64,000 nt of DNA, taken from NCBI RefSeq assembly GCF_963921235.1, contig NC_086097.1, positions 115,260,001-115,324,000 of the forward strand, read 5' to 3'. Positions 1-64,000 of the stretch are shown piece after piece. The stretch comes from Mobula hypostoma. Taxonomy: Eukaryota. Position 1 is the stretch's first letter. Each line of letters opens with the position of its first letter. The position numbers were made by a program, and so were the translations under genes. The notes beneath the pieces were generated by a model. It worked only from the letters and a program-made list of their open reading frames with translations. It did not search any database and was not told where the DNA came from.

Positions 1-232
1 TTAATGAGAGAGGTCAGAGGACAGGGGACAGACAGGTTCAAGCTCATAGGAAGGTGACAGTAACTCAAATAACCATGCCAGCCAACAGAGATGTGCAGAA
101 GAGCATCTCTGAATGCACAACATGTCAAACCTTGAAGCGGATGGACGACAGCAGCAGAAGACCATGAACAAACACTCAGTGACCGCTTTATTAGGTACAG
201 TACAGCAGAATCCTAATAGAGTGACCACAGAG
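1..232 (+). mobile_element. Tc1-derived non-autonomous element, 3' part (cut by window edge)
   Basis: Matches copies at 21726, 35316, 48403 and 59803. Ends in a TIR hairpin cactcagtgaccgctttattagg...cctaatagagtgaccacagag (174-232). Confidence 0.85.
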
Positions 233-574
233 CTTTAATGTAATTGCTTAGACATTGATTTGATTCTTTGTTGGGAGCCAACTAACTGGGACCTTTTACA
301 AAAGATCTTCATTTTACCTCCTCATAAATGCACAGAAGTGGTGTTTATGTTGCCAGTTTCTTTATCTTTGAATGCAGGTCCTGATAGCTATTCAGTTGTT
401 TTCATTCATCAGCTGCCAGTTTGCCACCTACAACAGTATGGTTTCAGTCCATAAATACAGACTCTCTACGACTGGGAGATGATGGTTGCCATGGAGCTCT
501 GTGAGGGCGCAGTGGCTAAAGAAACTCCCACAGATCCTGGTCAATGAGATTAATACTAGAAGAATTGTATTTGA

Positions 575-860
575 AAACACACACAAAATGCTGGAGGAGT
601 TCAGCAGGCCAGGCTGCATCAATGGAGGGGAATAAAGAGTTGACATTTTGGGCCAAGATCTTTCATGATGTTTGGGAAGGATGGGGGAAGAACCAGGATA
701 ATAAAGGGGAAGGGGAAGGAGTACAAGCTGGCAGAAAAGAGATTAAACCAGGTGAGGGAGAATGTGGATGGGTGGGGGAGAGGGTAAAGTAAAAAGCTGA
801 GAGGCGATAGGTGGAAGAGGCAAAGGGCTGAAGAAGAAAAAGTCTGATAGGATGCAGCAA
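575..860 (-). mobile_element. Penelope-like element 3' end remnant
   Basis: acacaaaatgctggaggagttcagcaggccagg... plus a purine-rich tract. It is the reverse complement of the UTR that follows the GIY-YIG remnant at 31270-31980. Confidence 0.75.
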
Positions 861-1527
861 TGCATCTGATCTCCAGTTTATTACTAATCTTTAGGGAATC
901 ACCAGTTCACCATCAGCATGATTCAACACTATTTTCAAAACAAATTTTTATCATCTATAGTGGTGATGTTGCTTGACATTCTTTTAAACTTTAATATTGA
1001 AGGTAGGAACTTCAATCCATTTAAATTCAGATACTAGTGGGTCATAAGGGTTTTGGTCACATATATAGAGTTAGGGTACCTAAGACTTCTGCATAGTACT
1101 GTATTTGTCAAGTTGGAGCAGATAGCGAGTTTGTAAATCTAGCAAGAGCAAAGGATGTTGGGAATGGCAAGGGTGGAACACCATGGGAGAGATGTGGAAC
1201 AGGTGGCAGAGAAGGAGAGCCAGAAGTGGGGGGGGGGGGGGTGGTGGTTGTGGCAGAGGTACAGACATACACAGCCCCTGAGACACCAGGCAAGGAAATT
1301 TGATTCCAAACAATTTGTTTATTGATCATTGCAAAATGTCTCTCTGGTGCTTCCTGATCCCTTCCCTCTCCCTTCCCCTTTTCCCAACCATGATTTCCCT
1401 CTCTCTGCCCCCCTCCCACTCTGTCCACAATAGAGACCGATCTCAGAATCGGGTTTATCATTACTCACAATTGCATGGAAGTTGTTTTTTTTGTGGCAAC
1501 AGTACAGTGCAATGCATAAAATTACTA

Positions 1528-1594
1528 CAATGCTGTGCAAAAGTCTTAGACACCCTAACTATATATATGTGCCTAGGACTTTTGCACAGTTCTG
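1528..1594. mobile_element. 67-bp Tc1/mariner-type micro-MITE (TIR pair only); degenerate copy at about 1033-1103
   Basis: caatgctgtgcaaaagtcttagacac / gtgcctaggacttttgcacagttctg inverted repeats, flanked by TA on both sides. Confidence 0.7.
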
Positions 1595-2024
1595 TAAGTG
1601 GCTACCAATGGGTTTATCATTCATGGAGAGAATAGAAGGTCAGGTAAATTGGTAAGTATGCAGTTGACAGTTTGATAATTAGTTAGAAACATCTACTCTC
1701 ATAATAAGGACATCAATCTGCAGATGTGAGTACTTCAAACTGTGACTATGATTCATCATATGCAACCATGAAAGGTATCCACATTTAGTATCTCAGTGAA
1801 GACAATGATTAACAGGCCTGTATTATTGCAAGGAAACTCTGGCAAAAGCTTGTATTGAATTCTGACTCTTACACCATGGTAGTTGTTGTGGTTGAAAAAA
1901 CTACCCGGAGACCAATACTGTCAATGTTACAAATCTTTATTCAATCAATCTCAAGAATTCTTGCGGAGCAGATCAGGTGAAAGAGTCTCCTCAAGAATTA
2001 AAATATATCACATTTTTTCATAAA

Positions 2025-4495
2025 ACCATAAGACATAGAAGCTGAATTAGGCCATTTGGCTCGTCATCTGCTCCACCATTTAATCATGGCTGATCCATGT
2101 TTCCACTCCTCTGCCCAAGTCCCTGGCCTTCTGCCAGTAACCTTTGATGCTGTGTCTAATCAAGAACCTGTCAAGCTCTGCCTTAAATACACTCAATGAA
2201 CTGGCCTCCACAGCTGTCTGTGGAAATAAATTCTACAAATTCACCACCCTTTGGGTAAAGAAATTTCTCCATATCTCTGTTTTAAAAGGCCACCCCCTAT
2301 ACTAAGGCTGTGCCCTCTTGTCCTAGACTCCCTCACAATAGGAAACATCTTTCTACATCTACTCTGTCCAGGCCTTTCAATATTTGAAAGGTTTCAATGA
2401 AATCCACACCCCCCATCCTTCTAAATTCCAGTGAGTACAGACCCAGAGCTATCAAACATTCCTTTCATTCCTTTCATTCCTGGAATCATCCTTGTGAATC
2501 TCCTCTTTACCCCCTCCAATGCCAGCACATCGTTTCATGGATGAGGACCCCAAAACTGTTCACAATACTCAAGGTGAGGCTTCACGAGTGCCTTATAAAG
2601 CCTCAGCTTCACATCTTTGCTCTTGTATTCTAGACCTCCTGAAATGAATGCTAACATTGCATTTACTTTTCTCACCACCAACTCTACCTACAAGTTAACC
2701 TTTAGGGATTTCTGCACAAGGACTCCCAAGTCCCTTTGCATCTCAGATTTTTGGATTTTCTCCCCATTCAGAAAATAGTCTGCATACTTATTTCTACTAC
2801 CAAAGTGCGAGACCATGCATTTTCCAACATTGTATTTCATTTGCCACTTTCTTGCCCATTCTCCTAATTTGTCTATTTTCTTTTGCAGCCTACCTGTTTC
2901 CTGAACATTAAATGCCCCCTCCACCAATCTTCGTACCATCTGCAAACCTGGCAACAAAGCCATCTGTTCTAACATCTGAATTATTGGTATACAGTATAAA
3001 AAGAAGCAGTCCCAACATTGACTCCTCAATGGAACACCACTACTCAATGGCCACCAACCAGTAAAGGATCCTTTTATTCCCACTCACTGCCTCCTACCAA
3101 TCAGCCCATACTCTAACCATGCTAGTAACTTTCCGGTAATATCATGGACTCTGAACTTGGTAAGCAGCCTCATGTGTGGTACTTTGTCAAAAGCCTTCTG
3201 AAAGCCCAAATATGCAACATCCACTGCAATCCTTTTATCTGTCCTACATGTAATCTCCTCAAAGAATTCCCATAGGTTTAACAGGCAAGAATTTCCCTTA
3301 AGGAAACCATACTGACTTTGTCCTATCTCATCCTGGTTCTCCAAATACTCCATAACCTCATCCTTGATTCCAACATCTCCCAACAACTGAGGTCAGGCTA
3401 ACTGGTCTGTAATTTCCTTTCTGCTGCCTTCCTTCTTTCTTAAAGAGCGGAGTGACATTTACAATTTTCCAGTCCTCTAGCACCATGCCAGAGTCCAATG
3501 ATTTTTGAAAGATCATTACTAATCCCTCCACAATCTCTTCTGCTACAACTTTCAGAACCCTAGGGTGCAGTTCATCTGGTCTGGGTAACATGTGTACCCG
3601 TAGGTCTTTCAGCTTTTTTGAGCTCCTTTTCTCTTGTAATAGTAACTGCACTCGCTTCTTTTTCCTCACACCCTTCAACATCTGGCACACTGCTAGTATC
3701 TTCCACAGTGAGGACTGTTGCAAAATATTCATTTAGTTCATCAGCTATCTCCTTGGCCCCATTATTATTTCTCTAGGCTTATTTTCTAGCAGAGCTAGGT
3801 ACATCCACTCTCATCTTTCTTTTATTTTTTACATACTTAAAAGCTTTTACTATCCACATTGATTATGTTTGCTAGCTTGATTTCATATTTCATCGTTTCC
3901 TTCCTAATTTTTTTTTGTTGCTCTCTATAGTTTTTTAAAAGCTTCCCAATCCTATATCTTCCCACTAATTTTTGCTTTGTTGTATGCCTTCTTTTGCTTT
4001 TACATGAGCTTTGATTTCTCTTGTCAGCCACGGTTGTACTATTTTGCCATTTTAGTAGGTCTTTGTTTTTGGAATACATCTATCCTACACCTTCTTCATT
4101 TTCCCCAGAAACTCACACCATTGCTGCTCTCAAACAAGAGAAAATCTGTAGATGCTGGAAATGCCAAAGGGTCTCGGCCAAAAATGTCAACTGTACTTTT
4201 TTCCATAGCTGCTGCCTGACCTGCTGACTTTCTTCAGGATTTTGTCTCCATTGCTGCTCTGCTGTCATCCCTGCCAGAAACTTCTTCCATTTACTTTGGC
4301 CAAGTCCTCTCACATACTACTGTGATTTCCTTTACTCCACTGAAATACTGCTAATCAGCCTTTACTCTCTCCCTATCAAATTTCAAGTTGAACTTAATCA
4401 TATTATGATTACTGTCTCCTAAGAGTTCTTTTACCCTAAACTCCCTAATCCCCTCCGGTTCTTTGCACAAAACCTAATCCAGTATAGCAGATCCC
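2025..4495 (-). mobile_element. CR1 LINE 'A', 3' segment (decayed ORF2 RT and 3' UTR)
   Basis: ORF fragments GNYRPVSLTSVVG, FQKAFDKVPH, KWQMKYNVGKC. CR1-type 3' tail near 2025. Many frameshifts. Confidence 0.92.
4131..4247. mobile_element. Tiny Penelope-like terminal fragment (inverted piece plus direct piece) inserted in CR1 A
   Basis: 13-bp direct repeat ccattgctgctct at 4118-4130 and 4248-4260. The insert matches PLE ends elsewhere in the window. Confidence 0.8.
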
Positions 4496-6405
4496 GCAGA
4501 GGAGGACAAAGGGCTTAATTAGGAAAGGGAAAAAAGATTATGAGAGAAATCTGGCAGGGAACATAAAAACTGACTATAAAAGCTTTTATAGATATGTGAA
4601 AAGAAAAAGATTGGTTAAGACAAATGTAGGTCCCTTGCAGTCAGAAACAGGTGAATTGATCGTGGGGAACAAGGACGTGGCTGACCAATTGAATAACTAC
4701 TTTGGTTCTGTCTTCACTAAGGAGGACGTAAATAATCTTCCGGAAATAGTAGGGGACCGAGGGTCTAGTGAGATGGAGGAATGGAGGGAAGTGGTAAATT
4801 GAAGGGATTGAAGGCAGTTAAATCCCCAGGGCCAGATGGTCTGCATCCCAGAGTGCTTAAGGAAGTAGCCCAAGAAATAGTGGATGCATTAGTGATAATT
4901 TTTCAAAACTCTTTAGATTCTGGATTAGTTCCTGAGAATTGGAGGGTGGCTAATGTAACCCTGCTTTTTAAAAAAGGAGGGAGAGAGAAACTGGGGAATT
5001 ATAGACCGGTAAGCCTGACATCGATGGTGGGGAAAATGCTAGAGTCAGTTATCAAAGATGTGATAACAGCACATTTGGAAAGCGGTGAAATCATCGGACA
5101 AAGTCAGCATGGATTTGTGAAAGGAAAATTATGTCTGACGAATCTTATAGAATTTTTTGAGGATGTAACGAGTAGAGTGGACAGGGGAGAACCAGTGGAT
5201 GTGGTATATTTGGATTTTCAAAAGGCTTTTGACAAGGTCCCACACAGGAGATTAGTGTGCAAACTTAAAGCACACGTTATTGGGGATATGGTATTGATGT
5301 GGATAGAGAATTGGTTGACAGACAAGAAGCAAAGAGTGGGAATAAACGGGACCTTTTCAGAATGGCAGGCAGTGACTAGTGGGGTACTGCAAGGATCAGT
5401 GCTGGGACCCCAGTTGTTTACAATATATATTAATGACTTAGACGAGGGAATGAAATGCAGCATCTCCAAGTTTGCAGATGACACGAAGCTAGGCGGCAGT
5501 GTTAGCTGTGAGGAGGATGCTAAGAGGATGCAGGGTGACTTGGATATGTTAGGTAAGTGGGCAGATCATGGCAGATGCAATTTAATGTGGATAAATGTGA
5601 GGTTATCCACTTTGGTGGCAAGAACAGGAAAACAGATTATTATCTGGATGGTGGCCGATTAGGAAAAGGGGAGGTGCAACGAGACCTGGGTGTCATTGTA
5701 CACCAGTCATTGAAAGTTGGCATGCAGGTACAGCAGGCGGTGAAAAAGGCGAATGGTATGCTGGCACTTTATAGCAAGAGGATTCGGGTACAGGAGCAGG
5801 GAGGTACTACTGTGGTTGTACAAGGCCTTGGCGAGACCACACCTGGAGTATTGTGTACAGGTTTTGTCCCCTAATCTGAGGAAAGACATTCTTGCCATTG
5901 AGGGGGTACAAAGAAGGTTCACCAGATTGATTCCTGGGATGACAGGACTTTCATATGATGAAAGACTGGATCGACTAGGCTTATACTCTCTGGAATTTAG
6001 AAGATTGAGGGGGTATGTGATTGAAACGTATAAAATTCTAAAGGGATTGAACAGGCTAGATGCAGGAAGGTTGTTCCCGATGTTGGGGAAGTCCAGAACA
6101 AGGGGTCACAGTCTGAGGATAAAGGGGAAGCCTTTTAGGACCGAGATGAGGAAAAACAACTTCACACAGAGAGTGATGAATCTGTGGAATTCTCTGCCAC
6201 AGGTTACTGCTGAGGCCAGTTCATTGGCTATATTTAAGAGGGAGTTAGATAAAGCACTTGTGGCTCAAGGGATCGGGGGTGTGGAGAGAAGGCAGGTACA
6301 GGGTTCTGAGTTGGATGATCAGCCATGATCGTAATGAATAGCAGTGCAGGCTCGAAGGGCTGAAAGGCCTATTCCTGCACCTATTTTCTATGTTTCTATT
6401 TTTCT
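4496..6405 (+). mobile_element. 5'-truncated CR1 LINE 'B' inserted in CR1 A
   Basis: ORF 4781-5662 RT (YLDFQKAFDKVPH, QGSVLGP, KFADD) and C-terminus 5753-6328. (ttctatgt)n tail. atccc duplicated at 4491-4495 and 6406-6410. Confidence 0.95.
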
Positions 6406-6410
6406 ATCCC

Positions 6411-6665
6411 CTAGTAGGCTCAACAACAAACTGCTCTAAAGAGCCATCTTGTTGGCATTCAACAAATTCACTTCTTGAGATCCATTTCCAACTTGATTTT
6501 CCCAGATGACCTGCATATTGAAACCTCCCAGAACTATCACAACTTTGCCCTCTTGACATATCTTTTCTATTTCCTCTTGTAATCTGTGATCCACATCCCA
6601 GCTGCTGCTGGGAAGTCTGTATATAACTGCTGTCAGGGTCCTTTTACCCTTGCAGTTACTTAACT
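6411..6665 (-). mobile_element. CR1 A continuation (APE endonuclease region)
   Basis: Colinear with the homologous region of CR1 C at 10441-10700. Confidence 0.85.
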
Positions 6666-8081
6666 GTCCCAGTACAATCCCTTGTTGAAGAGGTCAAGGT
6701 AGCCAAGGTAAGATCATTCTTGATGCTTCGAGACTCAAAAGATCCTGTCATCAAGAACACCCAGCCGGACATGAGATCAGGCAGGAAGTGGTCAGCCCAT
6801 GTAGGAGTTGATGAGGCAGAGTCTGGATTGAAGCACAAGGAAACGGTTGGGGCTATCCAGCTAGGCTGTCAGGTACTTGGATGGACAACCCACAATTAGT
6901 GGTCATCTTCTACAGGTAAGGAGCGCCATGAGCTTGTAACACAAGAGATCCGAGAGGTAGAAGAAGAGAAGAGGTTAGCTAAAATAGCTGGCCTGTCCAA
7001 ACAAGGGGCTTGGACCTGGTGGGAAAATGTTGAACAACGACATCTAACTTGGAATGTTCTGTGGCAGAAGGAACCGCTCTGCATTTCTTTTCTATGCAGA
7101 GCAGCGTACGATCTGCTCCCAACACCTGCCAACCTCAGCAGCTGGTGTGAAGATAAGACAGACAGGTGTGCTGTTTGTGGTGAGAAAGGAACATTTCAAC
7201 ATATTTTGAGTGCATGCAGAGTCAATCTTTCCAGCGGCATGTACACTTGGAGACATAACAACGTTCTCAAAGTTGTAACAGAAGCGGTTGAGCAGAGAGT
7301 ACTGCAGCACAACTTATCTCATGCCCCATGCTGCACAGAATATCGTATATCATTTGTGAAAGAAGGCTCCAAGTCAAGGGTGTGCAGCACAGGTTCACGA
7401 TCAAGCATACTTTCTTCAGCCAATGATTAGTGTATCAAGGCCGATCTGGATGGGAAAGGCAGTTTCCCGGAGCAAATAGCTTTCACCACATTACGTCCAG
7501 ATATAATCGTATGGTCTGACACCAGTAGAGAAGTGGTTATTGGTGAACTTACAGTTCCCTGGGAAGACAACATCGATGAAGCCCATGAGCGCAAGTTAAC
7601 CAAGTATGCAGAATTAAGATCAGAGTGCAGAGACAGAAGGTGGAAGTTCTCATGCTATCCATTCAAAGTAGGCTGCCGTGGGTTTATTGCGTTCACTTTC
7701 CAGAAGTGGCTGCGTGACATTGGTTTCACTAGAAGAGAGATCAAGTCAACCAGCAGGACTGTAGCTGAGGCAGCAGAGAAAGGATCAGCATGGGTGTGGA
7801 CCAAGTATGTCCAGAGGGGCAGATAGTCAGACAGTGTACACATATCTTGCAAACCCTTCAGTAGTGGCATAGACACCTGCAGAGCAGACTATCTGTTGGA
7901 TGGAAGTGACCAATAACTCTGATGGAGGCAGATGCCAAGTTTTTAAGCTCACCAATTGGAGGTGGTGCTTTAGCACTGCTGGCCCACCACCTTGAGGGAG
8001 TCTTGATCATAAGCGGGCCGAAACTCCTGAAGACAAGTGGCAGATCAACTGATGATCCTACTGGTGATAGCACAGAACAGT
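6666..8081 (+). mobile_element. 5'-truncated HERO-type non-LTR retrotransposon (restriction-like endonuclease); last ~29 nt displaced to 11378-11406
   Basis: One frame 6660-7826 with two TAG stops (6897, 7428): GRKWSA, QGAWTWW, YDLLPTPANL, CCHC knuckle CAVC..HILSAC, RHN, RPDIIVWS..ELTVPWE..K..KY, VGCRGF, AEKGSAWVW. Candidate TSD ttaact at 6660-6665 and 11407-11412. Confidence 0.85.
7996..8061 (+). ncRNA. Candidate non-circularly permuted hammerhead ribozyme in HERO 3' UTR
   Basis: gggagt-C-ttgatc ... GAAA-ctcct ... gatcaa-CTGATGA. Stem III ggagt/actcc and stem I ttgatc/gatcaa pair perfectly; stem II is imperfect. Confidence 0.65.
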
Positions 8082-11000
8082 TAAGACCATAAGACCATAA
8101 GACAAAGGAGCAGAAGTAGGCCATTCGGCCCATCGAGTCTGCTCCGCCATTTTATCATGAGCTGATCCATTTTATCCTATTTAGTCCCACTGCCCCGCCT
8201 TCTCACCATAACCTTTGATGCCCTGGCTACTCAGATACCTATCGATCTCTGCCCTAAATATGCCCAATGACTTGGCCTCTACTGCTGCCCATGGCAACAA
8301 ATTCCATTGGTTCACCACCCTCTGACTAAAAAAATTTCTTTGCATTTCTGTTCTGAAAGGGCGCCCTTCAATCCTGAAGTCATGCCCTCTCGTACTAGAC
8401 TCCCCTATCATGGGAAACAACTTTGCCACATCTACTCTGTCCATGCCTTTTAACATTCAAAGTGTTTCTATGAGGTCTCCCCTCATTCTTCTAAACTCCA
8501 AGGAATACAGTCCAAGAGCGGACAAACGTTCCTCATATGTTAACCCTCTTATTCCTGGAATCATTCTCGTGAATCTTCTCTGTACCCTCTCCAACATCAG
8601 CACATCCTTTCTTAAATAAGGAGACCAAAACTGCCCACAGTACTCTAAGTGAGGTCTCACCAGCGCCTTATAGAGCCTCAACATCACATCCCTGCTCCTA
8701 TACTCTATTCCTCTAGAAATGAATGCCAACATTGCATTCGCCTTCTTCACTACTGACTGAACCTGGAGGTTAACTTTAAGGGAATCCTGTACGAGGACTC
8801 CCTAGTCCCGTTGCATCTCAGAACTTTGAATTCTTTCCCCATTTAAATAATAGTCTGCCTGTTTATTTTTTCTGCCAAAGTGCATAACCATACACTTTCC
8901 AACATTGTACTTCATTTGCCACTTCTCTGCCCATTCTTCCAATCTATCCAAGTCTCTCTGCAGACTCTCCGTTTCCTCAGCACTACCGACCCTCCACCTA
9001 TCTTCGTATCGTCAGCAAACTTAGCCACAAAGCCATTTATTCCATAATCCAGATCGTTGATGTACAATGTAAAAAGAAGCGGCCCCAACACTGATCCCTG
9101 TGGAACACCACTGGTAACCGGCAGCCAATCAGAATAGGATCCCTTTATTCCCTCTCTCTGTTTCCTGCCAATCAGCCAATGCTCTATCCACGTATGTAAC
9201 TTTCCCGTAATTCTATGGGCTCTTATCTTGTTAAGTAGCCTCATGTGTAGCACCTTGTCAAAGGCCTTCTGAAAATCCAAATATACAACATCCACTGCAT
9301 CTCCCTTGTCTAGCCTACCGGTAATTTCCTCAAAAAATTGTAATAGGTTTGTCAGGCAGGATTTTCCTTTAAGGAATCCATGCTGAGTTCTGCCTATCTT
9401 GTCATATGCCTCCAGGTACTCTGTAACCTCATCCTTGACAATGGACTCCAACAACTTCCCAACCACCGACGTCAAGCTAACAGGTCTATAATTTCCTTTT
9501 TGCTTCCTTGCCCCCTTCTTAAATAGCGGAGTGACATTTGCAATCTTCCAGTCTTCCGGAACCATGCCAGAATCTATCGACTTTTGAAAGATCATCGCTA
9601 CTGCCTCCGCAATCTCCACAGCTACTTCCTTCAGAACACGAAGGTGCATTCCATCTGGTCCGGCAGATTTATCTACCTTTAGACTTTTCAGCTTCCTGAG
9701 TACTTTCTCTGTCGTAATTGTGACTGCGCACACTTCTCTTCCCTGCCACCCTTGGGTGTCCGGTATCCTGCTGTCTTCCTCAGTGAAGACTGATGCAAAA
9801 TACTTGTTCAGTTCCTCTGCCATCTCCTCATCTCCCATTACAATTTCTCCAGCATCATTTTCTATCGGTCCTATATCTATTCTCACCTGTCTTTTACTCT
9901 TTATATACTTGAAAAAGTTTTTAGTATCCTCTTTGATATTATTTGCTAGTTTCCTTTCATAGTTAATCTTTTCTCTCTTAATGACCTTCTTGGTTTCCTT
10001 TTGTAACGTTTTAAAAACTTCCCAATCCTCTGTCTTCCCACTAATTTTTGCTTCCTTGTATGCCCTCTCCCTAGCTTTAACTTTGGCTTTGACTTCTCTT
10101 GTCAACCATGGTTGCATCCTTTTTCCACTCGAAAATTTCTTCTTTTTTGGAATATACCTGTCTTGCACATTCCTCATTTTTCACATAAACTCCAGCCACT
10201 GCTGCTCTGCCGTCTTTACCGCCAGTGTCTCTTTCCAGTCAACTTTGGCCAGTTCCTCTCTCATGCCACTGTAATTTCCTTTACTCCACTGAAACACGGA
10301 CACATCAGATTTCGGCTTCTCTTTTTCTAATTTCACAGTGAACTCAATCATGTTATGATCATTGCCTCCTAAGGGTTCCTTCACCTCAATCTCTCCAATC
10401 ACCTCCGGTTCATTACACAATACCCAATCCAGTACAGCCGATCCCCTAGTGGGCTCGACAACAAGCTGTTCTAAAAAGCCATCTCGCAGACATTCTACAA
10501 ATTCTCTCTCTTGAGATCCAGTGCCGATCTGATTTTTCCAATCTACTTGCATGTTAAAATCCCCCACAATTATCATAACACTGCCCTTTTGACAAGCCTT
10601 TTCTATTTCCAGTTGTAATTTGTAGTCCACATCCCTGCAGCTGTTTGGAGGCCTATAAATAACTGCCATCAGGGTCTTTTTACCCCTGCTATTCCTTAGC
10701 TCAACCCATAAAGATTCTGTACCTTCCGATCCTATATCACCTCTTTCTAATGATTTAATATCATTTCTTACCAATAAAGCCACGTCTCCCCCTCTGCCTA
10801 CCTTCCTATCCTTCCGATACACCGTGTATCCTTGGACGTTCAGCTCCCAGAGACATGCATCCTTTAGCCAGGTCTCAGTGATGGCCACAATATCATACCT
10901 GCCAATCTGTAGCTGTACAACAAGATCATCCACCTTATTCCTTATGCTGCGTGCATTTAAGTACAACACCTTAAGACCAGTATTTGATACTTTTTGCTTT

Positions 11001-11377
11001 GATTTCACGGCAACTTTATTGCACTGCAACTCATCCCAATGGCTACAAATTTTCCCCATCACCTGCCTGTCTTTCCTGACATCTTTACTGCTCACTATCT
11101 TAGATTTATTTCTGTTTTCCTCTTCCTCCGCTCTATCATTCCGGTTCCCATCCCCCTGCCAAATTAGTTTAAACCCTCCCTAACAGCTCTATTAAACTTT
11201 CCCGCCAGGATATTGGTCCCCTTCGGGTTCAGGTGTAACCTGTCCATTTTGAACAGGTCATACTTTCCCCAGAAGAGATCCCAATGATCCAAGAATCTGA
11301 AGCCCTGCCCCCTGCACCAGTCTCTCAGCCAGGCATTCATCTGCCTGATCTGACGACTCTTGCCCTCGCTAGCACGT
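8082..11377 (-). mobile_element. CR1 LINE 'C': ORF1 C-terminus plus nearly complete ORF2 (APE and RT)
   Basis: ORFs 10181-11095 (YLNARS, ITETW, GDFN), 8912-10177 (RT, FADD), 8457-8750 and 8181-8456. (ttatggtc)n tail. Few lesions. Confidence 0.95.
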
Positions 11378-11406
11378 CTTAACATCTTAGTGTATTTTTT
11401 AACTCT

Positions 11407-11793
11407 TTAACTCAACCCTCAAGGATCCAGCATCTTTTGATCCTATGTCACATCTTTTCACTGATTTGATGGCATTCTTTACCAACAGAGCCAAGCCACC
11501 CCCTCTGCCTACGATCCTACCCCTCTGATACAATGTGTAACCATGGACATTTAGCTCCCAACTACAACCATCCTTCAGCCACAATTCAGTGATGACTACA
11601 ACATCATAGCTGACAATCTGTAATAGTGCAACAAGATCATCCACCTTATTTCTTATGCTCAGTGCATTGAGATATAACACTTTGAGAACGGTATTTACTA
11701 CCTTTTTGATTCTGCATCCTGAATGCACTGATACACACCTTGCTGGCTACAGTTATGTCTCATCATTTGCCTACCTTTCCTGACAGCCTGACT
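11407..11793 (-). mobile_element. CR1 A continuation (ORF2 N-terminal APE)
   Basis: ORF 11399-11728 LKVLYLNALSIRNKVDDL. Resumes where the 6665 segment stops. Confidence 0.85.
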
Positions 11794-13305
11794 AACATAG
11801 AAACATAGAAAACCTACAGCAAAATACAGGCCCTTCAGCCCACAAAGCTGTACTGAACATGTCCTTACCATAGAACTGCCTAGGCTTACCCATAGCCCTC
11901 TATTTTTCTAAGCTCCATGTACCTATCCAGGAGTCTCTGAAAAGACCCCATTGTTTCCACCTCCACCGCCACGGCTGGCAGCCCATTCCACACACTCACC
12001 ACTCTCTGTGTAAAAAACTTAACCCAGACATCTCTTCTGTACTTACTTCCAAGAACCTTAAAACTATGCCCTCTCTTGCTAGCCATTTTAGCCCTGGGGA
12101 AAAGCCTCTGACTATCCACACGATCAATGCCTCTCATTATCTTCTACACCTCTATCAGGTCACCTCTTATCCTTCATCACTCCAAGGAGAAAAGACCGAG
12201 TTCACTCAACCCATTCTCATAAGGCATGCTCCCCAATCCAGGCAACATCCATGTAAATCTCCTCTGCACAATTTTTATGTTTTCCACATCCTTCCTGTAG
12301 TGAGGTGACCAGAATTGAGCACAGTACTTCAAGTGGGGTCTCACCAGGGTCCTATATAGCTGCAACATTACTTCTTGGCTCTTAAACTCAATCGCGAGTT
12401 TGATGAAGGCCAATGGACCATATGCCCTCTTAACCACAATGTCAACCTGCGCAGCAGCTTTGAGTGTCCTATGGACTCGAACCGCAAGGTTCCTCTGATT
12501 CTCCACACTGCCAAGAGTCTTACATTTAATACTATATTCTGCCATTATATTTGACCTACCAAAATGAACCACCTCACATTTATCTTGGTTGAACTCCATC
12601 TGACACCTCTCAGCCCAGTTTTGCATCCTATCAATGTCACACTGTAATGTCTGATGGCCCTCCACACTATCCACAACACCCCCAACCTTTGTGTCATCAG
12701 CAGATTTAGTAACCCATCCCTCCACTTCCTCATCCAGGTCATTTATAAAAATCACAAAGAGTAGGGGTCCCAGAATAGATCCCTGAGGCACACCACTGGT
12801 GACTGACCTCCATGCAGAATATGACCCATCTACAACCACTCTTTGCCTTCTGTGGGCAAGTCAGTTCTGGATCCTCAAAGCAATGTCCCCTTGGATCCCA
12901 TGCCTCCTTACTTTCTCAATAAGCCTTGCATGGAGTACCTTATCAAATGCCTTGCTGAAATCCACTTACACTACATCCATGGCTCTACCTCCATCAATGT
13001 GTTTAGTCACATCCTCAAAAAATTCAATCAGACTTGTAAGGCACGACCTGCCTTTGACAAAGCCATGCTGACTATTCCTAATAATATTATGCCTCTCCAA
13101 ATGTTCACAAATCCTGCCTCTCAGGATCTTCTCCATCAACTTACCAACCACTGAGGTAAGACTCACTGGCCTTTAATTTCCTGGGCTGTCTCTACTTCCT
13201 CTCTTGAATAATGGAATAACATCCGCAACCCTCCAGTCCTCCGGAACATCTCCTGTCCTCATTGATAATGCAAAGATCATTGACAGGTGCTTAGCAATCT
13301 CCTCC
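11794..13305 (-). mobile_element. 5'-truncated CR1 LINE 'D' inserted in CR1 A
   Basis: RT ORFs 12966-13166, 12177-12839 and 11886-12137. (ttctatgt)n tail at 11794. Possible imperfect TSD tgacagcctg/tgacagtctg (11781, 13307). Confidence 0.92.
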
Positions 13306-13306
13306 T

Positions 13307-14725
13307 TGACAGTCTGTTCAATTCTGGATCCCTTCACTCTGGTTCCCACCCCTCGCCAAATTATTTAAAGCCCTCCCCAACAGCTCTAACAAACATGCCC
13401 GCAAGAATATTGGTTCTCCACAGGTTCAGGTGCAACCCATCACTTTTAAACAGGTCTCAGCTTCTCCAGAAGAGATCCCAATGATCCAGAACCTGAAGCC
13501 CTGCCCCCTGCACCAGCTTCCCAGCCACACATTGATTTGTCATATCATCCTGTTTCTACCCTCACTAGCGCTTGGCATAGACACCAATCCAGAAATCACT
13601 ACCCTAGAGGTCCTGCTTCTCAGCTTTCTACTTAACTCTCTATATTCTCTTTTCAGGACCTCTTTGCTTTTCCTTCCTATGTCTTTGGTACCAATATGTA
13701 CCAAGACATCTGGCTGCTCTCCCTCCCTCTCCAAAATGTTGTGGATACAATCCAAGATATCCTTGACTCTGGCACGTGGGAGGCAACATACCATCTTGGT
13801 GTCCCGTCACATCCACAGGATCTCCTGTCGGTTCCCCTCACTATTGAGTCCCCTACCACTATTGCTCCCCTCTTCTCCCTCTTTCCCTTCCGCACCATGG
13901 ACCCATGCTCAGTGCCAGTAACCTGGTTTCCGTGGCATTCCCCCGGGAGATTGTCCCCTGCAACAGTATCCAAAATGGTGTACTTACTTTTGAGAATAAT
14001 GGCCACAGGGGTGCTCTGTGCGAACTGCCTATTCATGTTTCCATTTTGCCTGACAGTCACCCAACTACCCACCTCTTGCAACTTCCATGTGACTATAACC
14101 CTGTAACTCTGATCGATTATCTTCTCACTCTCCCGTTTTAACTGAAGGTCGCCCAACTGCTGCTGCAGATTCCTAACACAGCCATCGAGGAGTTGTAGCT
14201 GGGTGCACATCATGCAGATGTACTTCCTTGGGTGATTCTGGATCTCCCAGGACTACAAATCCATCATGAAGAACACTCAACAGCCATTTGCTACACTAGG
14301 TTCAGTGAGAGGGAAAAAAAGGGAAACTTAACAGAAGCTTACCTAGAGCCAACGCCTCTTTCGAACTGAATCCTCCTTTGAACCAAAGCCTGACACTCCT
14401 ACTCTCATCCCTGGCCTATTCTCAACAACGGCCACCCCGCGTGTGCCTTCTGTACTTTTAAACAAATGTCACTGAGAAAGCTCATCCCTGTGGCCTGCTC
14501 CTGCCACTGATTGGGCGTCAGAATGAGCTGAACACCCGCAAAGCTCTCTTTTTAAACAAGTGTCGCCGACCTGCGAGAAAGCTCCTCACTGTGGACTGCT
14601 CCTGCCGCTGACTGGGCATAAGAATGAGCTGAACACCCGCAAAGCTCTCTTTTCAAACCAGCGTCGCCAACCTGCGAGAAAGCTTGTCACTGTGGCCTGT
14701 TTCTGCCGCTGATTTGACTATCAGA
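13307..14725 (-). mobile_element. CR1 A 5' segment: ORF1 (SGNH-esterase type) and 5' UTR
   Basis: Coiled coil VRNLQQQLGDL, then VVGDSIVRG, CCLPRARV, VLVHIGTKDIG and VVISGL motifs. Confidence 0.85.
14456..14725. repeat. About 3 tandem ~95-bp units in the CR1 A 5' UTR
   Basis: gagaaagctc...ctgtggcctgctcctgcc.ctga..gggc...agaatgagctgaacacccgcaaagctctctttt repeated. Confidence 0.85.
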
Positions 14726-15320
14726 ATGGTAGGTATAATAACAATACATGAAAGGTGATTGGTAGCTCATCAGAGCCAGAACTATTTTTGCTGAAGTTAG
14801 TTAGTCAGATACCTAACTGGAACTTCTCACTGTGCTATGCATACATTGGAAACCAGAGGTCCCTTGGAATTTGAGTTTCAGTAGGTGCTGTCTATCTTAA
14901 TTCTGAAATGTAGGATGGTCCTAATTTTGGTGTATGTTCTCACACTTTCTCAGCCATCTACCACTGTTCACACTTCCTTAAAGAGCATTTATCTATCATT
15001 CCCCTTACTATGATCTCATCAGTGTGCCATGGCTGGGAATTCTAATTGTTCACTGAAGGTTTGTTGGATTTGTGTTCACGCAACCCTTTGCCTCCTCCAT
15101 CTTATTAAGGCCCATTATATTCCCTGCACTTTTGTCCAATTATCCCAGTGTGCACATTATTCACATCAATTTGTTTTGTTCCAATATTGAAAAGCACACA
15201 TCCTCACATTATTGCTTGTATAAATATTATGGCGATTTTCCAGGACCACTTGCGTCAAGTGCCTGCAGTGTGTGCTAACATCTGCCAGCTATTTTCTATA
15301 GTAACATCAGAATCAGTTAT

Positions 15321-15603
15321 TAAACACAAAAGATTCTGTAGATGCTGAAAATTCAGAGCAACTTCGCAGATCAGGCAACATCTATGGAGAGGAATAAACA
15401 GTCGGTGTTTTGGGTTGAGACTTGCTTTCATCTATCACCGGACATCTTGTACTCCTTCTCCTCCCCCCCACCTTCTTATTCTGGCTTCTTTCCCGTTCAT
15501 TTTCAGTCTTGATGAATAGTTTGGGCCTGAAATGTCAACTATTTATTCTTTTCCATAGTTGTTGGCTGAGCTGTTGAGTTCCTCCAGCATTTTGTCTGTT
15601 GCT
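15321..15603. mobile_element. Penelope-like ends in inverted arrangement
   Basis: Minus-strand end 15321-15430 followed by a plus-strand UTR/end with a decayed hammerhead at about 15504-15540. Confidence 0.75.
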
Positions 15604-15899
15604 GAGAATCAAGTTTATTATCATTGAATTATAATCAAAAGGTTCAAAGTACAAAGTAAATTTATTATCATAGTTTATTTATGTCACTATATGCAACCCT
15701 GAGATTCACTTTTTGGTGGGCATTCACAGTAAGTCCAGGAAACGTAATGGAATCAATGAGAGACCATACCAACAGGACAGACGAATAACCAATGTGCAAA
15801 AGACAACAAATTGTGCAAATACACAAGTAAAGAAATAAAATTACAAATAAATAAGCAGTTTTATATTTTAATAAGCCCTCGTCTGCAGCACTTTGTTTA

Positions 15900-17266
15900 T
15901 GTTACGATCCGGACCATTGACTCCCTGTTTCCCTTTGGTTCCCTGTTTTCCCGTGTCCCTCAGCCTTGGTGATTAGAGGCAATTTACTCTCGGTTGAACT
16001 GCTAGTTTATAGTCTCCGGCTTTCAGCTGTTCGACGTGAGAGTGTCTGCAAAGTCACCAAACGTACGGCGTGCCAATGTCATCTGGCCGGAGCAAGTCTT
16101 GTCTCCGCCTGAGGCAAGTGCCGGTAATTCGCCTTTCCTCACTGGAGCAACCCCGTCAAGTTACCTCGCCAAAGCGAGCCTGCAAAGTTTCCTTACCGAG
16201 GTGGGTCCGTCAGTTAACCCGCTGGAGGGAATCAAGAACTGCTGTCTACTGTTCCCGGGCTGAGTCGAGAGCTCGCCACTACCCGGAGGCTCCAAGTCAA
16301 GTCCTGGCTCCGGGGGCATTCAAGTACCAAGTCAAGTCCTGTCCCTGGCGGCATTCAAGTACCAAGTCAAGTCCTGTCCCTGGCGGCATCCAAGTTCCGA
16401 GTCAAGTCTCGGTCCTGGCGGCATTCAAATTCCGAGTCGAGTCCGGGCCCTGGCGGCGTCCAAGTTCCGAGTTGAGTCCTGGCCCTGGCGGTTTGTGATT
16501 CCTGTCCTACCCCCCCCCCCGTCTGAAACCCTTCTCTGCCCCTCTTGCCTCTAGCCCTCGCCTGCACTTCAGTCTAGTTCTATTGCCTGAGCTAGATAGG
16601 TACTGTCTGGTGTTCTTTTGTGTCGGTCTTGTCTTGTCCTTGCCTCCATGGGGTAAGTCTGGCCATCTTGCCGTTGCCCCGCGGGCAGTCATGTTTTGTC
16701 TTGTCTTGTCCTTGCCTCCGTGGGGTAAGTCAGGCTGCCTTGCCATTGCCCCACGGGGGGTCATGATTCCCAGCCCTATATCCTGTACCCAACAAAGGGT
16801 CCTGGCTCTCTGTTCTGTGTGTGAATCCCGGCCCTATGTCCTGTACTCAAGGAGGGGTCCCGGCTCTGTGTTCTGTGTATGTGTCCATGGTTCCATGTAC
16901 CTGCTCTCCCGAGACCCAGGCTCTGTTTTCCATGTTCCTCCTCTTCCTAGCCCATGTCATGTCCATGCCTGGTTCTGGGGTCCGAGCCCGAGGCAAGACC
17001 CAGGTATTGGGTCCTTGCCCAGTCCCTGGCTCAGAGTCCATACCCTAGCCTCTTCATGTCTCCTCTAGTTCTGGGAGCCGATTCCGAGTCCAAGCCCAGA
17101 CCCTTGGTCCCAGCCTAGTCGTAGTCCTGAGTCCTTGTCCAGTTTTCTATTTCCTGCTTCTGTCTTGCTCTCCTGGTATCGAAAAATAAACTGAATGTAA
17201 TTAACCTCCCAAAATGTGTCTTGCATTTGGGTCCACCCTTGCTCCCAATGCCCCCCCATTGTGACA
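15900..17266 (+). mobile_element. Probable solo LTR with internal tandem repeats
   Basis: Begins tgttac and ends gtgaca (TG...CA, short inverted termini). aataaa near 17185. GC-rich relative to the flanks. No TSD seen. Confidence 0.65.
16290..16495. repeat. ~33-bp minisatellite, about 6 units
   Basis: caagtaccaagtcaagtcctgtccctggcggcat(t) and variants. Confidence 0.85.
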
Positions 17267-18375
17267 CTATCAGTGTGCCAGGTGTAGAAGGGTGTGAGGG
17301 AAGAGAAGCGAGTGCAGTTATTATTAAAAAGAGAGGTTGCTCAAAAAGCTGAAAGACCTAAAGGTGCATAAGCCACCTGGACCCATTGAACTGAACCCTA
17401 GGGTTCTGAAAGAGGTAGCGTTAGAGAATGTTTAGGCATTAGTAATGATCTTTCAAGGATCAATGGATTCTGACATGGTTCCAGAGGACCATAAAATTAC
17501 ATGTATCATTCCACTCTTTAAGAAAGGAGGAAGGCAGCAGAATGGAAATTATAGACTAGTTAGCCTGACCTCAGTGGTTGAGAAGATGTTGGCGTCAATT
17601 GTTAAGGATGAGGTTATGGAATATTTGGTGACACAGGACAATATTAGCTAAAGTCAGTATGATTTCCTTCAGGGAAAATCTTGCCTGATGAACCTATTGG
17701 AATTCTTTGTGGTGATTACAAGTAGGATAGATAAGGGGGATGAAATGGATGTTGTATATTTGGATTTTCAGAAGGCCTTTGACAAGGTACCACAGACGAG
17801 GCTTCTTGCCAAATTACGGGAAAGTTACTTTGTTAGATCATTGGCTGATTGGGAGGAGGCAGCGAATGGGAATAAAGTGATCCTTTTCTGGTTGGCTGCT
17901 GGTGTTCCGCAGGGGTCAATGTTTGGAATGCTTCTTTTTATGCGGTATGTCAATGATTTAGATAACGGAATAAATGGCTTTATCGCCAAGTTTGTAGGTG
18001 ATATGATGATTGGTGGAATGGCAGGTAATGTTAAGGAAACAGGGTGGCTGCAGAATGACTTAGACAGATTGGAAGAATGGGCAAGTAACTGGCAAAATTA
18101 AATGCATGTTGGAAAATGCATGGTCATGCACTTTGGTAGAAAAAATAAATGTGCCAAACGTTTTCTAAATGGAGAGAAAATCCAAAAATCTAAGATGGAA
18201 CGGGACTAAGGCATTATTGTGCAGAACACCCTAATTTCAAGAGGTCTAGAATATAAGAGCAGGGATATGATGCTGATGATTTATAAGGTACTGGTGAGGT
18301 CTCACCTCGAGTATTGTGAACAGTTTTGGCTCCTTATCTAAGAAATATGTGCCAGCAATGGAGAGAGTTCAGTAG
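17267..18375 (+). mobile_element. Decayed CR1 RT fragment (A-like family)
   Basis: ORFs 17445-17651 and 17688-18101 (YLDFQKAFDKVP, GVPQGS). Confidence 0.9.
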
Positions 18376-19047
18376 AAGCCAACTATGGACAGATAGAGAA
18401 ATACACTAATATTAACACAGCAAATAAAAATGACATCTGTGGAAAAAATAGCACACTAAACAGGATCATCAAGCCACTCCAGAGACTGATTGAAAGTTGA
18501 TGGGTGAATAATGAACTATATTTACTGATTACAATTGAAGTTAATATAGATATCTTTGTTAGACATGATTATGGTTTCTTGTAGGTGATTGAAGACATAG
18601 CATTGTGCTTGTTTTTTCTTGAAGGTGAAGATGTGTTATTATGTATATACATAATAAAGAACTTCAGTTCCCAATGGGCAATATGGTCTGTTCAACCTGA
18701 AACTGAAAATGATGCTAGTGAGCTGGTCACGCATGTGCTAGCTGAACAGTGTTCAGAATAAAATGTGCTAGCCTTACCCATGCCAGGTTTGTCTTTATTA
18801 AAAACAAAAATAACAGTATTCATGAACCATTCAGCAATATGATGGTGAATGGAAGAAGCTGTTCCTACATCATTGAATGTGCATCTTTAGACTCCTACAC
18901 CTGCTCCCCAATGATAATAACTATTCATTGCATTGTTTCTTTCTACCCCCTAACAGCAACAACATTATCACAATTTTCTCTTCTGTCTTCCAGGAAGAGA
19001 CACTCTTTCCATCAATACCTTTTGTCTCCAATAGCTCTTGACACTTG

Positions 19048-19192
19048 TACTTGGAGCTTAGAAAAATAGAGGGCTATGGATAACCCTAGTAATTTCTAAG
19101 GTGGGGTCATGTTTGGCACAACTTTGTGGGCTGAAGGGCCTGTATTGTGCTGTAGGTTTTCTATGTTTTCTATGTTCTATGTTTTCTATGTT
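19048..19192 (+). mobile_element. CR1 3' end (D-like family)
   Basis: Reverse complement of 11794-11920 with a (ttctatgt)n tail. Confidence 0.8.
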
Positions 19193-19224
19193 ATCTCCCT
19201 CCTTGCATTTACATGGTGGTCTTT

Positions 19225-20087
19225 AATTCAAAGGATTCAAAAATTCAAAGAACATTTATTTTCAGAGTCTGTATGTAGTATACAACCCTGAGATTTGTCT
19301 TTTCCACAGACAGCCATGAAACAAAGAACAATAGAACTTGTTCAAAGAGAAAAGATCAACCACTCCAACCCCCCAGCCACACACAAAAAATACAATTTCC
19401 TCAGATGGCAACTGAAGAAATGAGTGAGAAACAAAGAATATAAAAATAAAAAAGACACATTTCAGTTCATCTCAATGTTCATTATCTGCAACCCGCCTTG
19501 ATTCAAAATTGGACAAAATAGCAATGAAAAAAGGAGCAACCAGAAGACTAGGAGCACATCATAATGTGAATTAGAGTCCAGTCCACAAACCGCGTTGATA
19601 GATCTTGGTCTGGCACCATAATTCTGATGTAGCAACCTTCCTTTGGGAAGAGCGAGTGAGAGAGAGAGAGGGACTGTGACACGTAGCCACATTCCGCTGA
19701 CAGCAACGAGCAAAAGGCTGGTAGACAGTGCTTAACACCCGCTTCAATGATTTCAATCTTTCTCCGTGCTTTAATTGGCAAAATTGGTGAGATATTCAGT
19801 TGATAATGGGCCAGCGCCACGTCTCCAGGCTTTCAGGCCTTCACACCACACGTTTTGTTCGCAGCCTCATGGAACCCTGTCGGAGACAGCAAAACACCAG
19901 ATCACTTGATCAGCCTGAAAACACATCACCAGAAGGTAAATCACAGGTGTTGAACAGTAGATCACAGGCTCCAACAGTACCAGAACCACATTTGAAATAA
20001 AAAGAAAACATAAGAGAATTGAAAAGAATAGGTTCATAAACCATCTTCAGCATGTCACCTTTGTTGTTCACTGGCTCCATCTTCTTC
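19225..20087 (-). mobile_element. Non-coding retroposed element with LINE-type tail, unclassified
   Basis: Minus strand starts gaagatggagcc and ends aataaa plus a (tttgaa)-like tail resembling tails at 15640 and 50040. Partial second copy at about 28810-28885. Confidence 0.5.
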
Positions 20088-20620
20088 TAGAAGATTCTTA
20101 ATTATACAGAGTTTTCTGAAAGTTCTTTTTCTGATCACACACAACATAATTGGAATAAATGTTTACTAGTTGGGAATTTTTGCCAATTTGTATAGAGAAG
20201 GTAAAATTTGCAAGATTTTAATTGGTCTGGGTTGAGCACAAACCTCAACTTTCTTGATGCATACATCTATTGGGGAGCCTCTTCAAAGTGGAGATAATTT
20301 CATAGAATTATCCACTAGCATTTTAAAATCAGATGTTAGGCAGTCCTAATACAGAATTACTTGAAACTGGTAACTGAAAATTAAATAGGTTTGGAAAGCT
20401 TTATTGTTTGAATAGTAACCATTCTGAATGAGCGTGTTGGCAACATTTTTAAATCGATAAATGGGTTTATTATTGTCACATATAGAGAGGTACAGTGAAA
20501 TAAAACTTGTCTTGCAGAGATGAATTGATCTTCTTGAACATTCAAGTTCAGGGATATCATTTCATTACAACAGTGCATTGAGGTAGTACAAGGGAAAACA
20601 ATAACAGAGTTCAGAATAGT

Positions 20621-20834
20621 ACAACAAAATGCTGGAGGAACTCAGCAGGCCAGACAGATCTATGGAGAGGAATAAACAGTTGACATTTCGGGTTGAGTCC
20701 CTTCGTCAAGACAAGGGTCTCAGCCTAAGTTATCGACAATTTGTTCCTCTCCATAGATTCTGCCTCAGCTGCTGAGTTCCACTGGCATCTCCTGTGTGTT
20801 AATTTGACATCCAGCATCTGAATCTCTTGTGTTT
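20621..20834. mobile_element. Palindromic element made of two Penelope-like ends
   Basis: Arm 20621-20712 is the approximate reverse complement of arm 20713-20800. Confidence 0.75.
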
Positions 20835-21725
20835 ATGCAGAATAACGTGGTCCAGTGACAGGGAAAGTACATCCGGGTAAACAATAAGGTGCAAGGTCAT
20901 AAAGAGGTAGATTGTGAGGTCCATCTTTCCATCTTATTGTACTAGGAAGCCATTCAATAGTCTTATAGAAGTTGTCCTTGAGTGTGGTGTTATGTTCTTT
21001 GATGCTTTTGTATTTGCTGCCTAATTGGGGGGGGGGTGGTAAAAGAAAAAAATATCCTGGGGGACCACAGTTATTGTGAATCAGCAGAAGCATTGCCTCC
21101 TTGCTGACACTAACAACTCTCAAGATAGGAGCATAATCTATTGCTCTACTTTATCTACATTGCTGACTGTGTGGCTCAGCACAACTCAAACACCATCTAC
21201 AAATCCACCAGTGACATCACTGTTGTTGAAATCGCAGGTGGCAAATATAAAGAATACAGGAGTGATAATGTGACAATAACAAACCAATTTACCAATATAT
21301 TTGAATAAATTACTCATGATTTAGAATTGCCACCTATGACATTCATGGGTGATAATTTCTCCTGGTCAGTCCAGACAATTCATTATTGTACAAGGACAAC
21401 TGCTAGACTTTTGTCTTTTTATAAATAATCTCATTTGTTCCCATTAAAGAAGGTTATCTTATTTACAGTTCAGATTCAATAGTGCACTTCATAATTACTG
21501 AATGACATTAGCTGCACACTTTGAAAATATATGTGGCAAACTTTTTGGCACAGTTTGCAAGACACATTGTTAAGTTTCAAATGCGTTTTAAAGAGATTTA
21601 AATATATATTATTTCTAAACTTTTTTCAGGTATTGTAAAACCATGTGACAATAGTAGCCTTACTGCATAACTTGCAGTAGAAAATAGCTTGCTCATTCGT
21701 TGTTTCTCCACATTATCAGAGAACA

Positions 21726-22256
21726 TACACTTTGTGGCCACTTTATTAGATACAGTTGCACATCTGTTTGTTGATGCAAATATCTAATCAGCCAATCACA
21801 TGCCAGCATAAATGCATTCAGACATGGTCAAGAGGTTCAGTTGTTGCTCAGAACAAACATCAGAATGGGGAAGAAATGTGATCTAAATGACTTTGATCAT
21901 GGAATGATTGTTGGTGCCAGACAGGGTGGTTTGAGCATCTCAGAAACTGCTGATATCCTGGGATTTTCATGCACATCAGTCCTTAAAGTTTCCAGAGAAT
22001 GGTCTGAGAAACAATAAAGCATCCAATGAGTGGCAATTCTGAGGGTGAAAATGCCTTGTTAATGAGAGAGGTCAGAGAGGAATGGCCAGACTGGTTCAAG
22101 CCAACAGGAAGGTGACAGTAACTCAGATGTTACAACAGTAGTGTGCAGAAGAGCATTTCTGAATGCACAGTGCATCGAACCTTGTGTGGATGGGCTACAG
22201 CAGCAGAACTCTGCAAACATACACCCAGTGGTCACTTTACTATGTACTGGAGGTAC
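21726..22256 (+). mobile_element. Tc1-derived non-autonomous element
   Basis: TIR-like gtggccactttattag at the start. Decayed transposase N-terminus MGKKCDLNDFD.GMIVGARQGGLSISETADILGFS. Second same-orientation TIR near 22225. Confidence 0.85.
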
Positions 22257-23580
22257 TTTTAAGTATTTAGTTTTGTCATTCTGTCTCTAACTGGTTGTAT
22301 ACTTTAAGGAAATCTGTCCATGAATGAGATTAAGATCGTGTTTTATTTTGCATCTACATCTCACCCAGTAGAAATTTGGGAAATAAATTAATTGCCGTGT
22401 TAGGTACAGTATGCAATCAACTGATGTAGAAACAACACTGATGTAAGAAGCATCGGCGAAACAGTCAGTATGTTTTCCGTAAGAAAATATGAAGCATGCA
22501 CTAACAAAAATTGATTACGTTTCCAGTGTAGCTTTGTGATGTTGTCATTCAGTGACCTCTGCTGGAAAACAAATATGTGCTTTATTATTGCCTTGGGAGA
22601 GGATCAAGTTCTGCTTTGATGACAAATATTAGACAATTGACACTTAATTTCAAGGCTGATACAGGAAGATACATGGCTGACTAAGGTAAAGCAGGGCAGG
22701 ATCAAATAAAATTGAGTTATATCCCCCAGGAATCAACTGGATAGAAATTCTCAAAAAATAACATATTTTAGAAAAAGTAAATGAAATAGGACACGATGTA
22801 AAATACCTGTATATGTTACATTTAATTGGTTCACAGCTGTTACTAATATACCTGGTATAATCATGTACCTGGCATCTTCCAGGAAGATAGCAATGTTCTT
22901 GGTCACAGCAGACTCTCTAGGTCCAACCGATAGTGCTATTGTTCATCCTTCTAATGACGGTAAGACACTGCTGGGTATTAAGAATGCTAAGAACTGTTGG
23001 TCTACCTCACTACCGAGTTGCTGGAGAGCGCTGGAGCTTTGTATCATGTGCTTGTTGACTACTGTGTCATCACCTGCTACAGCCACCCACAGAAGAAGGA
23101 GTCGGACACAGTGCATAGTCCAAGAAATGCTACAGATGATTGTTTTGGATGTTTTTCTTGTGATCACAAGACCCTGTTACACATTTGCAATGCAGAGTCC
23201 AGTTCATTGGTTCATTGGCAAGACCTGCTTGGCCTCAAATGTTGCGTAGACCAAGCCCTCATATTCACTCAGAGGATCATAGAAACATAGAAAATACACG
23301 AGAGTGTGTAACGAGCTGCCAGCATGTGAGCTTGATTTCAACATTTCAACGTTTTGGATAGGTAAGGAGATGGACGGCTATGGGCCTGGTTCAGGTTGAT
23401 GGAAGTATGCAATTTAATAGTTTTAGCATGGACTAGATGGGCTGAAGGGCCTGTCTCTGTGGTGTAATTTTCTATGACTCTATGTTGTGGCTTCATCTAT
23501 TACAGAGGAGACACCAGAGGCAGTGTGGGAGAGAGCAGAGGTGTGGCTGGCATGTTGGAGTCTGTGCCCTGCCTGTTGGT

Positions 23581-23595
23581 GCTGCCCTCTAGTGG
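23581..23595 (-). promoter_or_regulatory. CTCF-like binding motif
   Basis: ccactagagggcagc on the minus strand, with cgcagt 12 nt upstream. Confidence 0.5.
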
Positions 23596-23927
23596 AAGAC
23601 AAGTTGGACTGCGCTCGTCTGCAGCTGTACTAGTGCAAGGTGTATGTGTTCTTGCAGAGTGTAGCTCCAGGAAAACATCCCATGCGCCATCAATCTACAG
23701 GCCATACCACTCAGGCACCTGGGCTAATAGTATTATTATTATTTCTGTTATTGTGACTGCATGTGCTATCTTAACTTTATGTGCTAATGTGTTCTGTGCT
23801 GTGTGTGCCTGCATGTAGTTTGTTTTGTATCTTGGTCCCAGAGGAGCATAGTTTCTTTTAGCTGTTACATGTATATAGTTGAATGACAATTAAACTTGAA
23901 TTTGAACTACAAGTTTTAAGTCTACTG

Positions 23928-24066
23928 TAGTCCTGATAAAGGGCCTCGGCCAAACACTTTGACTATTTATTCCCTACCACATGTGCTGCCTGACTTAATA
24001 AGTTTCTCCAGCATTTTGAGTGTGTTGCTCAAGATTTCCAGCATCTGCGGAATCTCTTGGGTTTAA
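23928..24066 (+). mobile_element. Penelope-like 3' end with decayed hammerhead
   Basis: agtcctgataaagggcctcggccaaac...ccagcatctgcggaatctcttgggttt. Confidence 0.7.
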
Positions 24067-24675
24067 AATATATTTGGTCTTTTTTAGACAGGTGCTTAAT
24101 TTGGTGAAGAGATCAATTGCATAACCAGCTTTAATAGCAGCAAAAAGACTAAGAGGAGAACTTTATAGCCTTAAACACAGTCACTGAACAATGGAAGGCC
24201 GTTTTTTAAATAATGGCAATAAAACAGGGGTATTGATGGATATTAACAGCTGAATGGTTGGTCAGTCTCACCAGAGCCATAAATTTACATCTTTACATTT
24301 TTCTGCGCATACCAAAGGAGACATGATGCAAATCTGAGAAATCAGTAGGTGGCATCTCTTGAAAATTTCACCATGAACTCATCTGTATAGTGCAGAGTCA
24401 CTTTAGCAGGCTGCATTACAAAATTATCAAGGTGCAATTAGTTCGTGCTCAGGGAAAAGACACAAGTGCTTGATTGATAAGACAGAAATCATTACAGTGA
24501 ATATTATAAATGCAAATATTCAGTATTTCACCTTGTCCAAACTTTAAAATCCTAAAAAGATTACTTAAAATATTACAATCTATACCATATGTATCATGTA
24601 TAGTATTTTTTAATAGGCAGTAATTGTTCCTTTAGAATGAAAAAACAAATATGCTAGAAGTTTTCCATGCTGGAA

Positions 24676-24860
24676 GGGTGGCACATTAGCATAGCGGTAA
24701 GCGTCAGTGACCCAGGTTCAATTCCGCCACTGCCTGTAAAGATTTTGTACAATCCCCCTGCATGATCACATGTGTTTCCTTTGGGTGCTCCAGTTCCCAC
24801 ATTCCAAAAATATGCAGGTTAACAGGTTATTTGGTGACTGGGCGGTTTGAGCTTGAAGTC
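24676..24860 (+). mobile_element. tRNA-derived V-SINE-like element
   Basis: B-box ggttcaattcc followed by V-domain-like gtttcctttgggtgctccagttcccacattccaaaa. Confidence 0.7.
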
Positions 24861-25064
24861 CCCTCAGCAGAACTGAGAAAGAGAGAAAGCAATTTATTCT
24901 AAGTAGCAGAAAAAGTAGAGGAGTGGAAAGCAAAAAGGGATCACCAATAATAGGATGAAATTAGTGGACAGCTAAGCTGCTTTGTCTCTGCTGCTGTTGT
25001 GAAGTTTAGGTGGTTATACTGGCATACTATAATACAAAACAAAAATGGAGAAACAGCAAGGGGA

Positions 25065-25385
25065 GGTATAGTAACGTAACAGTTAGGTCCTCACTTTACA
25101 GAGCCAACAATCACCGACCGGGGTTCAATTCCCTCGCTGCCTGTAAGGAGTTTGGACATTCTCCCCAGTGACTGTGTGTGGTTTGCTTTAGGTGCTCCAG
25201 GGTCCTCCCACATTCCAAAGGCATACAGTTTAGGGTTAGTGAGTTGCAGACATGCTGTGTTGACACTGGAAGAGTGGCAACACTTGCAGGCTGCCCATTA
25301 TAATCCTCGCTGATTTGATTTGAAGCAGAATGGCAGATTTCACTGTATGTTTCAATGTACATGTGAAAAATACAGTTAATCTTTA
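25065..25385 (+). mobile_element. tRNA-derived V-SINE-like element
   Basis: gggttcaattccc, then ctgtaaggagtttggacattctcccc..ggtgctccagggtcctcccacattccaaag. Confidence 0.75.
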
Positions 25386-25829
25386 GAAAGGGCAAGTTAC
25401 CTGAATTTGGAGAATTCATCATTGGCTGCAACATGATTAATTAAAAATATAATGTGTCATTCCTTGAACTTATTTTGAACCTTGTTGTAACAGTGCAGGA
25501 TGCCAGGGATGGAGAAGTCAGAATAAGAGTGGGATGGTGAATTAAAATGGCAGGCAAGTAGAAGTTTACAGGCATTCCTGTGGAGTGAGTGTAGGTACCC
25601 ACAAAACTGCCACCTGATCTGCATTTGGTTTTGCCAATGTGAACATCAAATACAGTATACCAGAGTGGAAAATGTGCAAATGCACTGTTGACTTAATAGT
25701 TTTGCACACTTTTACAGAGTATTTCACTTCACTATCAGATGGCTAATGTATTTAGTTAGCATTCATTTCTCAAGATATGAGCTTGGCTGACAGGGCCACG
25801 TGTTCTCTGTCCATTTACCCCTGAGAAGC

Positions 25830-26050
25830 GGACAGCGTTGTAGAGCAGCAGTCAGTGTGGCTCTATTACAGCGTTAGCGACCCAGGTTCAATTTCACCTC
25901 TAACTGCAAGGTGTTATTAGGTCCTTCCTGTGGCCATGTGTGCTTCCTCTCGGTGTTCCAGTTCCCCCCTACGTATTGGGTTAGTAGATTAACTAGGTGG
26001 CACGGGCTTTTTGGGCCAGAGGGCCTGTTAACATGCTGCATCTCTAAATA
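25830..26050 (+). mobile_element. tRNA-derived V-SINE-like element
   Basis: ggttcaattt, V-domain-like core, tail gggccagagggcctgtt..ctctaaataaaa. Confidence 0.7.
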
Positions 26051-26379
26051 AAAATATAATAACGCTGAGCTGACTTCCTGAAGAGCTTCCATGGTGCGCA
26101 CTGCAAAAGGCTTTTGAATAAGAAAAGTTCCACACAGAATATGTACAATTCAAAACCACTGTAAGAATACAAGTTGGCTCAGGAAGCAGTTGTATTAATA
26201 TGTATATTTATTTAAATTCCAGTAGAGATCTGTGGATAAAATTAAAACCTAGCCTGCCCATGACAATCTGAACCAGAACTGTGCACCTAGTTAGGATTGT
26301 TGTATGTCACCTAAAACAGAATGTACACTTTTCCCACGGAGGAACACTTTTCATTCATTCATTCCCATGAGCTTTAAAA

Positions 26380-28520
26380 AATAAGAACATAAGAGCATAA
26401 GAAATAGGAGGAGGAGTCAGCCGTCTTGCCCATCGAGCCTGCTCTGCTATTCAATAAGATCATCGCTGATCAGGCTGTGGACTAAGCTCCATCTACCTGC
26501 CTTATCAGTGTAACCCTCAATTCCGCTACTATGCAAGAATCTTTGCCAGTCAGCGGTGTAGTGCCATCCGCACGGGACTTTGAGGTGAGTAGTCCCAGGT
26601 TCGAATCTGGCTGGCTCCTTGAATGCTTTCCATCCACGCTGGGTTGAGCGTCAAGCTAGCAACTGGGCCTCATACACAAAAACAGGTTTAAAAAAATGAT
26701 AAAGAAACAGTGGGGTTGCTGTCCAATGTACAACAAGGCGTGGAAAGGAACAACAACAATACAAGAACATATCCAACAATGTCTTAAATATATTTAACGA
26801 GGTGGCCTTTACTACTTTCCTGGGCAGAGAGTTCCACAGATTCTCTACTCTCCCGAAAAAGCAGTTTCTGCTCATCTTCACCCTAATTCTACTTCTCGAA
26901 TCCTGACACTATGTCCCCTAGCTCTAATCTCACTGATCAGTGACAACATCCTTCTTGTCTCTATCTTATCTATCCCTTTCATAATTTTATATATTTCTAT
27001 AAGATCCCCTCTCATTTTCCTGAATTACAGTGAGTATAATCGCAGGTGACTCAAACTGTCCTCAGAGGCTACCCCCCTCATCTTCGGAGTCAAATTGGTG
27101 AACCTCCTCTGCAGCACCTCCAAAGCTACTATATCTTTCCTCAAGTACGGAGACCAGATCTGCACACAATACTTTAGGTGTGCCCTCACCAGTCCATGGA
27201 CAGTTGCAGTATAGCCTCACTGATCTAAAATTCAGTCCCTCTAGCCAACATTCCATTTTCCTTCTTGATAACTGGTTGCAACTCCAGATTCGCTGTACAA
27301 TTTGCTGTCCTATTAAATGTCGTGTCATCAAGAAACTTAGATATACTATCCTTGGTCCCCGCTTCCAAGTCATTGATAAATATTGTGAAACAGTGGAGGG
27401 CCAGCATTGGGTCCTATAGCACTCCACCCACCACTGACTGGCAGCCAGTGAAACACACATTTATCCCAACCCTCTGCCTTCTATTGGTTAACCAATCCTC
27501 TATCCATGCTAATGCATTACTCCATACTCTATGTATCCTTTTCTTACGGATAAGTCTTTTTGAGCAATGCCTTAACAAATGCCTTCTGGAAATCCAAGTA
27601 CAGAAAATCCATCTGTTCCCCGCTATCCCCTGCACTCATTATATCATCAAAGAACTCTAGGAGTTTTATGAAACAGGACCTGCCCTTCCTGAATCTATGT
27701 TGTGTCTGACTGATGGAACCACTTCTATCCAGATGTCTTGCTCTTTCTTCCTTAATGGTAGCTTCAAGCATTTCCCTAGCTACAGATATTAAGCCTACTA
27801 CTCTATAGTCACCTGCCTTTTGTCCACATCCTTTTTAAACAGTGATGCCAATTTCACTGTTTTCCTATGCTCTGGGACCTTCTCAGAGTCTGGAGAATTT
27901 TGGTAAATAATTAGAAATGCACGTATTATAATTCCTGTCATTTTTTTCGGTACACTGAGATGCATCTCATTGGAATCAGGAGGCTTGTATACCCTTAGGT
28001 CTACTAGTTTACTCATCATAACCACTTTAGTGAAGCGATTGTATTAAGGTCCTCACCTTCAACCACATCTATGACATCTCTCTTTGGCATGTTAGATGTG
28101 TCCACCACCATGAAGATCACCACAAGATTAGTAGTTCAAGAATTTGGCCATTTCTACATTACCCAATATTAATTCCCCCTTCTCATCTTCCAAGGGACCT
28201 ATCTTCACTTTAACCACCCTTTTCTGCTTTATACAATTATAAAAAAATACTGTTTTAATATTTTGTGCTAGTTTACTTCCATAATCTATCTTGTCTATCC
28301 TTATTGCTGACTTGGTGATTCTTTGTTACCTTTTAAAGTTTTCTCTATCTCCCTGTATCACACTGCCTTTTGGTGACTTTATATGAATGAACATTTAGTT
28401 TGATGACTGCTTTTATTTTCTTAGTTATCCAAGACTGTTTTTCCTCACCCTTTCCGTCCATGCTTTTAACTAGAATCTACTTCAGCTGAGCACTATGAAA
28501 AGTGTCTTTGAAATTATTTC
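26380..28520 (-). mobile_element. Old, heavily decayed CR1 (RT to 3' end)
   Basis: ORF bits YLDFQKAF, FINDLEAG..SKFLDD, RVENLWNSLP. (ttcttatg)n tail at 26380. Confidence 0.88.
26544..26760 (+). mobile_element. tRNA-headed SINE with (caa)n tail inserted in the CR1 3' end
   Basis: A-box-like cggtgtagtgc, B-box ggttcgaatct, tail aacaacaacaa. CR1 sequence resumes at about 26761. Confidence 0.7.
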
Positions 28521-28806
28521 TGCCCCCGCTCGTATCTCTACTCTTCTCCTCTCCTGTCTATCCCCTCCCCTGGTGCTCCTCCTCCTGTTTCTCTCATAGC
28601 CCACTCTCCTTTCCTATTAGATTCCTTCTTCTTCAGCCCTTTACCTTTTCCACCTATCACCTCCCAGCTTCTTAATTCACCCCCTCTCCCACTAACCTGA
28701 CTTCACCTATAAACATTTTAGCTTGTACTCCTTTCTCTCCACCTATCTTCTTCTAACTTCTTCCCCCTTCCTTTCCAGTCCTGATGAAGGGTCTTGGCCC
28801 GAAACA
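28520..28806 (+). mobile_element. Penelope-like 3' UTR ending within the hammerhead motif
   Basis: Pyrimidine-rich tract, then cagtcctgatgaagggtcttggcccgaaac (28776-28805). Confidence 0.75.
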
Positions 28807-29199
28807 CCAACAAAGAAGGAGTAACCAGAAGCACATCAAAACATGAACTACAGAGTCCAATCCCAAACCACATTGATTAAGACCCAAGACACAAAACATA
28901 AGAGATAGGAGCAGAATTAGGTCATTTGGCGCATACAGTCTGCTTGGGTGATCAAGTATAATAAGAAGGCATCAGTAAGTGGCAACCCTTTGTGTGTGCA
29001 GCTCCAATGGGAATCACCAAATATTCCCATTTAGGACCATTATGGCTGAAAGTCACAGTCACCACCATGTAAACAACACTTCAGTAAACAAACAAGAGGA
29101 AATCTGCAGCATATCAGCTGGAAATCCGAGCAACACGTTTCAGTAAATAACATCGTTTCAAGATGATTAAAACATCTATTGATCCTTAAAATTAGCCAA

Positions 29200-31269
29200 C
29201 CAGAGACAGCAGACTCAGGTTGGGAGTGTAATTCCACCTTAAGAATAAGGAAGTGAGGAAGGCGTTCTGGGTTGCAGGTATGATTGAGCACAAAGCCCTT
29301 GGACTCTGCTCCTGACCACCTACTGGTAAACATACAGTCTCTGGAGAATAAAGCTGAAGACCTCAGGGCAAGATTGCAGTACCAGAGGGACATCAGGAGC
29401 TGCTGCGTAGTTTGCCTCATGGAAATATGGCTCATCCCTGCCATTTTAGATGCTGCACTGCAGCCCAAAGAGTTTTACCATACACCACAAGGAGTCAGTT
29501 AAAGGTAGGGGAGTTGTTGTATGCTTCATGATTAACTCATTGTGATGCACAAATGTGGTGGTTCTGTCTCAGTCCAGCTCACCTGACCTGGAACATCTGG
29601 CGGTCAGATGCCATCCATTTCATCTGCCAAGGGAGTTTTCTGCCATCATCCCAGTAGCGGAGCACATTCTACCTCAGGCCAACATCAGGCGGGCACCAGA
29701 GTTGCTGAGCACTGTGATCAGCAGTCATAAAACAGCACACATAGATGCTTTCCCTCTCATTGTGGGAGATTTCAACAAGGCCAGCTTGGAGAGGTCTCTG
29801 AACAAATACCATCAACATTTCACCTGTGGAACCAGAGGAGCCAACATACTTGCCTACCATTTACCCACTATCGAGAGCCCCTTGGTATGAACATAGAATT
29901 CTCCAACTTCCGGTAATTCCCTCCCCCTCTCTTCCTCTATCCCTATTTCACTCTGTCCACTCCCCCAGCTGCCTATCACCTCCCTCATAGTTCCGCCTCC
30001 TTCTACTACTCATTGTTTTCCTGCCTATCACCTCCCTGCTTCCCCTCCCCCACCCCTTTGTCTTTCAAATTACTGGTTTTTCAACTGGACCTATCAGCCT
30101 TCTCCTTCCCACCCTCCCCCACCTTCTTTATAGGGCCTCTGCCCCTTCCCTCTTCAGTCCTCATGAAAGGTTCCAGCCCGAAACGTCGACTCATTGTTTC
30201 CACGGATGCTGCCCGACTTGCTGAGTTTCTCCAGCGTGTTGTGAGTGTTGCATCGAGAATGCTTATTGTGCCATCCCATGCCCACACTTTGCTGTACTCC
30301 TGCCCCCAGTGTACAGGCACAACTAAAGACCACAGTACCACTTGCTTGGATTTACTGGATATGCCCGCAAAAAACAAATTTCATGGCTGTATATGGTGAC
30401 ATATATGTATTTTGATAATAAATTTACTTTGAACAAGTGGTGAGGACCAAGAACGTATGGTCAAGGGAGGCAGAGGAGAGCTTACAGGACAGCTGTGAGT
30501 CAGTAGACTGGACAATATTCAGGGATTCATCTCTGAATCTGAATGAATAAGCTACAGTTGACAATGACCCCATCAAGACCTGTGTGATTGAGTGTGTGCC
30601 TTCGAGAACACACTGGACATACTCAAAACAAAAGCCGTGGATGAACTCGGAGATTCGTACTCTGCTGAGGGATAGATTAGTGGCATTCAAGACGAGTGAT
30701 CCAGAACTGTACAAGGAATCTTGAGGATGCATGTTTAGCCCACTGATCTACTCTCTCTACACGCACAACTGTGTGGCTAGGCAGAGCTCAAACGCCATCA
30801 GTAACTTTGCCGATGGCGATGTTGGCAGAATTTCAGGTGGTAGTTAGTGAGGAGGCATGCAGGAGTGAGATAGCACAGCTGGCTGAGTGCTGTCACAATA
30901 ACAACTTTTCACTCAATGTCAGTAAAACCAGGGAACTGATTGTGGGCTTCAGGAAGGGGAAGTCCAGGAAACACACGTCAAGGAATCAGACGTAGAAAGG
31001 GCGAGCGGTTTCAAGTTCGTGGGTGTCAACATCTCTGTAGATCTATCCTTGGCCCAACATACTGATCGGAATTACAAAGAAGGCATGACAGCAGCTACAT
31101 AATATTACATTAGGAGTTTGAGGAGATTTGTATGCCCTCTTCTCATTGCAACCATCAAGGAAGAGGTAAGGGAGCCTGAAGACACATTCAGCATTTCAGG
31201 AACAGTTTCTTCCACATGCCATCAGATTTATGATGAATGGACAACGAACCAATGTACACTGCCTCACTA
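29200..31269 (+). mobile_element. Decayed, internally deleted Rex1-like LINE (APE and RT remnants); tail resumes 31981-32140
   Basis: LLVNIQSLENKAEDL, LPREFSAII, VGDFNKA, CHNNNFSLNVSKTRELIVGFRK. Confidence 0.8.
29877..30251 (+). mobile_element. 5'-truncated Penelope-like element inserted in Rex1
   Basis: GMNIEFSNFR* C-terminus, UTR and hammerhead-like motif (30155-30191). TSD atcgaga at 29870-29876 and 30252-30258. Confidence 0.85.
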
Positions 31270-31980
31270 TTGTGACACTTCACCTGTGAATCTGTCAGGG
31301 TCATCTACTGTATCCACGCTCCTGGTGTGGCCTCCTATATATCAGTGTTACCCAACGTAGACTGGGAGACCACTTCACTGAGCACCTATGCTCCATCTGC
31401 CAGAAAGAATGGGATCTCCCAGTGGCCACCCATTTTAATTCCACTTACCATTCCCATTCTGACATGTTAGTCCACAGCCTCCTCTACCGTCACATCGAGG
31501 TCACACTCAGGTTGGAGGAGCAACACCTTATATTCCGTATGGGTAGCCTCCAACCTGATGGCATGAACATCGATTTCTTGAACTTCTGCTAATGCCCCCC
31601 ACCCTCCCCCTCCTTCACTATTCCCCATTCCCATTTCCCTCTCTCAACTTATCTCCTTACCTGCCCACCATCTCCCTTTTGTTCTCCCCCCCCCGCTTTT
31701 CTTTCTTCCATAGCCTCTATCCTCTCCTATCAGATTCCCCCTTCTCCAGCCCTGTATCTCTTTCACTAATCAACTCCCCAGCTATTTACTTCTCCCCTCT
31801 CACTCCTGGGCTCACCTATGACCTTCCGTTTCTTCCTCCCCTCCCCCAAGTTTCTTACTCTGACTCCTCATCTTTTTTTTCAGTCCTGATGAAGGGTTTC
31901 AGCTTGAAACATCGACTGTTCACTCTTTTCAATAGATGCTGCCTGGCCTGCTGACTTCCTCCAGCATTTTGTGTGTGTTG
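31270..31980 (+). mobile_element. 5'-truncated Penelope-like element with GIY-YIG endonuclease remnant
   Basis: Frameshifted FTCES.GVIYCI..CGLLYI..TQRRLGDHFTEH..VATHFN..EEQHLIFRMGSLQPDGMNIDF. TSD ctcacta at 31263-31269 and 31981-31987. Hammerhead-like motif at 31881-31918. Confidence 0.88.
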
Positions 31981-32654
31981 CTCACTAATTATTGCTCTCG
32001 TTTGCACTAATTAATTCATTCAATTTTTTATATATTTCTTACTGTAATTTATTGTTCTTCTTTATTATTATCTATTGCAATGTTCCGCTCCACAAACAAC
32101 AAATTTCACGGTATATGTAAGTGATATTAAGCCTGATTCCCTCTCAACCCCATTCTCCTGTCTTCTCCCCATAACCTTTGACACTCTTACTCATCAAGAA
32201 CCTATCAACCTCCGCTTTAACTATACCTTATAATCTATGAAGTGCTATGTTACCTGGCACTTGAGTGACAGTCAGATCAGGCTGCAGTGTACCATCTAAT
32301 CTGTTTTCTTAGAGCTAGAAAGCTTGCTATGTTTGGAAAGAGCAACTAACTTGCACTCATTTGACCTAGTGAAGGTTGCAAAGAAAATTTGTGGGACCGT
32401 TTCAGTTTCAGCATCCAGAAGGCTCTTATTTTAACATGTAATCGACATATAATTAAACTGTGTATTCAAAGCAAAGCACAATGTAAAGGTGAGGCAATCC
32501 CCCTAGTTTAATTGTGATTTCCAGAGACTTATTTATATTGTGTAAGAGATAAGACAAGTGAATTAATTAGAAATCAGATTAATAGTCTTAACAGTGATCT
32601 ATCAGCTATATACAACTCAAAAATAAATATTCTTAAATTGTTTATACTTTATGG

Positions 32655-32898
32655 CAAATTAGGCCATTCAGGAATCTGTGGAATTCTTTGTCACAAGCAG
32701 CTGTGAAGTCCAAGTCTTTATGTATATTTAAGGCAGAGGTTGATGGATTTTTGGTTGATCAGGGTACCAAAGGATATGGGGGGAAGGCAGGAGATTGGAG
32801 CTGAGTGAAAAATTGGATCAGCCATGGCAGAGCAGGCTTGATGGGTCAAATGGCCTAATTTTGCTCCTATATCTTATGGTCTTATGGTCTATGGTCTT
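32655..32898 (+). mobile_element. CR1 3' end fragment
   Basis: gaatctgtggaattct... through a (ttatggtc)n tail. Confidence 0.8.
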
Positions 32899-33427
32899 CT
32901 CACTGAAGTGTCCAACAATAATCAACCAGCATTGATAAATTCCAGTTGCCCTGATACCATTTCTCCATGACTACAATGTCCTGATGAAACCTTTCACTAT
33001 GCTCATCACTGACGGTTCCAAGATTTGCAGGGAAGAAGTCTAAACGGGAATGCAGAAAATGAATCTTTAGTGACATATTGCATTTCATGGTTTTGTATGG
33101 TTGAAGCATGTTATCAACCAGCTACACATAGTTTAGTGTTCTATAGTTGCCAGGAGAATTTTCAACAAATTTTTTGAACGCCTTCCATGTGATTTTCTCC
33201 GGTCTCACTAGATGTTCTTTGAATTGCCTGTCATTGATGACCTGTTTGATTTGTGGACTAACAAAAATGCCTTCTTTAATCTTGGCATCAATTATTCTGA
33301 CTTGAATTATGAATTGAAATAACAAATATAGGCATTTCCACAACAATGGTGCATGATGAAGAGACTTCATGATGATTTTCTGGATCAGCAGACCAAAATC
33401 TATAAGATACACCCACAAGTATTCAGG
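32899..33427 (-). mobile_element. Internally deleted DNA transposon, probably Chapaev3-like (CMC group) transposase C-terminus
   Basis: AKIKEGIFVSPQIK and MSLKIHFLHSRLDFFPANLGTVSDEHSERFHQDI..MEKWYQG..LVDYCW. Confidence 0.7.
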
Positions 33428-33430
33428 CAA

Positions 33431-34780
33431 CTGTCGTCATCATTGTCATGGCTATCCCTGGAGGTCAAGGATGATGATCTTCGTTCTGTAGATCTACTTA
33501 TGTGCTCTCAAGTGGCTTATGAGTCCAATCTTGGATTTGAAAGTTCTTCTTCATTCAGGACAGGTAGTTCCAGATGGCAGATCAGGCTTTGGTTGTTGCT
33601 GCTTCTCTTTCCATTTTCTTCTCCTTTCTTCTAATTCTGCACATCTGTTGGCTTCGAAAGTTGCTGTTCCTTCTCGGATGATGGCTTGCCAGAGTTTCCT
33701 GTCCTTGGCATTGGTTTCCCAATTGTTGATGTCGATGTTACATTTCTTCATGTTGGCTTTTAAGACGTCTTTGAATCTCTTCTGTTGTCCGCCTCTTTTA
33801 CGTTTACCTTCTTTAAGCTGGGAGTAGAAGATATGTTTCAGCAGACGTTCGTCTTTCATCCAAACAACGTGACCACTCCATCTTAGTTGGTTCTTGATGA
33901 CGTAGGCTTCAATGCTTGTTGTTTTTGCTTCATTTAGCACGCTGACATTGGTCCTTCTATCTTCCCAGCTGATATTTAAGATGTTTTGAAGACAGTATTG
34001 ATGGAACTTTTCAAGTGCCTTCAGATGTCGTCGGTATGTTGTCCAGGTTTCTGATGCATACAGGAGCATTGGGATTACCACTGCTTTGTACACTAACATT
34101 TTGGTGTCTGTTTGAATGTCACGATATGAAAGACTCTTGTTTGGAGACGTCCAAAAGCTGTTCCAGCACATTTAAGACAATGTTGGATCTCGTCATTAAG
34201 GTCGATTTTGGAGGAGAGATGACATCCAAGATACGGAAAGTGGTCCACATTTTCCAGGGTTGTTTTACCAAGTTGAATTGATGGTTCTATCCGATTTGTC
34301 TCGATTGGTGACGGTTGATAGATGATCTGATTCTTCTTGGAATTGATGGTAACTACAAGTTTCATGTATGCACAGTTGAAGGCAGTCAGAATCTGTTGTA
34401 AGTGGTTTTCTGAAAGAGCTGCAATACTGTTGTCATCTGCATATTGGAACTTGATGAGGGAACTCGTGGATGTCTTCGTTTTGGACTTGAGACGGGCAAA
34501 TTGAAAAGTCTGCCTTCTGTTCAGTAGACAATTTCGATTCCTGGGGGTAGGTCGTCCTTGATAATGTGGATGATTGTCGTAATGAAGATGGTGAACAAAG
34601 TTGGGGCAATCACGCATCCCTGTTTTACTCCTGATCTAACTTGAAAAGGCTCACAGTTACTGTTGCTGACCATGACTGTGGCAAGCATGCCATTGTGGAG
34701 GAGTCTCAGGATTCAAATGTACTTTTCAGGGCATCCATAGGTGGATAGGACATCCCATAGGAGTTCCCTTGATACTGAGT
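33431..34780 (-). mobile_element. 5'-truncated RTE-clade LINE (BovB-like RT C-terminus)
   Basis: GVKQGCVIAP, FQYADD, FPYLG, YKAVVIPMLLYASETW, QLRWSGHV..LKEGKRKRGGQQKRFKD. Short 3' UTR with (gat/gac) repeats. Confidence 0.9.
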
Positions 34781-35315
34781 TTTCCAGTGTATTTCTTATA
34801 AAGTAGAATGCTATAATAATTTTCTAATTTATTGCAATGATTCCTTAAGTGTGAGAACTTTGAAAGACTGCAGTGAGATTGACAATGATCTGACCTACTT
34901 TGCAGTTGTTATGTATTTGCCTTTTATTAGTCTCATTATCCTCTTCACATTTTTGCTTACATTTATTTTGTGAGTTCCTGACCTTCATTCCATAAAGGTA
35001 TCCCGAGGATATTTGGAATATGATCCCTTGTAGTTGTGTGCTGACTAATGCAAAGTAATTAATCTACATAGCTGCCAATTCCTTATCTTCATTTACCATG
35101 CACTAAAGAATTTGCTGCATTTGGCTTGAACATTTCCAAGTCAATTAGAAAGTTAAAATCATCGGTTACAGCCTCCTTGTTGTTGTGATGAACTTTGCTG
35201 ATCTTCCCAGTCACATAACTCCTTGCTTTATTGCTGCTGCCTGCACATTTATAAGTAAATTGCAGCACTAATGTGTGGCCAATTTATTAATCAATCAGCA
35301 TCACAAATAGCGCAG

Positions 35316-35850
35316 CTCAGTGGCCACTTTATTAGGTACACCTGTACACCTGCTGGTTAATGCAAATACCTAATCAGCCAATCATGTGGCAGCAGCTCAA
35401 TGCATAAAAGCATGCAGGCATGATCAAGAGGTTCAGTTGTTGTTCAGACTGATCATCAGAATGGGGAAGAAATGTGATCTAAGTGTCTTTGACCATGGAA
35501 TGATTGTTGGAGCCAGACAGGGCTAGTTTGGGTATTTCAGACCCTGCTGATCTCCTGGGATTTTCATGCACAACGTTCTCTACAGTTTACAGAGAATGGT
35601 GTGAGAACCCAAAAACTTCCAGTGAGTGGCATTTCTGAGGGTGAAAACTTCTTGTTAATGAGAGAGGTCAGAGGAGAATGGCCAGACTGGTTCAAGTTGA
35701 CAGAAAGGTGACAGGAACTCTAATAACTGCACGTTACAACAATCATGTGCAGAGGAGCATCTCTGAATGCACAACACGTTGAGTGATGAGGTGGATTGGC
35801 TGAAGATCATGAACATGCACTCAGGGGACACTTTATTAGAGACAGGAGGC
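35316..35850 (+). mobile_element. Tc1-derived non-autonomous element
   Basis: ctcagtggccactttattaggtacacctg start, ATG at 35461 (MGKKCDLS), second same-orientation TIR at about 35818. Confidence 0.88.
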
Positions 35851-36240
35851 TCTGTAGAACCAGAAGTTTTGGGTTAAGAGTAAAAGGTGAAATATTTAAG
35901 TGAAACCCCTGGAGTAACTCTTTATTCAGAGGGTGTCGAGAGTACGGAGCGAGCTGCTAGAAGAAGTGGTAGATGCTGGTTTGACTTGTATAGGTATGTG
36001 TGTGGGAGAGGAATGAAGGGCTATGGTCCAGTTGTGGGTTGATGGGACAAGGGAGAATAATACTTTGGCATGAACTAGAGAGGCTGAATGCCCTGTTTCC
36101 ATGCTGAAGTGCTTCATGACTCTATTTCAAATTCCCTCCCTGCATCAGATAAGATATAAGATACAGAAGCAGAATTAGGCCATTTGACCCACTGAGTCTG
36201 TTTTACCATGTAAATTTCCTCTAAGAAACGGACTTCACTG

Positions 36241-36458
36241 TGTACATACATCTATTGATGCTTCTGGACACATCTTCAGTGATGTTCCTGGAATCACTGG
36301 GTGTTTCGGGTCTTTCAACATCATACACCCTCCTCCAGGTGACCCAGCCGGGGCTGATCAGACCCCAGATTGTGTCCAGATGGCTAGCTACTTATGACTC
36401 CATGGCTCCCCTCTTTTGAGCCACAGCCATCTTGAGGCCCTCTCTGCCACATCGGTGG
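36241..36458 (-). mobile_element. 3' end of a second HERO-type family
   Basis: Minus strand encodes TTDVAERASRWLWLKRGEPWSHK*, which parallels AEAAEKGSAWVWTK of the 6666 element, followed by a 3' UTR. Confidence 0.75.
36266..36330 (-). ncRNA. Candidate non-circularly permuted hammerhead ribozyme (second HERO family)
   Basis: gggtgt-A-tgatgtt gaaa gaccc-GAAA-caccc [12 nt] aacatca-CTGAAGA-tgtgtc. Confidence 0.7.
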
Positions 36459-36584
36459 TAAATGTTCTTCAGATCTCATGATCGACCATAGAATGTGGAG
36501 CAGTTAAGCACGGAGCCTTTAAGGCTCATTGCCATGGCCAAAAGCATGACAGGAGAGCAGGGCTACAAGACTGAAATGAGGCCT

Positions 36585-39020
36585 CTGTATCCAGCATCCT
36601 GTTGGTGAGTGTGCAGTCACTGGACAATAGGAGGCAGATGAGGCAGATATCAATTGTTTGCTGTACCAAGACTTGGTTGGTGAGTGTGTAGATGAGGCAG
36701 TTTTCAATTCTTTGCTGTACCAAGACTTGACTATCAGAGGACACACCAGATGCAGCAATCAGACCAGAAGGATTTACCATCTTCAGAATGGATCAAACCG
36801 TGAACCCTGGTAAGGAACAGAGAGGCAGTGTGTGCTTTTTGGTCAATTCTCTTTGGTGTGCTGACGTGGCAGATATGCCACCCTCATGCTCCCCTGACTT
36901 GGAATGTAGACCGTTCTCTTTGCCTCAGAGTTCTTGTCTGAAATCCTGACTGCAGTTTATATACTACCAGCGGCCGACTATAAGCAGGCACACACGACAC
37001 TGCACAATGTCAACTGTAGACAAGAAACAACCCATCCCAATGCATTTCGAATTGTAATCAGTGACTTCAACCAGGCCTGTTTGAAGAAAACCCCAACCAA
37101 TCATCATCAGCGTATAATCTGTAGTACCAGAGGTCTCAACAAACTAGACCACTGCTACACTACAATAAGGAGTGCCTGTCGTTCCTTTCCTATATTGTAT
37201 TTTGGCAAATCAGTTCATTTCACTGTACTCTGACTACCTGCATACAGACAGAGCCTAAAAAGCAAGGCTCCAGAGATCAAGACAACAAAGAGGTGGTTTC
37301 AGGAGGAAAAGGAATGGTTACAGGATTTGCTTTGAGTCAGTAAACTGGGCCGTGTGTAAGCACTCATCTGAGGACCTGAATGGCTACACTAGGGTTGTAA
37401 TAGACTTTATTAAAACAGCTGTAGATGAGTGTGTTCCCATAAAATTGTTCAGGGTCTTCCCCAGTCAGGAGCCCTGGATGAACCATGAAATCCAGAATAT
37501 GTCGAGGGCCAGATCAGAGGCATTCGAGTTTGGAGATGAAGAATGTTACAAGAGGTGCAGGTATGATCTCTGGAAAGCCACCTCATGGAAGAAGTGGAGA
37601 TTCTGGACAAGACTGGAATCAATGAGGGATGCTCGACGGCTGTGGCAGAGTTTGAATGCCACAAACTTATATAAAGTGAAATCAAGCAAGATGGGGGACA
37701 GCAGAGCTTTGCTTCCGGATGAGCTCATGCCTCCTCTGTTCGCTTTGACCATCAGAGTATTGCACGTCCCCATGTCTCCCAATGGTCCTTTGGTCTCAAT
37801 ATCTGAGGACGATGTGCGGACTGCCTTCGAGAGAGTGAATCCGAGGAAAGCATCCGATCTGGACAGAGTACCTGGCTGAGTACTGAATACCTGTGCTGAC
37901 AAACTGGCTGGTGTGTTCACAGATACCTTCAGCCTCTCGCTCTGGCAGTGTGTGGTACCTACCGGTTTCCAGCAGACTTCAATCACACCGGTGCCCAAGA
38001 TGAGCTTGCTGACTTACCTCAATGACTGTCACCCAGTGGCACTCACATCCACAGTGATGAAGTGCTTTGAGAGGCTGGTATTGAAACATATCAGCTCCTG
38101 TCAGAGTGACATCTTAGATCCTCTCCAAGTTGCCTACTGGAGCAACAGGTCCACAGCAGATGCCATCTCATTGGCTCTTCAAACAATCCTGGAACATCTG
38201 GACAGCAAAGATGCACACATCAGGATATTCTTTATCTGTTATAGCCTAGCATTCAATAACATCATCCACTCAAAACTAATCAGTAAACTCCAAGACCTGG
38301 AGCAATTTGATCCTGGATAACCCCTTGTGCAACTGGATTGTGGATTTCCTCACTTGCAGACCCCAGTCAGTTTAGATGGCAAGAGTATCTCCTCCACAAT
38401 CTCCATCAGCGCAGGTGCTTTACGGCTATGATTGTGTGGTAAGTACACCTCCTACATCATATTGAAGTTTGCTGATGACGCCACTGTTGTGGGCCAAATC
38501 AAAGGTGATGATGAATCAGCATGTAGGAGGGAGACTGAAAATTTGGCTAAGTTGTGTTATAACAACGACCTCTCACTCAATGTCAGCAAAGTCGAGGAAC
38601 TGACTGTAGACTTCAGGAGAGGGAAACCAGAGGTCCCTGAGACAGTCCTCATCAGAGGATCAGAGGTGGGGAGGGTCACTGGGTGCCACTATCTCAGAGG
38701 ATCTTCCCCAGACCCATCATGGAAATGTAATTGCAAAGAGAGCACAACGATGCTTCTACATCTCAGGAGTCTGCGGAGATACGGCATGACATCAAAAATC
38801 TTGACGAACGTCTTTAGATGTGTGCTGGAAAATGTATTGATTGGCTGCATTATGGCCTGGTATGGCAACACCAATGCCTTTGAATGGGAAATCCTACAAA
38901 AGATTATGGATGTGGCCCAGTACATCACGGGTAAAGCCCTCCCAACCATTGAGCCCATTTACATGAAACGCTGTCATAGGACAGTAACATTCATCATCAA
39001 AGATCCTCACCACTCAGGCC
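36585..39020 (+). mobile_element. Decayed Rex1-like LINE (APE and RT)
   Basis: AVYILP, SDFNQA, LDHCYTTI, EPWMN, PVALTSTVMKCFERLV, LKFADD, LSLNVSK, CIMAWYGN. Confidence 0.9.
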
Positions 39021-39139
39021 AGTTGATGTTTCGAGCTGAGACCTGCCATCTTGTGTGTGTCGCTTTGTATCAATTATGGCCTGGTGTTCGGTACCATCAT
39101 CCTTCAATATAAATCACAAAGATTGTAAACCTGAGCGAC

Positions 39140-42100
39140 CGCCCCTGTCTGCCAATGGAGTAGCAGTATTTTTCTGCTGCTCTTAGTTTTCTTTCTTTCC
39201 CCCTAGTTTAAGCTTTGAATTTAAAATTTCTACTTGTTGATTCTTGAGGGTGATCAATATGTCTATGTCTACAAGAAGTGGGAAGAATTTACCTGAACCT
39301 AGTGATAAAGGTAATGGGAAAGGAAAGGTGCAAAAGGAAAGATCTGATGAAATGCCATTGTGGGCTGAAGGTATCGTTTGGACACTGAATTCAATTCAGG
39401 ATCAGAATGGATCAATTAAAGACCAACTGGAAAAGAATAGTAATGAAATGAAGTCATTTCTGGGAAAACTTAAAGACCTGGAAACTCAAGTTATTTCACA
39501 CGAAGAGGAATTGAAGATATCTAAGCAAAAGCTGTCTGAAGCTACAACTCATTTGGAAAGATATCAAAATACGATTATAGACCTGGAAACTAGGTCTTGA
39601 CGAAGGAATATAAGAATTGTTGGGCTGCAGGAAGGAGCTGAAGATGGAGATCTAACAGCTTACTTTGGTAAGCTTTTCCACACTTTATTTCCTACCATTC
39701 TATCAAAGCCGCCTGCTATAGAAAGGGCACACAGGGCGTTTATCTCGAAAGCGAAGGACTCTAGTAAACCAAGATCTGTTCTGGTTTGCTTTCATCACTT
39801 TAAAATTAAAGATCAAATAATACGACAGGCAAGAAAACAGAGAGTTTTTAGATTTATGGCATCTGAGCTCCACTTCTACGAAGATTATCCAAGAGAGATA
39901 ACGGAACAAAGATCAAAATTTGCCCTGGTAATGAAACAAACATATGATAAGAATCTTTTCCCGTCTTTGAGGTATCCGACAAGAACTTAAATTTTCCCTG
40001 CTAATTCTCCTCTTTGTACTTTCTTTGATCCAAAAGCTGCACTGGATTTTGTTCAGGCTTTTGCCGCTGTCACCGACACCACTGTTGAATGATCCACCTG
40101 AAAGGCTGTTTGGCTATTTGTACATTATTCGCATTTTGGAAAGAAGATTTATGTCATTTGTGTATTTCATTGAGAGACTAATTAAAGAACACGGGGAGTT
40201 GTTCTTTATTGCATATTATCGGTTTTCCTTTGGAAAGACTTATGGTTTAAGTATCTCTGCTCAAATGATCTCTGGAGATTTTATGACTGAGGGAAGAAGA
40301 TAAGGCGATTTGTTCCTTTAATTTAATACTTGGTAGCTATTTGGTAGTTTTTTTCCTAATAATAGGGCTTTTTATATATTTTTCTGTTTTATTATTACAT
40401 TTTATAATTGAATTTAAAGCTTTTTTAAGGAATTAATAGTAAACTTAAACATGACGCTGGTTTTTCTCTCTAAGAGATAACATTATTTTGGTTCTTCCTT
40501 GTTTATCAGTCGATGGAATGTAAATACCTTTTTTTGCTGAGACTTTATTGTCTTTTTCACAAGGTCACTCTACTTTTTTACTAATTGGGCGGAGGGAAAG
40601 AAAACACAGACAGAGCAGTCAGCAGCTTTGAATTCTATCGTAGATCGCTTGCCTCTTTCGGGTTTCCGGGTGTGGGTGGGTGGGTTTAGAGTTAGTTTTT
40701 TCCCATTGGGTGGTTCCAGAGCATGCATGGCTGTATTCCTCATCACCGCCATCTTTGATAATCCTGCATTGGTATGTGCTTTGTGCATGTATAAACTAGA
40801 ATGAAATTATAGTATGCTGTTCAAATGGATTAATATAATAAGTTGGAATGTACGTGGTTGGAATCATCCTATTAAGCGAAAGAAGAATTTTAAAATTATT
40901 ATCCGATTCCAACCTGATATAATTTTTGCTCAAGAGACACATATCAGGGTGGGAGATCAAAATAGATTTTTTAGATGGTGGAATGGTTTGCAATTCCACT
41001 CTACTTCTCAGAGTAAAACAAAAGGTGTGTCTATTTTCATTAAACCTAATATATTTATTCAAAAGGATATTGAATCAAATTCTAATGGTAGATTTTTAAT
41101 TGTTAAAGGAAGAATCTGTAACAGAAAAGTTGTTTTGGTTAATTTGTATGGTCTTAACTTAGATGATCCTTCTTTTTTTTAAAAAACGGTATTTGCTTTG
41201 CTGCCCGACTTAAATGAATATATGCTCATAATGGGTGGGAATTTTAATTGTTGTGTAAATCCTATGATTGATAAGAGCTCAACCAATCAGCGACTTCCAA
41301 ATTGATCCGCATCATTTATTAATTCCTTTTTGATTGATTTTGGGTTGATTGATTTGTGGAGGTATCTTTATCCCGATAATAGCGAATATTCTTTCTTCTC
41401 ACACTTTTATAAAAAATATTTGAGGATCGATTATATTATAATCAATCCCCGCTTCTTGCCTAGTGTTAAAACTTGCGAATATGACACTATTGCTATATCT
41501 GATCATGAGCCTCTGAGATTGTCTTTTGAATTTGATAACGTCATTCTTGCCCGCCCACCTTGGCGCATGTCTCAGACATTATTGCAAAACTCTGACTTTG
41601 TTACTTTCATTGAAACCCAGATAAAAGAATTTTTTCTTTTTAATGATATAGGGGGTATGTCTAAATTAGTTATATTGGATACATTTAAAGCATTTTTATG
41701 TGGTCAGATTATTTCTTATTCAGCTAAACTTAAAAAACAAACTAAAGCAGAATTAGATAGAATTTCAAAACAAATTAAAGATTAAATAATATTTATGCAA
41801 TTTCCCCTAATACGGATTTATTTAAACAAAGGGTGGAACTTCAATCACAATATAATCTGTTATTAACTCATCCCATTGAATGTTATTTGCTTAAGTTAAG
41901 GAGCCAATTTTATATGTCTGGAGATAAAAATAATAAACTGCTTGCATCTCAATTAAAAATGGCTGCAGCCAAAAGACAAATCATGAAAATTCATAGGAAA
42001 GATGGTACCTTAGCTCAGGAATATGAAGAAATTAATAAGATTTTTCAAGATTTTTATGCTGAGTTATATAAATCTCAATGTCCATTAGATTCCTCTAAAA

Positions 42101-44122
42101 TGGATGCTTTTTTACGAAAGATTGTTTTTCCTAAAATCTCGGCTGAGGATCAAAAGATTCTCGATGCTCAAATTACCGAAGCTGAAATTCATAAAGCTAT
42201 TTTTTCAATGCAATCTGGTAAGTCCCCAGGACCTGATGGCTATCCTGTAGAATTTTATAAAAAATTTGTAAAGTTGCTCTCTCCGTATATGTTGGAAATG
42301 TTTAAGGATTCTTTTGTGAAAGGTGACTTACCTTCTACTTTTTATGAGGCCTCTATTTCTTTAATTCTTAAAAAAGATAAAGGTCCTACTGACTGTGCTT
42401 CATATAGACCTATTTCATTACTGAATGTTGACGCTAAGATTTTGTCAAAGATAATGGCCAATCGGTTGGAGAATATTTTGGGTAAAATTATTTGTAAAGA
42501 TCAAACAGGCTTTATAAAGGGTTTCTTTTATAAAGTCCTTTTCAAATGTTCGGAGACTATTTAACATTATATATTCATCCTCTTCTAAAATTCCACAATG
42601 TGTTGTATCTTTGGATGCTGAAAGAGCATTCGACCAAGTCGAATAGAAATATTTATTCCATGTTTTAGAGAAATCTGGCTTTGTTGTTAATTTTAAAAAT
42701 TGGATTAAAATGATATATAAAGCCCCTATTGCTACTGTTGTAACTAACAATTGTAGGTCTCCTTTTTTTCAGCATTCATGGGGGACAAGGCAAGGCTGTC
42801 CATTTGTTGTTTAATTTAATATTAGGACCCTTGCTATTGCTCTTTCTGAGGCTAAAAATATCCATGGGATCTTTGTGAATGAGACCATGCATAAGGTATC
42901 TCTTTATGCTGATGATTTATTGGTTTATATATCTAACCCTGACGAATCCATTCCTGCCTTGCTAAAATTATTTAATGAAATCGGAGGTTTTTCAGGATAT
43001 AAAATTAATTTTAGTAAAAGTGAATTGTTTCCTTTAAATGATTCTGTCTCTATATATGATAATACTCCTTTTAAAGTTTCAGACTCTTTTAGATATTTAG
43101 GTATTATAATTACTAAAAAATATAAGGATCTTCATAAAGCTAATTTTGTTCCCTTAATAGACTCTATGAAGTATTTATTTAGTAGATGGAGTCCACTTAC
43201 ATTTTCACTTGTTGGTTGTATTCATATAGTTAAAATGATGATTTTACTGAAATTTTATACTTATTCCAGAATATTCCTGTTTTTTTGACAGGAAGTTTTT
43301 TTGATCAGATTGATTCTATTATTTTATCTTTTGTTTGGAATAATAAAAGACCAAGAATTAATAAATGTCATTTACAAAAATTGAAAAAGTTTGGAGGTCT
43401 TGCATTGCCTAATTTTAGAATGTATTATTGGGCTGTTAATCTGCGATATATGTCTTTTTGGATATACTGGGTTGATAAGAGTGATCGGCCAATTTGGGTA
43501 GACCCGGAACTAAAAGTTGTAAAACAGTTTTATTTTACCTTGTTATTGGGAGCTCCTTTACCTATGCAATTAGGTAAAGTTGTTAATTCAAACCTATATC
43601 CTGTGATTAAGTATTCTTTACAAATTTGGCCCCAGTTCCGCAATTTTTTAATCTTAAAAAATTTAAACTTTGTGGTTTAATTTACCAAAATTACTTTTTT
43701 AAGCCTTCTTTGAGTGATCCAAATTTTTTACTTTGGAAGAATAAAGGTATTAATTCTTTTTTGGATTTATCTAAAGAAGATAGATTGATGTACTTTGAAC
43801 AATTAATTGATAAATATTCTCTTTCATACTCACACTTTCTGCAATACATTCAAGTTAGATATTTTTTACACAAATACTTAGGTAATTTCCCTTACATATT
43901 GGAGGCTGACCTGTTAGATACTATTATGAGTATGAATCCTTCGATTAAGGGTTCTATTGGAAGAATTTATAATTTACTATTACAATGGGATAAGCATCCT
44001 TTATCTAAGATTAAACAGGATTGGGAAAAGGAACTTAATTTGAGGTTTATGATGGAAGATTGGATGCGGATATTGAAGTTAGTTAACTCTTCCTCAATTT
44101 GTGCTAGCCATTCATTGATTCA
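39140..44122 (+). mobile_element. Near full-length decayed L1-clade LINE, 3'-truncated
   Basis: ORF1 from 39259 (coiled coil, DLETRS*RRNIRIVGL.EG, IERAHR, FYEDY). AT-rich spacer. ORF2 SWNVRG, AQETH, RIDY, SDH, KSPGPDG, YRPISLLNVDAK, LYADD, GGLALP. Confidence 0.93.
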
Positions 44123-44852
44123 GTCAGAGAACCTGTTCCCATGCTGTTCAACTCTATGACACTATATCAGCCATTACCTAGTTTTTCTGGAGGTTCTGCT
44201 GTTCGTCATTGAAATTGCAGTGAATGAATTGAACAAATCTTGAAAAATTTTGCCCCTGATAGAACAGTAACTTTTCTTGATCGTAAGCTTCCTCGTAATT
44301 TTTCCTGACAGATTTGAATCTTCCAGAGGTTCATATTATTTGAGAATAGGAACAATTTCATACAATAGTTGACCACAATTGTTCACTATATAGGAGGGGT
44401 TAACCTCTAGCTTTTTTGCTTTTCACTGATTTCTTGACAGGTTTATCCAAAAGTCAAATTATGAACCAGGAAGAAAATACAGTGACATTGTCTTACTCAT
44501 CTGCGATCAACTAATTGAGGGATTTGAAACATAATTAAAACAAAACTAGTTTATTATCTCTTTCAAAAAAGAAAATCAAATTCATAATTCTTGTCTAAAT
44601 TGTTGTGTTTTAATAAATATTGGACCAATTTCTGAGAGTGCTTGGTTCAATCCAACACTTAAATATGGATACAGCCCATCTATTCTCAGCATTCAGTCAG
44701 TGACATGTTACAACTAACTTCTAGATATGATTGCTTTACGATGTTAAAAACATGGGTGTTGATGACTTCCATGGCAACTCCCTTCTGGAGCTTCACAAAC
44801 ATTGAGAGATTTTATTGCTCACATGAACTTTTCCATTTTGATTTTTCTCAGT

Positions 44853-44906
44853 ATACACTCAGTGGCCACTTTTTTAACTATCTCCCACACTTAATAAAGT
44901 GGCCAT
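44853..44906 (-). mobile_element. Hairpin (double-TIR) end of the Tc1-derived element that continues at 48403
   Basis: cactcagtggccactttt...taataaagtggcca inverted pair. Confidence 0.75.
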
Positions 44907-45104
44907 CGATGATGTAACCTGCGGGGAGGAAATTTTATCGTGAAAAAGTCATTGCACTGGGGCAGTCCCACTCTCTCGACCTCAAATGTCTTGATCCAAT
45001 ATTACAAAAAATCGTCACGACTGGAGACTTCCTCGGCTGCAGTAGACAGCCGTGACATCTTCTGTGCCTTGCATGCCCTTCACTCGCCACAAAGCGCTGC
45101 AGCA

Positions 45105-48085
45105 AACAATAGGTAATAGGTGCAGGAGTAGGCCATTCAGCCCTTCGAGCCAGCACTACCATTCACTGTGATCATGGCTGATCATCTACAATCAGTACCC
45201 CTCTCCTGCCTTCTCCCCATATCCCTTGACTCCGCTATCTTTAAGAGCTCTATTTAACCCTTTCTTGAAAGAATACAGAGAATTGGCCTCCACTACCTTC
45301 TGAGGCAGAGCATTCCACAGAACCACAACCCTCTGTGTGAAAAAGTTTTTCCTCAACTCCTAAATGGTCTAAATGGTCTACCCTTTATTCTTAAACTGTG
45401 CCCTCTGGTTCTAGACTCCCCCAACATCGGGAACATGTTTCCTGTCTCTAGCGTGTCCAATCCCTTAATAATCATATATGTTTAAATCAGATCCCCTTTC
45501 ATCCTTCTAAATTCCAGTGTATACAAGCCTAGTCGCTCCAATCTTTCAACATATGACAGTCCCGCCACCCCGGGAATTAACCTTGTGAACCTACGCTGCA
45601 CTCCCTCAATAGCTAGAATGTCCTTCCTCAAATTTGGAGACCAAATCTGTACATAATAGTCCAGGTGTGGTCTCACCAGGGCCCTGTACAACTGCAGAAG
45701 GACCTCTTTGCTCCTGTACTCAACTCCTCTTGTTATGAAGGCCAACATGCCATTAGCTTTCTTCACTGCCTGCTATACCTGCATGCTTACTTTCAGTGAC
45801 TGATGAACAAGGACACCCAGATCTCGTTGTACCTCCCCTTTTCCTAACTTGACACCATTCAGATAGTAATCCACCTTCCTGTTCTTACCCCCAAAGTGGA
45901 TAAACTCACATTTATCCACATTAAACTGCATCTGCCATGCATCTGCCCACTCACCCAACCTATCCAAGTCACCCTGCATTCTCATAACATTCTCCTCATA
46001 TTTCACACTGCCACCCAGCTTTGTGTTATCTTCAAATTTGCTAATGTTACTTTTAATCCCTTCATCTAAATCATTAATGTATATTGTAAATAGCTGCAGT
46101 CCCAGCACCGAGCCTTGCGGTACCCCACCAGTCACTGCCTGCCATTCTGAAAAGGATCTATTAATCCCTACTCTTTGTTTCCTGTCTGCCAACCAATTTT
46201 CTATCCATGTCAGTACCTTACCCCCAATACCATTTGCTCTAATTTTGCCCACTAACCTCCTATATGGGACCTTATCAAAGGCTTTCTGAACGTCCAGGTA
46301 CACCACATCCACTGGCTTTCCCATATCCATTTTCATAGTTACATTCTCAAAAAATTCCAGAAGATTAGTCAAGCATGATTTCCCCTTCGTAAATCCATGC
46401 TGTCTCGAACCTATCCTGCTATTGCTATTCAAATATACCGCTATTTCATCTTTTATAATTGATTCCAGCATCCTCCCCACCACTGATGACAGACTAAGTG
46501 GTCTATAATTGCCTGTTTTCTCTCTCCCTCCTTTCTTAAAAAGTGGGATAACATTAGCTACCCTCCAATCTGCAGGAACTGATTCTGAATCTATAGAATA
46601 TTGGAAAATGATTACCAATGCGTCTATGCTTTCTAGAGCCACCTCCTTAAGTACCCTGGGATGCAGACCATCAGGCCCTGGGGATTTACCAGCCTTCAGT
46701 CCCATCACTTTACCTAACACCATTTTGTGCCTGATGCGAATTTCCTTCAGTTCCTCTGTTACCCTAGGTCCTCTGGCCACTATTACATCTGGGAGATTGT
46801 TTGTGTCTTCCCTAGTGAAGACAGATCCAAAGTACCTGTTCAGCTCGTCTACCATTTCCTTGTTCCCCATAATAATTTCACCTGTTTCTGTCTTCAAGGG
46901 CCCAACTTTGGTCATAACTAATTTTTCCTCTTCACATACCTAAAGAAGCTTTTACTATCCTCTTTTATATTCTTGGCTAGCTTACCTTCGTACCTCATCT
47001 TTCCACCCACCCCCCCCCCCCCCGCCGTTGCCTTTTTAGTTATCTTCTGTTGCTCCTTAAAAGTCTCCCAATCCTCTGGCATCCCGCTCATCCTTGCTAT
47101 GTTATACTTACTCTCTTTTATTTTTATACTGTCCTTGACTTCCCTTGTCATCCACGGTCACCCCTTACTCCCCTTAGAATCTTTCTTACTCTTTGGAATG
47201 AACTGATCCTGCACCTTTTGTATTATTCCCAGAAATACCTGCCATTGTTGTCCACTGTCATCCCTGTTAGGGTATCTTTCCAGTCAATTTTGGCCAGCTC
47301 GTCCCTCATGGCTCCATAGTCTCCTTTGTTCAACTGTAATACTGACACTTCTGATCTTCCCTTCTCCCTGTCAAATTGTAGATTAAAACTTATCATATTA
47401 TGGTCACTACCTCCTAATGGCTCCTTTACCTCGAGTTCCCTTATTAAATCTGGCTCATTACAAAACAGTAAATCCAGAATTGCCTTCTCCCTGGTAGGCT
47501 CTAACACAAGCTGCTCTAAGAATCCATCTCTGAGGCATTCCACAAACTCCCTTTCTTGGGGTCCAGTACCAACCTGATTTTCCCAGTCTACCTGCATCTT
47601 AAAATCCCCCATAACAACCGTAGAATTACCTTTGCGACATGTCAATTTTAACTCTTGATTTAACTTGCACCCTATATCCAGGCTACTGTTTGGGGCCTGT
47701 AGATAACTCCCATCAGGGTCTTTTTGCCCTTACAGTTTCTCAGTTCTATCCATACTGACTCTACATCTCCTGATTCTATGTCCCCCCGTCACAAGTGGCT
47801 GAATTTCATTCCTCACCAGCAGAGCCACCCCACCCCCTCTGCCAACCTGTCTGCCCTTTTGACAGGATGTATATCCCTGAATATTCATTTCCCAGCCCTG
47901 GTCCTCTTACAGCCATGTCTCTGTTATTCCCACAACATCATACTTTCCAATTTCCAACTGAGCCTCAAGCTCATCCACTTTATTTCTTATACTCCGTGCA
48001 TTCATATATAATACTTTTAATCCTTTTAAAGTAATATTTTTACTCCCCTCACCTTTCACATCCATTCCTATTGCACTTGGCCATA
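45105..48085 (-). mobile_element. CR1 LINE 'E', nearly complete ORF2
   Basis: ORFs 47907-48113, 47223-47645, 45773-46915 and 45482-45766. (cctattgt)-type tail. Confidence 0.95.
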
Positions 48086-48214
48086 TGCTTGGCAGCACAA
48101 CCTTCTGGGGCATTAGATCTTGTAGTTGATCTTATCCCCTCAGTCCACTGGAACTGGCTTCACATGCTAAGGCAGGCATATTCCTGCCTCACAGGGGTTG
48201 GAGGTTCCCAGCCA

Positions 48215-48400
48215 CCCTCACCTGGTTTAGCATGCCTGTCAAAGCAGGGTACCAGGGTGTGGCCACTGTGGCATGCAGACAGTTACTTTGAGCAACAGGT
48301 GAGAGCTGGGTGGCAGATGGGGACTAAAGGTGGGTGAGCTGCCCCTGGGTAGAACATGACAAGCTCACCACCAGAACTGCTACTCCTTCCTGAACACCCC
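48215..48400 (-). ncRNA. Degenerate HDV-like ribozyme fold
   Basis: P1 ggggtgt/acaccct followed by gg. 10-bp P2 ctctcacctg/caggtgaggg. J4/2 gCtaaac. P3 and P1.1 imperfect. Confidence 0.55.
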
Positions 48401-48402
48401 AT

Positions 48403-49352
48403 ACACCACTGTTGTAATGCATAGCTATTTGAGTTGCTGTCACCTTCCTGTCAGCTTGAACCAGTCTGGCCATTAAACTCTGACCTCTTTCATTAACAAG
48501 GCATTTTGACTACAGAACTGCCACTCACTGGATGCGTTTTGATTTTTGTACCATTCTCTGCAAACTTTTGAGACTGTTTGACATGAATATCCCAGGAGAT
48601 CTGTAGTTTCTGAGATACTCCAACCACCCTGTCTGGTACCAGCAATCATTCCACAGTCAAAGTCACTTAGGTCACATTTCTTCCCTATTCTGATGTTTGG
48701 TCTGAACAGCAACTGTGCATTTTGGTCCCCTAATCTGAGGAAAGACATCTTTGCCATAGAGGGAGTACAAAGAAGGTTCACCAGATTGATTCCTGGGATG
48801 GCAGGTCTTTGATATGAAGAAAGACTGGATGAACTGGGCTTGTGCTCGTTGGAATTTAGAAGATTGAGGGGGGATCTGATTGAAACGTATAAGATCCTAA
48901 AGGGATTGGACAGGCTAGATGCGGGAAGATTGTTCCCGATGTTGGGGAGGTCCAGAACGAGGGGTCACAGTTTGAGGATAGAGGGGAAGCCTTTTAGGAC
49001 CGAGATTAGGAAAAACTTCTTCACACAGAGAGTGGTGAATCTGTGGAATTCTCTGCCACAGCAAACTGTTGAGGCCAGTTCATTAGCTATGTTTAAAAGG
49101 AAGTTAGATATGGCCCTTGTGGCTACAGGGGTCAGGGGGTATGGAGGGAAGGCTGGGTTCTGAGTTGGATGATCAGCCATGATCATAATAAATGGCGGTG
49201 CAGGCTCGAAGGGCCGAATGGCCTACTCCTGCACCTATTTTCTATGTTTCTATGTTTCTATGTCTGCATGCTTTAATGTATTGATTGGCTGATTGGAAGT
49301 CTGTATTAATGAGCAGGTGTATAGGTGTACCGAATAAAATGGCCACTAAGTA
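48403..49352 (-). mobile_element. Tc1-derived element body (48403-48715 plus 49262-49352)
   Basis: ORF 48473-48781 contains GKKCDLSDFDCGMIAGTRQGGWSISETTDLLG. TIR at about 49325-49352. Confidence 0.85.
48716..49261 (+). mobile_element. 5'-truncated CR1 (B family) inserted in the Tc1-derived element
   Basis: Highly similar to 5860-6405. (tttctatg)n tail. Confidence 0.92.
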
Positions 49353-52300
49353 TATATACTGAGAAATCCATTGACTAAAAGCAAGTAAAATTTGAATGGA
49401 TAATGTATGAAATTATCTGAAGTTGCTCAATCAAAATTTGCTAATGTCTTTTCCATGATTTTCCTCAGAAGCATTAAAGAGTGCAAGCACATACTAAAAA
49501 TTTAGTCAAAGTCGCAGTATGTGTAAGCATTATGGTAAAGGTATTTCATTTACAGAGGTGCATTTCACACAAACCCATCTGATGAATAGAATTTCTGTGA
49601 AGCTTCACCACCATATATGGTCACTGATAATCTGAAGAGAAATTTACATCAGAGTGTTTTGCTGCATTACAAATTAAGAATTAATTGTCATTGAATTTAG
49701 GTACAATTGGCTAAGTGTATTGACATTAGAGCACACACTTTAAAATCATGGAGGACTTAGAGTGAATAAAGGCTTTCCGATGACTGAAGGATTGATGGTA
49801 ATAGGATAAGGATTTAAAGAACTGGCAAAGAGCCAGAGATAGGAGAAGAAAACCATTATGTACAGAATAAGGAATATTTAGGAAGGAGCAAAACAAAGCA
49901 GAAAAGGGGAATTCGAAAAGCATTGAGCAAAATGGTTGGGGAGTAGAAATAGAATAAAATGTGAAAAAATGTTAAAATAACAGAATTATAGGTGCTATCT
50001 TTAAATACTTGTAGCATTCAGAATCTAGTAGACTAATTAAAGTTCAAAGTTCAAAGTACATTTTATTATCAAAGTATATATATATATGTCACCATATACA
50101 ACCCTGAAATTCATTTTCAAAGTAAATTTTATTATATATGTCACCATATTAAACCCAATGTTCATACTCAGCAAATCTATGGAGTAATAACTAGATCAGA
50201 ATCAATGAAAAACGCCCAACTACGGTGCAAGTAAAGGGTACAATTAATGGTACAAATAGAGATAAACTGGTGTGATCAACAGTATTTCTCATTATAAATT
50301 ATGACCAGAGGGGATAACTTCACTCACCCTAATACCAAAGTATCTCTACAACTTATAGACTCACCTTCAAGGCCTCTTCATTTCATGTTTCCGATGTTTT
50401 TATCATTATTTTGGTTTTTCTTTGAGTGTTTGTTTTCTTTGTATTTACTGTGAATGCCTGCAAGAAAATTAATCTTATGGTTGTGAAAGGTGACATATAT
50501 GTTCTTTGAGAATACATTTACTTTGAGTACTTTGACTACTGGTGAACAAAGAGCTGAATGTTCAAAGATATTCTCCTATAATAGTGGGTTTTCCCTGCTG
50601 TGAGAATATCATATGGAGGAGGATTTGAAAATGCAGTGAGGAAAGCTTCTTTTGCCAATGCATTAATATAGGAATGGGAAAGTACTGACTTAATGCTATG
50701 GACGAAACTGGTTAGTTGGCAGGCAGTTTTGAGAACGTGACCATAACTCTAAGTTTCAAGATTGTAATGGAGAGGGATATTGATGTTCTGGGGAAAAGTT
50801 GATTTTAATATCAAAAGGTGATCCCTCAAAAAGGCAGCATCTATTATTAAGATCACTCATCACCCATTACTCTTTTCATTACTACCATGAGTACAGTAGT
50901 CTGAGGACACACACTCAACATTTTAGGAATAACTTCTTCCTCACCGCCATCAGATCCCCAAATACTCTATGAACCCATGAATGCTACCTCACTATTATTT
51001 GTTCTTTTTTACACTACTTATTTAATTTATTTTGTATAGAGCATATTTAGTTTATATATATTTACATTGATTTATATATTTTTTCTTATTGTAATTGATA
51101 GCGTATTTTGTGTTTTGCTCTATATTGCTGCCGCAAAACAACAAATTTCATGACATGTCAGAAATAATAAACTTGATTCCGATTCTGGTTCATTTGGCAT
51201 ATCTTTCAAAGACGTAATTGAAAATATGTTTATTGATGGGGATAGTGAGGTTGACGTGCTACAGATGGAATTTAATAGGGCATTTGACAAAATCCTACAT
51301 GAAAGCTATTCAAAAGATTAGCTCCCATGGCATCCGAGGTGAATTAGGTATACAATTGTCTTGGTTATAGGATAGAGAAGAAATATATCTGGCTCCTTCT
51401 TTACTGAAGCATGTTAATGCAGTGGAAGCAGTTCAGAGATGGCATATTAGATTGTTATCAGGTTATCTTTTCAAGAAAGATGAGGCAACCTAGGCACATA
51501 TCTGCTGGGGTCGGTCAAGTAGAAGGACTTGATTTAAGCATATATTCTAATGGGCTGTTAGGGTCTGTTAAATATGGGACATCAACCAATAATTATGTGG
51601 CCAGCAGCTCTTTACACCAAAGTTCACAGTGGGAGATCACGTAAGAGATCAACTTTAGCAAAAGACAAACCAATTTCTTCCATTCACAGCTGTACAAAAG
51701 AGTTCATTAAACAATGGAACATTGCAAAATACTTTATGGACATTGACACCAGCCATTGTGCATGAGGTGTTCTGGTTTTAAACCATTGTAAGTTGTACAG
51801 GGCAGAATAATAGATGACCAGTTCTGCTAATTGGCTCACATTCCAACACCCAGGCTGAGCTGAGGAAAGGAATTAAGTGGCCATCCTGCCACTTAATGCC
51901 TAGACAATCAATTTTTGTGGTGTTTAAAGATCTAGCTGTCCCTCATTTTTGAGATAAAACAAATTTTGGGTATCTGGTATTATTTGCTCAGAACCCTTTG
52001 AAACATCTACAGTAATGTGAATATTTAAAGGAGTCTTCTCAAATAAGCTGCGCTTTCTTTATGAATATGTAATACTATGAAATTACTTGTCCAGAACCAA
52101 AATGTCAAAGTAAATCACATAATTATAAGCACTGCAAATGGATTTATGACCTCCTGTTACCTTTTTGCTCACAAAGTATGACACCTTGGTGTAATTAGAT
52201 GTTCTTCCAGAATGCCTGCTTGAATAAACACCTTTTACATCTACAGCTCTACAGTATGTGTGGTTCATTTATAGTCACAACAGGTGCTTTGATAGAATGG

Positions 52301-52439
52301 ATGTAGAGAAGTATTTGCTCTTTTGGGAGAATCAAGAACTAGCAGTTTATAACTGACGAAGCAACTTTTTAATCTTTTTTTGAGGATGTTGAAAATATAG
52401 ACTTTTGAATTACATTTTAGAGAAAGGAAGAGAATGAAA

Positions 52440-52730
52440 TAGATTTATTTGACACATGTTCATTGAACATACAATGAAAAGCAGCTTTTATATCAAATCA
52501 AATCAGTGAGATTTGTGCTGGGCAAGTGTCGCCGTGCTTCTGGCACCAACATAGCATGCCCTCAATTCACTAACCCTAATCAATCGTCTTTAGGATGTGG
52601 GAAGAAACCAAAGGAACTGGAGAAAACCCAAACAGTCATGGGAAGAACATGCAAACTGCTTAGAGGCAGTGGCGGAAATTTGACCCTTATCAAGCAATGC
52701 ACTAAATGCTTTGCCGCCATGTCAACCACT
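52440..52730 (-). mobile_element. V-SINE-like element
   Basis: Reverse complement of the 25065-25385 type. Confidence 0.65.
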
Positions 52731-52867
52731 AAGAGCTGAAGCAATCTCAAGAGTTAAAATACGGGTTATACTCACAATATGACTTCAAGGAGCTGCTGTG
52801 TATTTGATATTTCAGTAATATTTGAGTAATATAGTGAATATATTGTTTGATTAAGCATTCATTGTTA

Positions 52868-53540
52868 GATTAGATTAGATTATGAGGACACTCAGTCCTC
52901 GTTTATTGTCATTTAGAAATGCATGCATTAAAAAATGATACAATGTTCCTCCGGTATGATATCACAGAAGCACAAGACTGACCAGAACTAAAACTGACAA
53001 AAACCACATAATTATAACATATTGTTACAACAGTGCAAAGCAATACGAATTTAATAAGAGCAGACATGGGCACGGTTTAAAAAAAAGTCTCAAAGTCCCG
53101 ATAGTCCCAACATCTCACGCAGACGGTAGAAGGAAGAAACTCTCCCTGCCATGAGCTTCCAGCGCCGCAAACTTGCCGATGCAGCATCCTGGAAGCACCC
53201 AACCACAGTCTGACTCTGAGTCCGTCTGAAAGCTTCGAGCCTCCGACCAGCCCTCCAACACGGAGCACCAAGCACCATTTCTGCCGAGTGCTTCGACCCC
53301 GGCCCCAGCCGCCCAGCAACAGGCAAAGCCGAGGATTCGGGGCCTTCCCCTCCGGAGATTTCAGATCACACAGTAGCAGCAGCAGTGAAGCAGGCATTTC
53401 AGAAGTTTCACCAAATGTTCCTCTGTGCTCTCATGTCTGCCTCCATCAAATCAGAATTGTGCATGGCCTCCTACTTGACAGATTACAAATATTCATCACC
53501 GGAGAGGCTGCGCAAGTTGTGTCGCACCGCCATCTTCTTC
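52868..53540 (-). mobile_element. Non-coding retroposed element with aagatggcg head and (tctaa)n tail
   Basis: Minus strand starts agaagatggcggtgcg (CpG-rich) and ends aataaa...(atcta)n. Confidence 0.55.
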
Positions 53541-53559
53541 TCCTCCATCATTATTATGT

Positions 53560-53830
53560 TGTTATTATTATTATTATTATTATTATTGAGATACCGTGCC
53601 AAATAGGCCCTTTTGGCCCTTTAAGCCCAATTTAATCTGAGCCTAATCACGGGACAATTTACAATAATCAGTTAACCTACCAACTGGTATGTCTTTGGAA
53701 TTTGGGAGGAAATCGCAGCACCTAGAGGAAACCCACATGGTCATGGGGAGAACATACAAACTCCCTACAGGGAGTGGTGGAAATTGATACTGTAAAGCAT
53801 TGAGCTAACCCCTACGCTACCATGCCACCC
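53560..53830 (-). mobile_element. V-SINE-like element with (aat)n tail
   Basis: Minus strand: ggggtggcatggtagcgtag...ggagtttgtatgttctcccc..gtgggtttcctctaggtgc. Confidence 0.75.
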
Positions 53831-55110
53831 CATATGTTAAATGTAAAAGTATGTACATGGTATACATCATCACACCGCCACTTCATACGCGTGCATCTCA
53901 TCTGCAGAAGAAACAGACGCACACAAGTTACCTGTTGCTGCCTTGTTTTCCTTTCAATTAACTTTAAAGTTTTCAAGTTACAAAACATAACCGTAGCGAT
54001 GAGAAAGCTTTAAATGAACCTGAGATGACTACCTACCTTTTGGAGCGCAGGGAGACGTTCAGGTTAATGAAAAAAGTGCATCTAAGATGGTCAAGTTTAT
54101 AAAAAGCACAGTATATTTTATTTACAGAAGGAAAGACAATCAAGATTTTAAAAAATGCAGAAAATGGAAGAATTCACGGGTTCATAAACAGTGAGTACTG
54201 AGTGTTAATAATGATAAATAAAAAGACAGAACAGAAATGGCTGGCTACGTCGGTTACATTGACTTGTTTGATTACAAAACAGGTAACTGGATATTGTATA
54301 CAGAATGAAATGAGCATTATTTTAAAGCAAATGGAATAGCCAATAAGAAAGGAGTGCCAATTTCTTTGAGTGCATTGGACTTAAAAGTATGCAGTTTACC
54401 TAGAAATCTAATTGCTCCAACCAAACCAGCCAAAATGAGCTTTGCTGACTTCATGAAAGTAAAGCAGGGATACTTACAACCAAAGCCATTGCTGATTGCA
54501 GAACGCTTCAGGTTTCAAAAGGCAGAATCAAAAGGAAGGTTTGTTCATTTCAGTGTATGTGGCTGAATTGAAGATATTACCTGAGCATTGTCAGTTCAGT
54601 AATGGGCTTAATGATGCACTGAGAAATCATATAGTTCGTGGAATCTTACAAGAAAGCATTCAAAATGGTTCTGAACTGAAGTGCAACTTACATTTAAAAG
54701 AGCAGTTGAAATAGCTGTATTAATGGAAATAGCAGACAGAGGTACAATTGAGTTACAGCCAGGAATGAAAGTGAGCATGAAAAATATTGAACCATCTAAA
54801 CAGAATTCAGCCTGATCAAACAAATAGTGGTACCCTTGTGGCAGTTGCTTACATACACCAGGTCAATGCAGATTTAATTGTGAAATTTGCAGTAAGTGCC
54901 AGAAGGTAGGACACATACAAAGAGCCCACTGGGCAAACAAAAATAACTATGCAACTACACAGAGGAAAGAAAAAGATGAAAAGTCAACTTTCAGTTTCAG
55001 AAAGAGCATCAATCTGCATACTGTTGATGAAAAATTTGATAATGATGAGAGTAATGCAGGAATGAGTAGCCTTGAGATTTACAAAGTGAAAACTAATAGT
55101 AGACAAGCAA

Positions 55111-55603
55111 ACACGAGGAAATCTGCAGATGCTGGAATTTCAAGCAGCACACATAAAAGTTGCTGGTGAATGCAGCAGGCCAGGCAGCATCTCTAGGAAG
55201 AGGTACAGTCGATGTTTCGGGCCGAGACCCTTCATCAGGACTAACTGAAATAAGAGCTAGTAAGAGATTGGAAAGTGGGTGGGGGAGAGGGAGATTGAAA
55301 TGATAGGAGAAGACAGGAGGGGGAGGGATGGAGCCAAGAGCTGGACAGTTGATTGGCAAAAGGGATATGAGAAGATCATGGGACAGGAGGCCTAGGGAGA
55401 AAGAAAAGGTGGCGGGGGGGAAAGCCCAGAGGATGGGCAAGGGGTATAGTGAGAGGGACAGAGGAAGAAAAAGGAGAGAGAGAAAAAGAGTGTGTGTATA
55501 TAAATAAATAATAAATGGGGTACGAGAGGCAGGTAGGGCATTAGCGGAAGTTTGAGAAGTCTATGTTCATGCCATCAGGTTGGAGGCTACTCAGATGGAA
55601 TAT
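55111..55603 (-). mobile_element. 5'-truncated Penelope-like element inserted in the Gypsy gag-pro junction
   Basis: TSD aagcaa at 55105-55110 and 55604-55609. Removing the insert restores ..SRQAIWLTIEMNG. Encodes SLQPDGMNIDFSNFR*. Confidence 0.9.
55206..55243 (-). ncRNA. Minimal type I hammerhead motif of Penelope-like end
   Basis: tagtc-CTGATGA-agggtctcggccc-GAAA-c-ATC-gactg. Confidence 0.7.
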
Positions 55604-55819
55604 AAGCAATATGGCTTACAATAGAAATGAACGGCAAATGAATTAAAATAGAATTGGACTCTGGCTCAGCTGTTTCAATCATTCCACAAAAGTTTGAACA
55701 CCATTTCAAAGATACTAAACTGAAGACTGCAGATATCCAACTAAGAATTTATACTAGAGAAAAGAGAACTCCTGTGGGGATGATATTTGTAACCCTATTC
55801 ATTGCTGTTCAAATAGCTA

Positions 55820-56052
55820 GGGAGGGGTGGGAACGTTGACTCAGACCATGAGAGGCCTGCGTCGGGCATTTTCATGCCTTACAAGGCGCAGATTGGAAGT
55901 CTGTGTGGGGCGCCACTCCTCGCACAGACTAGAGCAATGTGTGATTAAGTGCCTTGCTCAAGGGCACAAACACGCTGCCACAGCTGAGGCTCGAACTAGC
56001 GACCTTGAGATAACTAGACGAATGCCTTAACCACTTGGCCACGTGCCCAACA
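55820..56052 (-). mobile_element. tRNA-headed CORE-like SINE
   Basis: A box tggccaagtgg, B box agttcgagcc, CORE-like gcccttgagcaaggcacttaa. 10-bp TSD caaatagcta at 55810-55819 and 56053-56062. Confidence 0.85.
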
Positions 56053-57069
56053 CAAATAGCTAATTACTTGTTCTATGTAAAAGTATGTTAATGGAATATG
56101 TCATCATACCACCACATCATATGTGCACACCTCACTTAAAGTAAAAACAAATGTACATGGGTCATTTTCTGGCTGCCGTGTTTTACTTTCAATTAGTTTT
56201 TACGTTTTTCAGTTACAAACATAACGGGAATGGAAGCCAATTTTAATGAAATGACCTAATTTACCATTATGACTTGCTTCAGGTGGAAAACTTCATAACC
56301 TTCCCACGGCAATTTCTTTGTGAAGTAAACTGACAATATATTGATACAAAGTGATATCAACAATCAACTCAGTCATTAAAACATTCAGTAAAATTCCAAC
56401 ATTGTACTTGAAGTACTCTTCCTGATTTTTCTTAATCCAACAGCTTCTGGATTGGAGGATTTCTAATGGCTCTGGGTTAATCACATAGGCATACAGTACT
56501 GATTTATGACAGTACTAAGCACTGTGATTATTATAGATTTATGGCTAGTCAAAATAACAAGGGGTTAGAGAAGAAAGGACATTGTTTTTGCAATCTTTTT
56601 GAAATATTCCTCTTCTCATAGTGTGTACTATTATATCACATCTGGATCTCTTCATGGTATGCCAATCCTGGATATATAGCCTTTACTGTACAGTTACCTG
56701 ACCCTATTAATGCAGTACAGTTCGCCAGCATTCCTGACATATAACTATTTTGCAATGACTGATTCACCTGTCCAATATATTTTAAGAAATAGGTCAGGAC
56801 TGTAAAGGACTCACCTTTACTTGTTGGATGAGTACCATTCAAATATTCGTTAAGAGTCTTCACACCTTCCAGACCTACACATTCCATTTGCCCACAGTTC
56901 ACCAGTTCACTCGCTGCACCATAAGTGGAACAGCACTGTAACCATTCTTCTCCCTCGTTTGTAATCTCCACCACTTAGAAGGCCAAGAGCAGCAGAGACA
57001 TTGAAAGATCAGCACTTGCATGTTCTTCCCCAAGTGTCTTGCACACACCTGAATTGGAAACTTTGTTTA

Positions 57070-57305
57070 TTTATTTTTAGAGACACATACATAACAGGCC
57101 CTTCAAGCCCATCATTCAATTACACAACTGTGACCAAATATCTTACTGACCCATACGTCTTTGAAATGTGTGAAAAACAGAGCCCCTGGATGAAACCCAT
57201 ACAGTCATGGGGAGAGCATACAAACTCCTTACAGACATCGATGAAATTGAACCCGGGTTTCTGGCACTATCATAGCATTTCACTAACTGCTAAGCTACTG
57301 TGCCA
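57070..57305 (-). mobile_element. V-SINE-like element
   Basis: Minus strand: gggttcaatttc..ctgtaaggagtttgtatgctctcccc. Confidence 0.7.
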
Positions 57306-57318
57306 GTCCAAAGGTTAC

Positions 57319-57399
57319 TGACAGCAGTGGAATTTGAATCTATGCCCCTGAGAGACTGGAGTCTTAATCCAGCACCTTGGACTGCTTGGCCATGCTACA
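57319..57399 (-). pseudogene. tRNA-Leu(AAG) pseudogene
   Basis: gtagcatggccaagcagtccaaggtgctggattAAGactccagtctctcaggggcatagattcaaattccactgctgtca. Vertebrate tRNA-Leu pattern with CpG decay. Confidence 0.8.
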
Positions 57400-57416
57400 G
57401 AATGGAAAATTCCACC

Positions 57417-57476
57417 AGTGCAGTTAGGACTTGAACCCTCAAACCCTAGCTTAGAAATCCCTCAGGCCACTGGGGC
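57417..57476 (-). pseudogene. Deleted tRNA-Arg-like remnant
   Basis: gccccagtggcct...ctaagctaggg.ttgagggttcaagtcc resembles vertebrate tRNA-Arg(CCT). Part of the D and anticodon arms is missing. Confidence 0.55.
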
Positions 57477-59096
57477 CAAACATATTTACTTTCTTAGATT
57501 TCTCTGTTTACTACTCTCCGCAGTTCCCCAAAGTTGTTGTTTCTCTAATAACATTGATTTATAAACTCATATGGTTTTACAGCACAGAAGCACGAACCTT
57601 TGCCATAATTGTCCATGTTGATCAAGATACCTGTCTATAGCAATCCCATTTGCCTGCATTTAGCACATTACATGCACTGTGAATTATATTTTATTATTTT
57701 AATTTGTGGTGATATATAGTTTTATGTTCTGTGTGTGATATAGCTTTTGTGGGTGCATTGTGGTCTGGAGGAACATTGTATATAAGCTTGAGCTTAAAGC
57801 TCTACTCATGTGCAGTGTCCGTCTTAGTGTCTTTTAAATGTTGTAATTGTACCTGCTTTTATCATCTCCTCTGGCAGTTTGTTCCATATACCGACCACAA
57901 TCTGTGTGAAAAACTTGACCTCTGACCCTCCTTTCCCTAAATTCATGCCCTTTAGTTTTAAGATCCCCTACTCTGAAAATAGTCTGTAACTATGCCACTG
58001 ATTATTTTATGAATCTACATAAGGTCATCCCTCAGCCTCTTTCACTCCAGGGAAAACAACCTCTCCTTATAAGTCAACCTTGCCAGATCAGGCAACATTC
58101 CCGTTCTTCCTTACTGCACACCTTCTACCTCAGTGGGTTAATTTCTGGATCTCCTTACCAACAGATACAAGGTGACTGTCTTCATGCTGGGCACTGTAGT
58201 CATTCATAAATGAATTCACAGTCTCTCTCTGAAATGTAATTGAATGCGTGGAATAAGATCTGGACAGGTTACTGAGGAAAAAGCACAACTTACCCCAATG
58301 TTTCCATAAAATACTACATGGGTGTTTGCAGTATTTTCTGTTTTTATTAGAAATGCACATCTGTCTGGTTATGAATGGGAGAGATTCCCTTAATGTCACT
58401 TTTGTATATAGAGGAATGTAGCATTTTCACTGGATATTAACTTTCTCAATGCCCACAACTGCAAATCAGTAAAGAAATTCACTGATATAGCCTAATTAGG
58501 TCAGGCAACAGACCTGAAATTCTGATTTTTATCTTAAGCAGCAGTATATTCTTTATTCCATTAATATAACAGCAGTACAAATAATTCTTCATAAGACTTG
58601 GTTTGGATCTTGTACTTTTGTTTATTAGTTCTTCCAACACTATCCACTAGCCTAAGAATTCTAAAAAAAATTCTTTCACATTTACGGCTTGATATTTCTA
58701 AATACCTTTCCTATGAGCTCACATTTCACTAAATCTAGTCAATCGTACTCCAAATCATCAATGGGTACCCAGTACATGTGACAGCCATACAATTTAAAGG
58801 GGCAACCCAAAAATAAATCTCCTGTGTTTGTAGGTTTTTCTTCAGCTATAGAGAGAGCGTGGTCATGCCAAACCTTTATAGTCCCAAATTCGCCTGTGAG
58901 CCATGAGCCAACATAAAGATGATGGTGGCCAATAATTCTGAACATTGGTTAAACCACTGGTGTTCAGGTATTCCAACACCAGTAAATCCTGGACTGCTCC
59001 ATGTCAAGGGCAGACTATGGCAGATACCAGCATGCCTGTAGAACCTGCCTTTCAAATACTTGGCTTGTCAGAATTGCACAGGATCATCTGAGTCTA

Positions 59097-59404
59097 ACAT
59101 CTCTCAGTTGGTCAGAGTTGGCCATGGATATTGTGTTCTAGCCACCTAGATATGCAAGCCTGGGCAGTACGATATGGAACACAAGCTGTTGTCCTTGTAG
59201 CAAGCTCCCCCTCTCCACACATTCGATAAACCAAAAGGAACGGCAGAGACCAATACAGTTTGGTGCCAGCAGCACCGCAGGAGTTGCCAGTCAACATTGA
59301 ACTCAATGTAGGACTGCCTTAGGGACTCCAGATCCGTATTTTTTCCTTGGGGTTTACTCCCGAAGCCTTCCCCATGAGTGGGTACAGCCGCAAGGCAGCA
59401 GAGG
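59097..59404. repeat. Unclassified GC-richer structured segment, probably a repeat
   Basis: Hairpin at 59288-59316 and long-range ctgcctt/aaggcag complementarity. Confidence 0.4.
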
Positions 59405-59802
59405 ATCATAATCCTAAACATTTCAGTGTGGATATTGAGGCTGCAGGGTGAAAAAGTTTGGATTTTTTTGCAGTTTAGCCCATAAGACATAGGAGCAGAA
59501 TTCGGCCATTTGGCCCATCGAGAATGCTTTGCCATTCTATCAGGGCGGATTTATTGCCCCTCAACTCCATTCTCCTGCCTTCTCACCTTTAACTTTTGAC
59601 ATCCTTACTAATCAAGAGCATATCAACCTCTGCTTTAAATATACCCAATACCATTGGGTATGTTATTAAACATTGACAAAATGTTTACACTTCTTTATTG
59701 ATGCATTAATACTTTAAGTTCTTAATTTAAACAGCTTGAAGGTCCGAAAGGGCCTGTTCCACACTGTGTCTCAATAAATAAAGCAGTTAAATAACTAAAT
59801 AA

Positions 59803-60411
59803 TAAGGTACCTCGTATATCGAATGAGGTGGCCTCTGAGTGAATGCTCTTGGCCTTCTGCTGTTGTAACCCATTCACTTCAAAGTTCAATTTGTTATCCA
59901 TTCAGCTGTGCTTTTCTCTGCACCACTGTTGTAATTCATGGTTATTTGAGTTACTGTCACCTTCGAGAAGATGAGTATCAAAGTTGTGTTGTATATGCAT
60001 ACTTTGACAATAAAACGAACCTGTCCTGTCAGCTTGAACCAGTCTGGCCATTCTCCTTTGATCTCCTTCATTAACAAGTTTTCGGCCACAGAACTGTTGC
60101 CCATTGGATTTTTTTGTTTTGTTTTTGCACTATTCTCTGTAAAGTCTAGAGTCCGTTGTGTGTGAAAATCCTAGGAGATCAGCAGTTTATCAGGTACTCA
60201 AACCTACCCATATGACACCAACAATCATTGCACCAACAAAATCATTTAAATCACATTTCTTCCCCATTCTGATGTTTGGTCTGAAAAACAACTGAACCTC
60301 TTGACCATGTCTGCATGCTTTTATGCTTTGAGTTGCTGCCACACTTTTGGTTAATTAGATATTTACATTAATGCGCAGGTGTACAGGTGTATAAAGTGAC
60401 CACTGAATGTA
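59803..60411 (-). mobile_element. Tc1-derived non-autonomous element with a ~60-bp LINE-tail insert (about 59965-60022)
   Basis: Reverse complement of 35316-35850. TIR ataaagtgaccactgaatgta at about 60391-60411. Confidence 0.85.
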
Positions 60412-60509
60412 TATCAGTTTTGGTCTTAGTAGAAGGAAGAAGGAAGGGTCATCTTTACTTCCCATATTTTATTTACGTGGAGGGATTTCTGAGGGTCAGG
60501 ATCTAACAA

Positions 60510-60930
60510 CATTTGGATTGATTAGGAGGAGTTGGAATGGCTTTGTGTGTGGGATGTCATGCTTGACAAATGTTTTAGAAAATTTGAAGAAGTAAACAAA
60601 AAGGTAAATGCACCTAGGGCACTGGATGTTGTCAATTTGGACATTACCAGGGTCCCTCAACAAGGTCTTGCATAGTCTGGAACATCTGGTGCTACGGAGT
60701 CCAGGGAGAGCCAGTTAGGTGAATTCAAAAGTTGCTCAAAGGTGGAAACCAGGATGGTGGTTGAAGGTGTGTCTTGAAATGGAGGCAGTGACTTGTAGTA
60801 TGCTGTAGGGGAGGTGGCTTTGGGACACTTGTTATTCGTTCCACATGCACAAGGCTTGATCAGAAGGTTTGCAGATGATACAAAGTTAGGAGATATTGTT
60901 GATAGTGAAGAAGGTTATTGTAGATCACAG
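60510..60930 (+). mobile_element. Very decayed CR1 RT fragment
   Basis: SCLTNVLE, and tttgcagatgatacaaagttagg (FADDTKLG). Confidence 0.65.
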
Positions 60931-61570
60931 CACCACTATCTTATCAGAAAAACTTAATTTGTCTCTATCAAATTAATTTATAGAAGGTAATGTGGACAGT
61001 GTAGTACTGTGTAAAAATAATCTTGAGTTCAATCAAAACAGCATCCAGTTACTTTGCTGAACTATTATTTTCCATTACTTTCCTTTGCTGAACAGATTAG
61101 CTCAGATGATTATGAATATATTTGCAAAATGAGCTGCCCTATGAGCTTGTATTAAGTTAACATTTAGTTTTCTGTGATGAAGTTGTTTGCTGAAGGTTAT
61201 CCTAACATCTGCTTAGTTAAAATTTTTCCTATTCTCTCAGTTCAGTGAATGAAGATTAAACATTTCAGACAAAAAGTTAAGCTTGGATCATGTTCTTAGG
61301 CTCGACAGTAAACAAACCATAAGTCTCAGATGACTCTTCATATCACTGACACATTACTCATCATCAATCATTATCTTAGGTCTCCACAGGAAATCTTCCC
61401 TGCTCAGCTTCCATCCATGTGGATCACTCAACCCAGTACAATCACTTCTATAGCTGCTCGATGTCTACACGTTGGAAAATCCAAATGTAGGTGGGAAAAG
61501 ACAGAACAAAGACAAAAAAAATCAATGTGAAGGTTTGAAGTAATAAGCTCTAAGCAACAACAAGAGGCAG

Positions 61571-63270
61571 GAGTGTCCTGTGGACTCGGACCCCAAGATC
61601 CCTCTGATCCACCACTCTGCCAAGAGTCTTACCGTTAATACTATATTCTGCCATCATACTTAACCTATCAAAATGAACCACCTCACACTTATCTGGATTG
61701 AACTCCATCTGCCACTTCTTAGCCCAGTTTTGCATCCTATCAATGTCCCGCTGTAACCTCTGACTGCCCTCCATACTATCCACAACACCCCCAACCTTTG
61801 TGTCATCAGCAAATTTACTAACCCATCCCTCCATTTGCTTATCCAGGTCATTTACAGAAATCACAAAGAGCAGGGGTCCCAGAACAGATTCCTGAGGCAC
61901 ACCACTGGTGACCGACCTCCATTCAGAATATGACCCATCTACAACCACTCTTTGCCTTCTCTGGGCAAGCCAACTCTGGATCAACAAAGCAATGTAAGCA
62001 ATGTCCCCTTGGATCCCATGCCTCCTTACTTTCTCAATAACCCTTGCATCAAGTACCTTGTCAAATGCCTTTCTGAAATCCATATACACTACGTCTACTG
62101 CTCTACCTTCATCAAAGTGTTAAGCCACATCCTCAAAAAATTCAATTAGGCTCGTAAGGCACAACTTGCCTTTCACAAAGCCATGCTGACTATTCCTAAT
62201 CATATTATGCCTCTCCAAATGTTCATAAATCCTGCCTCTCAGGATCTTCTCCATCAACTTACCAACCACGGAAGTAAGACTCACTGGTCTATAATTTCCA
62301 GGGCTATCTTTACTCCCTTTCTTGAATAATAGAACAACATCCGCAACCCTCCAATCCTCGGGAACCTCTCCCGTCCCTATTGATGATGCAAAGATCATCG
62401 CCTGAGGCTCAGCAATCTCCTCCCTCGCCTCCTACAGTAGCCTGGGGTACATCTCTAATGGTCCTGATGATTTCAAAAAGCTCCAGCACATCCTCTTTGT
62501 TAATGTCTACATGCTCAAGCTTTTCAGTCTGCTGGAAGTCATCCCTACAGTTGCCAAGATCCTTTTCCGTAGTGAATACTGAAGCAAAGTACTCATTAAG
62601 TACCTCTGCTATCTCCTCCAGTTCCGTACACACGTTTCAACTGTCACACTTGATTGGTTATATTCTCTTACGTCTTATCCTCTTGCTCTTCACATACTTG
62701 TAGAATGCCTTGGGGTTTTCCTTAATCCTGTCCACTAAGGCCATCTCATGGCCCCTACTGGCTCTCCTAATTTCTTTCTTAAACTCCTTCCTGCTAGCCT
62801 TATAATCCTCTAGATCTCTATCATTACCTAATTTTTTGAACCTTTCGTAAGCTCTTCTTTTCTGCTTGACAAGATTTACAACAGCCTTTGTACACCGTGG
62901 TTCCTGTACCCTACCATCCTTTCCCTGTCGCATTGGAACATACCTATGCAGAACTCCATGCAAGTATCCACTGAACATTTGCCACATTTCTTCCGTACAT
63001 TTCCCTGAGAACATCTGTTCCCAATTTATGCTTCCAAGTTACTGCTTGATAGCCTCGTATTTCCCCTTACTCCAATTAAATGCTTTCCTAACTTGTCTGT
63101 TCCTATCCTTCTCCAATGCTATGGTAAAGGAGATAGAATTGTGATCACTATTTCCAAAATGCTCTCCCACTGAGAGATCTGACACCTGACCAGGTTCATT
63201 TCCCAATACCAGATCAAGTACAGCCTCTCCTCTTGTAGGCTTATCTACATATTGTGTCAAGAAACCTTCC
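61571..63270 (-). mobile_element. CR1 internal fragment (D-like family)
   Basis: ORFs 62658-63014, 62120-62398 and 61550-62089 (FADD). Similar to 12460-13305. Confidence 0.92.
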
Positions 63271-63960
63271 TGTTTAATTGTCTGTTCTTGAATCAAATTA
63301 TACATACAAGAAACACATATGTTAATTTTTCCTTTTTGAATTAAAATTTCAATTTCATTAGCTTTTGGCAAAAACATTGTTTGACCCAGCTTACCTATTA
63401 AGTAAGCCCTTAACTGAAAGTAACAAAAGAAAGTATTATTAGATATTTTATATTTATCCTTTAATTGTTCAAATGACATCAATATACCTCGCTCAAAACA
63501 ATCTCCTATAAATTTAATCCCTTTTTGGTACCAATTATATAAAACTTGATTGTCCATTGTAAAAGGAATAAGTCTGTTTTGAAACAAAGGTCTCCTTGCT
63601 AATAGAGATTTCTGTATTTCCTTATCAACATTTATCTTATTCCATAGATCAATCAAGTGTGTTAATATAGGAGATTCTTTCTTTTCCCGTATCCATTTAG
63701 ATTCCCATTTATATATAAAATCTTCAGGTTTATTTTCTCCTATCTTGTCTAGTTCTATTTTAATCCATGCTGGTTTTTGATCATCAAAAAAAGATGCAAT
63801 AAATCTAAGTTAATCATTCTTGAATATTTGACGCCCTTATTTACAAAAGAGAGGATGTCATATTTAAATGCTCCGACAAAGAATTTGGTTACTTGGGGAA
63901 AGTAACGAATAATTATACCAAATTTATTTTGAATCCCATGGAGCATGTGGAAACCTTCCA
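63271..63960 (-). mobile_element. L1-clade ORF2 C-terminal fragment
   Basis: WYQKGIKFIGD..MSFEQLKDKYKI..FFCYFQLRAY parallels 43626-44159. Confidence 0.8.
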
Positions 63961-64000
63961 ATACCCAGGTGGCTCTTTTTTTTTCTTTCTTTCTTTTAGG

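Follow-up and report, generated by a model that had tools for sequence, protein, structure and literature searches.

The self-cleaving ribozymes of non-LTR retrotransposons are, to our knowledge, HDV-like and located at the 5' end of the element. Hammerheads are recognized by core residues with defined roles, by the H17 rule (position 17 is not G), and by the pairs G10.1-C11.1 and C15.2-G16.2, which are usual in them. The closest described systems to the locus reported here are the type-SGC hammerheads (the HRIMA-1 motif and its variants) of Eckert, Friedrich, Weinberg and Weinberg (2023, PMC10085705), all of which come from assembled metatranscriptomes (soil, spruce and sludge), often beside hairpin ribozymes. 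In them, the 5' strand of stem II comes right after the CUGAnGA block and the partner strand of a fourth helix comes next, and the CUGAnGA block was assumed to be one that cannot be interrupted (PMC10085705). Within the literature that we searched, the name "type-SGC" appeared in the 2023 paper only.

We examined a 64-kb stretch of Mobula hypostoma DNA (hereafter, the window), in which a first-pass annotation had flagged three blocks of a hammerhead core in a scrambled order. The sequence bears out their positions and their distance after the ORF. Block Z (GGGAGU-C-UUGAUC, with the single C at 8002) occupies 7996-8008, block Y (GCGGGCC-GAAA-CUCCU) 8013-8028, and block X (GAUCAA-CUGAUGA-UCCUAC) 8043-8061, so that the blocks (7996-8061) lie 170-235 nt downstream of the stop at 7824-7826. 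The pairing described for stem I (8003-8008 with 8043-8048) and for stem III (7996-8001 with 8023-8028) holds, and the core letters are not only present but near-invariant in related sequences. The annotation was also right that the order is non-circular and demands pseudoknots, and that standard searches would miss the motif. Searches of Rfam 15 returned no hammerhead or other credible family for window positions 7000-9000 (E up to 10) and no match for eight related loci (E up to 1). Its statement that rearranged hammerheads have been reported proved correct as well: Z-Y-X is identical to type SGC of Eckert et al. 2023 (PMC10085705), and the block order is therefore not new.

It is conceivable that these are merely short motifs (CUGAUGA, GAAA and GUC, with two 6-bp complements) that happen to fall together in a repeat. 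Our descriptor called for CUGANGA, GAAA and UH inside a span of 120 nt, with stems I and III adjoining the core and the blocks free to occur in any order. When stems of at least 5 bp were required, the window held two matches; 100 dinucleotide shuffles of the 64 kb averaged 0.49, and 38 of those 100 had at least one match, so that a single match per 64 kb is not rare at this threshold. With stems of at least 6 bp, there were again two matches in the window, compared to a mean of 0.045 per shuffle, and two matches occurred in 0 of 200 shuffles. Taken alone, the three blocks weakly exceed chance. Because similar matches occur in shuffled windows, a single descriptor match is not convincing by itself; we hold the motif to be real because it recurs, both in a second window copy and, with compensatory changes, in related elements.

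We found that an RNA domain of about 120 nt with six helices, at window positions 7949-8067, has the flagged bases as its core. The features of this copy (family 1), its upstream ORF remnant, and the second window copy are as follows.

6900-7826, plus strand: ORF remnant in two frames, with a zinc-binding motif and a C-terminal restriction-enzyme-like endonuclease region
7949-7960, plus strand: 5' strand of helix V, the closing helix; pairs with 8056-8067
7961-7980, plus strand: hairpin VI, between helix V and stem II; 8 bp and a 4-nt loop in family 1
7981-7985, plus strand: 5' strand of stem II (G10.1 = 7981), not contiguous with A9; pairs with 8015-8019 in the hammerhead register
7987-7992, plus strand: 5' strand of helix IV; pairs with 8035-8040
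7993-7995, plus strand: N-G-A; separates helix IV from stem III and is the unbulged strand of an internal loop that resembles a k-turn
7996-8001, plus strand: 3' strand of stem III (U16.1 = 8001)
8002, plus strand: predicted cleavage-site base C17, directly after the 3' strand of stem III
8003-8008, plus strand: 3' strand of stem I; pairs with 8043-8048
8015-8019, plus strand: 3' strand of stem II (C11.1 = 8019)
8020-8023, plus strand: GAAA (G12, A13, A14, A15.1)
8024-8028 plus A8023, plus strand: 5' strand of stem III
8029-8034, plus strand: bulged strand of the same k-turn-like loop, reading three bases, then G-A, then one further base
8035-8040, plus strand: 3' strand of helix IV, then a 2-nt link
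8043-8048, plus strand: 5' strand of stem I
8049-8055, plus strand: CUGAUGA (C3 to A9)
8056-8067, plus strand: 3' strand of helix V, beginning immediately after A9
8068-8084, plus strand: first part of the 3' tail; other copies match it up to about 8084
36380-36263, minus strand: second copy of the domain (family 2a), whole and better preserved

The structure originally drawn for this locus thus stands for stems I and III, fails for stem II, and omitted helices IV, V and VI. The letters of the proposed stem II (cctac/gcggg) exist, but their pairing is not conserved, and the upstream strand at 7981-7985 pairs instead. Because helix V follows A9, while the 5' strand of stem II lies upstream behind hairpin VI, the core is interrupted between A9 and G10.1. 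Hammerheads are expected to be continuous from A9 to 10.1, whereas here helix V follows A9 and hairpin VI precedes G10.1. In our model, helix V, hairpin VI, stem II and the core G-A pairs form a gap-free four-way junction at this break, and helix IV joins the far ends of stems I and II to give a three-way junction. The connection between helix IV and stem III reads as a loop that carries a k-turn signature in its sequence. Hairpin VI is also present in the MFE fold of copy L004, where helix V forms 12 of 12 base pairs. In the window copy, helix V retains 10 of 12 (mismatches at 7955 and 7957), and A8036 creates a C-A mismatch in helix IV at a position that is G in 26 of 28 copies. Complete copies extend about 30 nt beyond the 8084 limit. 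The window family-1 copy is old and decayed: both of its ends are truncated, and helices IV and V contain mismatches. It is probably inactive.

The second copy shows the same Z-Y-X order in the tail of a related element. Its descriptor match (36345-36260, minus strand) places the predicted cleavage base at A36324, GAAA at 36307-36304 and CUGAAGA at 36279-36273, and the copy starts 7 nt past an ORF tail that is heavily truncated on its 5' side and ends in a stop at 36390-36388. A covariance model, R1, matched only these two copies in the 64-kb window, the second at 36260-36383 on the minus strand with 130.2 bits. Among the matches listed, 39 other genomic places are 97-99% identical to this copy. 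The domain is found in five lineages of the same retrotransposon group in the M. hypostoma genome (1689, 1393, 2720, 1148 and 95 first-look candidates), and it is abundant: exact core-word counts were 582 for family 1 and 1881 for family 2, at least 2463 together in this one genome. A pattern search for genome lineages in which the first pair of stem I is other than U-A gave two matches, both without stems.

Relatives are likewise present in numerous metagenome contigs, marine ones among them. Contigs from two further organisms showed no fixed difference in the motif stretch, compared to about 7 in the UTR just upstream. We sampled 80 metagenome loci encoding proteins 34-46% identical, 10 of which have fewer than 200 nt past the ORF. 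Our descriptor, which admits any block order, recovered the S-G-C (Z-Y-X) order on the ORF strand in 53 of these 80 loci; the same order on the opposite strand gave 0 matches, and all other order and strand combinations together gave 11. Model R1 matched 49 of the 80, every one on the ORF strand. The union of the two methods places the domain after the ORF in 60 of the 80 distantly related elements.

We assessed covariation in 51 distinct sequences. Since plain MAFFT alignments (A1 and, in part, A3) misplaced the cleavage column and hairpin VI, the alignment was made with the covariance model. Across the six helices, 92.2% of cells were paired, compared to 58.7% after shuffling (a value of 92.2% was reached in 0 of 500 shuffles) and 37-42% when the strands were slid, and 41 of 43 pairs changed on both sides; the nested helices are fitted to the model, while stems I and II stand outside the search model and covary all the same. 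All six modelled pairs of helix IV covary (97.6% of cells paired), as do all eight of hairpin VI (94.2%), five of six in stem III (98.6%), four of five in stem II when its upstream strand is used (93.8%), and seven of seven in stem I (76.9%, the distal pairs being weak). All 11 modelled pairs of helix V covary. This helix became clear only once anchored at A9: at least 9 contiguous base pairs form in 30 of 48 motifs, mostly at offset 0 after A9, versus 3 of 48 in the control, and z-scores against shuffles calculated from free duplex energies were unremarkable (mean -0.27, with 1 of 48 below -2). Given that this covariation far exceeds that of the shuffled and slid controls, and that the architecture repeats, always on the ORF strand, in 60 of the 80 distant relatives, we consider a chance likeness extremely improbable.

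The core itself is nearly invariant, in counts that are partly built in by the descriptor and model used to find the sequences. In CUGANGA, we counted C3 in 48/48, U4 in 49/49, G5 in 49/49, A6 in 48/49, G8 in 47/49 and A9 in 48/49, with N7 variable (A14, C4, G2, U29). In GAAA, the counts were G12 48/49, A13 49/49, A14 49/49 and A15.1 49/50. U16.1 was present in 51/51, C15.2-G16.2 in 46/48, and G-C at 10.1-11.1 in 43/47. Position 17 was A in 20 sequences, C in 16, U in 14 and G in 0 (n = 50, 21 clusters at 70% identity). Judged by these letters, the conservation pattern is that of hammerheads, and a hammerhead core is accompanied by three covarying stems in the standard register. The internal loop was compared with the k-turn consensus, in which a three-base bulge is followed by G-A and the opposite strand has a G-A beside the other stem. 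It agrees with this consensus as a sequence signature, with G in 44/50 and A in 48/51 on the unbulged strand and G in 39/44 and A in 43/44 on the bulged strand.

Could the domain instead be an ordinary type-SGC hammerhead of the published kind, with stem II drawn, as in the first-pass annotation, from the strand after CUGAUGA? The block order agrees, the link between stems I and II is short (4-6 nt here versus "typically three" in PMC10085705), and a few sequences do allow downstream pairing, 5 bp being reached in 2 of 48. However, when 48 distinct motifs are compared, pairing between the strand after A9 and the 3' strand of stem II averages 0.25-1.0 bp in four registers, while the upstream strand pairs with the latter for at least 5 bp in 46 of 48 (versus 8 of 48 in a control window), and the strand after A9 forms helix V instead. 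We therefore rejected a stem II taken from the strand 3' of CUGAUGA and regard the ordinary type-SGC reading as very unlikely.

The domain's host is a retrotransposon of which the window retains a 5'-truncated copy, its ORF remnant running in frames 6900-7430 and 7431-7826. The equivalent ORF of copy L004 gave only a weak Pfam match to zf-RVT, just under the cut-off. Homologous proteins are about 1000 aa long, with RVT_1, then zf-RVT, then a conserved C-terminal region, and the best named relatives are from Branchiostoma, Lytechinus and Amphiura (amphioxus and echinoderms). PMC7650587 names Repbase HERO members from sea urchin, amphioxus and pufferfish. From domain order and best named relatives, the host is plausibly a HERO-like non-LTR element within the R2/R4/NeSL/HERO group. 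The HERO link claimed at first look holds as a tie to this retrotransposon group, and a wide one (60 of 80 relatives), while the HERO name itself is plausible. The 3' UTR is short and largely taken up by the domain, which in family 2a leaves 7 nt between itself and the stop and about 27 nt between itself and the end of the element. The predicted cut falls about 65-165 nt, depending on the family, before the 3' end and would separate the coding part from the priming end. At the 5' edge of two tandem arrays, the expected element start was absent from the stretches examined.

We favor, as the reasonably probable overall explanation, a six-helix domain with a rewired SGC hammerhead core that cleaves itself after position 17. 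From the sequence evidence, self-cleavage of the predicted ribozyme domain is likely. In vitro cleavage has been shown for type-SGC ribozymes built on the same four-helix plan (PMC10085705). As with other hammerheads, a cut after position 17 (C8002 in family 1) would produce a 2',3'-cyclic phosphate end and a 5'-OH end. Both products would remain joined through stems II, III, IV and V (29 bp in family 1), and the cut would therefore be a reversible nick and not a release. More tentatively, the domain might process long or tandem co-transcripts of the element, or it might set the fate of the RNA as message or template, and the reverse transcriptase might recognize the same domain.

Alternatively, the domain may be a protein-binding 3' UTR structure, a template handle for the reverse transcriptase in target-primed reverse transcription (TPRT) with a hammerhead-like fold that does not cleave in vivo, either because it never did so or because it is kept uncleaved in an RNP. 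The R2-group enzymes are described as binding a pseudoknotted 3' UTR (PMC12222951), and the domain fills most of its own short 3' UTR. In addition, the observation that the window copy keeps both sides of the predicted cut is true and extends to every genomic copy inspected. Copies whose homology starts at the cut numbered 0 of 582 in family 1 (detection about 13%) and 0 of 1881 in family 2 (detection about 18%); this absence gives cleavage no support but does not disprove it. The cleavage products would, in any case, stay paired. Nevertheless, a binding structure leaves unexplained the invariant catalytic letters, the free N7 and the exclusion of G at position 17, and we consider it possible but rather unlikely. 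Binding and cleavage roles are compatible with each other.

Under the self-cleaving reading, these elements might further be the autonomous equivalent of retrozymes. Transcription of head-to-tail arrays would give multimers, the 3' UTR hammerheads would cut these to unit length, the ribozyme or else a cellular ligase would rejoin the paired ends to make circular RNA, and reverse transcription round the circle would yield fresh tandem arrays. A core clamped by about 29 bp would then serve as a cleave-and-religate device, not a release device. We regard this extension as doubtful.

If the domain cleaves, a hammerhead core can accommodate both an interruption and a four-way junction between A9 and G10.1, for which we know of no tested precedent. 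Descriptor searches using unbroken blocks would therefore miss the whole class. Cleavage would also contradict the unbroken-block assumption of the only study of non-circular permutations known to us (PMC10085705), and it would make this, as far as the literature searched extends, the first case of an autonomous non-LTR element with a self-cleaving ribozyme in its 3' UTR. The clamped architecture would suggest a ligation-prone hammerhead with possible use in RNA engineering. For TPRT, our results raise the question of why a template carries a predicted ribozyme that would nick it about 65-165 nt (by family) from its priming end. The literature searched, with subscription-only papers outside it, describes no hammerhead for the 3' UTR of any R2-group element and none linked to HERO non-LTR retrotransposons. 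A hammerhead core in the pseudoknotted R2 3' UTR and a four-way junction between A9 and G10.1 in a hammerhead were likewise absent from the literature searched.

Among the other known systems, the domain resembles the protein-bound 3' UTR RNA of R2, which belongs to the same superfamily, is structured and pseudoknotted, and is likely a handle for the reverse transcriptase (PMC12222951). The HDV-like ribozymes of R2 and other non-LTR elements likewise place a self-cleaving ribozyme in the R2 group (PMC7650587), although cleavage of the present domain is predicted, and they are proposed to free the element RNA from co-transcripts (Ruminski et al. 2011, cited in PMC7650587). However, they are another ribozyme class, lie at the 5' end and cut upstream of themselves, whereas the present domain lies in the 3' UTR with its predicted cut inside the element. 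With hammerheads of types I-III, including the minimal hammerheads of Penelope-like elements and retrozymes, it shares the core letters, stems I-III and the H17 rule, as well as the association of classical hammerheads with retroelements and tandem copies (PMC6155905). It differs from types I-III in its non-circular order, its core broken between A9 and G10.1, its six helices and its two pseudoknots, and it is hosted neither by a Penelope-like element nor by a retrozyme but by an autonomous non-LTR element that carries a restriction-enzyme-like endonuclease.

The comparison with published rearranged hammerheads that the first-pass annotation recommended leads to type SGC, where the block order matches but the wiring differs. 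The S-G-C block order and the core letters are common to both (PMC10085705). In each, few nucleotides connect the 3' strands of stems I and II, in the direction from I to II, and a fourth helix, one strand of which lies between the GAAA and CUGANGA blocks, ties stems I and II together at their far ends and is joined by another short link to the far end of stem III. The present domain lacks an unbroken block C and a downstream partner for the fourth helix: the stem II and fourth-helix strands that follow CUGAnGA in the published ribozymes both lie 5' of the cleavage block here, and A9 enters helix V, accompanied by hairpin VI. And while the published examples come from metatranscriptomes, the present domain resides in animal DNA, in the 3' UTRs of retrotransposons.

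The three blocks of a hammerhead core reported by the first-pass annotation are present in the family-1 copy at the positions it gave, reading GGGAGU-C8002-UUGAUC (cleavage-site block), GCGGGCC-GAAA-CUCCU, and GAUCAA-CUGAUGA-UCCUAC, and stems I and III pair there in the hammerhead register. They lie 170-235 nt 3' of the stop codon (7824-7826) of a broken ORF. We gauged chance with a descriptor requiring CUGANGA, GAAA, and U plus a non-G base, with stems I and III adjoining the core, in any block order and a span of at most 120 nt. With stems of at least 5 bp, the window gave 2 matches, whereas 100 dinucleotide shuffles averaged 0.49; with stems of at least 6 bp, the window again gave 2, the shuffles averaged 0.045, and two matches occurred in 0 of 200 shuffles. 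Given this background, a lone descriptor match is weak evidence. The second match (about 36345-36260, minus strand) again has the S-G-C order (cleavage site, GAAA, CUGANGA) and lies directly 3' of the codon that terminates a related ORF tail; this second match proved the key lead.

What remains of the ORF (6900-7826) codes for a zinc motif plus a conserved C-terminal region, whose pattern, R-P-D ... E-L-T-V-P-W-E ... K, we take to be that of a restriction-enzyme-like endonuclease. Pfam returned only a weak zf-RVT match, just below the cut-off, on the equivalent ORF of another family-1 copy (L004); relatives of about 1000-1100 amino acids carry RVT_1 and zf-RVT, and the best named ones (Branchiostoma, Lytechinus, and Amphiura) are 59-63% identical. 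The family-1 copy is nested amid other repeats, flanked by pieces of another LINE with reverse transcriptase (4488-6328, plus strand; 8181-8456, minus strand), presumably CR1/L2-like judging by its C-terminal motif. PMC7650587 gives sea urchin, amphioxus, and pufferfish as sources of Repbase HERO members; the named relatives agree with this clade, which fits a HERO-like host element as far as sequence similarity indicates.

Pattern and homology searches revealed five lineages in the Mobula hypostoma genome.

Lineages, with first-look candidates (which are not copy numbers) and exact-word counts
Lineage 1 (the family-1 domain): 1689 candidates; 582 exact 25-letter words
Lineage 2a: 1393 candidates
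Lineage 2b: 2720 candidates
Lineage 2c: 1148 candidates
Lineage 3: 95 candidates
Families 2a-c combined: 1881 exact 24-letter words

Because inserted copies decay neutrally, and double CpG decay (observed in family 2) can mimic compensation within one family, we compared lineages rather than copies. One family-1 locus (L035, G000:C2:13742572-13742628) has a stem III pair changed on both sides, from A-U to G-C, which may be chance, and locus L036 has the same pair altered on one side only. Six own-genome loci (L038, L042, L048, L050, L057, and L060) were rejected as an unrelated repeat picked up by a loose pattern and lacking hammerhead stems in this reading; the repeat has GTACAGTCGAC ... GAAACCC ... 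CTGAGGAT and then a run rich in purines.

A protein alignment (A2) led us to 80 metagenome loci encoding proteins 34-46% identical to the family-1 C terminus, each taken with up to 900 nt downstream; 10 of the 80 had less than 200 nt 3' of the ORF. The S-G-C order recurred on the ORF strand in 53 of these loci (one doubtful) and gave 0 matches on the opposite strand, while the remaining order and strand combinations jointly gave 11.

The core letters and their order in the first-pass reading thus stand, but its stem II, formed by the strand after CUGAUGA, is contradicted. Across 48 distinct motifs, this pairing averages 0.25-1.0 bp in four registers. The strand after A9 reaches at least 5 bp with the stem II 3' strand in only 2 of 48, and between lineages the strands after CUGANGA and before GAAA do not covary. 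It is an upstream strand that covaries with the latter (7981-7985 with 8015-8019 in family 1), pairing from C11.1 over at least 5 bp in 46 of 48 motifs, compared with 8 of 48 for a control window. When anchored at A9, helix V has at least 9 contiguous base pairs in 30 of 48 motifs versus 3 of 48 in the control, and its spacing to stem II is 16-26 nt in most.

Additional helices and loop element
7949-7960 with 8056-8067, plus strand: helix V, its 3' strand beginning right after A9
20 nt between the 5' strands of helix V and stem II, plus strand: hairpin VI
7987-7992 with 8035-8040, plus strand: helix IV, enclosing stem III
36359-36354, minus strand: UGAUCA in the hairpin VI loop, family 2a

Helix V abuts VI, VI abuts stem II, and A9 abuts V, in each case with zero unpaired bases, and therefore the core G-A pairs, stem II, V, and VI form a gap-free four-way junction. 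At the opposite end, a three-way junction joins stems I, II, and IV. In the internal loop that separates III from IV, G-A occurs on both strands together with a three-base bulge, the arrangement of the k-turn consensus, and at the level of sequence signature it would be a k-turn. The hairpin VI loop carries a conserved palindromic hexamer, UGAUCA (columns 26-31 of alignment A4; 31-40 of 40-43 sequences per column), which could make a loop-loop dimer or tertiary contact; in family 1 it is absent from this loop and present in stem I (8004-8009).

A covariance model (R1), in which only the nested helices V, VI, IV, and III were specified, was derived from 12 natural sequences. Searched against 240 kb, it gave 55 matches at E of at most 1, occurring in 49 of the 80 metagenome loci, on the ORF strand every time, as well as in four own-genome loci and, within the 64-kb window, two copies only.

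R1 matches in the window
7952-8068, plus strand: family 1, 63.9 bits
36260-36383, minus strand: family 2a, 130.2 bits

Descriptor and R1 together place the domain in 60 of 80 metagenome loci; neither found it in about 10 of the 80 with sufficient downstream sequence, mainly those with the most distant proteins. The family-1 window copy is 5'-truncated, and its homology ends around 8084. Among the matches listed, 39 other copies share 94-96% identity with it and are closer to each other than to it. It has T at 8059 (C in 24 of 28 copies) and A at 8036 (G in 26 of 28), and it also deviates from most copies in the helix V 5' strand. It is a decayed example of the domain, and the family-2a copy (36380-36263, minus strand) is the better representative within the window.

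Covariation was counted in an R1-made alignment of 51 distinct rows (21 single-linkage clusters at 70% identity, 35 at 80%), to which stems I and II were added as pseudoknots; since these two stems lie outside R1, their counts are independent of the model. Standard pairs occupy 92.2% of 2017 cells. Shuffled controls were 58.7% paired and reached the observed value in 0 of 500, and sliding the alignment by 1-3 columns left 37-42% paired. Both sides change in 41 of 43 pairs, and the covariation score is 0.752 versus 0.188 shuffled and about 0.1 slid.

Covariation by helix (pairs covarying; cells paired)
V: 11 of 11; 92.3%
VI: 8 of 8; 94.2%
II: 4 of 5; 93.8%
IV: 6 of 6; 97.6%
III: 5 of 6; 98.6%
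I: 7 of 7; 76.9%

The core is likewise kept, as expected of a hammerhead: C3 (48/48), U4 (49/49), G5 (49/49), A6 (48/49), G8 (47/49), and A9 (48/49), with N7 free; G12 (48/49), A13 (49/49), and A14 (49/49); U16.1 (51/51); and the G10.1-C11.1 pair (43/47), all read with the caveat that descriptor and R1 retrieval are each biased toward intact cores. Position 17 is A in 20, C in 16, U in 14, and G in 0. R1-only matches with broken cores exist (e.g., L154, L194, and L121), as expected for decayed copies. The domain is thus a conserved, covarying six-helix structure carrying a complete hammerhead core.

We also aligned contigs of four runs from other organisms to a family-1 copy (L004). In two of the four (X9 and X11), the stretch containing the domain (L004:1627-1737) has 0 fixed differences, compared with about 7 in the adjoining 127 nt of upstream UTR; the contigs are coarse and the organisms close relatives, so this gives only a hint of constraint. 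All X9 and X11 contigs have A, not G, at L004:1738 (window 8064), creating a second CUGAUGA within the helix V 3' strand.

By hammerhead chemistry, the predicted cut lies 3' of position 17, which is C8002 for family 1 and A36324 for family 2a, and would leave a cyclic phosphate and a 5'-OH. The anatomy suggests that stems II, III, IV, and V (5+6+6+12 bp in family 1) would hold the products together and that the cut would be a re-sealable nick. As the annotation had noted for one copy, every inspected copy retains both sides of the predicted cut; these copies end at a defined 3' tail 3' of the domain. None of the exact-word copies begins at the cut (0 of 582 in family 1, 0 of 1881 in family 2, with detection of about 13% and 18%). 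Because copies keep both sides and none starts at the cut, the insertion template would carry an uncut or re-sealed domain. One metagenome contig (L143) terminates exactly at the predicted cleavage-site base (locus base 1279), a single case that is no evidence, and several others terminate elsewhere within the domain.

We favor a double use, in which the element's enzyme might recognize the domain and the domain might, in addition, process co-transcripts that are long or tandem or act as a message/template switch; this proposed role is the weakest part of the explanation. Copies often lie head to tail: in families 2 and 3 such pairs are separated by about 3.6-3.8 kb, and the two metagenome contigs behind L141/L128 and L188/L193 also have tandem copies, with a spacing of about 3.7 kb on one contig and about 4.4 kb on the other.

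Head-to-tail copies
G000:C18:164137029 and 164140784
C78:36137963 and 36141635
C1:54852514, 54856128, and 54860651
C1:119849649 and 119853271

Two independent family-3 arrays have identical sequence directly 3' of the element's 3' end, presumably the next unit's 5' end. Given the tandem copies and this common junction, a retrozyme-like circular-RNA cycle is possible.

As the annotation anticipated, standard searches miss the motif: no Rfam 15 family matches it. Searches of the full-text literature available without subscription yielded no description of a hammerhead located in an R2-group or HERO 3' UTR. The rearranged hammerheads to which the annotation referred do exist, and its ZYX order, here S-G-C, matches the type-SGC hammerhead described by Eckert et al. 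2023 (PMC10085705). In that paper, type SGC has four helices (I, II, III, and one linking I and II at their free sides), a stem I-stem II link of about 3 nt, and stem II right after CUGAnGA, a block assumed to be uninterruptible; its sequences come from assembled metatranscriptomes throughout, and cleavage was demonstrated in vitro with rescue mutants. Set against that description, the HERO-like domain has the same helix plan, whereas its backbone differs, as if the type-SGC ends had been closed and a new opening, to which V and VI were added, made between A9 and G10.1. Eckert et al. met the same geometric puzzle, in that the joining helix's far end adjoins that of stem III, and the putative k-turn of the HERO-like domain may be part of the answer. 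The block order was therefore already known from type SGC; what is new is the wiring and the host element, and catalysis is predicted.

Follow-up and report, generated by a model that had tools for sequence, protein, structure and literature searches.

The question raised by this locus is whether a short stretch on the minus strand of a 64,000-nt window of the Mobula hypostoma genome (the whole stretch of DNA analysed here) is a real hammerhead ribozyme, how its strands are connected, and what it would do for the retrotransposon that carries it. We propose, with a probability of about 0.6, that the hammerhead in the 3' UTR of HERO elements cleaves its own transcript and re-ligates it into a unit-length circular RNA, which is copied more than once round. 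The minus-strand letters at 36330-36266 match the reading given in the first-pass annotation, and the block order described there as ZYX (equal to S-G-C) is confirmed, with the hammerhead core present. Stems III (36330-36325/36304-36299) and I (36323-36317/36286-36280) are both perfectly paired as claimed, and the predicted cut 3' of 36324 agrees with the core numbering, U16.1 being 36325 and A17 36324. The features are collected in Table 1. Judging by its translations, the window overall presumably consists mostly of decayed CR1/L2-, L1- and RTE-like LINE fragments.

Table 1. Features of the two HERO copies and of their hammerhead motifs, in window coordinates
Feature	Position	Strand	Remark
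Family 2 element: 5'-truncated HERO-clade LINE copy, 223 bp	36238..36460	-	95-99% to 29 other loci
ORF end (C-terminal tail after restriction-like endonuclease) and stop	36388..36460	-	
Predicted hairpin directly 5' of G10.1; loop palindrome UGAUCA at 36360-36355	36348..36368	-	fold
Stem II 5' strand GGGUC, G10.1 = 36345	36341..36345	-	overlooked in the first-pass annotation
Fourth helix, 5' strand CCUGGA	36334..36339	-	corresponds to the 'I' helix of type SGC
Kink-turn signature, non-bulged strand (G, G, A)	36331..36333	-	
Block S: stem III strand GGGUGU and A17	36324..36330	-	predicted cut between 36324 and 36323
Stem I strand UGAUGUU, 3' of the cut	36317..36323	-	
4-nt linker and stem II 3' strand GACCC, C11.1 = 36308	36308..36316	-	
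Block G: G12 A13 A14 A15.1 and stem III strand	36299..36307	-	
Kink-turn signature, bulged strand: 3-nt bulge AGU, then G, A, U	36293..36298	-	
Fourth helix, 3' strand UCCAGG	36287..36292	-	
Stem I strand AACAUCA and core CUGAAGA (C3-A9)	36273..36286	-	no conserved stem II strand after it
Small predicted 3'-terminal hairpin, ~10 nt before the element end	36248..36261	-	similar one predicted in many relatives
Family 1 motif, same architecture; stem II 5' strand 7981-7985	7981..8055	+	
Family 1 core: U16.1 = 8001, C17 = 8002, GAAA 8020-8023, CUGAUGA 8049-8055		+	

The motif is carried by two families of elements. The copy under study (family 2) is a truncated dead fragment that ends 86 nt past the predicted cut with no poly(A); its ORF tail, AERASRWLWLKRGEPWSHK*, is present as annotated, with the stop at 36390-36388 and the motif 58 nt after the stop. 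A search of the genome with family 2 gave 1714 first-look candidates, from which 40 were scored and 29 other loci fetched, and these 29 reach further 5' than the window copy. The corresponding search for family 1 gave 1725 candidates; the copy at 7996 belongs here and spans about 6667-8084 (+). The 3' UTRs of the two families have no blastn alignment outside the cores, and their C-terminal proteins are 41% identical. The assignment to a HERO-type element is supported by the ORF domains and by clustering with HERO reference proteins. Longer copies have a single ORF with an RVT_1 domain (E 1e-18) and a C-terminal Cys-His knuckle (zf-RVT below cut-off), and the restriction-like endonuclease motif RPDIV...ELTVPWE...K (PD..D/E) can be read by eye in them; no GIY-YIG endonuclease was found in these copies, the restriction-like motif being present instead. 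Searching with the C-terminal 315 aa yielded 374 protein matches, the named ones among the best 120 being from teleosts and lancelets, with 60-61% identity to AAN12398 and BAC82598. In a quick tree of 85 C-terminal rows, which leaves out aligned segments <170 residues and contains no other clades as outgroup, an SH-aLRT of 100 unites family 2 with BAC82598 (Takifugu), BAC82599 and AAN12398 (both Tetraodon) and one protein from Branchiostoma; family 2 thus falls inside a supported HERO clade, and family 1 lies deeper. The closest known elements by protein are thus the HERO-clade LINEs (HEROFr, HEROTn, HERODr) and Zebulon. AAN12398 is, we presume, the Zebulon element of Tetraodon, which was reportedly described as a partial tandem by Bouneau and colleagues in 2003. 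HEROFr and HEROTn are listed as AB097130 and AB097131 in PMC2790886, and from the species and this listing we infer that they encode BAC82598 and BAC82599. A read-through ending such as RLGRPGEGV* is seen in at least 15 teleost proteins; it back-translates to block S, which makes it likely that the motif is present in those fish too. The N-termini of L073 and P0055 contain a Cys-Cys...His...Cys zinc-finger-like motif before the RT; according to PMC2790886, HERO has no motif upstream of the RT.

Chance had been called unlikely on the strength of two copies, and this holds after shuffling: 0/3160 dinucleotide-shuffled regions matched a descriptor that demands the core letters CUGANGA, GAAA and UH, all of which are present. 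With block S, GAAA, CUGANGA and stems I and III as the descriptor, only 8001(+) and 36325(-) are found in the 64-kb window; 15 dinucleotide shuffles of the window, scanned on both strands, give one match, and none once the upstream stem II described below is added. The suggestion that the motif is a clade-wide feature is likewise upheld, with the motif in 58/79 HERO-like loci. These loci were fetched from metagenome contigs (the best 80 of 393 confirmed among 600 stretches; 36-84% identity). The strict descriptor matches 45 of the 79, compared to 0/79 reverse strands and 0/66 ORF-internal stretches, and a relaxed scan of the other 34 loci adds 13 credible matches, none on reverse strands. Among the 21 motif-free loci, 10 stop no more than 160 nt past the ORF, 2 stop short of the place where their clade has the motif, and by eye 3 look decayed and 1 deleted; the other 5 are simply without it. 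No motif was found in L174, L197, L207, L210 and L212 by the strict and relaxed scans, even though L174 and L212 are tandem-looking. A relaxed match in L197 is AT-rich and was discarded as chance. An apparent motif-free clade in the tree proved to be an artefact of scan length, the motif lying at +725 in L178 and at +618 in L193. The clade of L178, L186, L187 and L193 has a long 3' UTR rich in GGATTA/TAATCC words, with the motif 620-730 nt after the ORF wherever the contig extends that far. In the source genome, a pattern of block G, kink-turn GA and core has 3712 matches against 121 for the reversed pattern, and one 25-mer of the motif has 1642 exact matches (reversed control 0). At least 3 or 4 further sequence families with the same spacing of G-block, GA and core are seen among the first 100 matches listed. 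Rfam gives 0 matches in the window at the gathering score and none in 16 loci at E<=1, as expected for its hammerhead models because the form is permuted. No relatives were found among viral contigs. HERO-like fragments on four short bacterial-assembly contigs (L218-L221) were left unused and are probably animal DNA contamination. The motif is a real clade-wide RNA structure and not a product of chance.

Its connectivity differs from that first described. The first-pass annotation placed stem II between the five bases before GAAA and a strand downstream of the core (36271-36267, four of five positions), and both this stem and the topology built on it have to be given up: across relatives the downstream pairing is at the level of permuted controls, and the strand that covaries is located 5' of the cleavage site. 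The five bases that precede GAAA have their perfect complement in a strand ~19-25 nt upstream of U16.1. In the window copy this strand, 36345-36341, sits 20 nt upstream of the cleavage site, with a duplex energy of -10.1 kcal/mol versus -2.9 for the downstream partner. In an unselected test on 39 non-redundant loci, 37 of them with enough sequence, an upstream run of at least 5 bp from position 11.1 is present in 32/37, compared to a mean of 8.3 when strands are cross-paired (never above 16 in 5000 permutations that used the same window search), and 20 different 5-mers occur among the upstream strands; the downstream stem is found in 4/37 loci versus 6.0 expected, which is chance level. When three special cases (L182, L189, L196) and two truncated rows are left out, 167/170 cells of the upstream stem are paired in the remaining 34 rows, position 10.1 is G in 34/34, and its partner is C or U in 33. 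The downstream stem was tried in three registers and rejected, with 70, 79 and 58 of 170 cells paired versus 67, 70 and 63 after permutation. Covariation scores, taken from a MAFFT alignment of 26 rows preselected for the upstream stem II, are 0.90 for the upstream and 0.24 for the downstream stem, the latter like its own slid controls.

The three special cases, two of which are related, have an upstream strand without G10.1 and a G directly after A9 (3/3 versus 3/34 of the others). The break is shifted by one base in these loci, and the rest of stem II is supplied by the upstream strand. That a G is supplied after A9 when the upstream G10.1 is missing suggests selection on the core. A9 is not joined to G10.1 directly or through 1-2 nt, apart from this one pair in L182, L189 and L196. 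The A9 phosphate and the N7 of G10.1 form a metal site in the hammerhead, and it would survive the break between the two residues. Stems I, II (with the upstream strand) and III show compensatory changes with the G10.1-Y11.1 pair kept, and the core letters are constant across proteins of 36-84% identity, with N7 varying freely; it should be mentioned that the descriptor itself imposes part of the core invariance and of stems I and III. Two related copies, L153 and L173, both have U in place of C3, and H17 is G in L202 and C in its relative L194. A cleavage construct limited to 36266-36330 lacks the 5' strand of stem II and would probably fail.

The segment annotated as a 12-nt linker is not single-stranded: it comprises one strand of a kink-turn signature and one strand of a 6-bp helix formed with 36339-36334. 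Stem III is extended through a 3-nt bulge and tandem G-A pairs into this fourth helix, whose 5' strand begins one base after the stem II strand and whose 3' strand runs into stem I. The kink-turn consensus is a 3-nt bulge followed by tandem G-A/A-G pairs between two helices, and this geometry is found in 26/39 loci versus 1.0 in shuffles (strict signature 25/39). A shorter form without the signature, in which stem III continues into the fourth helix through a one-sided bulge, is seen in L167, L175, L189, L196, L199-L205 and L216. The strand order that covariation shows for this predicted structure is stem II 5' strand, fourth helix, kink-turn signature, S, G and CUGANGA, and we regard a structure with the upstream stem II and the fourth helix as very nearly certain. 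With a program that does not allow pseudoknots, the minimum-energy fold of the window copy contains the hairpin, the fourth helix and stem III, and stem I and the upstream stem II are absent from it (z-score -1.4). The kink would fold the strand from stem III back toward stem I, and would solve the distance problem noted for some SGC RNAs in PMC10085705. A hairpin adjoins G10.1 in 30/33 relatives and could compete with the G12-A9 stack. Near G10.1 a palindromic hexamer is found in 25/39 loci, compared to 8.7 in shuffles and 98/481 control windows. The hexamers, in or near the hairpin loop, differ by locus (UGAUCA, UGUACA, UGGCCA, GACGUC, CCUAGG), and such a palindromic loop is a possible dimerisation signal through which two RNAs, or two copies of the ribozyme, may pair. 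Pairing of the strand 5' of G10.1 with the one after A9 was considered and dropped, as both form local hairpins. The predicted 3'-terminal hairpin is a possible RT recognition site.

The S-G-C order is that of type SGC (HRIMA-1 and variants), described by Eckert et al. 2023 (PMC10085705) from metatranscriptomes only; their type-SGC RNAs, which share the four helices seen here, self-cleave in vitro, and one GCS candidate is the only exception to their statement that none was found in the genomes of known organisms. Besides the order, the HERO motif has in common with type SGC the four helices, a short stem I-II linker (4 nt here, typically 3 in SGC) and a fourth helix that links the far ends of stems I and II. 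As in SGC-1, the stem II strand is followed by 1 nt and then by the strand that pairs directly before stem I. The difference lies in stem II, whose strand follows CUGANGA in the type-SGC RNAs presented there, whereas in HERO it is upstream of S and joined to stem III via the kink-turn signature. The scheme given in PMC10085705 assumes that block C is uninterruptible, CUGANGA running directly into stem II, and it allows six permutations because CUGANGA and the stems are treated as one block. HERO elements appear to break this one-block rule, so that existing descriptors and the Rfam models miss them, and with block C broken the motif is not filed as a type SGC member. Since the four-helix map of SGC-1 is the same as that of HERO, the HERO motif is best read as the SGC pairing map with a break between A9 and G10.1 and a new connection between the fourth helix and stem III, that is, as a hammerhead with a strand order that we have not found described. 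No hammerheads broken or inserted at A9/G10.1 were found in the literature outside subscription journals. The absence of a precedent from these searches, together with the one-block assumption in PMC10085705, weighs against activity of this topology. On balance, we consider the motif quite probably catalytic. The distal five pairs of stem I, AUGUU/AACAU (36317-36321 / 36282-36286), equal those of stem I of SGC-1 as given in PMC10085705, be it through chance, convergence or kinship.

Partial tandems may connect the motif with replication. Among loci chosen by a search with the 5' regions of the elements, the 3' end of another copy lies directly upstream in 14/30 for family 1 and 9/30 for family 2. 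The junction is seamless, with one per family (80 exact copies for family 2); the upstream pieces are 30 to 1687 nt long and span the predicted cut in 10/14 and 3/9, respectively. The unit length is 3614 bp in one family 2 insertion and about 3.85 kb in family 1. For 17 tandems examined, of which 14 have both ends and 3 have no second end in the stretch, the closest match of the upstream piece is the insertion's own downstream end in 9/14, with two ties, and rare variants are common to both ends of one insertion in 21/100 cases versus 2.0 expected. The shared variants indicate that the duplicated end was regenerated from the same template or homogenised afterwards; they could also stem from gene conversion or template jumping. 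In the metagenome set, 12/39 loci with at least 800 nt downstream have the N-terminal part of the ORF next, on the same strand, and these tandems may be collapsed assemblies. Two contigs from public runs span the junction, with only 29 letters on one side and with their RNA status guessed.

A set of 30 unbiased family 2 copies shows how the ends are distributed. By ungapped extension, 27 of them end 83-89 nt past the cut, one runs into the next unit and two have indels, and no poly(A) was found in the set. None of the 30 has its 5' end at the cut, the nearest being 68 nt upstream, so the genome shows no scar of cleavage, and no indels were found across the cut. A perfect 6-bp stem III is present in only 3/25 scorable copies; most copies have a U-C mismatch at the fourth pair. 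Target-site duplications were looked for in 15 copies, with none consistent. Run-on of the 3' end into the next unit was set aside as a candidate signal, as the next base is C in 23 and T in 27 of 53 scorable ends and a pyrimidine preference explains this equally.

We propose that the transcript of a partial tandem would carry two ribozymes, and that cuts at both would free one unit. With the cut inside the motif, such a unit could pair tail to head through three helices, which would favour ligation: the 17 bp that stem II, fourth helix and stem III have in this copy would clamp the 3' tail to the 5' part, and the ligation could be done by the ribozyme itself or by a host ligase. Target-primed reverse transcription would then start at a point past the cut, about 86 nt in family 2 and 110 nt in family 1, and continuing past one full round would regenerate the partial tandem. 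A fixed start on a circle combined with a random stop would give both the usual 5'-truncated copies and the partial tandems. We judge a circular RNA intermediate slightly more likely than not. The fuller statement, that HERO LINEs may be autonomous protein-coding elements that replicate via a ribozyme-made circle, with a seventh hammerhead topology broken at A9/G10.1 and a kink-turn closing a four-helix cage, stands in our view at even odds.

For Penelope-like elements, which have hammerheads in their pseudo-LTRs and form tandems, Cervera and de la Pena (2014, PMC4209133) proposed a circular template for reverse transcription beyond unit length. Head-to-tail partial tandems with regenerated ends, as in Penelope- or retrozyme-like replication, are present in HERO, and the hammerhead in the terminal repeat and the proposed circular template are common to these systems. 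Penelope-like elements and retrozymes have type I or minimal hammerheads, with a GIY-YIG endonuclease or no ORF, whereas the HERO elements are LINEs that encode RT, a zinc knuckle and a restriction-like endonuclease. HERO is also similar to R2, a restriction-like-endonuclease LINE with an HDV-like 5' ribozyme, in that a self-cleaving motif is tied to transcript processing (cited in PMC13725137); in R2 and other LINEs the ribozyme is of a different class, lies at the 5' end and does not need ligation. Literature searches outside subscription journals and Repbase found nothing on HERO with a hammerhead, a ribozyme or a circle model, and those on kink-turn with hammerhead and retrotransposon, or on type SGC, outside subscription journals, found nothing on the HERO motif.

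The tandems and shared variants would also be explained if the ribozyme were active and the template linear, its unit ends held together by base pairing and the RT crossing the nick by a jump from the RNA's 5' end to its own 3' end. R2-type RTs are known for end-to-end template jumping. A nick should leave pausing or added bases, and we therefore count the clean sequence at the cut site, where none of the 30 unbiased copies starts and no indels occur, against a linear template, which we consider unlikely. A similarly low weight is given to a dead or slow hammerhead-like scaffold that binds the RT or a host protein, with the tandems made by read-through multimers, template switching or gene conversion. 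The missing cleavage scar, the stem III mismatch in the dominant subfamily, the lack of a tested precedent found for the A9/G10.1 break and the tandems with no motif found in L174 and L212 all fit a scaffold; it does not account as readily for catalytic core letters and a G10.1 that are kept in very divergent elements while the stems change freely, or for a G10.1 that comes from the other side when it is missing upstream.

An ordinary type SGC ribozyme, active through the downstream stem II and switched off by the upstream pairing, is a reading to which we assign very little probability. The downstream strand of family 2 can make 4/5 pairs, a few loci have 3-4 adjacent downstream pairs, and SGC-1 has the same extra U after A9 in PMC10085705; however, all three registers of downstream pairing give permutation-level counts, slid controls do just as well, and only the upstream strand places G10.1-Y11.1 beside G12. 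It is just as improbable that the motif acts as an R2-like 5' ribozyme or 3' UTR silencer, the upstream copy trimming the 5' end or aiding translation and the downstream copy being off. A partial tandem does have one ribozyme 5' of the ORF, and ribozyme-aided translation is described for other elements in PMC13725137. Against this, 13/23 upstream pieces continue beyond the upstream cut, something that could not arise from a trimmed linear template, and the tandem piece would erode in every cycle unless regenerated.

If the reading of a self-cleaving and self-circularising HERO motif is true, animal genomes contain thousands of copies of a non-circularly permuted ribozyme. The motif bears on the origin of poly(A)-free head-to-tail partial tandems in some non-LTR elements, and on whether a circular RNA can serve a genuine LINE as template. 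Tools for RNA-based gene insertion could benefit as well from a compact motif that circularises itself and comes with its own RT.

It is also noted that internal deletions occur in 5/30 of the unbiased family 2 copies (L222, L223, L237, L240, L247), joining unit position about 660-730 to about 3326-3376 with breakpoints that differ. Long-range pairing was considered as their cause and rejected, the energy being -63.7 versus a mean of -51.8 kcal/mol, with better windows elsewhere. These deletions may reflect either recurrent template switching or a short non-autonomous form.
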